A stretch of DNA of 64,000 nucleotides from Candidatus Bathyarchaeota archaeon (GCA_963828195.1 CAWHDT010000003.1:1-64000), one strand, 5' to 3'. Counted from the stretch's first letter, positions 1 through 64,000 are shown. Notes: generated from the sequence alone by a model not told the origin. A program made the numbers and translations.

Positions 1-1
1 A

Positions 2-2203
2 GCAAACAGCCCTTACACATTTACTGGTCCCGTTGCGGTGAATATCGGTGTAACCCTAACAATTCAACCTGGCGTCACCGTAAATATGAGTAGCTACTAT
101 TTGATGGTGAATGGAACCTTGAACGCCCAAGGCAGCAACACAGATAATATAAACTTCGTATCCACTCCCCCAGGTGGAATGAATTCTCAAATCCTATTCA
201 CAAGTTCAAGCACCAATTGGGATCAACAAACAAGCTCCGGCTGCATAATTATGAATGCATTTCTCAATGGAACAAGCGTCGAAATTGTCTATACATCCCC
301 TGAGATTAGCAATAACACTTTTGTTAATTGGGCTGGAATATACGCTGGGGGTTCACCGGTAATTTCGGATAACACCATAATCGGCATTATTAACGACGAA
401 GTTGTAGGAATTCAATTAAATTCTGGGAACAACGCGTTAGTTACTGGCAATACAATCTATAATTGTGGAATAGCTGTATCCTTAATTGGTGGCAATGCGA
501 CAATTGAAAATAATTTAATAACAAATAACCTGGGATTAAATCAAGGATATACTGGTTATGGCATCGATATCGATAATGGGAATAATTACGTGTCCTCTTT
601 AATTCTAAATAATACTATTACGAATAATCGTTTCGGAATCGTTGCAATTGGGTTTCCAACAACGATTATTAACAACAATATTTTTGGAAATAGTCAATAC
701 AATATTGAATGTGGCTCAGGTAATCTTAATGCCACTTATAATTGGTGGGGAACAACTGACCAACAATCAATTAACCAGACAATTTATGATTATTATGATG
801 ATTTTAATTTGGGCATAGTCAGTTATAGCCCGTTCTTGATCGCTCCTAATACCGAAGCCCCAACCTACATTAATGCCACTGCTGGTGCTGGCGGTTCCAT
901 TAGTCCTAGTGGAATTGCGAGCCTTAATTATGGCGGCAGTCAAGGCTTCACTATAACACCAAACGCTGGTTATGCCATCCTTGATGTGACGGTTAACGGA
1001 ACTTCTGTAAGTGCCGTTAGCTCCTATACAGTTCAGAACATTCAAGGAGCAACTACAATCTCAGCAACCTTTGCACCCATACCCATTTCAACACAAACCT
1101 ATCTTAATGTCGCGCCTAACCCCACAGGCGTTGGCCAGACAATAACCATGAGTTTTGGGCTTAACCAACTGCCACCATCCGGCAGCGAATGGAGTAGCAT
1201 AACTATTAAAGTGATCCTTCCAGATGGGTCTAATCAAATTTTAGGGCCATTCATGACAAACGCGGTTGGGGAAGCATCAGCTCTGTATACACCTACTGAA
1301 GTTGGCACTTACTCTCTTCAAGCATCCTTTCCAGGCCAAACAATAGCAGGCATACCATATGAACCCTCGAATAGTAATGCGGTTACACTTACAGTGCAAC
1401 AAGAACCTGTATCAAGCCCTTACCCATCGCCTGCTCCCTCGACAATACCTACACCAACCCCCTCTCCGACATCAGCACCAAAACTGCTATCACCGGACTT
1501 ATCCTTCTACTGCATAAGCTCCACCACGACTTCTGGATTTAACGTTCAAATTCAGGGTTCACTGGCATATAGCGGAGTAGGGTTACCCGGCGCTGGAATA
1601 CAGCTGTCTGACAGTGTCACTGGGGGAGCCACTTGGCAAGACTTTGCTTATGTTAACACAGATAGTAATGGGAGTTTCTCTGTTTCATGGAACCCTTCTG
1701 CGTCGGGCAACTACGCCATCCAAGCTGCATGGCCAGGAAATAGCCAATACTCAAGCGTAAACGCGCTATACAATTTTGCGATTGCACCTTCCAACAATCA
1801 AAACCAAAACGTTTTTTCTGTAACCTCAAACTCCACTATAACAAGCTTTACGTTTGACTCAACAACAAATCAGCTAAGCTTCGGCGTCTCTGGACCATCA
1901 GGAACAACAGGAGTAACCACTGTTTGCATTCCACAATCTCTTGTTTCGGATATTTCGAACCTAACCGTCACATTAGACGGCGGGACAATCACTTACACAT
2001 CGGCTTCGGTGAATAATGTTTGGCTAATAACGTTTGCGTATCATCACAGCAGTCACACCGTAGTTGTCGCACTTGGGTCACCAACATCCACGGTTCCGGA
2101 GTTTCCGACTTGGGCAATTCTGCCCCTTTTAGCCGGGGCAACACTGCTATCCACAGTATTTATCAGAAAAAGAATACCTGAAAAAAATAACCACATTTTA
2201 TGA
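2..2203 (+). CDS. Cell-surface protein with parallel beta-helix repeats, Ig-like modules and a VPEF (PEF-CTERM-like) anchor; 5'-truncated by the window edge
   Basis: Frame is open from base 2. N-rich beta-helix repeats (ISNNTI, IENNLI), ATYNWWGT motif, Pro/Thr linker, C-terminal VPEFP + hydrophobic helix + RKR. Confidence 0.8.
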   Translation, partial: ANSPYTFTGPVAVNIGVTLTIQPGVTVNMSSYYLMVNGTLNAQGSNTDNINFVSTPPGGMNSQILFTSSSTNWDQQTSSGCIIMNAFLNGTSVEIVYTSPEISNNTFVNWAGIYAGGSPVISDNTIIGIINDEVVGIQLNSGNNALVTGNTIYNCGIAVSLIGGNATIENNLITNNLGLNQGYTGYGIDIDNGNNYVSSLILNNTITNNRFGIVAIGFPTTIINNNIFGNSQYNIECGSGNLNATYNWWGTTDQQSINQTIYDYYDDFNLGIVSYSPFLIAPNTEAPTYINATAGAGGSISPSGIASLNYGGSQGFTITPNAGYAILDVTVNGTSVSAVSSYTVQNIQGATTISATFAPIPISTQTYLNVAPNPTGVGQTITMSFGLNQLPPSGSEWSSITIKVILPDGSNQILGPFMTNAVGEASALYTPTEVGTYSLQASFPGQTIAGIPYEPSNSNAVTLTVQQEPVSSPYPSPAPSTIPTPTPSPTSAPKLLSPDLSFYCISSTTTSGFNVQIQGSLAYSGVGLPGAGIQLSDSVTGGATWQDFAYVNTDSNGSFSVSWNPSASGNYAIQAAWPGNSQYSSVNALYNFAIAPSNNQNQNVFSVTSNSTITSFTFDSTTNQLSFGVSGPSGTTGVTTVCIPQSLVSDISNLTVTLDGGTITYTSASVNNVWLITFAYHHSSHTVVVALGSPTSTVPEFPTWAILPLLAGATLLSTVFIRKRIPEKNNHIL

Positions 2204-3013
2204 AGCATACTATGAACGTTTTTGATGAAATGGGCATTTACTGGGCAGAAATAGCAGACCAAAGCTCAACCCAAAATCAGATACAATTCATAAAAGACAC
2301 TCTGAAGGGAAATGGGTTGGTTCTGGACCTTGCCTGCGGAACTGGAAGGCACTCAATTCCCCTAATCAAGGAAGGATACGATATGGTGGGTTTGGACGTG
2401 TCGCTAAATCTTCTTAGGCTAGCTAAGAACCGATGGCGCAGTGTCCAACTGGTCAGGGTTGATATGCGGTGTTTGCCCTTTAAGGCTGGAGCTTTTTCAG
2501 CTTCGGTCAGCATGGATACGAGTTTGGGCCCCTTGCCCTCGGAACAAGACGACCTGCAAAGCCTGAGAGAACTGCAAGAAGCACTCAGCCAAGGCGGCAA
2601 CTTTATCGTTGATGTCTTCAACCGTGAACATTTAATGCCTGAGGTACAACACAAATCAGCGTAAAGAGGTTAAATGGGTCTTTTTACCGATTTTATTGAA
2701 GTTTAACAATCGTTTGGCAAAGCGGGTGCTTTTTCGGTTTTTCAAGTGGAGAGAATATCCGAGCTTTTTTCTGCTCCAAAAGCGAACGGTAACCGCAGGT
2801 GGCGATAGGCTGTGTGATTTGTGGGTGGTTTATGATAAGGCACAGGGGCAAATTAGAGTTTTTAGGCACATTTCCCGTTTGTATGAATTGAAGCGTTTGC
2901 AGGGGTTGTTGGAGAACGCTGGTTTTATGGTTAAGCGGGTCTATGGCGATTATGACGGGCAAAGTTTTAGCTCTAAGTCGCATAGGCTTATCTTGGTTGC
3001 TGCTGCAAAATGA
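2200..3013 (+). pseudogene. Class I SAM-dependent methyltransferase split by a 1-nt frameshift
   Basis: LDLACGTG motif in 2200..2664. Removing one C at ~2638 joins HLM to LRYNTNQRKEVKWVFLPILLKFN and on into ORF 2696..3013, which ends in a typical VYGDYDG..RLILVA methyltransferase tail. Confidence 0.7.
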
Positions 3014-3110
3014 GTTGCATTCAAGGATTTTTAGCCATGTTTACCGCATAAAAGTTATAAGCGTCCATCGAACCATCATTAAAGATATTAAAATTTAAAG
3101 TGACCGATGC

Positions 3111-4085
3111 ATGAACGCTTGGAAACTTCAACTTTCTATGGCTGCAACTTTAGCCATAATCTTCGGTTTATCTACGCTGGTAGTGACAGCTGTCCTGTTA
3201 TTTGCGGGGCTAGGCCTTTCCTTAGTAACCATAGGGATAATTGTAGTGGCTATGAACGTGGGTCAATGGCTTTTGGGACCATACCTGATTGGCGCAATAT
3301 ACAAAATTAGAGAACTTAAACAGGCTGAAAACCCAGGATTATACCAGACGGTCGAAAACCTGAGCAGGAAAAGCGGAATATCAACGCCAAAACTGATGCT
3401 GGCGCAGATTCCACTTCCAAACGCATTCGCTTACGGCTCACCTCTATCAGGCAGCCGCGTAGCCGTAACTTCTGGGCTTTTGCAGTCTCTTGATGCCGGT
3501 GAAGTTGAAGCCGTATTAGGGCACGAACTTGGCCACATAAAGCACCATGACGTGCAGGCTATGATGGTGGTTTCTTTCCTGCCTTCATTATTCATGTTCG
3601 TAGGCTACTCCTTTATGTTTTCAGGGCTTTTTGGAGGAGGAGGCGCCAAAAAAGGAGGAGGCAGCAACGCACTAATAGGCATAGCTTTTATGGCTTTCTC
3701 GTGGGTGCTGACGTTGTTCACTCTTCAACTAAGCAGGCTCCGCGAGTACTATGCAGACAGGCACAGCGCTTCAATAGTTGAGAATGGCGCAGAAAAACTG
3801 TCAACGGGCTTAGTAACGATAATTGAAGTAAGCAAAAGAAGCGGTGGCAGGCAAAATAGGCAACAACAAAAAAACACCAATTCATTTAAAGCCTTATTTA
3901 TCGCTGACCCAGACAGAATAAATGCTGATTCATCAGAGATACATGCAAACGGAATCGCAGATAAAAAAGACCTTCTGAACAAAACACTTGCACAGAAGCC
4001 GACACATAAGGATAACTTCGCTGAAATCTTCTCGACACACCCAAACATCATCAAACGTCTGCGTGCACTACAAGAATTAAGCTAA
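3111..4085 (+). CDS. htpX: HtpX (M48) membrane zinc metalloprotease
   Basis: PNAFAYG, HELGH, SRLREYYAD and FSTHP motifs; N-terminal transmembrane helices. Confidence 0.9.
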   Translation: MNAWKLQLSMAATLAIIFGLSTLVVTAVLLFAGLGLSLVTIGIIVVAMNVGQWLLGPYLIGAIYKIRELKQAENPGLYQTVENLSRKSGISTPKLMLAQIPLPNAFAYGSPLSGSRVAVTSGLLQSLDAGEVEAVLGHELGHIKHHDVQAMMVVSFLPSLFMFVGYSFMFSGLFGGGGAKKGGGSNALIGIAFMAFSWVLTLFTLQLSRLREYYADRHSASIVENGAEKLSTGLVTIIEVSKRSGGRQNRQQQKNTNSFKALFIADPDRINADSSEIHANGIADKKDLLNKTLAQKPTHKDNFAEIFSTHPNIIKRLRALQELS

Positions 4086-4095
4086 TCAAATTAAG

Positions 4096-4716
4096 TTAAA
4101 ACGTGTCTCCACCGTTTAAATAAGGATTAACCCTTTTTTCTTCCCCCACTATAGATGTGGCTCCATGCCCAGGATAAACTAGAAAATCGTTAGGCAAAAG
4201 CATAATTTTCTGTAACGAAATCCTCATATCATGGGCCGAGCCGCCCGGAAAATCTGTTCTGCCGATTCCGCCAGCAAACAAAGTGTCGCCTGTAAAAGCG
4301 AGTCGCTCGCCTATGAGGCAGATGCTGCCGGGAGTGTGCCCGGGCGAATGCATGACTTTTAACGATTCGTTGCCAAAACTGATTAAGCTTCCATCCTCCA
4401 AAAGGACGTTTGGAAATTTACTGTTCTCTAACTTTTTTAGAGATGCCGCATCATATTTGTGAATGCAAATGGGAACCTTGAATTTTTCTTGGAAAACAGC
4501 GTCGCCGCTTACGTGGTCGCTGTGCCCATGAGTGTTCACGATTAACTTTATCTTCAGTTCACTTTGAGCTATGTACTCCTGAATTTGTTTTGCTTCAAAG
4601 GAAAAGTCAAATCCAGGATCAATTATGATTGCGTCTTTCGTTTGCTGCGAGCTAGCAACATAGCTGTTTGTCGATAATCTGCCAACCGTAAACGTTTCAA
4701 TAAGCATACAAACCAA
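4096..4716 (-). CDS. Metallo-beta-lactamase-fold hydrolase (glyoxalase II-like)
   Basis: THGHSDH, PGHTPG, FTGDTLF..GRTD and YPGHG motifs. Confidence 0.88.
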   Translation of the reverse strand: MVCMLIETFTVGRLSTNSYVASSQQTKDAIIIDPGFDFSFEAKQIQEYIAQSELKIKLIVNTHGHSDHVSGDAVFQEKFKVPICIHKYDAASLKKLENSKFPNVLLEDGSLISFGNESLKVMHSPGHTPGSICLIGERLAFTGDTLFAGGIGRTDFPGGSAHDMRISLQKIMLLPNDFLVYPGHGATSIVGEEKRVNPYLNGGDTF

Positions 4717-4899
4717 TATTTACAATGCCAAGATGACGAAATAAAGCATTTGCCTGAAAACTAACCGATCAAGGCAAGTCGAGTGCAAAGCAAACATTGG
4801 TCAAAACTAAGAAGGCAAAAGCCAGGCTTCATCGGCGTTGCTGTTTGCATCTGGGTTTTTGCCAAAATGAAAATTTGATTGAACCCGCTTAAATTGGCT

Positions 4900-5142
4900 T
4901 TAAAGCCCTTGGAAGCCGGTTAGTATTATTGTGCTTCTGCATTTGCCACATGCGATGACTAGTTCTGCAAGCTCTCCATCGGCAACTTTGGTTTCTAAGA
5001 TTGTGTAGTTATCCTCTGTCTCATCTTCCGGTGAGATAGCCAATCCGCATTTGGGGCATTGGAAGGAGCCGTCGCCGTCCACAGAGACCAAATCTACTTT
5101 GTATTCTAAGTCATCTTTCTTTTGTGGCTTTTTCATCATCAT
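4900..5142 (-). CDS. Small zinc-ribbon hypothetical protein
   Basis: CPKC...CGKC pair; GGTG-type SD upstream. Confidence 0.65.
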   Translation of the reverse strand: MMMKKPQKKDDLEYKVDLVSVDGDGSFQCPKCGLAISPEDETEDNYTILETKVADGELAELVIACGKCRSTIILTGFQGL

Positions 5143-5286
5143 TCCTCTTCACCTGGTTTTTTAAATTTCAAATGACTGCTTTATTTAATTAACGGTTATG
5201 AATTACTAGTCACTAAGGACGATTCGTTTAAAAATTTGACGCAAAGAAAGGGTAAAAAGCAATTGGTGTTTTCCAATGTGGTTGCC

Positions 5287-7200
5287 TCAAGCAGTGTTTT
5301 CTTTTTCGAATTTTTCTGGAGAGATATAATCGCCGTATTTTTCTTTTGCTTTGATTAGGCGTTGGCGCTGCATGTATAATATGCCGAATAGCTCGAGTGG
5401 TGTGTCTGTTACGTTTTCCTGGTAGAACCGTGATACACGTTCAATTTTCGCGAGGTTTTCTGGAACGCGGATTGTAAATTGCTTGATGTAGTCTTCTTTA
5501 CTGTAGTTTTTGTCTAGCACCTGCTTGAATAGCCTGCGTAAATCCTCATATTTTGGAATGTACCCGGTTGGAGACTCTAAAGCGTCAACTTCACTATGGA
5601 CTCTTAGCTCCATCCATTTAATCCAAACATGCTTGTCTTGCACACCGTTTACGTATTTGCCGTTGCCTACTTCCTTTAGGAAATAGTTCACTCCGAAGAT
5701 GGCTGGTTGCTTTTTGAGTTTTCGCCCGAAATCCAAGTTGTTATGAACGTTTTTGCCAAGCGGAATTGAGATGAAGTCTTGGATGCTCATCATGTTAATT
5801 TCAGGAACTCCTTCTTTGCCGACTGTGGCGAAGGTAGTTTCAGTTTCAAGCGAAGCCCCGTAAGCGATGATGCCGTGTTCCCAGCTAAAGCTCTGCTGAA
5901 CAGGCACGTAAGCTTTAGCATCGCGTCCTCCATACATTATGCCGCCTAACACGACGCCCATCGGATTGTGCAGTTCAGGATCACAGTTTTCCAATGCTTT
6001 AAGCGCTAACGTGTAGCGGGCATTCTTGTTGGCAGGCGGAATTTCGCAGCCGTTCTCGTCTTTTTTGCCTTCATACCATGCGCCAGTATAGTTGCAGCCT
6101 TCTTTGGGAAGGTCTTGTCCCATTCCAAGCCAGTAGGGTTTGCCATCCTTAACAAGCACGTTAGAGAAGATGATTTCGGTTGAACTCGTAAGCAATTTGT
6201 AAATTAACGCATCGTCCTTGAGGTTAACGTCTTGTATAATGCCGAATATGCCTGATTCAACGTTAACAGCGCGGGCATCGTCGTCGATTGTGCGGATGTA
6301 AGCTATGTCGTCTCCAAGAATGGTTTCTCCTGGAAGCATAGCCGTTGATGTTTTTCCGCAAGCGCTTGGAAATGCGCCGGCAAAATAAGTTTTGCGTCCA
6401 CCGGGACCATACACACCCATGAGAAGCATGTGCTCTGCCAGCCACCCCTCGCTGCTTGCTTTTCGGATAGCTAAGCGGAAGGCAAGTTTCTTGAAGCCGA
6501 CGGAGTTTCCAGCGTACTGCGTATTGACGCTGTAGATGGTGTTGTCCATTTGGTCTATGTAAATGCATTTTTTATTGTAATCTACGCTTACCATGTCCCC
6601 GTCGAGCTTTCCAGCTGAATGCAGAACTCGTAGAAAATCACTTTTCGGGCCTGCCTTTACAAATTGTTCGTATCCGGGGCGGTAAAGCAGGTTTTCTGAA
6701 TGTGCAACGTACCATGAGTCTGTGCATTGGAGACCCAAAATAGTAAAAATGGAGTCTAGGGGTCCCAACGAGACGAAGCGGACAATCATGGTTTTTCCCT
6801 GCATAGAATCCCTAAGTACACCTCTGACCTCTGCTAAACCTTCTTGGCGGTCCATTTGGTTGAGGGCTTTGCTAAGAGTAACTCCTTTGGGAACAAGGTA
6901 CTTAGTGGCTTGGCGATCTCGTCCCTGGTCGAATTCGCCGTCGAAATGGACAGTGTGTCCTTGAAGAGTCAAAATAGCTTGTTCTTCCCCTGAGGCGATT
7001 GCTTGTTTACGAATGTGCGCGATGTCCTCGGCGGAGTCGCTGCAGATGAATATTTCTTTAGGTTGACAAAGGTCATTTTCTTTCGCTATAAACTCGTGGA
7101 CGATGGGGTTATCGATGGCGCTTAATTTTTTAAAGTCAGACGCGCTGAGTTTGGGCTGTAAAGCCTCAAGGTATGGATTCATTATAGCCATGTTTTTCAC
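5287..7200 (-). CDS. pckG: Phosphoenolpyruvate carboxykinase (GTP)
   Basis: WLAEHM, AFPSACGKTSTAM, GDDIAY and YGGRD motifs. Confidence 0.93.
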   Translation of the reverse strand: MKNMAIMNPYLEALQPKLSASDFKKLSAIDNPIVHEFIAKENDLCQPKEIFICSDSAEDIAHIRKQAIASGEEQAILTLQGHTVHFDGEFDQGRDRQATKYLVPKGVTLSKALNQMDRQEGLAEVRGVLRDSMQGKTMIVRFVSLGPLDSIFTILGLQCTDSWYVAHSENLLYRPGYEQFVKAGPKSDFLRVLHSAGKLDGDMVSVDYNKKCIYIDQMDNTIYSVNTQYAGNSVGFKKLAFRLAIRKASSEGWLAEHMLLMGVYGPGGRKTYFAGAFPSACGKTSTAMLPGETILGDDIAYIRTIDDDARAVNVESGIFGIIQDVNLKDDALIYKLLTSSTEIIFSNVLVKDGKPYWLGMGQDLPKEGCNYTGAWYEGKKDENGCEIPPANKNARYTLALKALENCDPELHNPMGVVLGGIMYGGRDAKAYVPVQQSFSWEHGIIAYGASLETETTFATVGKEGVPEINMMSIQDFISIPLGKNVHNNLDFGRKLKKQPAIFGVNYFLKEVGNGKYVNGVQDKHVWIKWMELRVHSEVDALESPTGYIPKYEDLRRLFKQVLDKNYSKEDYIKQFTIRVPENLAKIERVSRFYQENVTDTPLELFGILYMQRQRLIKAKEKYGDYISPEKFEKENTA

Positions 7201-7324
7201 TTCTTTGTTAAATATTTAGTCGCTTTCCTTTCAGTCTGTTGCCTAGGTAAATGATAAATGTTTTGCAGTAAAAAGAAAAATAGTGTGGATTGTATTGATT
7301 CTCATTGTGTTTCTTTACATAGAT

Positions 7325-8302
7325 TTAGAGTTCGTTTACAGTTCCAGGCACTCTTGGAAACGGTTGACATTCACCGATATGTTTGACGCCTGCAATCCAT
7401 CCTACTAAACGTTCCATGCCTATGCCCCCGCCAGCGGTCGGTTTCAATCGACCTTCTTTAGCCATCGTCAATATCAACGCGTAGTTTTCTTTCTTGACTT
7501 GGTCGCGCTCGATTTTCTTCGAGATCTTTGAGTATTCCCATTCACGTTTGGCGCCTGACAGCACTTCGCCGAACTGCGGCAAAAACAAGTCATAGTTGTC
7601 CCATTTGCCTGTTTTGAAGTCTTCATAATCATAGAATTCCCGTGGAATGTTCATCACCCAGACCGGTTCAGTTATGTCTTTGGCTAATCCTGCTTCCCAA
7701 CCCTCAGCGCCGTATTTCGCTTCAAGCTCAGCGCGGTCATAAACTTTGAACGGGGTCTTTGGGGTTTTAAGGGTGTCACAGCGGCAGAGCGTGGTTAAGT
7801 CGCTTTTCATGTCATGCTTCAAATCTTTAACTAACGTGCAAATCGCGTCTTCAACTAAACTCATTATGTCTTTTGAGGTGGCGTCTCTGGCTTCGAAATC
7901 AAGTTGTGTGAATTCATAGGTGTGTTTGCCTGTTTTAGCCCTCTCTGCCTTCTCGATGCGTATGTTGGGTGAAAGGATGAATAGCTTGGGGTATGCGGTT
8001 GATGATGCAACGAGTTTATGGATGATCATGCTTGCTGTTGTGCGTACGGGTTTGCCGTAGATGTCTACTTCGATTCTTTTTTCGATGGATGCGCCTGGGT
8101 CTGGCCAGAGCGGGTCGGTGCTTTGGCTTAGGGCTACTGGGAGCAGCCACTGGTAGCCTTGGTTTACGAATGTGGTTGTGAGGCTTTTTAGCGTGTAAGT
8201 CATTATTTTTCCTATGCAGGCTTTTCTTTCTAATTCGGCTGCTGAAAGCTGGTCTAGTGGTTTTGGTATTTCTATTTGTGCGGTTTCTTGTTTGTCTTTC
8301 AA
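7325..8302 (-). CDS. asnA: Archaeal asparagine synthetase A (AsnRS-like catalytic domain without anticodon-binding domain)
   Basis: TDPLWPDP, SPNIRIE, H.YEFTQLDFE, EVLSGAKRE and GGGIGMERL motifs. Probable TTG start at 8302; the ORF track extends to 8374. Confidence 0.85.
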   Translation of the reverse strand: MKDKQETAQIEIPKPLDQLSAAELERKACIGKIMTYTLKSLTTTFVNQGYQWLLPVALSQSTDPLWPDPGASIEKRIEVDIYGKPVRTTASMIIHKLVASSTAYPKLFILSPNIRIEKAERAKTGKHTYEFTQLDFEARDATSKDIMSLVEDAICTLVKDLKHDMKSDLTTLCRCDTLKTPKTPFKVYDRAELEAKYGAEGWEAGLAKDITEPVWVMNIPREFYDYEDFKTGKWDNYDLFLPQFGEVLSGAKREWEYSKISKKIERDQVKKENYALILTMAKEGRLKPTAGGGIGMERLVGWIAGVKHIGECQPFPRVPGTVNEL

Positions 8303-8413
8303 GTTAATCACTTCAGTTAGCTTATGGCTATTACACTGTGCAGCGCAGATAATAAATTTTTTATAATAAAACATGGGTAAATTACAAAAAACACAAGCTT
8401 TTAATGCATAAAC

Positions 8414-8428
8414 ATGTAATAATTACAT
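8414..8428. promoter_or_regulatory. Perfect palindrome ATGTAAT-A-ATTACAT, candidate Lrp/AsnC operator
   Basis: 7-1-7 inverted repeat abutting the Lrp start codon in the divergent asnA/lrp spacer. Confidence 0.5.
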
Positions 8429-8944
8429 ATGAGCATTAAACTCGATGAAAAAGACTCAGCCATCTTAGCTTTAATCCAGGAAAACAGCAAACTAACAGCC
8501 AAACAAATAGCAAAAAAAATCAATTCCCCAATAACCACAGTTTTCGCAAAAACAAAACGCATGGAAGAACAAGGCATAATAAAACAGTACAGAGCAATTT
8601 TAGCCCCCGAAAAACTCAATTTAGGCACCGCAGCCTTCATTTTAGCCTCCGTCTCATACAGGTCAAAAACCGATGACACACCCGTTTCCCAACGAGTTGT
8701 GGCAGAGGAGATCGCGCGGTTCCCTGAAGTTCAAGAAGTGCATATAATAACGGGGGACTGGGATTTGCTTGTGAAGCTTCGCGCTGAAAACGTTGATGCA
8801 GTCGGCAAGTTCGTGGTGGATAAGCTGCGGCTGATCAAGGGTTTAGAGAAGACGCTTACATGCATGATTTTTGAAACCGTTAAAGAAACTACCAGCATCC
8901 AGCAGTCGTTTAGGCGAAGCGACAATAAGTTGCTTAAGCCATAG
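8429..8944 (+). CDS. Lrp/AsnC family transcriptional regulator
   Basis: LDEKDSAILALIQENS HTH; EVHIITGDWDLLVK RAM domain. Confidence 0.92.
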   Translation: MSIKLDEKDSAILALIQENSKLTAKQIAKKINSPITTVFAKTKRMEEQGIIKQYRAILAPEKLNLGTAAFILASVSYRSKTDDTPVSQRVVAEEIARFPEVQEVHIITGDWDLLVKLRAENVDAVGKFVVDKLRLIKGLEKTLTCMIFETVKETTSIQQSFRRSDNKLLKP

Positions 8945-9404
8945 TTTCCGAGGAGCTCGAATAGTACAGAAGCGGCAGCGAAAGCAGCACAGTGTTTTTT
9001 CCCTTCGAAGTCAACGAGTACTCCACGCGCAAAGGCGGGCCGGCAGAAACTTTTCTCGTTATGTACCCGTGCATCTGCAGCATCTTTAGCTTATCGGAAA
9101 GCGTGCGGGAATTAACGGTTAAGATTTTTTTTATGCCGCCGAACCCGAGGGCGTTTTTGAGCAGCAGTGTGTAGAGTATTTCGAGGCTCCATTTCTGGAA
9201 TAGAAGGTTAAAGGTTTCCTGTAAACTGTCCAGTTCTTCTTTAAGTTCGGTGGGAGTTATCTTTTGGGTTTCTATTATTTGGTTGAATGTTGCCTCTACG
9301 CCCTTTAGAACCTGATCCATGCGGGACTCCACGATTTTTCTGAATTCGGCGCTTAAGGTTAAGGGCGCGCTCATTTGGGTTACACTCGGTGTGGTTTGGC
9401 TCAC
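8934..9404 (-). CDS. HxlR-family winged-helix regulator
   Basis: KWSLEIL, RTLSDKLK and PLRVEYSLTSKG motifs. Confidence 0.85.
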   Translation of the reverse strand: MSQTTPSVTQMSAPLTLSAEFRKIVESRMDQVLKGVEATFNQIIETQKITPTELKEELDSLQETFNLLFQKWSLEILYTLLLKNALGFGGIKKILTVNSRTLSDKLKMLQMHGYITRKVSAGPPLRVEYSLTSKGKNTVLLSLPLLYYSSSSETMA

Positions 9405-9472
9405 TTCACCATTTATAAGGGTTTACTAATACAACAAGGTATACAAATTACATCAAGATTGGAGGTTAAAAC

Positions 9473-10831
9473 TTGGAGAAATACGATGCCATAGTTGTTG
9501 GCGCGGGAACCGCAGGCTGCTTAGCTGCAAAAACCATGGCTGAATCAGGCTTAAAAGTATGCATTGTCGAAAAGAAACCCCGCGACCAGATCGGCGAAAA
9601 AATCTGCGGCGATGCTCTTGGCGAGCACCACCTTAAGTTTTTGGGGTTGGAGAAGCCAACAGGCGGCGAGTTGGAGGCAAAAATCGACGGAATCAAAATT
9701 TACTCCCCTGACGAAAACACGGTTTTCACTATTGCTGACAAAGACTTCGTTGGTTACCTGCTTAACAGGCGGCTTTTCGGGCAATGGCTGCTAAAAAAAG
9801 CGACAGACGAAGGAGCCGTCCTTGAAGACAACATGAACTTCCGCGCCCCCATCATTGAGAAGGGTACAGTGGTGGGTTTAACCGCTAAAAACATGAAGAC
9901 AACTAAAACGTCGGAGCTGCGGAGCAAAGTTGTGGTTGATGCTACGGGCTACTTTGGTATGGTTCGCAAGCAGCTCCCAGCGGAGATGGGTATAGATCGG
10001 GACATAGCAAACGAAGATGTCGAAGCATGCTACCGGGAAATCCGCCAGCTTAAGCAGGAAACGGCGAACACGGCTTTTTGCGAAATTTACCTCAATCAAA
10101 AAGCTTCTCCGGGCGGTTACATATGGATTTTCCCCAAGGGCGGCGCACGGGTAAATGTTGGCATCGGTACTTGCATGCGCGAAAACTACCCAAATCCCAA
10201 GCAGCAGCTCTACGAAACGGCGTTTAAGAAGCCGATTTTTGAGGGATCCACGGTTTTGACTGGGGGCTCATGGTTTGATCCTGTCCGCAGACCTTTAGAT
10301 AACATGGTTTCTAACGGTGTTGTGTTGGTGGGAGATGCTGCATCACTAGTTAATCCAATTCACGGCGGCGGCATCGGACCCTCAATGCTCAGCGGCTATC
10401 TTTCAGGAAAACAAATCGTTGAGGCGCTGGGCAAAGGCGACGCGACAAAAGAGGCGCTGTGGGGCTTCAACAAGAAATACATTGAAACCTACGGGAAAAA
10501 ACAGGGAACTTTGGACATCTTCAAAATGTTCCTCTTATCCTGCAGCGACGAAGACCTCAATTACGGCATGAACCAGAAACTCATGACAGAAGACGACGTG
10601 CTAAAGGCAGGCATGGGCGATGACTTCCACCTCAACATCACCGAAACAGCCAAACGGGTTTTCCGAGGCATCAGACGGGTAGGTTTTCTCAAAAAGCTCA
10701 ATATGACGGTAACGATGATGAGGCAGCTTAGCGCACACTACAACACTTACCCCGCAACACCGCAGAACTTTGAGCCATGGCGACTGCAGACAATAAAACT
10801 TATTGGAGAAGCAAAACAAAAACTCAAGTAA
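9473..10831 (+). CDS. Geranylgeranyl reductase family (digeranylgeranylglycerophospholipid reductase)
   Basis: VVGAGTAG FAD motif, PGGYIWIFPKG, LVGDAA..P.HGGGI. Confidence 0.88.
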   Translation: MEKYDAIVVGAGTAGCLAAKTMAESGLKVCIVEKKPRDQIGEKICGDALGEHHLKFLGLEKPTGGELEAKIDGIKIYSPDENTVFTIADKDFVGYLLNRRLFGQWLLKKATDEGAVLEDNMNFRAPIIEKGTVVGLTAKNMKTTKTSELRSKVVVDATGYFGMVRKQLPAEMGIDRDIANEDVEACYREIRQLKQETANTAFCEIYLNQKASPGGYIWIFPKGGARVNVGIGTCMRENYPNPKQQLYETAFKKPIFEGSTVLTGGSWFDPVRRPLDNMVSNGVVLVGDAASLVNPIHGGGIGPSMLSGYLSGKQIVEALGKGDATKEALWGFNKKYIETYGKKQGTLDIFKMFLLSCSDEDLNYGMNQKLMTEDDVLKAGMGDDFHLNITETAKRVFRGIRRVGFLKKLNMTVTMMRQLSAHYNTYPATPQNFEPWRLQTIKLIGEAKQKLK

Positions 10832-10925
10832 AACTGCCCCATCAACTTTGAATTATTTTTTTTCTTCTTGACTTTCTTAATCAATAAAGGCTTAAATTGG
10901 GATTCAACGTGGGTGTTTGTGGTGA

Positions 10926-11282
10926 ATGAATTTGGTTAACTGTTCTAACTGTGGAGAAGTGTTGGCTGACGACGCTAACTTTTGCCCAAAATGCGGCACT
11001 AAAACCGTGAAAGGCAGAACTGCAAACGTTGTTTATCCTTCTGACGAGTTGCGAGATGCATTTTACAGCGCCGGAGTCGAGCTTGAGAAAGCATTCAACA
11101 TTGCATCCCGAGAAACGCATTCAGCCATCCAGAAAGCAAAAGAGAATTGGAAGCAAAAACCTGCGCAGCCGCAAACCGTCGCATGCACGAAGTGCTCTGC
11201 GAAGAATCCTTCGGGCGCGGTTTTCTGCAATAGCTGCGGCGCCAAAATAGCGGCAGCTGAAGAACCTCACAGTAGTGCTTAA
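10926..11282 (+). CDS. Double zinc-ribbon protein
   Basis: CSNCG..FCPKCG at the N-terminus and CTKC..FCNSCG at the C-terminus. Confidence 0.75.
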   Translation: MNLVNCSNCGEVLADDANFCPKCGTKTVKGRTANVVYPSDELRDAFYSAGVELEKAFNIASRETHSAIQKAKENWKQKPAQPQTVACTKCSAKNPSGAVFCNSCGAKIAAAEEPHSSA

Positions 11283-11760
11283 GAAAATGGGCGAAAACAA
11301 GACTCTAATAGCTTATGAAAGTAAAATGAGGGCAACTGAAGAAGCAGCCAGAAAAATAGCCGAGGTCTTGCGCGGCAAATATCAGCTGGAAGTGGATTTG
11401 GTTGACCTCAAGGAGCAAAAAGTGCTTGACCTCACCCAGTACAGAAACGTGGTCGTGGGCGCAGGCGTCCGAGGCGGCAGAGTTTACAAAAAAGCCTTAA
11501 ACTTTCTAAAAAACGACTTAAGCGGCAAACAAGTGGCTTTTTTCACTTCCTCTTCATGGGGGGGCACGCCGGGAAGCTACGAAAAAGCAAAAGCCAAATT
11601 CGTTGAAAACACCCTCACTAAATACCCAAACATCACACCCGTAAGCACAGAGGCTTTTGGCGGGCGCATAAAAATCCTGGGCAAACTCATGTTGGACAAC
11701 ACCGACCCCGTTAAGGTTGAGGCTTGGGCAGAGGAACTTGGAAAAAAATTCACCCAGTAA
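11275..11760 (+). CDS. Flavodoxin-domain protein (HemG-like)
   Basis: LIAYES..ATEEAA..IAE, VVVGAG, FGGRI and VEAWAEEL motifs. Confidence 0.78.
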   Translation: MLKKMGENKTLIAYESKMRATEEAARKIAEVLRGKYQLEVDLVDLKEQKVLDLTQYRNVVVGAGVRGGRVYKKALNFLKNDLSGKQVAFFTSSSWGGTPGSYEKAKAKFVENTLTKYPNITPVSTEAFGGRIKILGKLMLDNTDPVKVEAWAEELGKKFTQ

Positions 11761-11950
11761 ACCCAAAGGCGTCAAGGCAAACGCGCTTCTCTGCCCCACC
11801 TGCTGCGTTGAATACGTGGAAGTCGAGTTCGACTTTGAATTCGACGGAGCCATACTGCACAACGTAAAAGCCCTCCGATGCCCCAACTGCGAAGAAGAAG
11901 TGTTCACGCCCGAACAGTGCGATGCCATCCTAAAAAGAAGCGGAATGTGA
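11717..11950 (+). CDS. YgiT/MqsA-type zinc-finger protein; start uncertain
   Basis: CPTC...NVKALRCPNCEEEVFTPE motif; the 5' end overlaps the flavodoxin gene. Confidence 0.55.
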   Translation: MRLGQRNLEKNSPSKPKGVKANALLCPTCCVEYVEVEFDFEFDGAILHNVKALRCPNCEEEVFTPEQCDAILKRSGM

Positions 11951-12060
11951 GCGAGAAATAATTAATTTTTTTGGTAGAAGAAAAGTGGTTTTGCAATTTT
12001 TTGCTGGGTTTGTTTTGGGTTGCTTTTTTGCGGCAAAGCTTAAATCGTTTGCAGGCGTCG

Positions 12061-12104
12061 TCTAGATTTCTCGGGATTTCTCGATTTTTATCGGGTTTTC
12101 TCGA
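12061..12104 (+). repeat. Phased 10-bp imperfect tandem repeat
   Basis: tctagatttc tcgggatttc tcgattttta tcgggttttc tcga, upstream of ORF 12138. Confidence 0.55.
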
Positions 12105-12137
12105 GCTGCGGGGAAAATCTTGGGGCAGTGATTTCAT

Positions 12138-12419
12138 GTGCCGTTAAGTCAAAGAGTAAATTTCAAAACAACACTCAAGAAGGCAAGCCGCCTCCAGATT
12201 CCAAGCATAATCCGCTGGCAGTACAAAATGGAGCCGGGCGAAGTTTTAAAAGTCACCGTAAACGTAGTCGCCGGCTGGTTCACCAACAAAGAAACCTTTA
12301 TGGCTAAAATGCGAAAAGACGGATGCATAGCCGTCCCCAAACTCGTGCTAGCCCTGCTAAAACGAGACGAACCCAGCCTCGAAGGATACGCAATAGACGT
12401 CACCCTAGAACCAGCATAA
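12138..12419 (+). CDS. Putative AbrB/MraZ-like swapped-hairpin DNA-binding protein
   Basis: Two repeats of the RLQIP / GCIAVPK-type motif. Confidence 0.55.
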   Translation: MPLSQRVNFKTTLKKASRLQIPSIIRWQYKMEPGEVLKVTVNVVAGWFTNKETFMAKMRKDGCIAVPKLVLALLKRDEPSLEGYAIDVTLEPA

Positions 12420-12452
12420 GTATTCGTAACCAACACTTTTTACAGTTCCTTA

Positions 12453-12700
12453 GCTCCCCCAATCCCTTCCAACACCGTCAGCGTCATATCAGATTCCCAA
12501 AATTTGGCCATTCCTACAGTATGTTCTCCTAATGGCATAGTGGTTCTGGGTCAGACTTTACATTTATCTTCCGCTGTCACAACGGGCGCTTCGCCCTACG
12601 TGTATCAGTGATTTAGTGAAGCCCCGAACGCATCTTTGTACTCACCAATTAGTAATGCGACTTCTTCAAGCTACAACTTTGCAACCTCAACCTCTACAGC
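12453..12700 (+). pseudogene. Surface-protein (Ig/PKD-like) gene fragment, 5' part
   Basis: Reads VVLGQTLHLSSAVTTGASPYVYQ*FSEAPNASLYSPISNATSSSYNFATSTSTA, with TGA at 12609 where Trp is expected. Confidence 0.6.
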
Positions 12701-12801
12701 GGGGGTGAAGGGTTGCGTGAGGGCTGGTTAAGGGGTTTACTGCAAAACGGGCAAAAATGGTCGTCTTCTTGAACTTGCTTGCCGCAAGATGGACAATACA
12801 T
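12694..12801 (-). pseudogene. Truncated zinc-ribbon gene (MYCPSCGKQVQEDDHFCPFCSKPL...)
   Basis: ATG at 12801 with GGTG upstream; CxxC-x10-CxxC; the frame ends across the junction at ~12700. Confidence 0.55.
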
Positions 12802-13171
12802 TAAACTGCGCACCTGGCTATTTATTTACAAAGTTGTTCAAATTTAAGGCGTATGAAGTATTAATACACATGTCTGAGTCTGAGCCTTTTAGGATTTGAG
12901 GGCGTGGACCGCTTTAATTGGCTGCAGCTAATCTAAAGCTGTAACGCAGTTGTCATGGTAGCTTTCTGGTGCTCTGCGTTGTATGTTTTGTTTGAGGTTG
13001 TCTCATATTCTTAGAGCCGAAATGGGCGCTGCCGACTGATTCGAGTCTTACGGTCCTTTGGTGGAGTGTTGGCTCAGTTACGTTATATTTACGTTTAATT
13101 CCTTCACATCTTCGCGATGAGAAAAGCCTAATCATTCAAGCTTTAGCAATTCTAAGCCTTTATTGACCGTT

Positions 13172-13260
13172 CTCAGCCCTAGTTGACCCCTAAAATTGCA
13201 ACTTTGCTTCAAAGCTAAGGCGCCTAAGCATTTTGAGATTCCTTTTATGTATTACATTCG
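13172..13260 (+). repeat. ~90-bp direct repeat, copy 1
   Basis: tcagccctagttgacccctaaaattgcaacttt...aagcattttgagattccttttatgtattacattcg aligns with 16474-16566. Confidence 0.75.
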
Positions 13261-13454
13261 TAACTAATTCAGTAGGGTGTTGCCTCAGACAAACCGCGGA
13301 TCTTTTTTATTTGATACGGCCAGAATCTGATTATTTTTTTACCTTGTTTTCATTTGGTTTTTTTGGCCAATTATGAATGGGTGAGTTAAGGTTGAGTTTT
13401 TTGGAAGCGCCACGCTTAATGTCTATATTTGGCTTTATATTGTGGATTAACTAT

Positions 13455-13558
13455 TTTCTGCAAAGTTTTTTAAGTAAGTTGATAACAAAATAGCTGCTCT
13501 GTTGAGTTGGAACACTTATGGTTCTTGCTCAATAGTAATAAAATTGAGGAAAAGAAAA
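13455..13558 (+). promoter_or_regulatory. Conserved promoter and 5' leader of PQQ-like gene 1
   Basis: tttctgcaaagttttttaagtaagttgataacaaa...gctctgttgag...cttgctcaata matches the reverse complement of 21553-21660. Confidence 0.7.
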
Positions 13559-16240
13559 ATGAAAATTGTTAAAAACAGAACTGCAGCTATTTTGATTGCG
13601 ATATTCTTGACACTTTTAATTGGAGCTTCAACAATACTGATCGTAGATGTTAATGGACAAACTTTGGCACCGGGAAAAATAGACATTGTAACCTACGCTT
13701 TCATTAATGTCGGACCTTCCCCCATCGGAATCGGACAAACGGCATACATTAACATGTGGATTGACAAGGCAGTCCCAGACGCCAGCGGACTCTACGGCGA
13801 TCGATGGATGAATTTTACAATTCAGGTTACAAAGCCTGATGGAACGACTACAACATTGGGACCATTTATTTCCGATGATACTGGAGGAACTTACACCACG
13901 TATATACCTGAAGAGCTCGGCAACTATACTTTCGTTTTCAACTTTCCAGGTCAAATATTAGCGGGCAATAATCTTTCTCCGGGGCAAACTAATGCCAGTT
14001 TCCCGACTATTGGTGATTATTTTGAGCCTAGTATTAGTGACCCAGAAACCCTAATGGTCCAGCAACAGCCCATAGCGATTTATCCGTCCAATCCGCTCCC
14101 GACAACCTACTGGGAAACCCCGGTGAATAACATGAATACTGGCTGGTACTCTATTACTGGAAACTGGCTTGGAACTGGGATGGAGCTCAGACTTAACAGT
14201 GAATACAATGCTAGCGAGAACTTCAATCCATACTCAACGGGTCCATCAACTGCTCATATAATGTGGACAGCACCGTTTGCAGAAGGAGGATTAATCGGAG
14301 GAGCCTATGGAAGTCCTCAAGGCTCAGAAGAGTACACTAACTTTTATTCAGCATCGCAGTATGAACCTAAATTTGCACCACCCGTAATCTTAAACGGAGT
14401 ACTTTACTACAATCTAGTTCCAGGAAGTTCGAATCAGGTTGAAGGCTGGGTAGCCGTTGATTTGTTCACAGGAAAAACGCTATGGGTGCAGAACATTACT
14501 ACAAGCGTATTAAGACTTGGGCAAATACTTGATTACGTTTCGGTTAATCAATACGGTGGTCTCGCATACTTATGGGGCAGCAGCGGCGTCGGAACGGGCG
14601 GCTCTGTCTGGTCGATGTATGATGCAATGACTGGCAACTTTATACTTAGCATTTACGGTGTTCCTGGAAGCATCGATATGGTTCCAGATTCATCAGGGGA
14701 TTTAGTAGGGTACTCAATTAATGCTACTGCTGGCACACAACTAGTCCAAGGTGTAAATGTAACTACTCCAGTTGGCGGCTCAATGCTGGTATGTTGGAAC
14801 GCTAGTGAAGCTATCGACTATCCAACGGGCTACATACCCGGCGTTACTGCTTTAAATGCTATGTGGAGACCTACACAGGGAGCAAACATTTCTTACACAT
14901 CAGGGATAATGTGGAAAGAACCAATAGCTACTCAATTCACTGAACCAAGCGGAACAAACGTGACAATTTCTCCATCTTTGGGCTTTCCGTCTTATACAAT
15001 AGTTACTGGCGATGCACTTCTTTTAATCAGCGCTCCAGACGTATATGGATCTGGTCAACTTGGCTGGGGAGAAGGCTGGCAAATCGAAGCAGGTTACAGC
15101 TTAGATACAGGGGCACAGCTATGGATTGTAAACCGCACTGAAGCAGCGAATGCTAGACTATCGGCAGCTACCGCTTGTAATAATGGAGTATACACTGAGT
15201 TCACTTATGAAACGCAGACAATAAGCGCTTTTGACATCAATACAGGAGCGCAATTATGGGGTCCAGTTTCAGAATACGTAGCAGGCGATGTATGGGGCTC
15301 ATACTCAGCAAGTTCAGTTATGGCATATGGTCTCATCTTTACGGATGACCTGGGAGGCTATGTTTACGCTTTGAATGCTACTACAGGTGCTACTGCATGG
15401 ATTTGGAATACTGGAAACGGAACATATGAAACGCCATACAACGTATTTCCTACATGGTTCATTAACTGTGTCGCCGGCGGATTTGTCTACGTTATGGGCG
15501 GACACGAGTATAGTCCACCACTATTCCATGGAGCACAACTATACTGTCTAAATGCTACCACAGGACAAGAAGTATGGAACATACTTGACTTTCCAAATTC
15601 AAATAATCCTTCCACAGCAATTGCAGACGGAATCTTAGTGGTGCCTAACGCATACGATAACCTAATCTACGCTCTGGGACAAGGACCAAGCAAAACCACT
15701 ATTTCGGCACCTGACATTGGCGTGACAACCACTACCCCAATAACGATAACAGGCACAGTAATGGATATCTCAGCAGGCTCACAACAAGAAGCAGTAGCAG
15801 CAAACTTCCCCAATGGATTACCATGCGTGTCTGACTCAAGCATGAGCCAATTCATGGAAGCAGTCTACGAGCAACAGCCAATGCCAACCAACATAACTGG
15901 AGTTCCAGTTACAATCAGCGTTCTCGACTCCAACGGCAACAACAGAATAATCGGTACAACCACAACTGATGCGCAGGGGACATTTGGCTACAATTGGACA
16001 CCTGACATCACAGGCAACTACACAGTTACCGCCACTTTCGCAGGCACAGATGCATACTATGGATCCTCTGCTGACACATACTTATATGCCAACGCGCCTC
16101 CATCAACACCAATTGCACCCACTGCATCACCGACATCTGCCGCCGACAAGTACTTTGTTCCTGCAATCGCTGGACTATTCGTCTTAATCATAATAGTCCT
16201 CGCTTTAGTGGCAATAATGATGCTTAGAAAACGACCATAA
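13559..16240 (+). CDS. Large secreted, membrane-anchored PQQ-like beta-propeller surface protein
   Basis: Signal peptide, repeated YALNATTG..W motifs, many N-x-S/T sequons, C-terminal helix + RKRP. Likely start is the ATG at 13559. Confidence 0.85.
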   Translation: MKIVKNRTAAILIAIFLTLLIGASTILIVDVNGQTLAPGKIDIVTYAFINVGPSPIGIGQTAYINMWIDKAVPDASGLYGDRWMNFTIQVTKPDGTTTTLGPFISDDTGGTYTTYIPEELGNYTFVFNFPGQILAGNNLSPGQTNASFPTIGDYFEPSISDPETLMVQQQPIAIYPSNPLPTTYWETPVNNMNTGWYSITGNWLGTGMELRLNSEYNASENFNPYSTGPSTAHIMWTAPFAEGGLIGGAYGSPQGSEEYTNFYSASQYEPKFAPPVILNGVLYYNLVPGSSNQVEGWVAVDLFTGKTLWVQNITTSVLRLGQILDYVSVNQYGGLAYLWGSSGVGTGGSVWSMYDAMTGNFILSIYGVPGSIDMVPDSSGDLVGYSINATAGTQLVQGVNVTTPVGGSMLVCWNASEAIDYPTGYIPGVTALNAMWRPTQGANISYTSGIMWKEPIATQFTEPSGTNVTISPSLGFPSYTIVTGDALLLISAPDVYGSGQLGWGEGWQIEAGYSLDTGAQLWIVNRTEAANARLSAATACNNGVYTEFTYETQTISAFDINTGAQLWGPVSEYVAGDVWGSYSASSVMAYGLIFTDDLGGYVYALNATTGATAWIWNTGNGTYETPYNVFPTWFINCVAGGFVYVMGGHEYSPPLFHGAQLYCLNATTGQEVWNILDFPNSNNPSTAIADGILVVPNAYDNLIYALGQGPSKTTISAPDIGVTTTTPITITGTVMDISAGSQQEAVAANFPNGLPCVSDSSMSQFMEAVYEQQPMPTNITGVPVTISVLDSNGNNRIIGTTTTDAQGTFGYNWTPDITGNYTVTATFAGTDAYYGSSADTYLYANAPPSTPIAPTASPTSAADKYFVPAIAGLFVLIIIVLALVAIMMLRKRP

Positions 16241-16473
16241 ACGCGCAACAAAAAAATCTCTTTTTCCATTTTTTTCTTTGAAAAAACTTTTCATCGCACT
16301 CTATTTTCAGACAAACTTCTTTCCCTCTGTGGGGTAATTTTGAAAGGTCTCACGCATGCTGCATCGACCATGTCACGTTTCTTGTGACTGCACCGCGACA
16401 CCAACATTGGCATATTAATCTTAAACGGTTGATTGGAAAATGGAGAAGGCCAAATGCAAAGTCAAGTTTGATT

Positions 16474-16566
16474 TTCAGCCTTGGTTGACCCCCTAAAATT
16501 GCAACTTTTTTTCAAACCTAAAAACATCTTAAGCATTATTGAGATTCTTCTTATGGATAACACTCG
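16474..16566 (+). repeat. ~90-bp direct repeat, copy 2
   Basis: tcagccttggttgaccccctaaaattgcaacttt...aagcattattgagattcttcttatggataacactcg. Confidence 0.75.
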
Positions 16567-16569
16567 CCT

Positions 16570-16770
16570 ACGGGCAACTGGACCTTCATGCTTGAGGTGA
16601 CGGATTCCACTGGAGTAGCTGTGAACTCTACTGCTACCGCAGTTACGGTTAATGCTCCAAGCTCCGCAGTACCCGAGTTTCAAGCTTTGATAGTTCTTCC
16701 TTTGCTACTTTCAGTGCTTTCTGTCGCTGTGATAGTTAGGCACCGAAAAACCGCTAACTTAAGCAAGTAG
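16570..16770 (+). pseudogene. 3' fragment of a VPEF-anchored surface protein
   Basis: TGNWTFMLEVTDSTGVAVNS...VPEFQ + hydrophobic helix + RHRK; no signal peptide. Confidence 0.65.
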
Positions 16771-16848
16771 ACCTTTCCCACGGTTGGGTGTATAGTCCCC
16801 TAATTCTATTGAGAATAAAATCTTTTAAGCAAGGTCAAAACAATACCA

Positions 16849-17181
16849 ATGTTGACTAACATGATTAAACAATTGAAACTAATCTTTTTGGTCAATGTTA
16901 TATTTGTTGTTCTGTACGTACTTCTTGATTGGCTTGAATTCTCCACTCTAATCACATATAACCCTGAACCCGTAAACATAATAGCCAACTTTCCATGGTA
17001 TGTTCAAGTAGGTGGGATATATGTTAATGGTATTGCAATCTACCCAAACTTTACGTTGGCACTATTTTTACTTGCAATATTGGTAAACTTGTATTTCATT
17101 ATCAGATTACAACGAACCAACAAAGCGAAACAGGACCCTCCTCAAAATACCCTCTGCCATCTTGAGAATTTTAGCTTTTAA
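16849..17181 (+). CDS. Small two-TM membrane protein, paralog of 42438..42779
   Basis: NFTLALFLLAILVNLYFIIRLQR resembles NFPFWLFFLAIAVNMYFIFRLQR. Confidence 0.7.
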   Translation: MLTNMIKQLKLIFLVNVIFVVLYVLLDWLEFSTLITYNPEPVNIIANFPWYVQVGGIYVNGIAIYPNFTLALFLLAILVNLYFIIRLQRTNKAKQDPPQNTLCHLENFSF

Positions 17182-17468
17182 AAAGTAGAGCTTAAAAAAA
17201 TCGATGTTGTTATTATTTTTGGGCAATTATTTTTTTTCTTAAAGCAGAATATTACCGCGGATGCAACTGCCAAAACAAAAGCAGTGAAGATAGCGGCTAA
17301 TGGGAACTCGGGAACCGTCAGTGCGGTTGAAGCTGATGTGGTAGATGTAGGTTGTAGTGACGCTGTCGGGGACTGGGCGGATGCAGGTGGATGAGAAGTT
17401 GGCGTAGATGTGGGTGTTGCGGGCGGCCGATGCTTTAAAGAATTATCGTTTTGCTTGCTAATGTTCAA
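17178..17468 (-). pseudogene. Orphan Pro/Thr linker plus VPEF anchor (C-terminal remnant)
   Basis: PTSTPTS..TVPEFP + hydrophobic helix + KKK; no N-terminal domain. Confidence 0.55.
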
Positions 17469-17470
17469 CC

Positions 17471-17989
17471 CTACAGTTTCTCTAAAACTTCCATTATCTT
17501 AATGTAGCTTTCAACACTGCACCGCCAACCCAGAGAAACCATATCGTTAACAGCCTGTTTAGCCTTCGCTTTTGAAATGAGCCCTTCACAGACTGCCCTC
17601 ATTAAAACGTAGGGTGAACCGGCATAGTCAATCTCGTAAACCTTCGCAGTCTTCCTACCCACTTCGTCATCAATCACCGCAACTCCCTCATGCTCACGGG
17701 CAAGAGCTAAAACCTCCGCGTCGGCAAAATGAAGCCCGTTAGTATTGAGCAATCGGGTCAAGAACGGCTTGTCTGTAGGTTCGCAGACTCTGAAGACCCC
17801 ATTGGCAAACAGCTTATCCAGAACAACTGCATCGGGAATACCCCTGTTTCTGCCTGCATCAACAACTTCCCCTTTAACCAGCGGCGACGTCAACTTTTCA
17901 CCTTCCAATTCTTTAAAAACTCTGCTAAGCCCAGCCTTGGTCAAGTAAATCAAAGGAGTAGAGTCAAAAACCAGCGGCTTCACTTGCAC
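17471..17989 (-). CDS. PIN-domain protein (DUF3368-like), putative toxin
   Basis: VFDSTPLIYL, LHFADAEVLALA and IDDEVGRK motifs. Confidence 0.8.
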   Translation of the reverse strand: MQVKPLVFDSTPLIYLTKAGLSRVFKELEGEKLTSPLVKGEVVDAGRNRGIPDAVVLDKLFANGVFRVCEPTDKPFLTRLLNTNGLHFADAEVLALAREHEGVAVIDDEVGRKTAKVYEIDYAGSPYVLMRAVCEGLISKAKAKQAVNDMVSLGWRCSVESYIKIMEVLEKL

Positions 17990-18303
17990 TTCGCCGCCGA
18001 CGCTTCCTTAAAATCCTTTTCTACTTCCTCCGGCGTAAGTCTAACCCATTCAATATTGCGCTGCTTAACAAGGTCAACAAACTCCCAAAGCGAAAGCTTC
18101 GCAATCTCCGCAGCTTTAGCAAAAGTGACTTTTCCCTTCTGCAGAAGATCAAGTGCGGTTTGCTTGCGCCATTCAGCGAGGCCTATTTCGAGAAGATTCC
18201 TAACTACTGTCGCTTTGTCAATTTTTTCTTCTGCGACGATTTCGCTGATTTCTTTTTCGACTTCTGAAGGTATTCTTACAGCTAAAGGCTTAAGCGTCAT
18301 CAA
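17980..18303 (-). CDS. UPF0175-family putative antitoxin
   Basis: RHH-like N-terminus plus GKVTFAKAAEIAKLSLWEF; overlaps the PIN gene. Confidence 0.8.
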   Translation of the reverse strand: MMTLKPLAVRIPSEVEKEISEIVAEEKIDKATVVRNLLEIGLAEWRKQTALDLLQKGKVTFAKAAEIAKLSLWEFVDLVKQRNIEWVRLTPEEVEKDFKEASAAKCK

Positions 18304-18340
18304 CGTTCACGTATTCAAAAGATAGCAATTGCATACATAA

Positions 18341-18600
18341 GTGCTTTTTGGCAGCATGCCGGCAACGGAAAACACATTCCAAGTTGCTGGAACAGGATTT
18401 ACACCCGGCGAAACCGTAAACCTGACTCTGACCAATGGAGGTGCAAGCATGTTCAACTTCGAAAATCTCATGGCAGACTATAGGAGCTCAATTAAGGGAA
18501 CAGAAATGATTCCTGCAAGTATAAACAGGAACGAACTATGACATTATGGCAACAGGATTGACAAGAAATGTTACTGCTTCCGTAGTCATAAACCGCACTG
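18341..18600 (+). pseudogene. Degraded Ig-like surface-protein fragment
   Basis: VAGTGFTPGETVNLT..IPAS, continuing in a shifted frame as TGTNYDIMATGLT. Confidence 0.45.
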
Positions 18601-18702
18601 CAACCAACCTCAGCCGCCGCCTTTGAAACGGGGAACCAGTGTTGAGAGAACTATAATTGCTTTTAGAACAAAAAAGGGGAAAGTTGATTTTTGTTTGCGT
18701 TT

Positions 18703-21552
18703 TTATGGTCGTTTTCTAAGCATCAACAAAGCTAAAACAACGAAGCCCACAATGATTACAACTAATATGCCGGCGATTGCAGGAACAAAGTATAGGTCAG
18801 CGGCTGATGTCGGTGTTGCTGTAGGTGCGGCAGTAGCTGAAGCAGCGTTTGTTACAGTCACTGCGGTTTGCGCGTTTGATCCCCAGTAAGAGTTCGTTCC
18901 TGAGAATGTGGCGGTTATTGTGTACATGCCTGGTATGTTTGGAGTTTGCCAGGAGTAGCTGTATAAGCCGTTTGAATCAGTTGTGGCGGTGCCCAGATTG
19001 ATGTAGTTGCCGTTGGGGTCAATTGCAGTCAACGTTACTGTAACGCCGGTGAAGTTGGTGGGTTCGGGTTTCTGCATGTATACGTATTCCATCCATTGTG
19101 TTTGGCTTGCGTCAGAAGCGCATGGAACACCGTTCGGGAAGTCAGCGGTCTGCTCGCCTTGCTGTGTGCCCGCGGAAATATCCATAACTGTGCCCTGTAG
19201 GGTTACTTTGTCCCCAGTTGTGATAGCAGTGAGCGGTGCCTGTACTGTAGTGGCGCTTGGTCCTTGGCCGACAGCGTAAATCTGGTTGTCATACATGTTT
19301 TGGAACACTAGTTCGCCGTCTGCAATGATGGCTGCTGGATTTCCTGCGCCTCCATCATTAGTACCCATGCCCAGAAGAGTCCAAATTTGCTGGCCAGTTG
19401 TTGCGTTAAGGCAGAAGAAAAATTCGTTTACGTAGTATGGTGATTGTGCGCCGTTGCCGTGTTGTGTGGTGTAGCCGTAGACCATCCCGTCGCAGACTGC
19501 GGTAATCATGGTGGGTAATAGACCCCAAGGCGAGTTGATTCCGTCGTTGGTGCTGTTGCCTTCCCCGCCGTTACCATATTGCCAAATTAGATTTCCGTTA
19601 GCTGTGTCGTATGCCCAGATTTCTCCGCCAAAGCCCTGAACGTAAATGTTGCCGTAAGCCGCAGTGCAGTATTGGTTGACGCCTCTTCCGCTACCGAAAT
19701 ATTGAAAGCCGTCTGGAAATGGCGTAGTTGTTGGACCCCATAGCAGGGTTCCAGTAGCTAAGCTGTAGCCGTACCACTCCATTGTTTCTCCGACGTTTAA
19801 GGTGATGACGCCGTTTGTTGGGTCTACTGGTCCGAACTTTATTGTGTAGCTTCCTAAATTGGAGTTGCCGTTCATTATGTTTGGAGCTGTGTAGTTTTGT
19901 ACCCACAAAATATTTCCTACTGTGCCAATGGTTGAGTTCAGATTAATTGTCCACATCGTGAATGGATTTTGAGTAAATTGGCTCGCACTTAAAGCACCGC
20001 TTGCACCGAATATTAGGTCACCTGGGAAAACCGCAAACATTGAGGGTCCAGTTAAAGAAACTCCATTCGCCGCAGTTCCATTGACAGCAAGTCCGTTTAA
20101 GTCGCCGTTTATTGTCACGTTCCAAGTGTATGAGGTTGATAGGGCGCCGTTAAATATTTGTCCCAGAGGTCGATAGGGGCTTGATGGTGAAGCTGGGTTA
20201 TAGATTATTTGGGTTGTGTTCCAAAGACCTAGCCATCCTGTTTGAGTAGCAGTGTTGTAGTCGAGGACATAAATTAGCAGTTCACCACTATTACCCATTG
20301 CAGCTAATGTAGTCTGTTCGCTTAGCATTGAGCCGCTTAAAACGCTGTTGCTGCTCGGTTGGTAAACGGTTACAGCTTGTGGAACGTTTGTTATATTCAT
20401 TACCCAGTCGCCTGTGAAGCCGTCGTAAGCTATCCATGTTACGTTGGCGGGTGTAACCGTGCTGCCTGCGGCGTTTGTGACTGCTGCAGCTACAGTAAAG
20501 CTCTGCCACAAGTATCCGCTCGGGATGACGCCTGATTGGTTCGGGTCAACTTCATTGTATAATTGCCCCCATGTTGGGTTGAATATGGCGTTAGAATTTG
20601 ACCATACGACTTTTCCAGTGCGCAAATCTAAGCAGACATAAGCACCTGCATAAGTGACACCATTTACTACCAGAGGTGAGCCTTCATCGCTTAGAGGCAT
20701 TTTGAAGTAGAGATATCCATCCATAATTATTGCGTTGTAAAATCTGGGTTCATATGAACTTCCCGAGTAGAAGCTTGCTCCAGGCACTCCAGTGTTGCTT
20801 CCGCCGACAACTCCACCCATCTCAATGGGAACTGTCCACAATATGTGAGCCGAGTTGGGTGCTGTGCCAGAATTCTGGAAGTTATTGTAGCCGCTCTGTT
20901 GGTATGTGCCTAATTGAGCCGAGGATGGTCCGAGCCAGTTCGATGCGACAGTGTACCAGTAGATGTTTTCACCCTCTATCGGGCGAGTCCAGTAGGCTGA
21001 AGGAAGCGGATAAACGGTATTCTGTATGGGTTGTTGTTGTACGGTGAGTGACGTCGTTGCGGTTTCAGGCGTGTAGGTGTCTCCGGCAAAAGCGTTGATT
21101 GAAGCTTGAATTGCCGCTGTGAGGGTTATTGTCGATGTTACTTGTGCCAGGGTCGGATACGTCATTCCTCCAAAGCTGAATGCAAATGTGTAATTGCCTG
21201 TTTCTGAAGGTACGTATGTAACCGTTTGAACACCGCCAGGGTTAGCAACTACCGAAAAGAACTGGGAAGTGGTTGTTCTGTCAGGCAACGTTATAGTGAG
21301 TGTATAGTTCTCTTTTCTTATGTTATTTGTAAGAGCTGCATTAGGCAAGGGTTGGGCGGTCCAGAAAGTAATTATTTCAGTTTGACCGACGCCTATCGGA
21401 TTTGGCGAAAGGGCGATGTATGCATGATCTGTGATGGTCCAAGGTGGACTGTGCGCGCTGGCACCAGGTATTATTGACATTGAAGCTCCTATAGAAACTG
21501 TCAGAATCAAAGCAATCAAAATAGCCAAAGTTTTGCTTTTCAGGTTTTGCAT
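18703..21552 (-). CDS. Second PQQ-like beta-propeller surface protein, paralog of 13559..16240
   Basis: Same architecture; GTVMDISAG.QQ..A.FPNG.PC motif and YFVPAIAG..LRKRP tail. Likely start is the ATG at 21552. Confidence 0.85.
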   Translation of the reverse strand: MQNLKSKTLAILIALILTVSIGASMSIIPGASAHSPPWTITDHAYIALSPNPIGVGQTEIITFWTAQPLPNAALTNNIRKENYTLTITLPDRTTTSQFFSVVANPGGVQTVTYVPSETGNYTFAFSFGGMTYPTLAQVTSTITLTAAIQASINAFAGDTYTPETATTSLTVQQQPIQNTVYPLPSAYWTRPIEGENIYWYTVASNWLGPSSAQLGTYQQSGYNNFQNSGTAPNSAHILWTVPIEMGGVVGGSNTGVPGASFYSGSSYEPRFYNAIIMDGYLYFKMPLSDEGSPLVVNGVTYAGAYVCLDLRTGKVVWSNSNAIFNPTWGQLYNEVDPNQSGVIPSGYLWQSFTVAAAVTNAAGSTVTPANVTWIAYDGFTGDWVMNITNVPQAVTVYQPSSNSVLSGSMLSEQTTLAAMGNSGELLIYVLDYNTATQTGWLGLWNTTQIIYNPASPSSPYRPLGQIFNGALSTSYTWNVTINGDLNGLAVNGTAANGVSLTGPSMFAVFPGDLIFGASGALSASQFTQNPFTMWTINLNSTIGTVGNILWVQNYTAPNIMNGNSNLGSYTIKFGPVDPTNGVITLNVGETMEWYGYSLATGTLLWGPTTTPFPDGFQYFGSGRGVNQYCTAAYGNIYVQGFGGEIWAYDTANGNLIWQYGNGGEGNSTNDGINSPWGLLPTMITAVCDGMVYGYTTQHGNGAQSPYYVNEFFFCLNATTGQQIWTLLGMGTNDGGAGNPAAIIADGELVFQNMYDNQIYAVGQGPSATTVQAPLTAITTGDKVTLQGTVMDISAGTQQGEQTADFPNGVPCASDASQTQWMEYVYMQKPEPTNFTGVTVTLTAIDPNGNYINLGTATTDSNGLYSYSWQTPNIPGMYTITATFSGTNSYWGSNAQTAVTVTNAASATAAPTATPTSAADLYFVPAIAGILVVIIVGFVVLALLMLRKRP

Positions 21553-21660
21553 TTTTATTTTCCTTCTTATTATATTTTTTATTGAGTAAGAAGACTGAAT
21601 GCTCTTGCTCAACAGAGCCCTGTTTGTTATCAACTTGCTTAAAAGACTTTGCAGAAAAAG
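21553..21660 (-). promoter_or_regulatory. Conserved promoter and 5' leader of PQQ-like gene 2
   Basis: Reverse complement tttctgcaaagtcttttaagcaagttgataacaaa..gctctgttgagcaaga..tcttactcaata matches 13455-13558. Confidence 0.7.
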
Positions 21661-21984
21661 TGCCGCAGTAGATTGCATGGATACATATAAGTTTTGCGAA
21701 AGAATTTTCTGTTTTTTCCCAAATCTAATACGAAGTTATATTTTGCTAGATACTTATTCCGAGTAGTTTTAAAAATAATATTGTGGGGGGCGTTCTCCTC
21801 AAATTATCAGAAAACAGAGCTTATCCAGTTTAGAAGCGTTTCATCCGCAAACTAAAAAATTCGGCGTATTCCAAAACTATAGATCAAATTTGGAAAATGG
21901 CAGATAGGTTTTTATGTTCCGCTTAAATCTCTAAGGAGTCACCAACGTATATTAAACGGCAAAACAATGGATTGATGGACCAAG

Positions 21985-22293
21985 ATGGTAAGAAAAGCAC
22001 GAATTCGCCTCACAAGCACAGATTACGGCAAACTTGAAGAGGTATGCGGAGAGCTGAAAAGCATCGCTCAGAAGACAGGCGTAAAAATCAACGGTCCAGT
22101 ACCATTACCTACAAAACGGCTCAAAGTGCCCGTTCTGAAAGCGCCGTCGGGCGAAGGAACCGCCACGTGGGACAGGTGGGAAATGCGCATTCACAAACGA
22201 TTAATCAACATTGACTCGGAAGAGCGGGTTATGCGAAGAATCATGCGCATCCGTGTGCCTGAAGAAGTCCATGTCACAATCGAACTTATCTAA
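21985..22293 (+). CDS. rpsJ: 30S ribosomal protein uS10 (archaeal S10p)
   Basis: [18 protein letters not shown] and [13 protein letters not shown] motifs. Confidence 0.96.
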
Positions 22294-22441
22294 ACTTGAA
22301 GATTTAACTTCTTTTCCCATTTTCAACTTCTAAAGTTTTTAGTGTAACCAGCCTCGTTTTTGGATACTTCAGCCTTCGAGAAACCTGTGGATAAGCATTG
22401 GTTGCCTTTGATAGGATACCGAAAAGAAAAGATTTTTGTTT

Positions 22442-23254
22442 TTAGATGTACAGGAAAGTTACTAATGCTAGAATAGCGCTTGGGATGAAGACTAAAGCCC
22501 AAAGTTTCTTGTTGAAACTGAAGATTTTGTACCCGTCTAAAATTCCGAAGGGAATCAGGTTAAAGACTGCCATGAAAGCGTTGATGTAACCGGCGAAAAA
22601 CAATATGCCAGCAAACCCAGAGGCAGGCAAAGAGAACGCTGCTGCAACAAGAGCGCTTGAGAAGATTAGGTTGGTTATTGGACCTGCGATTGATATTTTA
22701 ACTATTTCGTCGCCGTTAGGAGTGCCGGCGATCATCATGGCACCTGGAGCAATCATTCTGAAAGGCAAAAATATAGAAACAAAAGTCAAGGCTACACCCC
22801 AAGTTGTTAAGCGGAATTCTGCCCACAAACCGTTTTTTTGAGCCATGATTTTATGAGCAAATTCATGCGTCAACATAGAGACTACTAGTATGGCGGCGAA
22901 AGTAGCCATCAAAACCCAAGTCCACGTAAAATTGAAACCGCCCAAATATCTTCCGTACAATCCGATGGAAAAACCAATGCCTATGATAAGTGCAGCTGCA
23001 ACAGCTAGGTGTTTTATTTCTTTTGGGCTCGTGGTTATGTCTCTCTGGCGTCTGGGCTGACCCATATTGTACGAATATTGATAGCTATTGTATGCCTGGG
23101 GCGTAATGACTTGTTCTTGTCTTTGTGAACGGGCAAAATCGATTCTGGGGCACTGGTGGTTTTCCGGCAAGCGGTGTGCACTACAGAATTGTCCGCCGCA
23201 GAAGGGGCAGTGGAACGGAAGGATAGTTTCTTGGTTGCATATTTGGCATTTCAT
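22442..23254 (-). CDS. AN1-type zinc finger fused to an M50 (site-2) membrane metalloprotease
   Basis: CQIC..CPFCGGQFCSAHRLPENHQC; HEFAH; AGP; FNLIPFGILDG. Confidence 0.85.
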   Translation of the reverse strand: MKCQICNQETILPFHCPFCGGQFCSAHRLPENHQCPRIDFARSQRQEQVITPQAYNSYQYSYNMGQPRRQRDITTSPKEIKHLAVAAALIIGIGFSIGLYGRYLGGFNFTWTWVLMATFAAILVVSMLTHEFAHKIMAQKNGLWAEFRLTTWGVALTFVSIFLPFRMIAPGAMMIAGTPNGDEIVKISIAGPITNLIFSSALVAAAFSLPASGFAGILFFAGYINAFMAVFNLIPFGILDGYKIFSFNKKLWALVFIPSAILALVTFLYI

Positions 23255-23410
23255 CTAATTAGGACGCCTTTTCACTCATACATGCACATGATGGTTTAAA
23301 TTTTTCCCCTCAAAACAGCAAAAATCACCTAAACTCTGCCCCTGCAACAATGCTTTAAAATAGGCAGACGCTAATCAAGGTGAAAGGGGAACAGGAGAGA
23401 GACAGTTAAG

Positions 23411-24616
23411 TTGAAGCCGTTTAGCTTTGTTCATGCCGCCGATTTGCATTTGGGCTATGCACAGTATGGGCTTGAAGCTAGACGACAAGACTTCGACAAC
23501 GCGTTCGCCGAAGTGGTTGACAGAACAATCGAGTTGAAACCCGATTTCATGATTATCGCCGGCGACTTGTTCCATCAGGCAAGACCATCAAACGTCACTT
23601 TAGAAAACACGATTCGAAGTTTTAAGCGGCTTAAAGACGCAGGCATCCCAGTTTTAACGGTTGACGGCTCACACGATTCCGCGCCCAACACGATAACAGG
23701 CACAATCCTATATCCGCTGGACAGCGCAGGGCTGATCCATCATCTGCCACGGCACAGCGGCGCCTGCTGGCGCAAACCCGACTGCTGCTACGTCTACGGC
23801 ATACCGAACTTCCACAACAAACACAAAACAGACGAGGCGCTGCCGAAGTTCATGGAGGAAAACCCGCCCTCACCTCGGAGCGGGCTTTTCAACATTTTCG
23901 TTTTTCACGGAGCCCTTGACCTGCCAAACGTCAAGCCGCCGTATATTGAGGCTGAACTTTCTCCGGACCTTTTGCCGGGCGGCTTCAATTATTATGCTGC
24001 GGGGCACGTGCATGAACGCTTCATGGATAAGTTCAAAGACGGTTTATTATCATATAGCGGCTGCACAGAAACGGCTGATTACCGTGAAGCGAAGAATCCG
24101 AAGGGGTTTCTGCATGTTAAAGTAAACGCGGCGGGCGAAGTAGATCCAGAACCCATCGAGCTCTCTTCAACCCGCAGATTTGTCATTTTAGACTTAGATC
24201 TTAACGCAATGACTTCCACAAAAATCACCGAGTTAGCCACCCAAACAGTAAGGGAAAATGATTGCGAAGGAGCAGTTATTATTCCGATTTTGAAGGGCAC
24301 CTTGCCAGTTGAAGCCAGCCGCTCAGAAGTTGACATAGGCAAAATACGGGGTGCAGGCGAGAAGGCGTTGCTTGTTCACCCAATTGTTTTGCTGAAGGAA
24401 ACAGCGGTTTCAGACGAAATTGCACGGTCCATTTTTGAAAGCGAATTTAAAGATTTGAGGACAAAAGCTTTCGAGTATTTTCAGCAGATTTTCTCGGAAC
24501 GCTATGGCAAAGAGGAAGCTGACAGAATTGCGCGTTCTGCGCTTGGCCTTATTGAGCCACTAAATCGAAAGCAAGATGAGAAGGTCAAGCAAGCCATTGA
24601 GGAGCTGGCTAAATGA
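23411..24616 (+). CDS. mre11: DNA double-strand-break repair nuclease Mre11
   Basis: ADLHLG, AGDLF, GSHD and YYAAGHVH motifs; adjacent to rad50. Confidence 0.9.
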   Translation: MKPFSFVHAADLHLGYAQYGLEARRQDFDNAFAEVVDRTIELKPDFMIIAGDLFHQARPSNVTLENTIRSFKRLKDAGIPVLTVDGSHDSAPNTITGTILYPLDSAGLIHHLPRHSGACWRKPDCCYVYGIPNFHNKHKTDEALPKFMEENPPSPRSGLFNIFVFHGALDLPNVKPPYIEAELSPDLLPGGFNYYAAGHVHERFMDKFKDGLLSYSGCTETADYREAKNPKGFLHVKVNAAGEVDPEPIELSSTRRFVILDLDLNAMTSTKITELATQTVRENDCEGAVIIPILKGTLPVEASRSEVDIGKIRGAGEKALLVHPIVLLKETAVSDEIARSIFESEFKDLRTKAFEYFQQIFSERYGKEEADRIARSALGLIEPLNRKQDEKVKQAIEELAK

Positions 24617-26700
24617 AAATTGAAATCGTGCAGTTGGAGAACATTCGCAGTCACGTTAAATCTACCGTGCCGTTCACCCATGGCTTTAACTGTCTGGTGG
24701 GCGGTTTAGGCTGCGGAAAATCCAGCGTGTTGTACGCCGTTGACTTCGCCCTGTTCGGCGACTCCTTAGGCAGAAGTTTTGAATATTTGCTGCGTGAAGA
24801 CGCGGATTATGGGCGGGTCACTGTTCAGTTTACTCAAAATGGAAGAACCTACAAGCTTACAAGGGGATTAAAAAGGAAAGGCAAAAGCATCAACCAGAAC
24901 TTTGAAGAACTAAAACTCTACGAGGACGAGAAGCTTGTTGCCAGCATGAAAACCGACGCCATCGCTGAACAATTCAAAGCAATCACTGGTTTAGATAGGG
25001 ATCTTTACCGCGAAATAGTTTGGTTTAGGCAAGAACACCTCAAAGAACTGCTTGACGCCAAACCCCGCGACAGGCAAACACGGCTTGACGAGTTGTTCGG
25101 CTTATCGGATTATGAAGCAGCATGGACAAACATCGCCCAGTACAAGCGTGACTACGAAAACGAACTTGTCTTTTACGAGAAAGACCCAGACACGCACGCG
25201 ATTGAGAAACTCAGCAACGAATACAACCGAACCACGGAAGAATACACGCTTCTTGAAATGGAACTGGACGATTCAGCACAGAAACTGGTTGTTGCCAAGA
25301 AAGCGTTAGATGAAGCCGACCTCAAGCTTAAGACGCTAGAGGAGAAGCGGCAAGCTATTGAGGAGCTTAAACGAAAAGAGGCTAGGCTGCACTCCGACGC
25401 CGTCAACATGGGTAAAACTTTGGCTTCGTTAAACCAGCGCATTGAAGACAAAAAAACAATTTTTGAAAATCTTCGTTCTCGCCAAGTTTCATATGATTCC
25501 CAAATAAAGGTCTGTTTAGAGAAGCTAAAGCAAGCTGGACTGCCAACCGATCACCCGCCTGAAATGCTGCATTCATGTTTAAACGGTTTTGACGAGGAAA
25601 TCAGCAATTTGAAAGCTGACCAAGAAGCCACATCCAGAAACCTCAGTGAAGACAAAAAAAGAGCTGCATCGTTAGCACGGGAAAGCAAGTGCCCACTGTG
25701 CATACAGCCCCTCGACGGCGAATACAAAAGCGGCCTGTTATCGAGGATTGAGCGGGAAAATGTTGAGCGCGAAAAAGCAATCTGTCAACTTAGGCTGCAA
25801 ATTGATGCTCTGCAGAAAACCAAAGTTGCCGCTTCTGAAGCTTTCTCGAGCCTGCAGAACTGCTTGACAAGAGCTGAGGACCTTAAGGGCCGGCTGGCTG
25901 AGGAAGAAAACAACCTTAAGAGCCTGTCAAGCGAGTTGGAGGAAAAGCAAAGGCTTGAGGCAGACTTGAACGTGCAGGTTGGGCAGGTGCAGTTTGAAAT
26001 CGGCCGGTTCAATCTTTCAGAACTCGACGGTGCCCGCTTGTACCGCGACAAATCCTATCAGCAATATTGCGATTTAACTTCAGAGCTGCGGTTTAAACAG
26101 AACCGCAAAGCAGACCTTCTTAAACGCTTAGACGAAACCAAAGAGAGGATAGATCTTGCGCAGCAAAAACTTGAGCGCATGGAGAAGATCCGCAGAACAG
26201 TTGAGGTTTTAGGTGCGATCCGTGAGGCTTACAGGAGTATTCAGCCGAAGCTTCGAAGTGAGTTTGTGAAGGTGCTGCGCAACTATATTCAGCAGGTGCT
26301 TGACGGGTTAGTCGGTGGGGAAGGGCCGCTGCTTAACGTGGTTATCGATGAAACCTACACGCCCTACGTGAAAAGCGAGATGGGGGTTGAACGGGAAGTT
26401 TCGAATCTTTCAGGTGGGGAACGCACGCTTTTGGCTTTTGCTTACCGCTTAGGCTTGGGGCAACTGATTATGCAGTCGCGGACTGGCCACGGCTTAAGCA
26501 TGCTTATGCTTGATGAACCCACTGAGAACTTGGGAAGCGAAGACGGCAGCATAGAGCGGTTAGCTGAAGCCATCAGCCGATTTAAAGCAATAGAGCAGAT
26601 CATCGCGGTCACACACAGTGAAGCGTTTGCTGGAAAAGCTGATCACGTGGTTATTTTGGGGAAAGAGGCTGGAGTTAGCAAAATCTCAATCGAAAAATAA
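24613..26700 (+). CDS. rad50: Rad50 SMC-like ATPase
   Basis: Walker A GCGKSS, coiled coil with CPLC zinc hook, LSGGE signature, LDEPT. Confidence 0.9.
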   Translation: MKIEIVQLENIRSHVKSTVPFTHGFNCLVGGLGCGKSSVLYAVDFALFGDSLGRSFEYLLREDADYGRVTVQFTQNGRTYKLTRGLKRKGKSINQNFEELKLYEDEKLVASMKTDAIAEQFKAITGLDRDLYREIVWFRQEHLKELLDAKPRDRQTRLDELFGLSDYEAAWTNIAQYKRDYENELVFYEKDPDTHAIEKLSNEYNRTTEEYTLLEMELDDSAQKLVVAKKALDEADLKLKTLEEKRQAIEELKRKEARLHSDAVNMGKTLASLNQRIEDKKTIFENLRSRQVSYDSQIKVCLEKLKQAGLPTDHPPEMLHSCLNGFDEEISNLKADQEATSRNLSEDKKRAASLARESKCPLCIQPLDGEYKSGLLSRIERENVEREKAICQLRLQIDALQKTKVAASEAFSSLQNCLTRAEDLKGRLAEEENNLKSLSSELEEKQRLEADLNVQVGQVQFEIGRFNLSELDGARLYRDKSYQQYCDLTSELRFKQNRKADLLKRLDETKERIDLAQQKLERMEKIRRTVEVLGAIREAYRSIQPKLRSEFVKVLRNYIQQVLDGLVGGEGPLLNVVIDETYTPYVKSEMGVEREVSNLSGGERTLLAFAYRLGLGQLIMQSRTGHGLSMLMLDEPTENLGSEDGSIERLAEAISRFKAIEQIIAVTHSEAFAGKADHVVILGKEAGVSKISIEK

Positions 26701-26764
26701 AATGGTTTAATAGTCAAATAGGCAAAACAGCTTTTTTTCGACCAGTCAGTCTACAGGCGCAATT

Positions 26765-27460
26765 TTGATATTAAGGCAAATGCAAAGTTTACTTGGTGTC
26801 CATCTGTCAGAAAATGAGAAGCTTGAACCGCCAAGACCTAAACCAAGGATTGAAGGGCTCTCAGACCTGATATTTGGGCTCGCTTTATCCATCGGAGCAA
26901 TCACGCTTGTAACCAACCCGCCGAAGACGAGCCTCGCAATATATCAGGACGTCGCAACCTTCGCCTTCAGCTTCTACATTCTCATTTCAACATGGATGCA
27001 CTACACTCGAATCATGTCTGTACTGCCCATAGAGAGACGCAGAACCATTTTAGCAAACATTATTCTTCTGTTTTGCGTAGCTATTGAGCCGTTCTTATAC
27101 AACTTGCTTCAAAGTTTCATAACCGGCGTTGAAACCTTCTCTTTTCTTAACACGGCATCCACCTTCTTCGCCTTCGACATCGGCGGAATGACGCTAATGC
27201 TTGGGCTCTTCTGTAACGAGATAGCCACGGAAGACCGAAAACTCGTTCCCCAAGATTTATGCGGATCATTTAAAACAGAAAGTAACCGCTGGTTCCTGTC
27301 TTCCGCCATTTTTTTCATCTCTACAATTCCAGTGTTTTGGTCGATCCAGTTTTTGGGTACACAAGTTAGAATTTGGCTCTGGATAGCTGCGTTAATTTTG
27401 GTTTTTGCACAGCGACGTTTAAGCGAGATACAAACGAAAAGAAATCACCTGAAAAGCTAA
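26765..27460 (+). CDS. TMEM175 (DUF1211) family K+ channel-like protein
   Basis: RIEGLSDLIFGLALS motif, W..Y motif, about six TM helices. Confidence 0.75.
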   Translation: MILRQMQSLLGVHLSENEKLEPPRPKPRIEGLSDLIFGLALSIGAITLVTNPPKTSLAIYQDVATFAFSFYILISTWMHYTRIMSVLPIERRRTILANIILLFCVAIEPFLYNLLQSFITGVETFSFLNTASTFFAFDIGGMTLMLGLFCNEIATEDRKLVPQDLCGSFKTESNRWFLSSAIFFISTIPVFWSIQFLGTQVRIWLWIAALILVFAQRRLSEIQTKRNHLKS

Positions 27461-27631
27461 CTAGGGAACTGCGTTGCTTGGGAGACACGATTTGGATGTT
27501 GCTTCTGCCCTTTGTTCTTAATTCATGGATTTTCTGGAAAATGACATTCGGGTGACTCAAGCCAGTTCGCCGTCACCTTTATCGGTCATCACTATTTTAA
27601 CACGAAATATTTTCGTTGCAGAGCCTGCTGG

Positions 27632-28597
27632 TTAGGCGATTGTGAGTTGTATCGGTGTTGTCTGTATTCCATACGTCGGGCCAGTTTCGCCTACTATATT
27701 GTATGTGCCTGGCGAGATGGGGTCTCCGTTGACTTGGAGGTTGAAATTGCATGTCTGCTGCCACGTAAAGTTTTCTGACATACTCGCTCCAGCCTGAAGC
27801 GGCTCAAGGGTGACGAATTGGGCTATACCCATGAAATTTGACCACTGATACACCAGATTGTTTGTGTCGTTGTAAACTTGGAAATCAAAATCTAATCCCG
27901 TGTGCACGTAGCTTATGGTCTGGTCGCTGATGTTTGTAACTGTTAACGTCAGGTTAACTGGTTCGCCCAAGATGAATGAGGTTTTTTCGAGGGTCATGGT
28001 GAGTTCGAGAGTTCCGTTTCCGCCATACGCAACTGGCTGAGAGCTTTGGGTTATTGTTACGGGCGCGGTATAGTTGATGGAGGTTCCGTTTTGCAGAGTG
28101 CCCGTGATTTCCAGCGGGTAGGTTTGGTTCGAGTTAAATCCAGCGTTTAACAGAGTTTGTGTCTGGGATGCGTATTGATTTGGTAAAAGCGGGTTGCTTG
28201 AAGAAATGCCGCTGAAATCGTAGGTGTAGTTGCGCCCAGATAGCGATAACACCGCTTGAAGGCTAGTGACTGGGGTCGTTGCATTGTTTTTCAAGGTGAC
28301 TTCAACTGTTGGTCCGCCGGGGTTGTAGGGCTGAAGAATATTGACTGAAACAACTGTTAAAGAACCTGCATTTACAGGTGAGGGTGTTGCCGCCGGAGTA
28401 GGAGTTGGCAATACGCTAGAGGTTGGCGATGGGCTAAAAGTTGGCGTGGCTTGTGCGCTGGGGGTCAAATGGCTATTGCTTTTGGGCAAGCCGTTCTGTA
28501 CAAAATAATATGCGCTGACTGCTCCTACTAAAAGGATGATTATTAATAGGACAACTTGAGCCCTCGTCACGGCTTTTTCAACAACTCTTCTTCCCAA
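27632..28597 (-). CDS. Membrane-anchored Pro/Thr-rich extracellular protein with a C-terminal BsuPI-like Ig domain
   Basis: N-terminal TM helix, PT linker, GEPVNLTLTVTN..FDFQVY..VYQWS..PGTY. Confidence 0.6.
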   Translation of the reverse strand: MGRRVVEKAVTRAQVVLLIIILLVGAVSAYYFVQNGLPKSNSHLTPSAQATPTFSPSPTSSVLPTPTPAATPSPVNAGSLTVVSVNILQPYNPGGPTVEVTLKNNATTPVTSLQAVLSLSGRNYTYDFSGISSSNPLLPNQYASQTQTLLNAGFNSNQTYPLEITGTLQNGTSINYTAPVTITQSSQPVAYGGNGTLELTMTLEKTSFILGEPVNLTLTVTNISDQTISYVHTGLDFDFQVYNDTNNLVYQWSNFMGIAQFVTLEPLQAGASMSENFTWQQTCNFNLQVNGDPISPGTYNIVGETGPTYGIQTTPIQLTIA

Positions 28598-28681
28598 GGA
28601 AAATATGGAGAACGCCGAGGCATTAAAATTAAGCGGTCAACACAGGGCTATGATGAAGTTGCATATGAATCGCAGCTGCAA

Positions 28682-29032
28682 TTAACATGTGACGTGGATT
28701 AACGCGACCATCTTTCTAGTTTCCTGATTTATTTTTTCGGCCACCTCAGGTGTTGGCAGAATGACGGTTTCATATTTTTTGAGGATGCCCTCAGCTTCGG
28801 GTGTGATGGGAAGAGCTGCTTGATGACCCACCCCGATGTACACGACTTCAGGCTTTTCTTTCGAAAGAAAATCAAGTTCATGTTCAGAAAGGGGTGTGTG
28901 CCCGTAGAGTGGCTTGAGATCTTTGGATTTCTTCTTCTTCCTTTTTGTTACTTTTCCATCGGCATGAAGAATTATGTCGTTTTCATACATGACTCCGTTG
29001 ACTTTTATCCAACCAAACTCGGATTTCAACAT
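28682..29032 (-). CDS. Mth938-like (DUF498/DUF598) protein
   Basis: FGWIKVNG.MYENDI, PEVVYIGVG and ALIHVTC motifs. Confidence 0.8.
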   Translation of the reverse strand: MLKSEFGWIKVNGVMYENDIILHADGKVTKRKKKKSKDLKPLYGHTPLSEHELDFLSKEKPEVVYIGVGHQAALPITPEAEGILKKYETVILPTPEVAEKINQETRKMVALIHVTC

Positions 29033-29137
29033 TCCTATCCCATTGTCTTGGGATACCCCTTGTATTTTTGCCTATCACCAAAAAACATCAATTGGCTAAT
29101 TTCCAAAATTTGCCCGCCGGGATTTTGAAAGAACGGG

Positions 29138-29983
29138 TTATTTTGGAGTTATTTGGTCAGGTTGCCAAATGGCAAGTTCCCTGATTACCCGCCTCGTTAC
29201 CTGCTTGTTTCGCAGAACAGACGCCGCCTCCGCATCAGTCGTGCCATCGTTCTGCGTGGGGTCCAAAAGTTTCTGGATTATCTTGTTATGCACATCCAGC
29301 GGTATGTCACGTTGCAGAGAATAAGGCCTTTGTTGAAACCTCGTCATGAGTTCGCCGAGACTTGTCGTTACGACTTCATTGCTTACCTCTATAATTTTCG
29401 TCGGAGGCAGTTTTTCCCGAATCTCCACTTCGTTCTGCCACATGCGCCTGTTCCGCTTCAGTGGATAACCCATTTCCTCTCTTAATCGTGCGTAGCGAAC
29501 CCAAAACTCCGAGTAAAACGGAGACGCCGAATTGCCTGAAACATTCGTTGTTCTACCCCATTCGCCCTGCCCAGTGCCTAGTAATGCTGCAACTTTACCT
29601 GTTGTTACACGACCCATTTCAGATATGACGCTTAGCCAGTTCGGAAGCAGATGGAGAACGTGAACTATTATTGAAGCGTCAAATGTTCTGTCCTTGAATG
29701 GCATGTTGTTGGCGTCTGCCAATATGAGGTTACGGATTCCTTTCTGTCTTGCCTTGGCCAGCATCTTTCGGGACAAATCTATTCCAACCATTTCAAATCC
29801 AAGATCTGAAAGAGGCTTCGAGAACCTTCCCGTTCCAACGCCCACATCAAGTATTAAGCAGCAGTCGCCAAGCTCAACTGAAACTGCGCGGAGTTCAGCC
29901 TCTGTTGCCGCTGGCCGCGTGGAATCGTAAATTTCAGAAATGTCATCAAATTCTTCGCCAATAGGTATCGCCATTGCCATCAC
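29138..29983 (-). CDS. Class I SAM-dependent methyltransferase
   Basis: LDVGVGTG, GIDLS..ML and MPFKDRTFD motifs. Confidence 0.85.
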   Translation of the reverse strand: MMAMAIPIGEEFDDISEIYDSTRPAATEAELRAVSVELGDCCLILDVGVGTGRFSKPLSDLGFEMVGIDLSRKMLAKARQKGIRNLILADANNMPFKDRTFDASIIVHVLHLLPNWLSVISEMGRVTTGKVAALLGTGQGEWGRTTNVSGNSASPFYSEFWVRYARLREEMGYPLKRNRRMWQNEVEIREKLPPTKIIEVSNEVVTTSLGELMTRFQQRPYSLQRDIPLDVHNKIIQKLLDPTQNDGTTDAEAASVLRNKQVTRRVIRELAIWQPDQITPK

Positions 29984-30189
29984 ACCAAACAGGTTAGTTT
30001 AACTTTGCCTAATAAAAGTTCGTTTCATCCCCTCTTTGTTCGCCCTAAAATTGCTGCAAAAACAAGTGGAGCAGAAATTTGCAATATTGGATTTAGGAAA
30101 ATCAACGTTGATGCGGGGAGTAACCGCAATGTTGCTTCGGTTTTGAGCAATGGGTGTAATCGAATTTTGTTTTTTGACCAGCAAGTTTA

Positions 30190-30223
30190 TATGAATAATA
30201 TTTCATATGAAATATAATTCATA
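30190..30223. promoter_or_regulatory. 34-bp near-perfect palindrome, candidate ArsR/SmtB operator
   Basis: tatgaataatatttcat|atgaaatataattcata (one mismatch), directly upstream of the ArsR gene. Confidence 0.7.
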
Positions 30224-30250
30224 CGATTGTTAATGGCGAGATGTAGGATA

Positions 30251-30571
30251 ATGAAAAAAGGACTAACAAAAATCTGCTACCGTTTCTTCACAAACCTAGC
30301 AAACCCCACAAGACTCGCCGCAATCGAACAGTTAATGCAGAAACCCATGAGCGTAAACGACCTGGCAATAGCCCTCGGACAAGAACAAAGCATGATTTCC
30401 CACAACCTAAAGCCACTGCTCCAATGCAACATCATCACGATCAAAAGAGAGGGCAAAAAACACATCTACACAGTGAACGAAGAAACCTTAACTCCCATCT
30501 TTGCAGCCATCGAAAACCACGCTCAAAAATTCTGCCCTACAGGCGGAGAATGCCTAAGAGGAGAAGACTAA
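30251..30571 (+). CDS. ArsR/SmtB family regulator
   Basis: LANPTRL..EQSMISHNLK..REGK; Cys/His-containing C-terminus. Confidence 0.88.
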   Translation: MKKGLTKICYRFFTNLANPTRLAAIEQLMQKPMSVNDLAIALGQEQSMISHNLKPLLQCNIITIKREGKKHIYTVNEETLTPIFAAIENHAQKFCPTGGECLRGED

Positions 30572-30572
30572 A

Positions 30573-31226
30573 ATGGCTAAGAGAAAAATCGTGAACATAA
30601 ACGAAGAATTATGCACTGGATGCGGCAACTGCATCCTCAAATGTGCAGAAGGCGCACTTCAAATAGTAAACGGCAAAGCAAAAATAATCAAAGAAACCTA
30701 CTGCGACGGTTTAGGCGCCTGTTTGGGGGAATGTCCTCAGGGAGCAATAACCATAACGGAGAGCGAAGCAGAACCCTTCAACGAAAAAGAAGTGCATGAA
30801 CACCTCAAAAACAAAGCCGTCTCCGCATCGCCCAGAAACGTTCAAGCTAGCTCGTCACCCCAAAAGCCGCAGTGGCCAGTAAAGCTAAACCTTGTCCCAA
30901 CCAAGGCACCGTTCTTCGAAAATGCTGACCTGCTGCTTGCTGCCGACTGTGCCCCTATCGCGCTCAAAAACTTCCACGATACATTGATGCCTGGGAAACG
31001 GGTTATTATAGGCTGCCCAAAATTCGATGACGCGAGAGCCTACGCCCAAAAACTGTCGGAAATCTTCAAGCAAAACAACATCGCAACGGTGACGGTTGCT
31101 CATATGGAAGTGCCATGCTGTGTTGGCTTAAAATGGGCAGTAAACAAGGCGCTTGAATTATCAGGCAAACAAATTCCAGTTAAAGAATATGAAGTGAAAA
31201 TTGGAGGAGAAATAGTTGAGCTCTAA
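30573..31226 (+). CDS. 4Fe-4S dicluster protein with a C-terminal Cys-containing domain
   Basis: CTGCGNC..C, CDGLGACLGECP, QWPVKL, AADC, GCPKFD and MEVPCC motifs. Confidence 0.85.
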   Translation: MAKRKIVNINEELCTGCGNCILKCAEGALQIVNGKAKIIKETYCDGLGACLGECPQGAITITESEAEPFNEKEVHEHLKNKAVSASPRNVQASSSPQKPQWPVKLNLVPTKAPFFENADLLLAADCAPIALKNFHDTLMPGKRVIIGCPKFDDARAYAQKLSEIFKQNNIATVTVAHMEVPCCVGLKWAVNKALELSGKQIPVKEYEVKIGGEIVEL

Positions 31227-31482
31227 AGATAAATCCATAGAAAAAAACCCTCAAACATGCCCCGGACTGCGTGATCTGCTGCAGCCTAAACCAGCATACA
31301 TTAAATGCCACGTTTGCGGCGGCGACTTAGAAATTTGGAGTGATGAAGACAAAACCGTTTGCTCCGCGTGTGGCGCGGAGTGGAAACGCCCCGACAAAAC
31401 AGCCGCATGCCTTGAGTACTGCCAGTACGCTGACAAATGCCGAGGCATCATTGAATCTAGAAAAAACCTAACGGAGGAGTGA
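31216..31482 (+). CDS. Cys-rich small protein
   Basis: CPG..CHVCG..EIWSDE..CSACG..CLEYCQYADKC. Confidence 0.7.
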   Translation: MSSKDKSIEKNPQTCPGLRDLLQPKPAYIKCHVCGGDLEIWSDEDKTVCSACGAEWKRPDKTAACLEYCQYADKCRGIIESRKNLTEE

Positions 31483-31488
31483 CTGTCG

Positions 31489-31980
31489 ATGAAAGTTTTT
31501 GTAATCTATGATACGAAGTATGGCAATACAAAACTTGCTGGGGAAACCATTTTGGAGGGCATTAGAGAAGTTGAAGGTGTTGAAGCCTCCATTGGCTACG
31601 TCAAGGAAGTCGAGATTGGAAAAGTGGCGGATTATGACGCCTTAGTTTTGGGCGCGCCAAATCATATGGGTAGACCTTCCCAAACCATGAAGAAGTTTGT
31701 TAACAGGTTGGCTGAGCTTGATTTGAAAGCAAAGAATGTGGCTGTTTTCGGCACTTACTCGGGAAGAGCAAGAAACCCTGACAGAGCAGTGAAAAAACTA
31801 GAAAACATGGCGCAGAAAAAGCTGCCCAACCTTAAACTGATTTCGCCAAGTCTATCAGTAAGAGTGAATGGGATTCCCGGTCCAATCGTTGAAGGGGAAC
31901 TGCCTAAATGCAAAGACTTTGGCAGAACAATAGCAAACCAGCTTAAGACAACAGATTCTTTGGAGAAAAAGGAGAGTTAA
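31489..31980 (+). CDS. Flavodoxin
   Basis: YDTKYGNT, LGAPN and VFGTY motifs. Confidence 0.85.
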   Translation: MKVFVIYDTKYGNTKLAGETILEGIREVEGVEASIGYVKEVEIGKVADYDALVLGAPNHMGRPSQTMKKFVNRLAELDLKAKNVAVFGTYSGRARNPDRAVKKLENMAQKKLPNLKLISPSLSVRVNGIPGPIVEGELPKCKDFGRTIANQLKTTDSLEKKES

Positions 31981-31982
31981 CA

Positions 31983-32351
31983 ATGAACAACCAACATCCA
32001 CGTATAACAAGAGAGAAAAAAACCATCGACGCGATGGTTCACATATACTGCAGAGGCCACCACGGCACCAAAGGGAAGGAGCTGTGCCCCGAATGCACCG
32101 AGTTTATGTCCTACGCTTTTCTGCGTTTGGATAAATGTCCTTTCCAAGAAGAAAAATCCACATGTGGCAAATGTCTCGTGCATTGTTATCAGCCTCAGAT
32201 GAGGGCGAAAGTGAAGAAGGTCATGCGGTATTCGGGTCCACGAATGCTTTTGCATAGTCCAGGGTTGGCGATGCACCACGCGTTCGATGGAAGAAAGAAG
32301 CCGCAGACAATAGAAGAATTCAGGAAGAAAAAAGCTCAAAGTCCAACTTAA
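31983..32351 (+). CDS. YgbA-like ('nitrous oxide-stimulated promoter') family protein
   Basis: REKKT..MVHIYC..H..LCPEC..YA..RLDKCPF..K..C..C..HCY..VMRYSGPRML. Confidence 0.85.
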   Translation: MNNQHPRITREKKTIDAMVHIYCRGHHGTKGKELCPECTEFMSYAFLRLDKCPFQEEKSTCGKCLVHCYQPQMRAKVKKVMRYSGPRMLLHSPGLAMHHAFDGRKKPQTIEEFRKKKAQSPT

Positions 32352-32478
32352 AAGCTGCAGGATAAGCTTTTGACTTGCGCGGTCCTCGACCTTAGGCTTA
32401 GATTGTTTGCTAACCTGGCATTGTCGCCCTTTGATTATGCCTGACCTAAAATTTCCAGTATCGGCGATAACTTGATTT

Positions 32479-32748
32479 TTACAGAAGCTTTGAGAAGTCA
32501 GAGTAAACTTTTTTCCTGTGACCTACAAAAAGCACTGTTACTTGGTTCTGATTTGTATTTATTTCATAGATAGCCCTGTAGTCACCTGATCTTATGCTCC
32601 AAAAATGCGAGGGATGTAGAGGTTTTCCTGTTTTGAACGGGTCTATCGCAAGTTCATCAAGGGCTATTTTCATCCTCGCTTTATTTACTTCATCAATTTT
32701 TCTAAAGTCTCTGGCGGCGCTAGCCTGCAAAAGAACCTTAAAAACCAA
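32479..32748 (-). CDS. relE: RelE/ParE family toxin
   Basis: WSIRSGDYRAIYEI..VGHRKKVY. Confidence 0.85.
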   Translation of the reverse strand: MVFKVLLQASAARDFRKIDEVNKARMKIALDELAIDPFKTGKPLHPSHFWSIRSGDYRAIYEINTNQNQVTVLFVGHRKKVYSDFSKLL

Positions 32749-32752
32749 AAAG

Positions 32753-32974
32753 CTATACGTCCTCTAAGGGAATTAGCTTTTCCGGGTGCTTTTTTGCTTC
32801 TTCGCTTCGTTTATTGAGTAGGTCGTAGAACTTGCGGGTTTTCTCTCTTTCCTCGTATAAGCTGATGATCGTTTTTATTGCGTCGCTGCGGCTTTTGAAG
32901 CGTCCTTCAGCAACCCAGGAATCAATTTCCGCAATTGTTTTCTCAGGCAGCCTTAATTGAACTTGAGTCATCAC
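32753..32974 (-). CDS. Ribbon-helix-helix antitoxin
   Basis: VQLRLP..IDSWVAEGRFKSRSDAIK; upstream of relE. Confidence 0.8.
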   Translation of the reverse strand: MMTQVQLRLPEKTIAEIDSWVAEGRFKSRSDAIKTIISLYEEREKTRKFYDLLNKRSEEAKKHPEKLIPLEDV

Positions 32975-32982
32975 AGTTCACA

Positions 32983-33000
32983 GTAAACAATAATGTTTAC
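32983..33000. promoter_or_regulatory. Palindrome GTAAACA-ataa-TGTTTAC, candidate RHH operator
   Basis: 7-4-7 perfect inverted repeat just upstream of the antitoxin start codon. Confidence 0.6.
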
Positions 33001-33075
33001 AAATCACTTAAAAGTTTTGCCTCCAGAGGAACCCAACAGCGGCAAGGGCAGATTCGTTACTTCTAACTAAGTGAT

Positions 33076-34560
33076 TTACCAGCTGAGGTTTTTGGTCAAA
33101 TCATCTGATGTAAAAACAATATCTGGGTTAAGCAGAGCTTTGGTGTCAAAGATTTTTTTGATTTGCTCAAAGTACCCATAGATTTTGTTCCCCCATTCCT
33201 GGCGAAGGTACTTAGACCTGTTTCTTCCCAATCCATGCTCGCCTGTTATGGTGCCGCCTGCTTTCAAGGTGGCTTCGAAGATTGCGTTGGAAAGTTTTCT
33301 CAGGTTTTCTTCCCAATTTTCTTTGCAGATCATCGGCCTGACATGGATGTTTCCTTCGCCTGCGTGACCGTAAATCACCGCAGCAGTCCCAAATCGGTCC
33401 AGTATATCTTGAATGGCGACCAAAAAATTGGGCATTTGGTTGATAGGCACCGCAAGGTCATCTGCAAAGGGTGGAAACCGCTTCTCTGGTGTTTCCAGTT
33501 TGCTCATTATCCAAAGAAGCATCGATTCCCGTACTTGCCAAAGCTCAGCTTGCTTTTTCACGTCGGTTTCAACTAGAAAGTTGATTGATTTTTCTTTCAA
33601 ATGATTTCTCATGAGGGTATCTGCCTGATCCAAGTCAGAGTCAAACTCCACAAGCAAAACAGCTCGGCAGTCTAGCGGAACATTAACCTCGTTTCTAAGC
33701 AAGTCAACACCGTAAGAATCCATGGCCTCAAGGGCTGACGGCTCAAAAACCTTTATTTCAATCACGGCTTCTGCAGCCTTGAACAAAGAGCGGAAAAACA
33801 GCAGATAAAGGCTGGTATTTTTGGGGCAGGGAACCGCCTCCAACTCGACCTCGCTGAAGACACCCAGTGTCCCAACAGATCCCGCCAATAGATGAGTAAC
33901 AATTTCAGCAGGCGCTTCGTAATCGTAAAAGCTTTTCAGGTTGTATCCGCTGCTTGATTTCAAGTTTCTTCTCGACTCCAAGATACGGGTTGTTTCTATG
34001 TCGTTTCTAAGCCGACTTTTTAGGTCAACGATTGCTTCCTCGAGTTTTCCTGGCAACCCATGCCACGTATCTATTAATCCATGTTCGATATCGAAGAAAC
34101 GGAGATTTCTAAGAGCAGAATTAACTGTTCCATACTTGAGGCTCCGCAAGCCGCTTGCTTTCGTTGCAACATTTCCGCCGATGGTACAGAATGAGCGGGA
34201 AGTCGGGTCGTATGGAATTCGAAGCCCATCAGCGTTCAGCTGCTGGTCCAGTTGCTGATGGATTACGCCTGGCTGAACCCTTACTCTTCGCCCTTCCCTC
34301 TCGATGATGGCGTGCATTTTGGAGAAGAGAACAATGATGCCTGAGCCAACGGCTGAACCAGACTGATTGGAACCCCCACCCCGCGGGGTTATTGGGACAG
34401 CTTCTGCTTTGGAGTAAGCAATTATCTTCGCTAAGTCCTCTTCGTTTGTGGGAACCGCAATCATCAAAGGTTTGACTGCATAATGACTCATGTCGATTGA
34501 ATACTTTTTAATAGATGCCCCGTCGGTTAGCACTTCGCCAGAGATTTGTAGTTGCCTCAA
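33076..34560 (-). CDS. FAD-linked oxidase (GlcD / D-2-hydroxyacid dehydrogenase family)
   Basis: PRGGGS, DPTS..CTIGGN, GHAGEGNIHVRP, GEHGLG and LLNP motifs. Confidence 0.88.
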   Translation of the reverse strand: MRQLQISGEVLTDGASIKKYSIDMSHYAVKPLMIAVPTNEEDLAKIIAYSKAEAVPITPRGGGSNQSGSAVGSGIIVLFSKMHAIIEREGRRVRVQPGVIHQQLDQQLNADGLRIPYDPTSRSFCTIGGNVATKASGLRSLKYGTVNSALRNLRFFDIEHGLIDTWHGLPGKLEEAIVDLKSRLRNDIETTRILESRRNLKSSSGYNLKSFYDYEAPAEIVTHLLAGSVGTLGVFSEVELEAVPCPKNTSLYLLFFRSLFKAAEAVIEIKVFEPSALEAMDSYGVDLLRNEVNVPLDCRAVLLVEFDSDLDQADTLMRNHLKEKSINFLVETDVKKQAELWQVRESMLLWIMSKLETPEKRFPPFADDLAVPINQMPNFLVAIQDILDRFGTAAVIYGHAGEGNIHVRPMICKENWEENLRKLSNAIFEATLKAGGTITGEHGLGRNRSKYLRQEWGNKIYGYFEQIKKIFDTKALLNPDIVFTSDDLTKNLSW

Positions 34561-34594
34561 TCTCTGCCTCCAACATTAATTTTAGACGGCAAAG

Positions 34595-35941
34595 TCACGC
34601 GTACCTTTCCTGCTGCGCCAACGGGTTGGTCCATTTAATTATTGCGCTAACTGAGTTCTGGTTAAACCCCTTAAACCCTTGCCCCCTCTCAATATTCTCC
34701 AAGTGGCTGGCAACGGCGCCGTCCCGAGAAAAAGTTGAGGCTTGATCCTCGTTTAGTTGATGATTTTTCACCAACTGAGCTAACTTGTCTTCTTTCACCT
34801 GCCACTTCTCAGGTTCCGTGAATGCTTGCTTCAGAAAGGGGAAATTTGAGAAAGGCTTCATCATTCCGACGCCTGCACTTTTGAGGTCTTCTTGAACGCT
34901 GTCGAAACGAAATTTAGCGGCTAAATGATGCATGCCTGCTTCAAGAATGCTTTCGCCATGCAGACCAACCCATAAGCCAACTGTGCCAAGCTTTTCCTGC
35001 GGCTTGAGCCCTTGATGCGCGAAGTCAACGTCTTTTTCTTCCCTAGACAAATCTACGTCTGCAAAAACAACGTTTCTTCCATCTGTGTCTTCCAAGATTT
35101 GGGCACCCCAACCTGCCTGGGCTCCAGCGTGGAATCTTTCCCGCGGGTTTAAGCCTAAGTGCTCAAAAATTCTGATGAGGGAAACAAAGTTCTGCCTTGA
35201 AGACCTAAAGGTGTGGTGGTCAACGTTGCCCCAGCCCCCTCCGACTTGATCCTGCCTTCTCTTTTGAACCGTGGCCGCATGGTTTCTGCTCTCCCAATAG
35301 CGTCTTTCTGCTCGGAAGAACGCGTCGGCTAATCTCTTCTTGCTAATTTTGGTGCCCAAGGATGCGAGGAGCTTTTCTGTCTCCAACAAGCCTTCTTCAC
35401 CTGAAGCAAATGTTCTTTGTCGAGAACCTAAAGCTCCAGATGCCTCAATGTACGAATCAACATCGTCGCTATCCTCAACACAGTACCCTGAAGAGCCGCG
35501 CCTCTCAACAGCCGAAAACAAAAAGTCGCCTTCGCCCGTCAGCATCAATTTTCTGAAAGCCGCGTTAGGTTCCCCCTGAATGTTTTTTTCTTCGGCAAAG
35601 ACTTTGCGAAAGTCATCGATGTCTTCCACGCCAAATGCAAGCTCCAAAGCCTTGCCTTTTTTTAAAAGCATCGGGAACAATACGCTGCCTTCAACTCGAA
35701 AAACAGATGAGCCATCGGTTAATTTTGATTCTTGAAAACCCATTTTAAAAAGGTCATCCACATCCACTTGTTCCGATGGGACTGCTAGGTGGTCAACCCA
35801 ATCAAAAATTCTTGTCGAAGTCTGCTGCTTAATCTCATCAGCTAAGGTTGCCGCATAATTGTTCTTGCTTAAGAATTCGTCAAGTTTTGTCTGCAGGAAA
35901 GATTCTGCTTTTGGAAAAAGAGCCCAATCAAACTTGTTCAA
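34595..35941 (-). CDS. Hypothetical VOC-fold metalloenzyme (HPPD/HglS-like motifs)
   Basis: DHHTFRS, AGMHHLA and HLENIER..GFKGFN motifs. Confidence 0.55.
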   Translation of the reverse strand: MNKFDWALFPKAESFLQTKLDEFLSKNNYAATLADEIKQQTSTRIFDWVDHLAVPSEQVDVDDLFKMGFQESKLTDGSSVFRVEGSVLFPMLLKKGKALELAFGVEDIDDFRKVFAEEKNIQGEPNAAFRKLMLTGEGDFLFSAVERRGSSGYCVEDSDDVDSYIEASGALGSRQRTFASGEEGLLETEKLLASLGTKISKKRLADAFFRAERRYWESRNHAATVQKRRQDQVGGGWGNVDHHTFRSSRQNFVSLIRIFEHLGLNPRERFHAGAQAGWGAQILEDTDGRNVVFADVDLSREEKDVDFAHQGLKPQEKLGTVGLWVGLHGESILEAGMHHLAAKFRFDSVQEDLKSAGVGMMKPFSNFPFLKQAFTEPEKWQVKEDKLAQLVKNHQLNEDQASTFSRDGAVASHLENIERGQGFKGFNQNSVSAIIKWTNPLAQQERYA

Positions 35942-36194
35942 GTAACGCTCTCCTTTTCATGAAAAAAGTTTCTACTTAACAGTATACTCCCTCGGCTAAA
36001 TAAGCTTGAAATCTGATAAATCATGGGCAAAGCGCCGAAGGTTAAGCGTTTAATGTGAAGCTTTCAGCTAAAGTGAATCTATCACGCGTTTTTTTATGGG
36101 GTTTTTCTTTTCGGCAAGGCAGAATTGGTCGAGCAGCCAAGCGCTTTCCCGAAAACCTTTTAAATCCAGCCTGCGAATCCTTTTTACGGTAAAC

Positions 36195-36365
36195 ATGTCA
36201 TCAAAAAAAGATAAAGCTAAAGAAAAAATCGAAGTAGACGCTAAAAAGACTAAAGAAGACGCAAAAAAGGTCGGCGGAGACCTAAAGAAAGCGGGTAAGA
36301 AAGGCGCCGAAGAAGTCAAAAAAGTCGGCGAAGAAGTTAAAGCAAAACTTCACAAAAAATCTTAA
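36195..36365 (+). CDS. Small Lys/Glu-rich hydrophilin-like protein (56 aa)
   Basis: MSSKKDKAKEKIEVDAKK...; TTTAAA upstream, T-rich tract downstream. Confidence 0.6.
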   Translation: MSSKKDKAKEKIEVDAKKTKEDAKKVGGDLKKAGKKGAEEVKKVGEEVKAKLHKKS

Positions 36366-36536
36366 ACCCGCTTTTCTCTTTTTTTGGCAATTAGCTCACC
36401 CGAATGGTAGGCTCTGCCCAGAAGTGAGCAAATCTTACTGCACATTTTTGAAAAAATATGGAGTATTTGTTGGCTGTAATGATGGAACGCGGATTTTCTT
36501 GCTGGAAGGGCTTGAGAAAAAATGTTTGTTCATTAC

Positions 36537-36579
36537 TGTAGTCACCTCACCATTAAAATTTAAATCTGTGTAGTCACCT
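36537..36579 (+). promoter_or_regulatory. Direct repeat TGTAGTCACCT (x2) flanking the TATA-like box of the Fic gene
   Basis: Exact 11-mers at 36537 and 36569, 32 bp apart, around tttaaa. Confidence 0.6.
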
Positions 36580-36588
36580 AATATATTT

Positions 36589-37530
36589 GTGCACGTCGAA
36601 ATTAGAGAAAAGAATGGTTCACGTAAATACTATTTAGCGCACTCTTATAGAGTCGGAAAATTCGTAAAAAAAGTTAGAGTTTACCTCGGCACAAACTTAA
36701 CTCACGAGGAATTAAAACAAAAAAGAAAAATGGCTGAAGCCAAACTTAAAGAACGGATAAAGCAAGCCGAATCAATCCATGACCCCTATTTAACACCGCT
36801 TTCGTCCTCAGAATCAAAAGAGCTTGAAACTCTTGAAGCGCGAGGGGAATTACGAGTACCTCGTCTCTCAGAACTTGACTGGGACAAGTTCAAGGAAGCA
36901 TTTACCTATAATACAAACGCTATTGAAGGTTCACGGGTTAAATCTAATGAAGTTGCAGACATTCTTAGAAAGAGAAAATGGCCACCAAACGTAAGCAAAG
37001 AGGATATTGCGGAAACCTATGGAGTCGCTGAAGCAGTGGACTACATTCGTAAAACCAAAGAATGCGTTTCCTTGAGACTTATAAAACAACTTCACAAAAT
37101 AGTTTTTAAGAATTCAAAGCATTTTGCAGGGGAATTTAGAGAAAAAGGTGTGGAAGTAATAGTTGCTGACTCATATGGAAATGTTATTCACCGTGGAGCA
37201 CCATCGTGGCAAATTGAGGAACTGCTAAAAGATTTGGTTCGGTGGTATAATCGGAATAAGGAAATGTGTCCTTCGCTGGTTTTAGCCGCCGTTGTTCATA
37301 ATCAATTCGAAAACATTCATCCATTCCAAGATGGAAACGGCAGGGTTGGAAGATTGCTCCTTAACAATATCCTGTTAAAGCATGATCTTCCGCCTTTAAA
37401 CATTGAACTAAAAAATAGAGCGCAGTATTATGAGGCTTTACAAATCTATGAAAAAGACCACAACATACGTCCCACTATAGATTTAATGCTTAAAGAATAC
37501 AGGGCACTTAAGAAGATCTTACATAGGTGA
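36589..37530 (+). CDS. Fic-family protein with an N-terminal putative DNA-binding extension
   Basis: HPFQDGNGRVGR Fic motif; TNAIEG inhibitory motif; N-terminal KYYLAHSYR..RVYLG. Confidence 0.9.
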   Translation: MHVEIREKNGSRKYYLAHSYRVGKFVKKVRVYLGTNLTHEELKQKRKMAEAKLKERIKQAESIHDPYLTPLSSSESKELETLEARGELRVPRLSELDWDKFKEAFTYNTNAIEGSRVKSNEVADILRKRKWPPNVSKEDIAETYGVAEAVDYIRKTKECVSLRLIKQLHKIVFKNSKHFAGEFREKGVEVIVADSYGNVIHRGAPSWQIEELLKDLVRWYNRNKEMCPSLVLAAVVHNQFENIHPFQDGNGRVGRLLLNNILLKHDLPPLNIELKNRAQYYEALQIYEKDHNIRPTIDLMLKEYRALKKILHR

Positions 37531-37575
37531 CCACAAATTTCGCATGCGTAGTCACCTCTAATACGATTTGGTTTT

Positions 37576-37620
37576 TGGCGCGGGATGTTAGGTTTACACC
37601 CACGTTTAAATCCACACGAA
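37576..37620 (-). mobile_element. Degenerate tRNA-Ser 3'-end copy (att-like site A)
   Basis: tggcgcgggatgttaggtttacacccacgtttaaatccacacgaa; first 13 nt identical to the tRNA 3' end. Confidence 0.7.
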
Positions 37621-37750
37621 AAATTTAGGAAGAAAAACGCAATACGCTGTTGTTCTGAACTCAAAAAAGCTCAAAGAAGTTAAATAGAAAGAAAAAAAGA
37701 ATTTTGAATTCGTAGTTTCCCTTTGTCGTTGTCTAAAAGATGGGTGCGGT

Positions 37751-38188
37751 TTACCCGAATGTTACGTATTTTTTGGGCTCCATCATGTTAGCTCTGCTCC
37801 AGTGGTGAGCCTGGCATTTTGCTACCTTCATGATGACCAACTCGGGGCTTTCTGCCGTTATGCCCATTTGCTTGAGGAAGGGCCGCGCTTCTATCACTTT
37901 CCGCTTCATCTCCAGATCTTGCACAAACTCCACCTTGCCCGTGACCCGCACCATGTCTCCGCTTTTGCTTTTGTAGTCGAGGAAGCAGACTTCTACTTTG
38001 GGATTGGCTTTAAGCTGCTTATAGACATCTTTGCTCGCATCCATGCTGTAGTAGAGTCCGGTTTTGTCGGCGGAGAAAAGCTGCAGCGCACGCACTTTCG
38101 GCTGGTCGCCATCTAAGGTGGCGAAGAAGCTGATTGGGTTGTCGGTTACAAACTTGAGAATTTCGTTCAATTCCATAATTATCGCCAA
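37751..38188 (-). CDS. Pyridoxamine 5'-phosphate oxidase-like FMN-binding protein
   Basis: FFATLDGDQPKVR..KDVYKQLKANPKVEVCF. Confidence 0.85.
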   Translation of the reverse strand: MAIIMELNEILKFVTDNPISFFATLDGDQPKVRALQLFSADKTGLYYSMDASKDVYKQLKANPKVEVCFLDYKSKSGDMVRVTGKVEFVQDLEMKRKVIEARPFLKQMGITAESPELVIMKVAKCQAHHWSRANMMEPKKYVTFG

Positions 38189-38356
38189 GCAGTAAGAGTG
38201 GCGACGACGATTATAGGCTTTTCCTAAGCAGGCGAGCGGCGGTTTGGCAGTTTGTAGAGCCTCGCGAGACTTAACGCCGGTGTGGTTAGGATGAATTTGG
38301 ATTAACCCGAATTACCTTACTTGCTTTCTATATAGTAAGCGGCTCACAAATTAACG

Positions 38357-38411
38357 GAATTTGGAAATGGGCGGGATGTCAAATTTTGCATTCACTTTCA
38401 AATTTCACGCA
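38357..38411 (-). mobile_element. Degenerate tRNA-Ser 3'-end copy including the downstream flank (att-like site B)
   Basis: gaatttggaaatgg-gcgggatgt matches 41925-41948, followed by ttcactttcaaatttcacgc. Confidence 0.7.
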
Positions 38412-38570
38412 GGTAATAACCGTCTTTTTAAAAAGAATCAAGAGATGATAGGTTGCTGTCTTAAGCCAGCCACAAATGTTTATTTTTCGCTCCCTCTTTG
38501 AGAAATGGCGGAGTAAAAGTTATGTCATTAAATGTGAATGGGCAAAGAGTACACTCCCTGGAAGATTCCT

Positions 38571-39041
38571 ATGTCAGAACAAGCGGCATCTAAGGAAGAA
38601 GCCCTGAAAGAACCGGTGCGGCCTCATCAGCCGGGCCAGTCGACGTTCCGAGCGATCCTCGCCGAAGGCGTTGAGTGGAAACCGTTCGCGGCGTTTCCGC
38701 CGGAAGCACGCTTGGCGGTTCTGGTTGGCCGACCCTTGGAGCCCGGACCTTATACCATCAGGGTAAAGGTGCCTAACGGGGTGAAACTGATGCCTCACTG
38801 GCATCCTGAGGACCGCGTTTACACGGTCATTTCCGGGGTCTTCTACATCGGCTTAGGCGATAAATTCGACGCCGATAAGCTAGAGGCATATCCACCCGGC
38901 GCTGTAATTATTCTTCCCGGCAACACTTCCCACTTTCACTGGGCAAAGTCCGGCGAATACGTCACGCAGGTAACCGCCATAGGGCCACTCGGTCTGGAAT
39001 ATGTCGACTCGAAGGACGATCCGCGGAATGTTCCCCGTTAA
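38571..39041 (+). CDS. Cupin-domain protein (DUF4437-like)
   Basis: PHWHPEDRVYTVISG..PG..SHFHW; GC-richer than its neighbours. Confidence 0.85.
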   Translation: MSEQAASKEEALKEPVRPHQPGQSTFRAILAEGVEWKPFAAFPPEARLAVLVGRPLEPGPYTIRVKVPNGVKLMPHWHPEDRVYTVISGVFYIGLGDKFDADKLEAYPPGAVIILPGNTSHFHWAKSGEYVTQVTAIGPLGLEYVDSKDDPRNVPR

Positions 39042-39076
39042 TACGCGCGCTGGTTTGCCCTAAAAATCACTAATAT

Positions 39077-39508
39077 TTATGTTTGGGTTGGAGTTGCGCG
39101 TACCGCGTCTAATTTCTTCCTTCCGAAGACTAAAGCCCCTAAAAAGAGTAAGCCGAAACCTACAACGAAAGCTATGACAACGTTCGCACCTAACGAACCA
39201 CCAGAGCCTTCAGAAAAACCATAGCCACCAGAAAGAAGATCAAGAACTGACCCGAATACAAGAAAAGTTAGTCCTAAATAAGCCATAAACCTGCCAATCT
39301 TCATCTTCTCGGTGAGCATTATTGGTGTTTTTCTGCGTTTGAAGCCTGAGATACCAAAATAAGCCATAGACATTCCCATCGATGATACCACAGCGCCCAG
39401 AATTGGAATTGTGCTAATGAGAAAGACAAGATAGATACCGAATCCTAAAATAAGTAATCCAGCCAATCGGACAGCTAGATCTGAATTTCTTATTGGATTC
39501 ACAGACAT
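39077..39508 (-). CDS. Four-TM hypothetical membrane protein
   Basis: Four Gly-rich hydrophobic segments. Confidence 0.6.
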   Translation of the reverse strand: MSVNPIRNSDLAVRLAGLLILGFGIYLVFLISTIPILGAVVSSMGMSMAYFGISGFKRRKTPIMLTEKMKIGRFMAYLGLTFLVFGSVLDLLSGGYGFSEGSGGSLGANVVIAFVVGFGLLFLGALVFGRKKLDAVRATPTQT

Positions 39509-39769
39509 GTAATGGATCCTTTACTATTTCAATTCCTATGGCTTTATGTTTTTTCTCTATTAATATTTTAGGGACAAAGCGGCGCCCTAAACCCCTTTTA
39601 CAATTTAGGGCGTGAGTGGGGGATCCCATCACTAGTTCACGAGTAAAAGTATGCACTGAAGGGCGCGAAATAAGTGCTGTCCTTGAACGCATATAGACTA
39701 AACCTAAAGCGCTCATAGAATGGCTTGAGCGCTTAGCGGTTTAAGACTTCTCATACCGTCGTGTTAAAC

Positions 39770-40156
39770 TCAGGGCTTCATCAAGGTAACGTGAATAGGT
39801 TCTATTCTCAAAATGACCCTATCTCCGTGCTGTCTGTAATCCATGCCTATGTACTTATGCGCTAACTTATCGATATGTTCCTCAGCGCCTTCTTTTCTTA
39901 TCTCAACAACCTTGCCCCTAATGAAAAGCGAATCGTACGGGTCGTTCATGTTGAATACGCTTATCGCCACACGAGGATCCCGCCTAATATTCCTTGTCTT
40001 GACCCTGTTCTCAGTCGTATTAATCAGTACGACGTCGCCGTCGTGGTCTACCCAAGTGGTCGTTACGTGCGGGGAACCATCCCTCATCAATGTGCCTATG
40101 TTTGCGAAATTTTTTGCCTCAATCAATTGCTTCGCTTTTTCAGGAAGGTTTACCAT
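39770..40156 (-). CDS. PPOX-class (F420-dependent-like) oxidoreductase
   Basis: TLMRDGSPHVT..W, K.RNIRRDPRVA and IDKLAHKY motifs. Confidence 0.85.
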   Translation of the reverse strand: MVNLPEKAKQLIEAKNFANIGTLMRDGSPHVTTTWVDHDGDVVLINTTENRVKTRNIRRDPRVAISVFNMNDPYDSLFIRGKVVEIRKEGAEEHIDKLAHKYIGMDYRQHGDRVILRIEPIHVTLMKP

Positions 40157-40386
40157 GCAGCCACCATTTACTAAGACGGATGGAACGAAGATTAATAGTT
40201 TTCTTGGCAGCGCGTCGTGAAATGCCGTATGGCAAGTGGGGCGGGGGCGAACGCTGATTTGTGTGCAACTTAAACGCTGAATTAAATTGGATTGCCTAAA
40301 CGGTTGAAACGCAAATTAGAAGCCAACAACTCATGGTTCATTTTTAGAAATAAATGAATGTTAAGCCTTATTTGGCAAAAAGAGCT

Positions 40387-40439
40387 TGGCGCGGGATGTT
40401 GGATTTGAACCCACGCGGCCTTTCGACCACCTCAGACTT
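40387..40439 (-). mobile_element. Near-perfect tRNA-Ser 3'-half copy (attR-like site C)
   Basis: 44 nt match to 41936-41979 with one mismatch; similarity extends to the anticodon arm (agactt) after a 3-nt insertion. Confidence 0.85.
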
Positions 40440-40521
40440 TCTGACCTGTAGAATCGCGGGCATCTTTGTAACAATATTTTTTAATGTTTTTTGACAATTG
40501 TTAAATACGGCTCTATGATAT

Positions 40522-40749
40522 TTGGGTTTGATGGATATGACGTCTGAAGCAGAGTTGAAAGAGATTCGAAGTCTGCTTGTGGAACTGAACAAAAAAGTGC
40601 AAGGGCTCAATGAGTTGGTGGAAGAGAGGCTAATAGGCTGTGAGGTGCCCACCAAAGAGGATGTTGAAGCCATAAACGAGTATGAAGCTTCAAAGAAAAG
40701 CAAAAAACTCCACGTTGAGCCTCTAAGCGAACTATCAAAAGGGAATTAG
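40522..40749 (+). CDS. Putative antitoxin
   Basis: Small acidic protein (PTKEDVEAINEY) directly upstream of a RelE-like gene. Confidence 0.65.
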   Translation: MGLMDMTSEAELKEIRSLLVELNKKVQGLNELVEERLIGCEVPTKEDVEAINEYEASKKSKKLHVEPLSELSKGN

Positions 40750-40752
40750 CTG

Positions 40753-41019
40753 TTGCCTAAGCATCTGGTTTTTGTAGAAAGCAAAGCCAAAAAACAATTC
40801 AAGAAGTTGCCCAAAGAAAACCAAACAAGGGTTCTTGCAGCTCTGAAAACCTTGGAAGACGAAGGCTTTTCTGCAAGGTTAGACCTCAAGAAGCTGCAAG
40901 GGTATAGAAGCCATTACCGTATAAGAGCGGGCAGAATTATACGAATAAGGTTTGAGCTTTCGGCAGACGGAACAATTGTTGTTTACTCTATTTCAATGCG
41001 CGAAAATGCATACGAATAG
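40753..41019 (+). CDS. RelE/ParE family toxin
   Basis: KQFKKLP..LDLKKLQG..YRIRAG..R..Y. Confidence 0.8.
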   Translation: MPKHLVFVESKAKKQFKKLPKENQTRVLAALKTLEDEGFSARLDLKKLQGYRSHYRIRAGRIIRIRFELSADGTIVVYSISMRENAYE

Positions 41020-41085
41020 GCGCTGACAAAACCAAGGTTTTTAAGCAATTTCTTTCAGCAGACCGTAGTTGCAAGGAGGTTTAAG

Positions 41086-41131
41086 TGGCGCGGGATGTCA
41101 GTTTTACATTCACGTTTAAATTTCACGCGAA
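41086..41131 (-). mobile_element. Degenerate tRNA-Ser 3'-end copy (att-like site D)
   Basis: tggcgcgggatgtcagttttacattcacgtttaaatttcacgcga. Confidence 0.72.
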
Positions 41132-41226
41132 GCGCCGTGAATGCCGGAATAAGTGAATAAAGTATAAAACCAATATGTTCAAATCGCCAAAACTGTTAAG
41201 ATCCCATTTCGTATGGTTTGTTTGAT

Positions 41227-41688
41227 CTATTTGCTTAGTCCTAGCTGTTGCATGAATCCAACAAAGTCATAAAATAGTCTTTCTTCGACGATTTCGCCGT
41301 TCTTCCAGGTGGCTACGGTGCAGAATTCAAGCTTAGCTGTCTTTCCGGTTGGTTGGATGATCTTTCCGTCTGCGCTTTTCATGGGTCCTTTCATCGTTAC
41401 TGTCCAGTCGGCGACTGTGCATGTGTGGTCTCCATCTCCAAATGCGATCTTGTAGGGGTTATTGACTATTTTGTTGTCGAAAGTTTTGAAGAACTCTGTA
41501 GCTTCGACATCGTGGTTGTGCCTTCCTATCGTGGGAAGGGGTTGCGCTGGCCAGTAAACCTTAACGTCTTCTCTGTGACGTTTCTTAAACGTCTCCCAGA
41601 GGGGGCTGTTTGGACCTGCGTTCCAGGCGTCATCAAGGGTTTTCATCAACTCGAGATTTTCTTTTGATCCCATCTTGCATTCACCCAA
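41227..41688 (-). CDS. SnoaL-like ester cyclase / NTF2-fold protein
   Basis: DDAWN, FGDGD, PTGK and FCTVATWKNGEIVEERLFYD motifs. Confidence 0.85.
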   Translation of the reverse strand: MGECKMGSKENLELMKTLDDAWNAGPNSPLWETFKKRHREDVKVYWPAQPLPTIGRHNHDVEATEFFKTFDNKIVNNPYKIAFGDGDHTCTVADWTVTMKGPMKSADGKIIQPTGKTAKLEFCTVATWKNGEIVEERLFYDFVGFMQQLGLSK

Positions 41689-41874
41689 ATTATCCTGTTA
41701 AAAATCTCTGTGTCTAGATTCTGCATTGTTTCGCTTAAAAGCCTTGCGTGAGCTTCTCTGGTTGTTTAAAACGCGAATGTGTTCCAGTGCAATTGTCTTT
41801 CAGGAGCTTCTTCTTGAAGCGGGATTTATTCGCGTGTAATTTAAACGCTTGACCTGAGGAGGTAAATCTCAATT

Positions 41875-42354
41875 TCATGCGATAATTTGAGTATAATCAT
41901 TAAAAATAGGTTCAGAAATAGGCTGAATTTGGAAATGGCGCGGGATGTGGGATTTGAACCCACGCGGCCTTTCGACCACAGACTTAGCAGGCCTGCCCCC
42001 TACCAGGCTAGGGCAATCCCGCACGAAACTGTTTTGTTGTTCCAAGCCTGATTTAGACATATTAAGATGTTCAATTTGAACACCTAAGTGGTCGGTCTCA
42101 GCCATCTCAGTATGAGGTAATTTAATTAAAGTTTTCTGAACATTTAAACCACAGCCTTTGCTTAGCTGCAGTTCTGCGTATTCCTTAGACTGTTGATGAT
42201 AGAAGAATTTGCTTTTACCATACTCAGCTTTGCCTGCATAATGCCTAACTCTGTAGTAGTTGCCTAATTGCTGAAGATAACCTTCTCGCTTACATACTTC
42301 ACATATTATTCTCATTTTATCACATTCTAGGTTTTGGTCTTCTGGGGTGGTCAA
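41875..42354 (-). CDS. Hypothetical CxxC protein whose frame reads through the tRNA gene
   Basis: MRIICEVCKREGYLQQLGNYYRVRHY..FFYHQQ; the 3' third overlaps tRNA-Ser and may not be functional. Confidence 0.45.
   Translation of the reverse strand: MTTPEDQNLECDKMRIICEVCKREGYLQQLGNYYRVRHYAGKAEYGKSKFFYHQQSKEYAELQLSKGCGLNVQKTLIKLPHTEMAETDHLGVQIEHLNMSKSGLEQQNSFVRDCPSLVGGRPAKSVVERPRGFKSHIPRHFQIQPISEPIFNDYTQIIA
41936..42022 (-). tRNA. tRNA-Ser(GCT), intronless, CCA encoded
   Basis: GCGGGAT/ATCCCGC acceptor stem, CAGGC-CTGCTAA-GTCTG anticodon arm, long variable arm GGTCGAAAGGCC, GTTCAAATC T-loop, G73 followed by CCA. Confidence 0.95.
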
Positions 42355-42437
42355 CTTTGGATATAAAGACCATTAAAACAAAAATAGGGAGCGTTAAGCA
42401 AAGATATTATATTCAAAATAAACTATGAAGCATTGTT

Positions 42438-42779
42438 GTGGGAGCAATGTTAAGAGACATTAAACTAATGCTTGTGGCTAATGCATTCTTAAGTTTGCTT
42501 TTTGTTTATACTAACTACTTCATTTGGGCAGGTTTCAACATAAGCCCCAAAGGCTACATTAATTTATTAACCTATGGACCTGGCATAATTGGTTATCACT
42601 TATATTTTCTTGTCAATGGTCAGATGGAAGGTTTTAATGGAGCATATTTTGTTACGTTTAACTTTCCTTTCTGGCTCTTCTTTCTGGCAATAGCAGTAAA
42701 CATGTACTTCATCTTTAGACTCCAAAGAAGCATCGAAGGAAAACAGCATTCTGAGTGGGGAGCCCCTCTGCCACCTTGA
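42438..42779 (+). CDS. Small two-TM membrane protein, paralog of 16849..17181
   Basis: Shared NF...LF.LAI.VN.YFI.RLQR motif. Confidence 0.7.
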   Translation: MGAMLRDIKLMLVANAFLSLLFVYTNYFIWAGFNISPKGYINLLTYGPGIIGYHLYFLVNGQMEGFNGAYFVTFNFPFWLFFLAIAVNMYFIFRLQRSIEGKQHSEWGAPLPP

Positions 42780-43385
42780 GAGGTCCTTGAATTAAAGAAG
42801 ACAGCTAAAAGAATATGCTCTAAATGTTTAATCTTCTGTTATGAAGCAAATGTGCGATAAATATTCTTGCTGACCCAGTCAAGCTTGCCATATGTGCTCT
42901 ATATTCAAAGTAATATGCCCAGAAGTATATTACTTGTTTACAGCTGGCTGGGGCACCGTTACTTTATATATAATCTTTAAAGAAATTTCTTGTTAAGATT
43001 CTTCAGCCTTTACCTTTAACCTCTTAACCATCGAAACTTAGCTGGTGTTCAATGTACCATGAGGGGGCTGAGCCTAAAAAGACTGTGCCCTTTTGCACAC
43101 CAAACTTTGGCTTTTAAGAAGTAGATAGGCTGATAAAGTAGGCAAAAGATTTCGGCTTTTCTAGATTGATGAGGATCATGAAATCACTTGCCCTTTTCAG
43201 GTGCAAATAACGCCAATCCACCGAAGTAAATATCTAGGCAAGCCTTCATCCAAAATGGGGCTAACAAGGGAGGAAAAGCAGACAACGCCAGACGAAGGAT
43301 TAGAAAATATTTTCATCACCAAGACAGAAATAGAGAAATACCTGTAGTCTCAACAGTAAAGTAGACCTTTGCGGTAGGGTTTTGT

Positions 43386-43823
43386 ATGGTTGGAAAGTTA
43401 TCAAAAGCGGATGTAGCCTTCATGCAGAAATTGCCAGTGTGCAGAATGGCAACGGCAACCGAAGAGTGTGAGCCAATTGTGAGGCCTGTTTGGCCCGTAT
43501 TTGACGGCGTACATATCTATATTGCGACTGACCCTGACACACCCAAGCTGGAACACATAGAAGCAAACCCTGAGGTGTCACTGGTGTTTGATGATTACGA
43601 CCGAAACAACTGGTCAAACATCAAGGGCGTCCGCGTGCAGGGAGAAGCGACAGTTATATTGAAAGGCAAAGAATACCGTTACGCACATGATCTTCTCAAG
43701 GAAAAGTACCCTGAGTACCAAACAGAGGAAGGCAGCTGGAAAGAAGGCGACATACCAATAATCAAGGTACTGCCGACATCTTTCACGACGTGGGCACAAG
43801 GCGAATGGAAAAAGCAGCCTTAA
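43386..43823 (+). CDS. Pyridoxamine 5'-phosphate oxidase family protein
   Basis: RMATA..P.VRPVW, K..HIEANPEVSLVFD and KYPEY motifs. Confidence 0.85.
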   Translation: MVGKLSKADVAFMQKLPVCRMATATEECEPIVRPVWPVFDGVHIYIATDPDTPKLEHIEANPEVSLVFDDYDRNNWSNIKGVRVQGEATVILKGKEYRYAHDLLKEKYPEYQTEEGSWKEGDIPIIKVLPTSFTTWAQGEWKKQP

Positions 43824-43873
43824 ACTAAATTTTTCTCAAATTGATATTGACCTGCCTTTCTCGTATGGCAACC

Positions 43874-44758
43874 TTAAACCTTACGTAAGCGGTGAGCAAC
43901 AAATATTCGCCACTTAGATGTCGTTGAGTCATGGGGGAAATTGGCTTTTCTAAACTCTTCCAATTCTTCCCTGACTGCCTTTTGTGTTGCTGGGTCAAGG
44001 TTTGGAAAGGACCAATTCCATCGCCCGCCTCTATCCGAGAAAGCCGATATCTGCCTCCATTCGCCGCGAGACTCAGGAGAAACTTTAAACTCAAAAGGCA
44101 CCTCTCTTGCCGCAAACCCGCATCTGCCAAAAAGAGCGGGAAAGTCAATTCTTTGGCGAAAACGCTGAGCCAAATTATTTTTCAAGTCTTCAGGCTTGAC
44201 GCCATGCTTCAAAAGCACCTCTCTAACCTTTACGCGGAAAGTTTCACGCATCTCTGTGTTTCCATCGACCCAGGACGGCACGCTGACGGCGAATTCGCCT
44301 GACTCAGTCAAGAGCCCGAGAAGCCCAGCAAGCACTCTTTCAGGTTCGGGAAAGTGCCAGAATGCTGAGTTGCAAACTGCGAAGTCAAATTTTTGTCCAG
44401 CGAGAAGCTGCGAAATGTCACCTGCGTCTCCGTGAATGAAAACAATATTCGTAGCTTTGGCTGCCGCTGCGTTCTCCTTGGCGACATTCATCATCTCCTC
44501 TGAGAAATCTAAGGCAACAACATTTCCTCTTCTGGCAATCTTAGCGAGTTTAAGGGTGCACACGCCGGTTCCGCATGCTAGCTCAAGCACTCTTGAGTCC
44601 TCTTTTATTTGGAGTTGATGGATTAATTCTTCAGCAACGGTGCCGTAAAAGTGCCACTTCTTTTCATATGCGTCATATTGTCTCGCGCTGCCGTTCCACT
44701 CGTCAAGCTGAATCGGGGATGGCTCTGACGATGCAGAAGACGCATTAACTTTTTGCAT
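43874..44758 (-). CDS. Class I SAM-dependent methyltransferase
   Basis: VLELACGTG, LDFSEEM, GDA and FD..CNSAFWH motifs. Confidence 0.85.
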   Translation of the reverse strand: MQKVNASSASSEPSPIQLDEWNGSARQYDAYEKKWHFYGTVAEELIHQLQIKEDSRVLELACGTGVCTLKLAKIARRGNVVALDFSEEMMNVAKENAAAAKATNIVFIHGDAGDISQLLAGQKFDFAVCNSAFWHFPEPERVLAGLLGLLTESGEFAVSVPSWVDGNTEMRETFRVKVREVLLKHGVKPEDLKNNLAQRFRQRIDFPALFGRCGFAAREVPFEFKVSPESRGEWRQISAFSDRGGRWNWSFPNLDPATQKAVREELEEFRKANFPHDSTTSKWRIFVAHRLRKV

Positions 44759-44917
44759 TTCAGGTTTGTTTGAGGAAACCGTGAACTTTTCAACTCCTTA
44801 ACCAATATCGAGTTTAGATTTATTTGAATTCTCAAATTGCTGATAAGCTCCTAATATAGTTAGCCGATGACATGTAGCTGAAAAGTTTTTTTAACCTAAA
44901 CCCAGCTAACGGTTGGT

Positions 44918-45691
44918 ATGCAAAACATTGACCCAGTCTTTATCCTTCAGCCAATCATCGTAATTATCCTCTGCTCAGCGCTGCTGGTTTACTGGTATGC
45001 CAAGCGCCGCTTTCACCTAATGGTACTCATATATTCTCTGGTCGCATACTCGGTCGCAATCGCCCTCAAAGAGGCAGTCCAAATTCCCACCATTGGCATG
45101 GTTACAAGCTATTTTGGCTCGCAAAGCGCGGGGTTAGGCGTCTATTATGGGCTTCAAACTGTTTTCTTCGAGGTAGGTCTCGCTTACGCAGTGGCTTGGT
45201 ATGTGGTTTCCCGGGGTTTGCTGGAGAGAAAAGACGCTGAGGCTTATGGAGCAGGATTAGCTTTCTGGGAAAACGCTGGCTTACTTGGTGTTCTCTCGTT
45301 AATCAGCCTGGTTGCTTACTACAGCATTCTCTCAACAAACACGTCGCTTGCCCAAACTGTCTATGACCAATTAAGCAAGAATGCGTCTGGACTCTTCGCA
45401 CCCGCCTCAACAGCACTGGCGTCCGTTGCTTACGGCACCCTTGAGCGGGTTTCTTCAATTTTATTTCATTCCGCTTGGGGATACCTCTGCTTCATGGCGG
45501 CTTACTTTCACAAAAAACGGTTATTCGCTATCGCTTTGCCCATGGGCTTTGTTGACTTTCTTGTTCCTTTCGCTCAAAATTTAGGAATCCCTCTCTTTGA
45601 AGCAGTAGTTTTCGCTTTGTCTGTCCTCTCGGTGTTGGTGGCCTGGTACTCAGTAAAGCATGTGAGGACAACCGCTAGAAGCCAGCAGTAA
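44918..45691 (+). CDS. YhfC-like glutamic-type intramembrane protease
   Basis: Multiple TM helices; FFEVG, YGAGLAFWE and ERVSS..FH motifs. Confidence 0.65.
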   Translation: MQNIDPVFILQPIIVIILCSALLVYWYAKRRFHLMVLIYSLVAYSVAIALKEAVQIPTIGMVTSYFGSQSAGLGVYYGLQTVFFEVGLAYAVAWYVVSRGLLERKDAEAYGAGLAFWENAGLLGVLSLISLVAYYSILSTNTSLAQTVYDQLSKNASGLFAPASTALASVAYGTLERVSSILFHSAWGYLCFMAAYFHKKRLFAIALPMGFVDFLVPFAQNLGIPLFEAVVFALSVLSVLVAWYSVKHVRTTARSQQ

Positions 45692-45772
45692 CTGAAATTA
45701 ACTTTAAACCGCGGTCTAAGTGGCGAAAAGCTTATCTCTGAACCGCCATAAAAAGGGTAACGAGGGGTAGCT

Positions 45773-46573
45773 GTGTCGCTTGAACCGGGCAGAAAATTGG
45801 GGCTGACAGCAAGCATAATCAACATTTTATTGCCAGTCATCACGGTAATCTTATATGGCTTTATTATTTTGTCTATTATCGCGTCGGTTTCCCGCGCGGT
45901 TTCAGGGGAAAGCGTTGGTCTTCCAATTCTTTCTTCAGCGGCAATATTAGGCGTGTTTATCGGGCTTGGATTGCTTGGGCTAGTGGGGTTCATATTTTTC
46001 GTAATCTCAATGCATCGGTTGAGCCAATACTACAATGAACCGGGCATTTTCAAAAATATGCTGCATGGCATAATTGTAGCGATTGTTGGAGTCATTTCAC
46101 TGGTTATAGTACTGGTTGCCATCGTTGTCTACGCAATTGAAAGAGCAAAAACCGCAACGACAGTTGCCCCATCAATAATATCGGTCATCGGAGTATACCT
46201 AGTTTTATTCGTTGCGTTCCTGGCGATCTTAATAGTTAGCGCCGTCTTTTGGAAGCGCGCATTCAACAAGCTTGCGGAAAAATCTGGAAACAACAATTTC
46301 AACACTGCTGGATTGCTAATGTTACTGGGGGCAGCCCTCTCGGTTGTTGGAATAGGCGGATTATTAAGCTGGATTGCATGGATCTTCGCAGCCATGGGAT
46401 TTAACTCGCTTAGACCGAAAACACCTGAAACCTCAGCTTTCCCATACGCCACCCCACAGCCCCAATTTACAAGCCCAATGCAAAAAAAGTTTTGCCCTTA
46501 CTGCGGAACAGAAAACCCCATAGACTCTGTTTACTGCACAAACTGCGGCCAAAAACTCCAAGAAACCAAGTGA
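45773..46573 (+). CDS. DUF996-like membrane protein with a C-terminal zinc ribbon
   Basis: LSQYYNEPGIF, F..LAEKSG..F.TAG and FCPYCG..YCTNCG motifs. Confidence 0.8.
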   Translation: MSLEPGRKLGLTASIINILLPVITVILYGFIILSIIASVSRAVSGESVGLPILSSAAILGVFIGLGLLGLVGFIFFVISMHRLSQYYNEPGIFKNMLHGIIVAIVGVISLVIVLVAIVVYAIERAKTATTVAPSIISVIGVYLVLFVAFLAILIVSAVFWKRAFNKLAEKSGNNNFNTAGLLMLLGAALSVVGIGGLLSWIAWIFAAMGFNSLRPKTPETSAFPYATPQPQFTSPMQKKFCPYCGTENPIDSVYCTNCGQKLQETK

Positions 46574-46694
46574 CCAATCTCTTCAGAATCTCCTCGTCGG
46601 TTCGATTTTGGCTTAAGATTTTTAGCCGATTTTTTTTACAAAAAATCTTATATCTAAGAGATTGTTCCTTTGTGAGTGGAAGTTGTGATTATTT

Positions 46695-47675
46695 ATGGCT
46701 GTTAAAACAACCCCTGACTACATTGACTTGCTGAACCGAGCGGTTGAACGTGAAATCCAAGTTTCACTTCAGTACATGCTTCAGCACGCCAAAATGGAAA
46801 AGCTCGTGCGTAGAGTTATCCCTGAAAACATCCTTCTGGACAAAACCACCTACGACGCGGTTGGAAAGTTCCTGCGAGAAATCGCCATTCAAGAAATGAA
46901 ACATGCCGCAAGCATAATTGAGCGCATTTACTATCTTGGTGGACAAGCAACAACAAAATCGGGTAAAGTCACTATTGGCGACAGCTTAAGCGAATTTGCC
47001 CAATTAGGCGTCAAAGCTGAAGAAGAAGCCTTAACCCTTTATCGGCAAATCATCGAGACGGCAGGAAAAATGGGCGATTGGGAAACACGCGAGCTTTTCG
47101 AGAAAATCTACGGCGAAGAAGAAGGGCACTTATTCAAATTCCAAGAGTACACAAAGTTCCAAGACGAGAAAGATGAGCCGAGCAAAATGCCGATGGACGA
47201 TTGGCGTAAAATATACACAGACGACTACTTTACACTCTTAAACAAGGCTGTCTCAGGCGAAATCACCGGAATCATCCAGTACACGAATCAACATGAGAAA
47301 ATGGCTTTCATGGAGCTCCGAAGGAAAAATACGCCGTTAGAAACTGTCACTGAAACTAACTATGCTGCGGTTGCAAGCAAAATACTCAAGGGCGTCTTTA
47401 TGCAAGAAATGGACCATCTAGAAAAAATCAGTGAACGGATTTACTTACTTGAAGGCGAAGCAGCAATTAAACCAGATCCACTGCCAGTCATAGGCGAATC
47501 ACCTTTAGATTTCATGAAGTTGGATCACGCATTAGAAAGCACCACAATATCGCTATATCGACAAATCATCGCTGAAGCACTTAAACGCGGCGACACAACC
47601 ACAAGACGACTGTTTGAAGACATAATACTCCAAGAAGAAGACCACTACTGGACATTCGACGATTACGTAAAATAA
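46695..47675 (+). CDS. Tandem two-domain bacterioferritin-like protein
   Basis: Two copies of LN.A...E...QY..H, EM.H...ERIY.L and Y..I...GD..TR.LFE.I...EE.H. Confidence 0.85.
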   Translation: MAVKTTPDYIDLLNRAVEREIQVSLQYMLQHAKMEKLVRRVIPENILLDKTTYDAVGKFLREIAIQEMKHAASIIERIYYLGGQATTKSGKVTIGDSLSEFAQLGVKAEEEALTLYRQIIETAGKMGDWETRELFEKIYGEEEGHLFKFQEYTKFQDEKDEPSKMPMDDWRKIYTDDYFTLLNKAVSGEITGIIQYTNQHEKMAFMELRRKNTPLETVTETNYAAVASKILKGVFMQEMDHLEKISERIYLLEGEAAIKPDPLPVIGESPLDFMKLDHALESTTISLYRQIIAEALKRGDTTTRRLFEDIILQEEDHYWTFDDYVK

Positions 47676-47761
47676 AACAAAACCCCTCTCTTTCCTTTAG
47701 TTTGAAATTTCATGGCGGTTTTCTCCGAAACCTTAATTCCACAGATTCAGCAACAGTAAAT

Positions 47762-47917
47762 ATGGCAGAGGCGAAGAATGTGACAGAAAAAAATAAGCCT
47801 CGTTGCATGAACTGCGGACATTTTATCGACGACTGCAACTGCGTTTGCCCATACTGTGGGGAAACCGTGAAATGCACTTGCTGTATAGGAACCGATAAAG
47901 CATCAGGCGGCGGCTAA
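47762..47917 (+). CDS. Small Cys-rich protein
   Basis: CMNCG..CNCVCPYCG..CTCC..GGG. Confidence 0.6.
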   Translation: MAEAKNVTEKNKPRCMNCGHFIDDCNCVCPYCGETVKCTCCIGTDKASGGG

Positions 47918-47957
47918 ACCGTCTACTTAACAAAAAAATTGTTCAAAGGGAAACAAA

Positions 47958-50835
<2,878 letters not shown>

Positions 50836-50846
50836 AAAAATGGCTG

Positions 50847-50862
50847 GCCTCTTAAAAGAGGC
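50847..50862 (+). terminator. Short hairpin after korB
   Basis: gcctctt-aa-aagaggc followed by a pyrimidine-rich tract. Confidence 0.35.
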
Positions 50863-51215
50863 GTAAAAAGCTTTCCTTTCTCCTCGATCCTTCTCAAACA
50901 AGATTAGTCAAAACTGCTTATAAACCGCTATTGCCACAATTGACATATGTCTAAAAGTGCTTTACTTCGGTTTTCTTTCTGACTCGTTGAAACAGTTTGC
51001 ATTTGCCCAAATTTTGTGCCTTATTTTTTGGGATTGACCAAGAAATGAGCGAGGATGGGCATCTTGTTTTAATTATATTTTGGCACAAGCCTTAACCCTA
51101 CTAGTTTTTAGTCGATTACGGGTTTTTTTGTGGAAAAAAGGCTTTTTTGGATTATTTTATTTGCTCTTTTTTGTTTATTTTCTATGGGAACTATTATTGT
51201 CTCTATAGGCTATAT

Positions 51216-51294
51216 TTGCAATTTGATGTGGAAACAATTTATATATGCGCTAAATGTAGTGTGTGGATAAGAACGTTGACACTATGAGATGTCC
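51216..51294 (+). promoter_or_regulatory. NrdR-box-like sites bracketing the TATA box of the nrdR-nrdD-nrdG cluster
   Basis: gcgctaaatgtagtgt (51247) fits acaCwAtATaTwGtgt; weaker matches at 51216 and 51279 (31 and 32 bp spacing); tttatata at 51238. Confidence 0.6.
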
Positions 51295-51730
51295 CTACTG
51301 CAACTCTGAAAACTCCAAAACTTTGGAAACACGTGATTCTCCAGATAACACTACACGCAGACGCAGAGAATGCGTCAGTTGCGGAAAACGCTTCACGACC
51401 TACGAGTACGTGGAAACCGTGGAGATTATGGTTAGAAAAAAAGACGAGCGGCTCGAACGCTTCGACGTCAACAAGATAATCCGTGGCTTGCAGAAAGCAT
51501 GCGAGAAAAGACCTGTAACCATGAACCAAATCAACGAGTTAGCAGGACAAGTAAGACAGGATCTTATGCTTAAAGACGCCGAAGAAGTCTCATCGCAGGA
51601 AATCGGAGATTTAATAATGAAGTACCTGAAAAACGTGGATCGCATAGCGTACATTCGGTTTGCGTCTGTTTACAAAAAGTTTGAGGAGCCTGAAGATTTC
51701 AGGCGGTTACTCCTTGAGGTGAAAAAATGA
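51284..51730 (+). CDS. nrdR: Transcriptional repressor NrdR
   Basis: MRCPYC..RRRRECVSCGKRFTTYE, ATP cone, D.IAYIRFASVY. Confidence 0.95.
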   Translation: MRCPYCNSENSKTLETRDSPDNTTRRRRECVSCGKRFTTYEYVETVEIMVRKKDERLERFDVNKIIRGLQKACEKRPVTMNQINELAGQVRQDLMLKDAEEVSSQEIGDLIMKYLKNVDRIAYIRFASVYKKFEEPEDFRRLLLEVKK

Positions 51731-53853
51731 AGTTTGTATTAAAACGTGATAGTAAATTAGAAACCTTCGACCAAGAACGTATAGCAAACGCCATTTGGAA
51801 AGCCGCTAAAGCTGTAGGCGGAACGGATAAAGAGCTTGCAAAACGCTTAAGCGACGAAGTAGTGGCGGAGCTGCAAAAAACTTACGGCGACGATGGAGTA
51901 CCCACAGTTGAGGAAATCCAAGATGTCGTTGAAAAACGCTTGATTGAAAACGGCAACGCACAGACGGCGAAAGCCTACATTCTCTACAGAAAACAGCACA
52001 CTGACATGCGTGAGTTAGCCGCATTGCTTAGTTCCTCAGACATGGTGGATCAGTACCTTGAGGTTGAGGATTGGCGGGTTAAAGAAAACAGCAACATGAG
52101 CTATTCCCTGCAGGGGTTAAACAATTACCTCTCATCCACTGTGATAGCTAAGTACTGGATATCAAGGATTTATCCCCAGAACATTGCTGATGCACACTTC
52201 TCCGGCGACATGCACATCCACGACTTAGGCGTGCTGGGCGCATACTGTGTCGGCTGGGACATAAGCGAATTGTTACTCGCAGGCTTCGGAGGAGTTTCAG
52301 GTAAAATAGAAAGCAAACCAGCCAAACACTTCCGAACTGCACTAGGCCAAGTCGTAAACTTCTTCTATACGTTGCAAGGTGAAGCGGCGGGTGCGCAAGC
52401 TTTCAGTAACTTTGACACTTACCTTGCCCCATTCATAAGATATGACCATCTTAATCAGAAGGAAGTTGAGCAGGCGCTTCAGGAATTCTTCTTCAACATG
52501 AACGTGCCGACCCGCGTGGGCTTCCAAACACCCTTCACCAATTTGACGCTAGATTTGACTGTACCTGACTTCATGAAAAACGAGGCGGTTCTATTCAACG
52601 GAAAAGTAACTCAAGACACCTACGGCGACATGACTAAGGAAATGGAAATGTTCAATTTAGCCTTCGCTGAAGGCATGCGACAAGGCGACTCTAAAGGCAG
52701 AGTATTCACTTTCCCGATACCGACGTACAACATCACTAAAGACTTCAATTGGGATTCACCCGTTGCCCAAGCGATCTTTGAAGTTACAGCCAAATATGGG
52801 GTGCCGTACTTTTCAAACTTCGTTAACAGCGACATGAAGCCTGAAGATGTACGCAGCATGTGCTGCCGCCTGAGAATAGATAACCGTGAGTTACGCAAGC
52901 GAGGCGGAGGATTCTTCGGCGCTAACCCGTTAACAGGCAGCATAGGCGTCGTCACACTTAACATTCCAAGAATCGGCTATTTATCCAAAGACGAAGATGA
53001 ATTCTTCGAGCGGCTAGAAACACTGATGGAAACCGCCAAATCAAGTTTAGAAATCAAACGCAAAGTGCTTGAAGCCTTCACAGACAACGGCTTATACCCG
53101 TATTCCCGCCGTTACCTGCGCCACGTGAAAGAAAACTACGGCAAATTCTGGAAGAACCACTTCTCCACCATAGGCATAGTCGGCATTAACGAGGCAATCA
53201 TAAACCTGCTGGGACAAAATATCGCGACGAAGGATGGACAAGCATTCGCCGTTAAAATGTTAGATTTCATGCGCAGCCGCTTAGCTGATTACCAAGAGGA
53301 AACAGGCTGCATCTACAATCTTGAAGCAACTCCCGCTGAAGGCACGTCGTATAGGCTAGCCCGCATAGACAAACGCCGATACAAAGACATCATATTCGCC
53401 AACCAAAAACAAGTACAAACTGAACATGCAGAACCATTCTACACAAACTCCTCCCAGCTACCCGTTGATTTCGCAGGAGACCTCTTTGAAGCTCTTGAGC
53501 ACCAGGAAACTCTTCAGACACTCTACACTGGAGGCACCGTGTTTCACATTTTTCTCGGCGAGCGACTTAACTCGTGGAAAGCAGCCGCTGAACTCATCAA
53601 AAAAGTCGCTTGGAACTCAAAGCTCCCCTACTTCACGCTGACACCCACATTCAGTGTTTGCCCAACACATGGCTACACTAACGGCGAACACAAAATCTGC
53701 CCAACCTGCGGAGCGAACTGCGAAGTTTACTCAAGAGTAGTCGGGTACCTGCGACCTGTTGACCAGTGGAACGATGGAAAACAAGCCGAATTCGCGATGC
53801 GCAAAACCTTCGATAGATCAACCGTCACGGTTTCGACGCCCTTAACATCGTAA
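51727..53853 (+). CDS. nrdD: Anaerobic (class III) ribonucleoside-triphosphate reductase
   Basis: ATP cone, HIHDL, SMCCRL, EATPAE and YSRVVGYLRP glycyl-radical loop. Confidence 0.95.
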   Translation: MKFVLKRDSKLETFDQERIANAIWKAAKAVGGTDKELAKRLSDEVVAELQKTYGDDGVPTVEEIQDVVEKRLIENGNAQTAKAYILYRKQHTDMRELAALLSSSDMVDQYLEVEDWRVKENSNMSYSLQGLNNYLSSTVIAKYWISRIYPQNIADAHFSGDMHIHDLGVLGAYCVGWDISELLLAGFGGVSGKIESKPAKHFRTALGQVVNFFYTLQGEAAGAQAFSNFDTYLAPFIRYDHLNQKEVEQALQEFFFNMNVPTRVGFQTPFTNLTLDLTVPDFMKNEAVLFNGKVTQDTYGDMTKEMEMFNLAFAEGMRQGDSKGRVFTFPIPTYNITKDFNWDSPVAQAIFEVTAKYGVPYFSNFVNSDMKPEDVRSMCCRLRIDNRELRKRGGGFFGANPLTGSIGVVTLNIPRIGYLSKDEDEFFERLETLMETAKSSLEIKRKVLEAFTDNGLYPYSRRYLRHVKENYGKFWKNHFSTIGIVGINEAIINLLGQNIATKDGQAFAVKMLDFMRSRLADYQEETGCIYNLEATPAEGTSYRLARIDKRRYKDIIFANQKQVQTEHAEPFYTNSSQLPVDFAGDLFEALEHQETLQTLYTGGTVFHIFLGERLNSWKAAAELIKKVAWNSKLPYFTLTPTFSVCPTHGYTNGEHKICPTCGANCEVYSRVVGYLRPVDQWNDGKQAEFAMRKTFDRSTVTVSTPLTS

Positions 53854-53860
53854 GAGTGAA

Positions 53861-54544
53861 ATGAACATGAAGTTTTGCGGATTACAAAAAACAAGCCTTC
53901 TGGACTACCCGGATAAAGTAGCCAGCGTGCTGTTTACTCCAGGCTGCAACCTGCGCTGCCCCTTCTGTCATAACTGGCGCATAGCGGTCGATCCGCAGCC
54001 GCCGTTTCTGCAGGAAGCCGCTGCACTGGAAATTTTGGAGAGTCGCAAAAAATACGTTGACGCAGTAGTGGTGACTGGGGGGGAACCATGCATGCATAAA
54101 GAGCTGCCGAAGTTCCTCGCTAAACTTAAGGAGCGCGGCTTTATGGTTAAGTTGGATACGAACGGGTTCTACCCTGAAGTTCTTGAGGAATGCTTGGGCT
54201 GCGTGGACTACGTGGCTATGGACGTGAAAACATGCAGAGAAAAATACAAGCTGCTGGGTGCAAAGGACACCTCTGGGCTTATGCGAACCATGGAAATCCT
54301 AAAAACAGGCAAGGTACCCTACGAGTTCAGGACAACGGTTGTGCCAGAAATAGTTACAGCGCAGGACGCTACATGCATCGGCGAACTCGTGAAAGGCTCA
54401 AAAAACCATGCACTCCAACAATTCATCCCGCAAGATACGCTTGATAAAAGATTCCAAACCCTCAAGCCCTACACGCCAGAAACAATAAGCGAATTCGCGG
54501 AAATAATACGCAGATACACAGAAAACATCTCGCTTCGCCTCTAA
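53861..54544 (+). CDS. nrdG: Anaerobic RNR activating radical SAM enzyme
   Basis: GCNLRCPFCHN, TGGEP, KLDTNG and YEFRTT motifs. Confidence 0.92.
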   Translation: MNMKFCGLQKTSLLDYPDKVASVLFTPGCNLRCPFCHNWRIAVDPQPPFLQEAAALEILESRKKYVDAVVVTGGEPCMHKELPKFLAKLKERGFMVKLDTNGFYPEVLEECLGCVDYVAMDVKTCREKYKLLGAKDTSGLMRTMEILKTGKVPYEFRTTVVPEIVTAQDATCIGELVKGSKNHALQQFIPQDTLDKRFQTLKPYTPETISEFAEIIRRYTENISLRL

Positions 54545-54657
54545 TTCCACAAAAATCCCCAAGCTTCCAATCCGAGCAATCGACAAAAAAATTGTGACAG
54601 CTAAATCGAAAAATGAAAACCCTTCAAATGACTCACTTTATTTACTGAAAAACTTTT

Positions 54658-55692
54658 ATGTCAACAAGCACTTGTAGGTTTATGGTTAAATTTCTTTCCT
54701 GCACTGAACTGTACGAAGTGATTCAACAGAAATCCTCAGAGGCAAAAGAGGTTTTATGGGTTTGTTCTCCAGAACTTGGAACAGGCGCCCACAAGGTTTT
54801 CTCGCAGGAAATCCTAAAAAACCCGCCGTCGAACATTCGATTTGTCTTTCGGCTTAATGACACAGCAATCAAGCGAGGCGAAACCGATCCTTACGAAATA
54901 CAGTACTTTATTGAGCACTTTAAAGACTGCAGCATAAAATCCTGTGACATTTTCGACTCAAATATTTACATTTTTGATGATTCTGCGTTGATAACATCAG
55001 CAAACTTGGCGGTAACTGCATTTGAACGCAATCTTGAAGCGGGCGTTTTGCTTGAGGGTTCAGAATTAGGTGAAATCAAACGTTACTTTGAAGAAATTCT
55101 TTGGGCAAATGCAAAACCGATAGGTGACTTGAGGAAACTTAAGAAAACGTGGAATTTAACCCAAAAAACCAGGGCAAACGAAACTGTGAACAAGATTAAA
55201 CCTCATACCAAAATCAAAGATTGGACAGACGACTATGTTAATGCATGGTACATTGCTGTTCCAAATCGGATGACCGCGAAGACTGAACAGAAGGTAAAGA
55301 AGGAAGAAGGTTGGGCAAAGGAACTTTTACTGGTGGGGGATATTGGTTATAATGCCTTTAAGCAATTAAAACTCGGTGACTTAACATATTTAGCCAACCT
55401 ATACAAGAAAACTGGTAAAATAGAGGTTGAGTCAGCAAGAGTATTTGACAAAGGCAAGGTGGAAACTGACGAAGGCGACTTGCATGTTGCATGCCAAATT
55501 CAGAAAAACTATATCCTTGAACGCGAACAGTTTTATGAACTTTTAAAAAACATGAATATCCACTCAAGAACCTGCGAAACAACACTTAACCAAGAACAAT
55601 TAAATCAACTAAACCTCACGCTCTCGACAATAAAGCACAAAAGAAAAAGAAAACAAAAAACTAAGGAAAAAAAGAATTTAACAAAAAAATAG
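54658..55692 (+). CDS. Phospholipase D-like nuclease-domain protein with a degenerate HKD motif
   Basis: VCSP, FDSNIYIFDD..ITSANL..N.EAGV..F..LW; the HxK residues are replaced. Confidence 0.65.
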   Translation: MSTSTCRFMVKFLSCTELYEVIQQKSSEAKEVLWVCSPELGTGAHKVFSQEILKNPPSNIRFVFRLNDTAIKRGETDPYEIQYFIEHFKDCSIKSCDIFDSNIYIFDDSALITSANLAVTAFERNLEAGVLLEGSELGEIKRYFEEILWANAKPIGDLRKLKKTWNLTQKTRANETVNKIKPHTKIKDWTDDYVNAWYIAVPNRMTAKTEQKVKKEEGWAKELLLVGDIGYNAFKQLKLGDLTYLANLYKKTGKIEVESARVFDKGKVETDEGDLHVACQIQKNYILEREQFYELLKNMNIHSRTCETTLNQEQLNQLNLTLSTIKHKRKRKQKTKEKKNLTKK

Positions 55693-55743
55693 GCTCACGG
55701 AGCAAACTGAAATTCTCAAAGTTCAATAGTAGCGATAATGCAA

Positions 55744-56127
55744 CTATAGTGGGTAGAGTTCTAACCCGATGTCTTTGAGGGTCTCGAAGTGTTTTAGGTT
55801 AAATGTGCAAAGTTTTGCTCCATGGTTAATAGTTATGGCTGCAATCATGGCATCAGTTCTGCCCGCGGCTTTTCCTTTCTTTTCAACTTCTAGCTCAATT
55901 TTGCTTGATAGAACCGCATCATTTTTTATGTAGCTTAGAATTGGAAGCAAAAGAAGTTCTTTAACTGGTTTGCCGTATTTGTTTAAGCCGAACAAAACTT
56001 CGTGAAGGCTAATCACCGTAGTTGCTATTTCTTCGCCGCTTTCAATGATCTGTTTAAGAGCTTTGTCGCCTTTTGCGGATTTGCGGTCTAAAATCTCGAT
56101 CAAGACATCTGAATCAATGACTATCAA
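55744..56127 (-). CDS. vapC: VapC PIN-domain toxin
   Basis: IDSDVLI, E, DAMIAA and TFNLKHF motifs. Confidence 0.88.
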   Translation of the reverse strand: MIVIDSDVLIEILDRKSAKGDKALKQIIESGEEIATTVISLHEVLFGLNKYGKPVKELLLLPILSYIKNDAVLSSKIELEVEKKGKAAGRTDAMIAAITINHGAKLCTFNLKHFETLKDIGLELYPL

Positions 56128-56336
56128 CTTCTGTTTTCCGCTCTTTTGGAGTAAAGTTCTGCAATCATCATTTCTTTATCCTTGAATTCAACTCTGCCTC
56201 TAAGTTTCTTTAACGTCTCTGCAGGCGATGTGCACTCAACCAGCCGATCAAATAATTCGCTAAAGCTCTCATCTTTTCCCTTGATGGTTAACAGTTTCCC
56301 ATAGACTTCGTCTCTAATGGTGATAGTTTTTACCAT
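56124..56336 (-). CDS. vapB: VapB antitoxin (DUF217-like)
   Basis: KTITIRDEVY.KL..K..ESFSE; 4-nt overlap with vapC. Confidence 0.85.
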   Translation of the reverse strand: MVKTITIRDEVYGKLLTIKGKDESFSELFDRLVECTSPAETLKKLRGRVEFKDKEMMIAELYSKRAENRS

Positions 56337-56660
56337 AAACGACCCAAAAAAATGACTGTTTAAACATACATTTAAACGTATTCAGAATACAACTGCAATA
56401 ATTCTTTCCTATTTAAAGTCAACCTAAAAATTTTAGGTCGGACAGCACACTGGGCTCTAAAACACCTGTCACTGTGCAGGCTCTCCCAGACGTTTTTCAG
56501 CTCAGATGCTGATGCGCCAAAAACGTGTTTTTTTGGGGGGTTTAACAAACGCTTTTTTATATGGTTGAATTATTGGATTGTCTAAAGGGGCGAGAGGCTG
56601 TCGATTAAACAAACAAGCACACTGCAAGATGCAAAACAAAATTCGGCTAGCCCCTCAGTC

Positions 56661-58259
56661 ATGCTTCGCCTAAAACTCGCCGTAAAAGCCAACAAGTGGC
56701 GGCTGATTTTCCTGTGCTTCGCAGTAATCTACGCTTATCTGGCTACGTTAAGCCTGGGGTTTATGTCGCCGCAGTGGGATGAGATGCCCCATTTGTACGG
56801 CGCACTGCTTTTAACTAGGGGGCAAACCCAATCTTATTTGACGACATACGGGTATTACCCGCCGCTTTTAGACATCCTTACCGCTGGGTACATACGGCTT
56901 TTCGGCGCAACCGCCGTGGCGGGACGACTGGTCTCCGTAACTTTTGCGTTGCTGGCACTGTGGGCTGTTTTCGAGTTCTGCAAAAAAATATATGGACCCC
57001 GAAATGCGTTAATCGCAAGTATTTTGCTTGGCACGATGCCCGGGTTCTTTTGGCTTTCAAGAATAACTCTGCTAGAAACAATGCTCATATTCTTTTTCAC
57101 GCTTGTAATGCTCTTTTTTTACTCTTGGATCACTGAGAACAAAAACAAAGCACTTCTTTTGAGCGCTGTAGCCCTCGGGATAGGGATTCTTGCCGAATAC
57201 GAAATTCTAGTTGCAGCCGTCGCAATGGTGATAAGCGTCCTGTTCTTCTGCAGAAAAAAATTGAAGATAAGCATGACCAAGCTCATAATTCTACTTATAA
57301 TAGTAGCTGTCGTGGCGGCTCCTTGGTTTATAATGGTGTTCCAAGCTGACGGCGCAACAAAATTTCAAACTTTAGAGTATGTCATACAGAGCGGCGACCA
57401 AAACCGCCCAGTGTACAGCAACCGATTTTTTACTCCAGTCTTCTACCTGATTGAAATGACTTGGCCCTTCAACGGCGTCCCCGTTAACCCCATCTCGCTG
57501 CCCATCTTCATTTTAGGACTATGCGGTTTAGGCTTGTTTGCTTACCGAAGAAAAAAACAAGACGTCTTCTTACTTACATGGTTCATGGCGGTTTATGTTT
57601 TCTTCACTCTTATTCCGAACAGGCAATGGCGCTACGTGACCCCGCTTTTCCCGATTTTAGCTATTTCCGCAGCCTGCTTCATCATGTTTCTCTACGGCCA
57701 AATTCAAGCGTGGAAACCCCAGCATATGGGTCTTGGCAGAGAACGCTACAGGAAGCTGGCAGGGGCACTTTTCCTTGTTCTTGTGGCGTCAACGGTTTTT
57801 TACAGCGGCTACAATGCGTATCAGATGACTGCACGCGACGAAATCGGTATCCCGATACAGCAGGCAACAGATTACCTGGCTGGGCATATGACGCAGAACC
57901 AGTCGGCAGTGATTGTTTGCGCCTTCAACCTTTTAGATCAAGACATGTTCCGATTTTATTTGCCTGCAAACATGTCGGAGTACCAGATTTGGCAGTATCC
58001 AGAACTTGCGGTTGACGCTTACACCCCGAATTTTAACGTAACAGAATTTGTTAACCTGTGCGAACAAAACAACGTCAAATACATAATTCTCTACGATTAC
58101 GGAGCCAACACACAGTTCTACAACACAACATTAACCTACGCAAATATACTTCAGATGATTTTCGCCACTGGAAGATTCGGCGTCCCCACAGACCAGCCCT
58201 TCTTCGGCCAAATGCCAAACAGGCTTTTCCTAGTCCGCTTCAACCAAACCCAAACCTAA
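56661..58259 (+). CDS. GT-C fold glycosyltransferase (GT39/PMT_2, ArnT-like)
   Basis: WDE, YPPL, multiple TM helices, WRY..PL.P. Confidence 0.8.
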   Translation: MLRLKLAVKANKWRLIFLCFAVIYAYLATLSLGFMSPQWDEMPHLYGALLLTRGQTQSYLTTYGYYPPLLDILTAGYIRLFGATAVAGRLVSVTFALLALWAVFEFCKKIYGPRNALIASILLGTMPGFFWLSRITLLETMLIFFFTLVMLFFYSWITENKNKALLLSAVALGIGILAEYEILVAAVAMVISVLFFCRKKLKISMTKLIILLIIVAVVAAPWFIMVFQADGATKFQTLEYVIQSGDQNRPVYSNRFFTPVFYLIEMTWPFNGVPVNPISLPIFILGLCGLGLFAYRRKKQDVFLLTWFMAVYVFFTLIPNRQWRYVTPLFPILAISAACFIMFLYGQIQAWKPQHMGLGRERYRKLAGALFLVLVASTVFYSGYNAYQMTARDEIGIPIQQATDYLAGHMTQNQSAVIVCAFNLLDQDMFRFYLPANMSEYQIWQYPELAVDAYTPNFNVTEFVNLCEQNNVKYIILYDYGANTQFYNTTLTYANILQMIFATGRFGVPTDQPFFGQMPNRLFLVRFNQTQT

Positions 58260-58261
58260 CA

Positions 58262-58708
58262 CTAACCAACTTCTAAAAATTCAAAACCCGTATCCCTATC
58301 TTTTGCCCTTTTAGCTGAAGAACCAGCCAACTCCAAAATAACCACTTCGCCTATCTGCCATACATCAACACCCATACGCACGCAACCCGTAACAGCCGCG
58401 TCGTTTCTTCCAAAGCTTGCGTGCATATGCAGTTTCGGTTTACCTTGCTCATCCGCAAAGATTGTTCCTACACCGCAGGCTTCATGTACCCCCCTCAAAA
58501 GGGTAACCATCGGTTCAGGCGGAAGCGCCTTTCCATCTTTTGGCCCCACCACAACTTTGCTTTTGTCTTCTGCACCGCCTAAAAAAAAGCACAGCGCACT
58601 GGAGACGTGTTTTTCCGCAGCAAATTTTTCTATAATTTCGTGTAACCGTTCGCCTTGGTGGAGTCTAAGTATGAAGATTCTTCCTAGTTTAGCTTCGGTG
58701 TAGTTCAA
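58262..58708 (-). CDS. PPC/DUF296 putative DNA-binding protein
   Basis: GRIFILRL.QGE, E..GVGTI and HMHASFG motifs. Confidence 0.85.
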   Translation of the reverse strand: MNYTEAKLGRIFILRLHQGERLHEIIEKFAAEKHVSSALCFFLGGAEDKSKVVVGPKDGKALPPEPMVTLLRGVHEACGVGTIFADEQGKPKLHMHASFGRNDAAVTGCVRMGVDVWQIGEVVILELAGSSAKRAKDRDTGFEFLEVG

Positions 58709-58799
58709 GGGTTCAACCTCTTTTTAAACAAAAATGATTGATGGTCAAATATAAAAGACTTCAACTTTAGCAAAGTTGCTCGGGAAGAAGCCTGCTTGA

Positions 58800-58946
58800 T
58801 TATATTCTGTTTAAGTAGAGAATCTGTTCTGCGTCTTTTTTCCGTTTTTGCGTAGGCACGTTTGATGCGCTGCTGTCAGCTGCTATGACTGCGCTTTCGA
58901 TAGGCATCGGGCAGTCAAGGTGCCTCGCAACATTTTTCTGGGACAT
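58800..58946 (-). CDS. Possible 48-aa small protein (MSQKNVARHLDCPMP...)
   Basis: ATG at 58946 preceded by GAGGT and a TTTATAA box; below the ORF-track length cutoff. Confidence 0.35.
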   Translation of the reverse strand: MSQKNVARHLDCPMPIESAVIAADSSASNVPTQKRKKDAEQILYLNRI

Positions 58947-59235
58947 ATTTTTCAACCTCTTAAAGAATTCACCCAAACCAACATACTCCTTATAAACTTT
59001 ATCCCCGAGTTAAAAGCAACTTTATGAATCGATAAATTTATTGTAAACAACAATTAAGGCGACAACATTGATTAAGTTTAAAATAACATACAAAATAGCC
59101 GCTTAAAACGAAAGTTTAACGGCAAAACCCTTCGGCTTCTCATCTTTGCGCAATTTCATTCCTTGATAAATTTGTTCCTGAATCAAGTTTATCAACGTCA
59201 AAATTGGATTTTCCACGGGATACGAAATTTTTTCT

Positions 59236-59829
59236 TCAATGATTAAAACGCTGATTCTTCCAAACATCAGCGTTGTCGCTGTATCCACGTCGCTCCCAAA
59301 AGCCTAACTCTTTGTTGCGGGTAAACCGTAAACTTACGACCCACAAGGCGCTTTTGTACGCATACTTGTTTGGAACTACTAGGCGCACTGGAAAACCCAG
59401 CCCCTCATCCAACACTCTGTCATTAAGCTTATAAGCTAAAAGCACCTCGTCCCCGCGAAGCTCCTCTCGGAACAACGAAGTAGTGTAGGAGTCAGCGCAT
59501 TCAAAAGTTACACTTTTCGCCACCTCTTTAGGTTTAACCAGCTTCTCAATTTCTCGGATGTGCACGCCTTCCCACTTGCAGTCCACTACGCTCCAGCCTT
59601 CAACACAGTGGAAGTCGCTGATCGAGACGGTTTTGGGCAGCTTCATGAAGTCGTTCCAGCTAAGCTTCACTGGATTTTCTACTTCACCATCGACTGCCAA
59701 TGTATAAGTTTCAAGTTTAATTTTGGGGTTAGTTGAGGTTATGCCTGGATGGTCAGTGCCCCACTGCAAAATGTGGTCAGTAACCTGCTGGTTAGGCGGC
59801 AACTTCTTTTTCTTCGGTTCGCAAGACAA
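59236..59829 (-). CDS. Molybdopterin-dependent oxidoreductase (sulfite oxidase family, YuiH-like)
   Basis: LPPNQ, DFHCVEGWS..WEGV, GFPVRLVVP..Y.KS..W and GFWERRGY motifs. Confidence 0.88.
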   Translation of the reverse strand: MSCEPKKKKLPPNQQVTDHILQWGTDHPGITSTNPKIKLETYTLAVDGEVENPVKLSWNDFMKLPKTVSISDFHCVEGWSVVDCKWEGVHIREIEKLVKPKEVAKSVTFECADSYTTSLFREELRGDEVLLAYKLNDRVLDEGLGFPVRLVVPNKYAYKSALWVVSLRFTRNKELGFWERRGYSDNADVWKNQRFNH

Positions 59830-59881
59830 AAGTTATCCCAAGTTTAAAATGGGTTTACAAAGAGAAAAAGTTTGCTTTACT

Positions 59882-60985
59882 TCAGCTCGCTTGGAAAAAA
59901 CTTGTTAGCTGTTTCTGCAGCCGCTCTTCTCTGCTGAAGCCTGAGACTTTCACGCCTACCCTTCGCACTTCAAGCGGGGTTTCGCTTAGATACTTATCCA
60001 ATAGCTCTTTGACGTTTCTTTTGATAGTTTCAGCGTCTTTTGCGGGTTGATCAAGCGTTACTGACCTGCTTTTGCAGCTTAAATCAGTTAAAACCACGTA
60101 GATCGCAACTTGCTTAAAATACAAATTCTTCTCCGCTACCTCTTTTGAAACGTCATCAGTTAACTCGTCAGTTTTCTGCAAAATAAACGCTAAATCGCGT
60201 GAATCCTGCTTCAAAGTGCCGATTCGGCTGATAGATTCAGCTTCACCCTGCTCCTGGACGGGTTCGTTGTCTACGCCGTTGGCCGCATTGTGAAAGTAAA
60301 CACCGAGAATCTTGCCCCAAATAGCTGTCAGCTTCTGCACGTCGTAAACTGCCAGGTCGCCTATCGTTTTTATGCCAAGCGAATCCATCTTTGCCGAAGT
60401 TTTTTTTCCCACGCCTAAGAGCCGCTCGACAGGCATCGGCGCAAGAAAAGATTTAGCTTCGCCAGGTTTAACCACTGTTAAGCCGTCGGGTTTTTGGCTG
60501 TCACAAGCAATTTTAGCCACAAGCTTGTTGGGTCCAACCCCAACGGTAAAGGAAATGCCGACTTGACCCTTAACTTCTGTTTTTATTTTTTGAGCGTAAT
60601 CTTTGGCTTTCTCGAAGCTGCCTTGAACTTGCTCGGTCACTTCCAAGTAGGCTTCGTCAACGCTGACTTGCTCAAGGCTAGTTGCGTAGCCGCGGAGAAT
60701 CTGCATTATTCTGTCGCTTATTTGGTCATAGTACTGGTGGTCAACGGGCAGGAAAACTGCGTCTGTGCCTTCGAGTTTGCGTTTGGCAAGGAACAGGGGC
60801 ATGCCTGATTTCACCGTGTATTTTCGGGCTATGTAGTTGCTGGTGCTTACGGCGCCGCTTTCTTCTGTGCGCCCCGAATAGACGCCAACGACAACTGGCT
60901 TGTCTTTCAAGGCTGGATTGCGGAGCTCCTCGCATTGCGCAAAGAAATAGTCAAAATCAACCAACATGACAACTCGACTCTGCAC
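59882..60985 (-). CDS. dinB: Y-family DNA polymerase IV (DinB/Dpo4)
   Basis: VDFDYFFAQCE, SNYIAR, SVDEAYL, KPDG, GVGKKT and VRRVGV motifs. Probable GTG start at 60985. Confidence 0.93.
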   Translation of the reverse strand: MQSRVVMLVDFDYFFAQCEELRNPALKDKPVVVGVYSGRTEESGAVSTSNYIARKYTVKSGMPLFLAKRKLEGTDAVFLPVDHQYYDQISDRIMQILRGYATSLEQVSVDEAYLEVTEQVQGSFEKAKDYAQKIKTEVKGQVGISFTVGVGPNKLVAKIACDSQKPDGLTVVKPGEAKSFLAPMPVERLLGVGKKTSAKMDSLGIKTIGDLAVYDVQKLTAIWGKILGVYFHNAANGVDNEPVQEQGEAESISRIGTLKQDSRDLAFILQKTDELTDDVSKEVAEKNLYFKQVAIYVVLTDLSCKSRSVTLDQPAKDAETIKRNVKELLDKYLSETPLEVRRVGVKVSGFSREERLQKQLTSFFQAS

Positions 60986-60986
60986 G

Positions 60987-61865
60987 CTACTTTTCCTCCT
61001 TAACTTTAGGCATAAGCCAAGAGCCGTCACAGGGCGCCGTGTTCAACTCGGGTAAGCCTTCCCTGCAAACACCAAACTTCATGTGATTCGCGTCCGCTAG
61101 CTCACGAACACTTTTGAGAATCTTAAACCTGACCTCTTTTGGAAGAAGAGCGCTTCCCCCGATTTTTTCGCCCTGCTGAAAATAGAGCGGCTTCAGTTTC
61201 TCTGCTACGTCGGGTAGAGCTTGGCTGAGCCTCATCCAATTATCTGGTTTTGCCTTGTAGGTTGAGCATGTCAAATGTTTAACGCCGATTGCAGCTAAGT
61301 CTCGGATGAGTTTTTGCTGTTGGTCATTTACGAAGGGTATGATGGGGTCTATCCTTACTGAGACAGGTATACCTGCCTTGATTAAGTCTTGTGCCGCTCT
61401 GAACCGTTGAGACGGCAAAGGCGCATTTGGCTCAATAAGTTTTGCCAAACCATCATCGTCTGTAGTTATAGTTAACGCCACAGTTGACGGAACTTTGCAG
61501 AGCAAGTCATCGTCTCTAACTACAAGGTTGCTTTTCGTGATGATTTGTATTTTGCAGTTGCTCTCAGCAAGGACTTCGAGGCATCGCCTTGTCATGCCTT
61601 CAGTTGCTTCCACATGTGGATAAGGGTCGGATGAATTAGCTATTGAAATGGTTTCTCCGTTGAGCTTTGAGGCTTCCCGCTTCAAAGTCACAAGCTGGTC
61701 TTTTTTGGGGCGGCAATCCTTGAAATTGGGGATGTAGCTGGAGGCGTAGCAGTAAACGCATTGGTGGTCACATCCAGTGTAGGGGTTAAACGTTAGCTTG
61801 GACGGACAAGTGCACAGGCCAGAGCGCCATGGATCAAACTTCGAAATTAACGGCACACATTTCAC
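60987..61865 (-). CDS. Radical SAM protein, spore-photoproduct-lyase-like family
   Basis: NPYTGCDHQCVYCYA, SDPY, TK, EPNAP and RIDPIIP motifs. Confidence 0.8.
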   Translation of the reverse strand: MKCVPLISKFDPWRSGLCTCPSKLTFNPYTGCDHQCVYCYASSYIPNFKDCRPKKDQLVTLKREASKLNGETISIANSSDPYPHVEATEGMTRRCLEVLAESNCKIQIITKSNLVVRDDDLLCKVPSTVALTITTDDDGLAKLIEPNAPLPSQRFRAAQDLIKAGIPVSVRIDPIIPFVNDQQQKLIRDLAAIGVKHLTCSTYKAKPDNWMRLSQALPDVAEKLKPLYFQQGEKIGGSALLPKEVRFKILKSVRELADANHMKFGVCREGLPELNTAPCDGSWLMPKVKEEK

Positions 61866-61944
61866 TTACGGCTATTTATGAAGGGTTAGATAGACAAAAA
61901 GTATTCGCAGCAAAAAAGCAGTTTACATGATTAAATGGAAATCA

Positions 61945-62646
61945 CTAGGCAGTCATCAGGAAATCCATTAGGTTCTTCTCTGCTCTTCTTAGATGTTCGC
62001 CAACGTTTCCTTTCTCCATCTTCAAACGTTTGGCAAGCTGTTCAGTGCTGATTTTTCGTGGGATGCTGTAGTACCCTTCAACATAGGCGAGTCTTAGAAT
62101 CCGCATCTGCTGTGGCGTCAGGCGGTCAAATGGGGAATCATGGCTCTTTTTGAATCCCGAAATCTTGGTGACGGTGTATCGCAAGCTTACATTGCTGAGA
62201 GTTTTTTCGAACACTTTTATCCATTCAGGTTCGCCTACGAGAACGCAGCGTAGTCGATTGCCGATAATTTCTGGTGACCTAAGGAAACATGTCTCATTTT
62301 GATAAAATGCCATTAGCTTGCGAAATTCGTTTTCTTGAGTAAGATAGCCTTTTTCGTCATTCCACAAGTATTCATGGGTATTCGCGTGAACCCAGTTGCC
62401 GCTTACAAGTATGATGCCCTGGCCTTCATGCGAAACTTTGACTGTGCCTTTCTGCACCTGCGGGTAATGTTTTCTAAGAAACTTTATCGTGTCTTTTACT
62501 TGATTTTCTTGAACGCGACAGGTAAACAGAAAACCCTTAAAGTTTAGGCGCAAAAATCTAACTGAGGAAGTTATGTTGAGCAGCTTTTCGGGGACGAGGC
62601 CGGGCGGCATGGTGTCGAGGGGAAATTCAACCGTTATTTGTCTCAT
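61945..62646 (-). CDS. HTH_10 (bacterio-opsin activator-type) regulator
   Basis: LTPQQ..L.LAY..GYY.IPRKIS..LA..L...EHLRRAE. Confidence 0.85.
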   Translation of the reverse strand: MRQITVEFPLDTMPPGLVPEKLLNITSSVRFLRLNFKGFLFTCRVQENQVKDTIKFLRKHYPQVQKGTVKVSHEGQGIILVSGNWVHANTHEYLWNDEKGYLTQENEFRKLMAFYQNETCFLRSPEIIGNRLRCVLVGEPEWIKVFEKTLSNVSLRYTVTKISGFKKSHDSPFDRLTPQQMRILRLAYVEGYYSIPRKISTEQLAKRLKMEKGNVGEHLRRAEKNLMDFLMTA

Positions 62647-62744
62647 GAAATATCAACTGGGGACTAAACGTATAGCTTGGAATAGACCACCTGTGCGGAT
62701 ATAACTTTTTTGCTTATCCCGCCACCAGTGCTCTAAGAACAAGA

Positions 62745-63809
62745 ATGATAGACAACAATCCCATCACTAAGAAACAAGCCGCCTTAACAGTGGACGCTCC
62801 AAACGAAAATACATCTGCAAAACCAATCATAAACGTCCTAAATCTATCAAAGATATACCCGCCCCAAATAAAAGCCGTCAACAACATCTCCTTCCAAGTC
62901 AACGAGGGCGAAATCTTCGGGTTTCTTGGTCCAAACGGCGCTGGCAAGACTACAACAATCAGTATGTTGACCACTCTTCTAAGACCCACCTCGGGAACTG
63001 CAGAAGTGGCAGGATACGATATAACGAAAAATCCGTCGAAGGTAAGAAGGGCGATAGGTGTTGTTCAGCAAGATAATACCACAGACAGACACATGACTGG
63101 TCAAGAAAACTTGATTTTTACTGCTCGCCTTCAAGGTGTCCCCATTCGCTTAGCCGAAAAAAGGGCAGCGGAACTTCTCGATCTTGTTGAGCTATCTGAC
63201 GCCGCACAAAGAAAGGTGGAAACCTATTCCGGTGGCATGAGGAGAAGACTTGAAGTAGCATGTGGATTGATGAATATGCCAAAAGTCCTTTTCCTTGATG
63301 AGCCAACACTTGGGCTGGATGTGCAAACTAGAACTGCAATTTGGCAGTACATCCTAAAACTAAAACAGGAGCGTTCGATGACCATTTTTTTGACCACCCA
63401 CTACATGGAGGAGGCAGATAGCTTATGCAGCAGAATTGCGATTATCGACCATGGGCAAATTATCACTTACGGTTCTTCCGTGGAACTAAAGTCGAAACTT
63501 GGCGGCGACACGATTGAACTTGGCGTTAAAGGGGCAGAAAATGATCTCTCCCAATTAATCAGCGGTCTTCCAATGGTAAAGAAAGTCGCTAAAGAAGGCT
63601 TTGTTTACCGAATAAAGGCGGATAACGGTGAAGAAGTTGCTCTTGCCGTACTTGAAGCTGTCAAGTCACAGGGATACTATGTTAACAAGATTCTTGTCAA
63701 CAAACCGTCTCTTAGCGAGGTATATTTGGAACTGACTGGGCGCGCTTTCAGAGAAGATGAGCCTGGAAAAGAGTCGCGGCATTTCTTTGGCAGAAACCTT
63801 TCACTTTAA
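62745..63809 (+). CDS. ABC exporter ATP-binding subunit (DrrA-like)
   Basis: GPNGAGKTT, YSGGMRRRL, LDEPT and TTHYMEEA motifs. Confidence 0.92.
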   Translation: MIDNNPITKKQAALTVDAPNENTSAKPIINVLNLSKIYPPQIKAVNNISFQVNEGEIFGFLGPNGAGKTTTISMLTTLLRPTSGTAEVAGYDITKNPSKVRRAIGVVQQDNTTDRHMTGQENLIFTARLQGVPIRLAEKRAAELLDLVELSDAAQRKVETYSGGMRRRLEVACGLMNMPKVLFLDEPTLGLDVQTRTAIWQYILKLKQERSMTIFLTTHYMEEADSLCSRIAIIDHGQIITYGSSVELKSKLGGDTIELGVKGAENDLSQLISGLPMVKKVAKEGFVYRIKADNGEEVALAVLEAVKSQGYYVNKILVNKPSLSEVYLELTGRAFREDEPGKESRHFFGRNLSL

Positions 63810-63831
63810 CAAATAATGGTTGGGATTTAAA

Positions 63832-64000
63832 ATGGCTGAAGCAGGCAACAATTTTTTTCAAGGGTTCGGCGCTCTTGTTTCAAGACAGATTAAAGATTGG
63901 TACAAAAGCACAACTTTGTTTGCTCTTTCTTTAGTTCAACCAGTGATCTGGATTGTGCTTTATGGTGAATCCTTTCCTAAGGTGGCGTTGCCTGGAATTT
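63832..64000 (+). CDS. ABC-2 permease, partial (runs off the window)
   Basis: MAEAGNNFFQGFGALVSRQIKDWY..SLVQPVIWIVLYG, directly after the ATPase gene. Confidence 0.75.
   Translation, partial: MAEAGNNFFQGFGALVSRQIKDWYKSTTLFALSLVQPVIWIVLYGESFPKVALPGI

Follow-up and report, generated by a model that had tools for sequence, protein, structure and literature searches.

The array downstream of tRNA-Ser(GCT) in the window analysed here (the whole 64-kb stretch of DNA) can be explained, in a reading that we favour with modest confidence, as a set of non-autonomous, att-bounded mini-elements accreted at tRNA genes by site-specific recombination. A wider proposal, which we put forward only as a tentative possibility, is that of an Archaea-native form of cassette capture, in which 0.7-3-kb cassettes would use class II Ser and Leu tRNAs as landing sites and be moved in trans by co-resident zinc-ribbon integrases. 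If true, each cassette of the pool would carry a composite attachment site of about 160-200 nt (inverted motif, tRNA core, motif); the arrays would hold accessory redox, efflux and regulatory genes as an exchangeable stock throughout this soil and peat Bathyarchaeia genus; and the system would be a functional analogue of integrons, of independent origin.

The only tRNA gene that ARAGORN detected in the window is an intact tRNA-Ser(GCT) (41936-42022, minus strand; ARAGORN and sequence); a 13-nt core has its proximal copy in the 3' end of this gene, with the CCA. The four co-oriented copies of this 3' end reported downstream of the gene in the initial annotation were confirmed by exact repeats and by a profile search, as was the continuation of copies A, B and D into a common non-tRNA motif of about 30 nt. 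The core GGCGCGGGATGT occurs four times on the plus strand (37577, 40388, 41087 and 41937; chance expectation 0.13; four attained in none of 100 shuffles), and copy B (38368), seen in the sequence and by the profile, has a 1-nt deletion (TGG-GCGGGATGT). The motif CACGTTTAAATTTCACGC is exact in site D (41111), has two mismatches in site B (38393) and recurs as an inverted copy at 41832-41849 (expectation 0.12; three attained in none of 100 shuffles), while the variant in site A, CACGTTTAAATCCACACG, is one base shorter than the genus consensus.

The outermost site, A (37574-37623, plus strand; nhmmer E 1.2e-11, repeats and alignment), has its core TGGCGCGGGATGT at 37576-37588, followed by the A-type right-arm motif TAGGTTTACACCCACGTTTAAA-TCCACACGAAAA. 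Site B (38366-38415, plus strand; nhmmer E 7.9e-10) combines the 1-nt-deleted core with a degenerate D-type motif, and site D (41084-41132, plus strand; nhmmer E 3.5e-14) joins a core at 41086-41098 to the D-type motif CACGTTTAAATTTCACGCGAA. Site C (40387-40437, plus strand; direct repeat and sequence) is a different att type from A, B and D. It is a displaced tRNA-Ser 3' half of about 50 nt that lacks the motif and shows 98% identity to the tRNA across 44 nt (40387-40430); the toxin-antitoxin module beside it is likewise set apart from the main type. Module 3, from site C to site D, is probably a separate case, the leftover of an element using longer tRNA homology. The units of the window are bounded by direct repeats of the tRNA 3' end, and the tRNA gene is left intact.

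Pfam confirmed the gene content assigned to the modules. Cassette 1 carries a PNPOx-like flavoprotein (37751-38188, minus strand); cassette 2 a cupin (38538-39041, plus), a 143-aa ORF without Pfam family (39077-39508, minus) and a PNPOx protein (39770-40156, minus); module 3 two small genes of 75 and 88 aa (40522-41019, plus); and cassette 4 a SnoaL-like protein (41227-41688, minus). The name RelE toxin-antitoxin pair given to the two small genes is plausible but weakly supported, the second product having a weak Gp49/HigB-like match (E 0.0026, below the curated cut-off) and an NCBIfam search of the pair returning no match. Cassette 1 is common to the relative G016, in which the next cassette differs by alignment; orthologues of the SnoaL-like protein in relatives (86-90% aa identity) occupy other contexts, and no site was found near them. 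The chromosomal flank past the outermost site holds a Fic-domain gene (36589-37530, plus; Pfam), and outermost sites in relatives also have Fic-family neighbours. The 5' side of the tRNA is occupied by a PNPOx-like gene (43386-43823, plus; Pfam), a flank conserved in the genus (family F2/fam0 adjoins tRNA-Ser); together, Fic, PNPOx, methyltransferase, YhfC and DUF996 genes make up the array flanks. Gene orientation is mixed, both in the window and in the arrays of relatives. The 64-kb window contains no tyrosine recombinase and no match to PF00589 or PF00239, in agreement with the reported lack of an integrase; the genome has five PF00589 matches, all outside the window (nearest C3:219797), and no serine recombinase match anywhere.

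A site of the main type is half of a composite junction of about 160-200 nt, which comprises a left arm of about 35-130 nt with the motif (TTCGCGTGnAATTTAAACG) in inverted form at its start, the 13-nt core identical to the tRNA 3' end, and the right-arm motif, of consensus TAGGTTTACA-YY-CACGTTTAAATTYCACRCGA. A complete junction has its two motif copies in opposite orientation on either side of the core, at 12 nt and 35-130 nt from it and non-terminal, and at the tRNA itself the right half is replaced by the tRNA body. The left arms fall into the compact non-coding families P1, P2 and P3, whose members have a fixed length and carry the motif in inverted form. The P1-type arm of cassette 4 (41829-41935, plus strand; 95% inverted repeat, P1 family) opens with an inverted motif copy (41829-41849), continues for about 87 nt to gaatttggaaa, and provides the CCA and the trailer of tRNA-Ser. 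The P2-type arm of cassette 2 (40257-40386, plus; direct repeat, P2 family) runs from an inverted copy at 40257-40278 to ttatttggcaaaaagag, and the left arm of cassette 1 retains a degenerate inverted copy (38262-38278, plus; seen in the sequence and conserved in G016). A 64-nt segment that alignment shows to be missing from G016 (38302-38365, plus), flanked by the direct repeats GAATTTGGA (38293-38301 and 38357-38365), looks like the terminal part of a P1 arm, probably left behind by a cassette since lost.

The left and right halves of the junctions assort independently: P1 and P2 arms are each found with both A-type and D-type motifs, motif similarity is 13.4/19 within junctions versus 13.3 for all pairs, and no junction-level co-variation between the two motif copies was found. 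The left motif copy is missing in about half of 81 junction contexts. In single-strand folding, junction B gave no signal (z -0.42); the motif copies pair in four of the five complete junctions of relatives that were folded, out of 17, with z -1.9 to -4.2 against plain shuffles. We suggest that the motif may be a recombinase-binding arm.

That sites A, B and D form one sequence family holds genus-wide: a profile of the site, run on 101 genomes from this Bathyarchaeia genus, matched 52 of them, the matches adjoining tRNA-Ser(GCT) and tRNA-Leu genes and each core fitting the neighbouring tRNA. The genome of the window has seven such sites, at tRNA-Ser(GCT), tRNA-Leu(GAG), an intron-containing Leu-like tRNA on C6 and, for one, near the RNase P RNA; their cores match the last 10-13 nt of the adjacent tRNA. 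The sites are restricted to tRNA-adjacent arrays and not scattered. The motif pattern alone matched 40 of the 101 genomes (reversed-pattern control, 0). Among the 31 records with exact motif matches in a sample of one genome per species (185,579 species), 29 are titled Bathyarchaeota or Bathyarchaeia, and the remaining two, short contigs of 6.4 and 2.4 kb, bear the titles of bacterial MAGs.

The small, integrase-free, site-bounded modules that had been proposed from the window were borne out in relatives, with cargo that varies among species. We delimited 36 modules in 17 genomes (22 of the 27 loci scanned), with a median length of 1.9 kb (≤3.5 kb in 29/36) and a cargo of 94 ORFs from 69 Pfam families, including ABC transporters, PNPOx, ADH, wHTH and ArsB. 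Winged-helix regulators are common cargo (DUF7347 in 3/94 ORFs) and also lie beside the sites on C1 and C6. One module of the 36 encodes an integrase and the other 35 bear no trace of one; apart from that one, searches with seven integrase queries gave no match in the site loci, nor any in 47 metagenome loci.

Several lines of evidence bear on whether these modules are exchanged. First, across five species with an orthologous flank, the site is on average 90% identical, more than the coding flank (82%), the spacer (46%) or the DNA behind the site (41%). Unrelated DNA behind a conserved outermost site indicates cassette turnover; an outermost cassette that differs behind a shared chromosomal flank requires recombination at the outermost site, not decay alone. 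Second, single cassettes recur as units in different company: an ADH cassette, 94.7% identical over 2 kb between G107 and G001, is followed by different cassettes; the PPOX1 cassette is kept in G000 and G016 with differing neighbours; and a DUF2807 cassette adjoins the tRNA in G058 and lies between two sites in G031. Third, the initial annotation had named, as arguments against its own reading, a fixed gene order in relatives, a motif never found with different cargo, and modules existing only as deletion remnants; we found an order that is not kept, many cargoes, and no integrase remnant in most modules.

According to a rival explanation, which we judge rather unlikely, the array is a fossil, made of immobile deletion remnants of integrase-bearing elements serially integrated at the tRNA, the motif being their conserved arm. 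In the available parts of two reports, tandem integration with subsequent loss of the integrase gene is the standard account of archaeal integrated elements (PMC8371274, PMC6563490). In relatives, three sites lie next to integrase 3' fragments (47-63 nt away in G100:C21 and G094:C85), so that some modules are deletion products of larger elements, and an integrase pseudogene abuts tRNA-Ser in G002. Moreover, 4/52 motif-bearing genomes (G012, G090, G110 and G070) have arrays and no detected member of the broad integrase family (E ≤ 1e-15), and the interspecies divergence of cassettes about equals that of the flanking genes and so gives no sign of recent transfer. However, a decaying relic should not exceed coding sequence in conservation, as the site does; nearly all modules are free of integrase traces; the P1, P2 and P3 arms, compact, of fixed length and with their inverted motif, do not look like random deletion end points; and the variation of the outermost cassette behind a shared flank needs recombination there.

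Autonomous relatives with the same motif exist, the one clear example being G089: within 2.8 kb it has a tRNA-Leu(TAG), a 436-aa integrase, two ORFs and a motif-bearing site (E 7e-11). This integrase is a zinc-ribbon tyrosine integrase with an N-terminal zinc-binding domain, and members of its family adjoin a tRNA 3' end at 21 of 30 loci; a search of 1.5-kb flanks, beyond which the distal ends mostly lie, detected no site at 28 of these loci. The genome of the window has a member 33% identical to it (C3:219647-220942). In G100:C22, a 22-kb integrase element has a plain repeat of the tRNA 3' end as its boundary, and motif-bounded modules follow. The recombinase expected to co-vary with the motif did not emerge from the 101 genomes (motif and integrase subfamily, 36; motif only, 16; integrase only, 32; neither, 17), and many genomes carrying integrases closely related to that of G089 lack sites altogether. 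The cassettes are probably recombined by a member of the large family of tRNA-targeting zinc-ribbon tyrosine integrases that abounds in this genus.

In the mechanism that we propose, cassettes may move as circles and in trans. A circle would present the left arm with its inverted motif, then the 13-nt core, then the right arm; a crossover inside the core would place the cassette beside the tRNA, rebuild the tRNA 3' end from the left arm of the cassette and displace older cassettes outward. Each resulting junction would resemble a reconstituted attachment site, and the integrase would be supplied in trans by an autonomous element, either resident or visiting. The short assembled contigs searched contained no excised circle, empty junction or excision joint.

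A quite doubtful alternative is that the motif is a host element, either a promoter (BRE/TATA-like, GTGnAA-TTTAAAC) or an operator, in a tRNA-linked island turning over by homologous recombination between junctions. The motif has TTTAAA after a purine-rich stretch, which we take to fit the archaeal promoter consensus; the frequency of winged-helix regulators among the cargo also speaks for this alternative, and junctions of 160-200 nt could act as portable homology. But the core changes according to the neighbouring tRNA (Ser or one of two Leu types) and the motif does not, which is the hallmark of recombination with the tRNA gene; the 19-nt motif occurs almost exclusively in junctions (4 matches at ≤2 mismatches in the 2.83 Mb of the genome); the favoured promoter direction leaves the cassette, crossing the core; and cargo lies in both orientations at variable distances. 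That the junction itself is a miniature inverted-repeat element inserting between genes, and not a cassette boundary, is highly improbable, for the inverted copies that flank the core and pair in most folded junctions are offset by the frequent lack of the left copy, the substitution of the tRNA body for the right half, the confinement to tRNA-adjacent arrays and the independent assortment of the halves. A casposon or MITE-type transposon was rejected, the inverted copies not being terminal and the Cas1 genes (C3:404718, C9:87786 and C5:11) not lying near arrays, as was a split tRNA 3' half, given the intact tRNA-Ser next to it and A-type versus D-type variants that alter, by alignment, one side only of the would-be T stem.

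Integrons likewise are arrays of short modules with one to a few accessory genes, ending in a conserved recombination-type site, and as here the cargo differs among relatives and the modules lack a recombinase. Their intI-type platform gene, with attI and a promoter, adjoins the array, whereas here there is none and the array is anchored at the 3' end of a tRNA; the attC at each cassette end, an imperfect inverted repeat forming a single-strand hairpin, measures 57-141 nt, against a site of about 160-200 nt with a tRNA-derived core; and their cassettes are mostly promoterless and co-oriented, whereas genes here lie in both orientations. The term integron-like does not hold, because there is no platform integrase and orientation is mixed; beyond the inverted repeat itself, the folding results on an attC-type hairpin are mixed.

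CIMEs, known from streptococcal ICEs and IMEs, are integrase-less bacterial elements bounded by the att sites of a related autonomous element; they are regarded as derived from conjugative elements by deletion, and a neighbour's integrase has been proposed to mobilize them. Like our units, they share a single tRNA-type target with other elements arranged in tandem and are devoid of recombination genes, and an autonomous element with the same att type is found here in one clear case, G089. In contrast to CIMEs, the array has an archaeal host, 0.7-3-kb units, dedicated non-coding arms, a large family with many cargoes and no conjugation context. IMEX, which exploit host Xer recombinases encoded elsewhere, also stack in tandem without an integrase at one chromosomal site; their target is dif, whereas ours is a tRNA end and the host Xer enzyme has no evidential link to the sites.

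In Prochlorococcus, as far as the available part of a preprint describes them, tycheposon islands are variable and adjoin tRNA genes as here, with elements side by side, partial tRNA copies between them, newer elements pushing older ones inward, and degenerate remnants (bioRxiv 10.1101/2020.12.28.424599). Tycheposons have their own integrase and replication modules (10-20 kb), and that part reports no shared arm motif in the integrase-free material of the islands, so that small integrase-free units themselves carrying a conserved composite site would set the present array apart. Archaeal tRNA-integrating elements with tyrosine integrases share the tRNA 3'-end target, the core duplication and the tandem integration, but they are defined by an integrase of their own in each unit, which the modules of the window lack; the smallest cryptic element reported for Thaumarchaeota is 2.6 kb long and still encodes one (PMC6563490). 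In the relative G072, the att core of one array member overlaps the start of its own integrase gene, which recalls the SSV-type arrangement, described in the accessible parts of two reports, of an att site inside the integrase gene (PMC7253208, PMC8371274).

The window holds a single tRNA gene, that of tRNA-Ser(GCT) (41936-42022, minus strand), identified by a tRNA search; its 3' end reads TGGCGCGGGATGT... on the plus strand, with CCA encoded. The word GGCGCGGGATGT occurs four times in one orientation (37577, 40388, 41087 and 41937), where 0.13 occurrences are expected and a count of four was reached in none of 100 shuffles, and a fifth copy of this core, one base short, lies at 38368. Apart from the gene itself, these copies mark four sites, A (37576, the outermost), B (38368), C (40387) and D (41086). 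Downstream of the core, the motif CACGTTTAAATTTCACGC is exact at D, has two mismatches at B and occurs as a variant at A, and an inverted copy was found at 41832-41849 by sequence and motif search. Copy C is 98% identical to the tRNA over 44 nt, extends to about 50 nt and is devoid of the motif. The initial annotation had divided the region into intervals carrying a PNPOx gene (PPOX1), a cupin gene with an ORF and a second PNPOx gene (PPOX2), a two-gene pair and a SnoaL gene, and had reported no integrase; Pfam agrees with this gene content, and tyrosine and serine recombinases are both absent from the window. As for the toxin-antitoxin nature that it had assigned to the two-gene pair, a Gp49 match is present but below threshold, and NCBIfam returned none.

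Aligning 65 distinct sites from the genome of the window and its relatives gave the consensus ATGGCGCGGGATGTTAGGTTTACACCCACGTTTAAATTTCACnCGAAAAA, with a mean column identity of 81%. Nucleotides 1-13 of the site are the tRNA end; the following ~16 nt resemble a decayed T arm, with 10 of the 16 nt equal to the tRNA in sequence, and the remainder is not tRNA-like. The main variants of the motif are the A-type (ACACCCACG...AAATTCCACACG) and the D-type (ACATTCACG...AAATTTCACGCG), with intermediates. Sorting 81 non-redundant contexts left of the core yielded the left-arm families P1 (about 107 nt, terminating in gaatttggaaaTGG), P2 (about 130 nt, terminating in ctatttggcaaaagga, mostly without CCA) and a third type, P3. 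Sequence comparison placed in the window a P1 arm (41829-41935) preceding tRNA-Ser itself, a P2 arm (40257-40386) preceding site C and a degenerate left arm preceding site B; the left arm of the PPOX1 cassette is shorter, with a copy of the motif about 35 nt from the core in a relative, G016. Each left arm opens with the motif in inverted form (TTCGCGTGnAATTTAAACG), and a full junction runs from this inverted motif through a spacer and the tRNA core to the motif proper, which lies 12 nt beyond the core. This layout is the product expected from the serial integration of circles (left arm, core, right arm) into a tRNA end.

A profile search of the genome of the window (2.83 Mb, 9 contigs) detected seven copies of the site at E <= 1.2e-8, namely A, B and D, two near tRNA-Leu(GAG) on contig C1, one on C6 located 0.6-1 kb downstream of an intron-containing Leu-like tRNA, and one on C5 in the vicinity of the RNase P RNA gene. 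The cores at the Leu loci are not Ser-like; they equal the last 10-13 nt of the adjacent tRNA. Within the genus, a strict 30-nt pattern was found in 40 of 101 genomes (reversed control, 0) and the profile model R1 matched 52 of the 101, with 1-10 matches each. The motif is also present in 47 metagenome loci; viral contigs gave no exact match to it, and a DNA search with the region in twelve genomes from other genera of the same order returned only the tRNA. All genomes compared are metagenome assemblies; the arrays recur in single-contig genomes (G003), and therefore they are not assembly artefacts.

Taking as a module any stretch bounded by two co-oriented sites, or by one site and a tRNA-Ser or tRNA-Leu gene, we collected 36 modules from 22 of 27 scanned loci (17 genomes). 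Their median size is 1.9 kb (range 0.7-11.3 kb; <=3.5 kb in 29 of the 36), and their genes lie in both orientations. Mechanical calling of ORFs of at least 90 aa produced 94 ORFs, which fall into 69 Pfam families at E <= 1e-5. The most frequent families are ABC transporter ATPases, PNPOx, zinc alcohol dehydrogenases (ADH), DUF7347 winged-helix proteins and FMN reductases, while cargo seen only once includes ArsB, MtrH, a peroxidase, a pirin and a sugar kinase. The gene order at tRNA-Ser(GCT) is different in every relative examined.

With moderate confidence, we propose that these modules are non-autonomous, att-bounded cassettes accreted at the tRNA end and recombined by a tyrosine integrase of a resident family. 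Such an integrase would recombine the attachment site of a cassette, whose core equals the tRNA end, either with another junction or with the tRNA gene itself. An insertion beside the tRNA would shift older units outward, and recombination between any two junctions would delete or swap units. Probably the motif copies of the two arms are bound by the zinc-ribbon domain of the integrase or by an accessory protein. Site C and the small two-gene module probably represent an element type using longer tRNA homology.

The following observations bear on this proposal. First, in five species the outermost site adjoins the 3' end of one and the same chromosomal gene. Mean pairwise identity there is highest over the 50-nt site (90%); it is 82% for the coding flank but falls to 46% over the 22-nt spacer and to 41% over the 78 nt that lie behind the site. 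From this contrast, we infer that the site was kept and the DNA behind it exchanged since these five species split; the motif at this orthologous flank is D-type in one of the five and A-type in the others. Second, G107 and G001 share an ADH cassette with 94.7% identity over 2.0 kb (arms included), and what comes after it differs: a D-type junction with a DUF4331 gene in one genome, an A-type junction with different genes in the second. Third, the PPOX1 cassette of the window is common to G016 (coding part about 92% identical by eye), where the next cassette differs; the window also has an extra 64-nt piece at the PPOX1 junction, edged by GAATTTGGA repeats. Fourth, a DUF2807 cassette (91% identical) adjoins the tRNA in G058 and stands between two sites in G031. 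Fifth, the left-arm and right-arm types found at one junction assort independently.

The alternative that survives best, possible and in our opinion rather unlikely, is that the modules are inert remnants. Recent transfer is unsupported, the identity of the cassettes being about that of the flanks, and the SnoaL and PPOX2 orthologues of relatives stand in other contexts, in genomes too rearranged for the direction of movement to be read. Among the assembled contigs of four runs compared with 36500-42600, several span sites B, C and D unchanged, and the only joint connects 38702 to 38916, inside the cupin gene, with a short side of 27 letters; that no cassette-sized joint was seen among these contigs has no bearing either way on excision. 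Even for modules that are no more than fossils, one would have to explain why the site is so unusually well conserved. A host signal combined with homologous exchange appears improbable; the 19-nt motif is rare away from junctions, with four matches in the genome of the window at <=2 mismatches. A miniature inverted-repeat element is the least credible reading, and a very improbable one. As for a casposon or MITE-type transposon, the inverted motif copies do not lie at the termini, and Cas1 is absent from the surroundings of the arrays.

Regarding the recombinase that our cassette proposal calls for, tyrosine integrases of about 400-440 aa are abundant in the genus (each of two queries retrieved the family from 85 of 101 genomes), the searches being confined to known families. 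Three arrangements link this family to the loci, one in G089, one in G100 and G094, and one in G072. In the relative G089, an autonomous element of 2.8 kb in all consists of tRNA-Leu(TAG), a convergent 436-aa integrase, two ORFs and a site with the motif. Proteins of this type have a zinc-binding domain at the N terminus and a catalytic domain like that of Xer, and 21 of the 30 best matches to the G089 integrase abut the 3' end of a tRNA (Leu(TAG), 13; Leu(CAG), 5; Cys, Pro and Arg, 1 each). The genome of the window encodes a zinc-binding integrase at C3:219647-220942, 33% identical to the G089 enzyme; a weak site-like match beside it proved on inspection not to be a site. G100:C22 carries a 22-kb integrase element at tRNA-Leu(TAG), which ends in a plain tRNA 3' repeat and is followed by motif-bounded modules. 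In G100:C21 and G094:C85, 3' fragments of integrases stop 47-63 nt before a Leu-type site that has a third variant of the motif (GATCTAAACnCACGTCTAAATTTAACGCG).

The initial annotation had suggested looking for a tyrosine recombinase that co-varies with the motif. Queries with the C3, G072 and G089 integrases across the 101 genomes revealed no such association: the motif and a G089-type integrase occur together in 36 genomes, the motif only in 16, the integrase only in 32 and neither in 17, and four motif-bearing genomes have no integrase family member at E <= 1e-15. In tblastn with five, then seven, integrases, matches were confined to G072, G002 (a pseudogene), G016:C6 (where the integrase is 8 kb away from a site and has no adjacent core) and G076 (weak, and outside an array); the other site loci and the 47 metagenome loci gave none. 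In G072, tRNA-Ser(GCT) and a 24-nt repeat of its end bound a 7.2-kb element that carries an AbiV-like gene and encodes a 295-aa integrase (L102 2131-3018) and an HNH nuclease; the repeat overlaps the start codon of the integrase, and an ADH cassette and then a normal site follow. In the excised form, the first 18 integrase codons would fall at the other end of the element, beside the tRNA; this integrase is an SSV-like split gene with a very short N part.

The overlap in G072 prompted us to consider the motif as a coding remnant of an integrase 5' end. A reading frame could be set in 59 of the 81 contexts, and the open frames behind the motif reach 103 aa in a single case and no more than 74 aa elsewhere; since the sequences diverge right after the motif and the frames are short, no gene starts with the motif. 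An RNA helix or a split tRNA half was also rejected, the changes between variants being one-sided. The two motif copies gave no signal of co-variation (mean similarity 14.2 of 19 for 17 pairs within cassettes, 13.4 for 15 pairs within junctions and 13.3 over all pairs), and junction B gave no single-strand fold signal; the copies pair in four of five folded complete junctions of relatives, which merely restates the inverted repeats. As for the integron-like character initially put forward, the arrays fall outside integrons when tested for membership.

Elements that are att-bounded and integrase-less are known as CIMEs, a bacterial concept. Tandem integration at tRNA genes and integrase loss are already known in archaea, according to PMC6563490 and PMC8371274. 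The cryptic elements of PMC6563490 are, unlike our modules, defined there by having an integrase, the smallest one mentioned being 2.6 kb, and a preprint on Prochlorococcus describes tRNA-anchored islands with partial tRNA copies and remnants (bioRxiv 10.1101/2020.12.28.424599). Within the part of the literature on tRNA-integrated elements and integron cassettes that was covered, such cassettes are undescribed in Bathyarchaeia or other archaea, and the searched literature describes no plasmids or cassette systems of Bathyarchaeia; the supplementary tables of PMC6563490 and of the Prochlorococcus (tycheposon) preprint may hold integrase-less elements bearing on novelty. Little is understood of how genes flow among uncultured soil archaea, and movement in trans, if true, would show the shuffling of one-gene accessory-metabolism units (flavoproteins, efflux pumps, arsenic export, regulators) across a large genus of archaea. 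The ~50-nt site now defined and the candidate integrase family are both open to in vitro tests, and could provide tools for inserting DNA at tRNA genes in archaea.

Several minor features accompany these loci. On C1, a site and a ~50-nt 3' half of tRNA-Leu(GAG) (L001 15049-15102 and 16227-16281; C1:289049-289099 and C1:290226-290280) are inverted relative to the true tRNA-Leu(GAG), 12-13 kb off, and enclose housekeeping genes (ArgRS, deoxyhypusine synthase), with a second deoxyhypusine synthase paralogue just outside; this arrangement looks like an inversion between att sites. In G010, one site (L021 6158-6205) has the orientation opposite to that expected from its tRNA-Ser, and a DUF4386 cassette separates the two, which suggests an inversion between sites. 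The tRNA on C6 (L002 3780-3895; C6:39779-39895) is a class II, intron-containing Rfam tRNA of 116 nt with a Leu-like sequence, which ARAGORN calls Met(cat) if introns are allowed, and the core of the downstream site matches it. The C5 site (L003 9955-9990; C5:141454-141489) has the archaeal RNase P RNA gene (L003 10087-10391, minus strand) as a neighbour, the 3' end of which is ~100 nt away; the core of this site is identical to the tRNA-Leu(GAG) end plus CCA, its motif ends early, after TTTAAAT, and ARAGORN finds no tRNA-Leu on this contig. In the window, three PNPOx-family paralogues occur within 6 kb, one (43386-43823) belonging to the conserved flank 5' of the tRNA and the others (37751-38188 and 39770-40156) carried by cassettes. 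A 159-aa ORF without Pfam match (41875-42354, minus strand) spans the entire tRNA-Ser gene and is probably not a gene over that stretch. Finally, a short TGTGTAGTCACCT-like repeat is found on both sides of the Fic gene (36535-36547, 36567-36579 and 37545-37557), and in G010 and G109 the word GTAGTCAC also occurs in the stretch that separates the outermost site from the flank gene.
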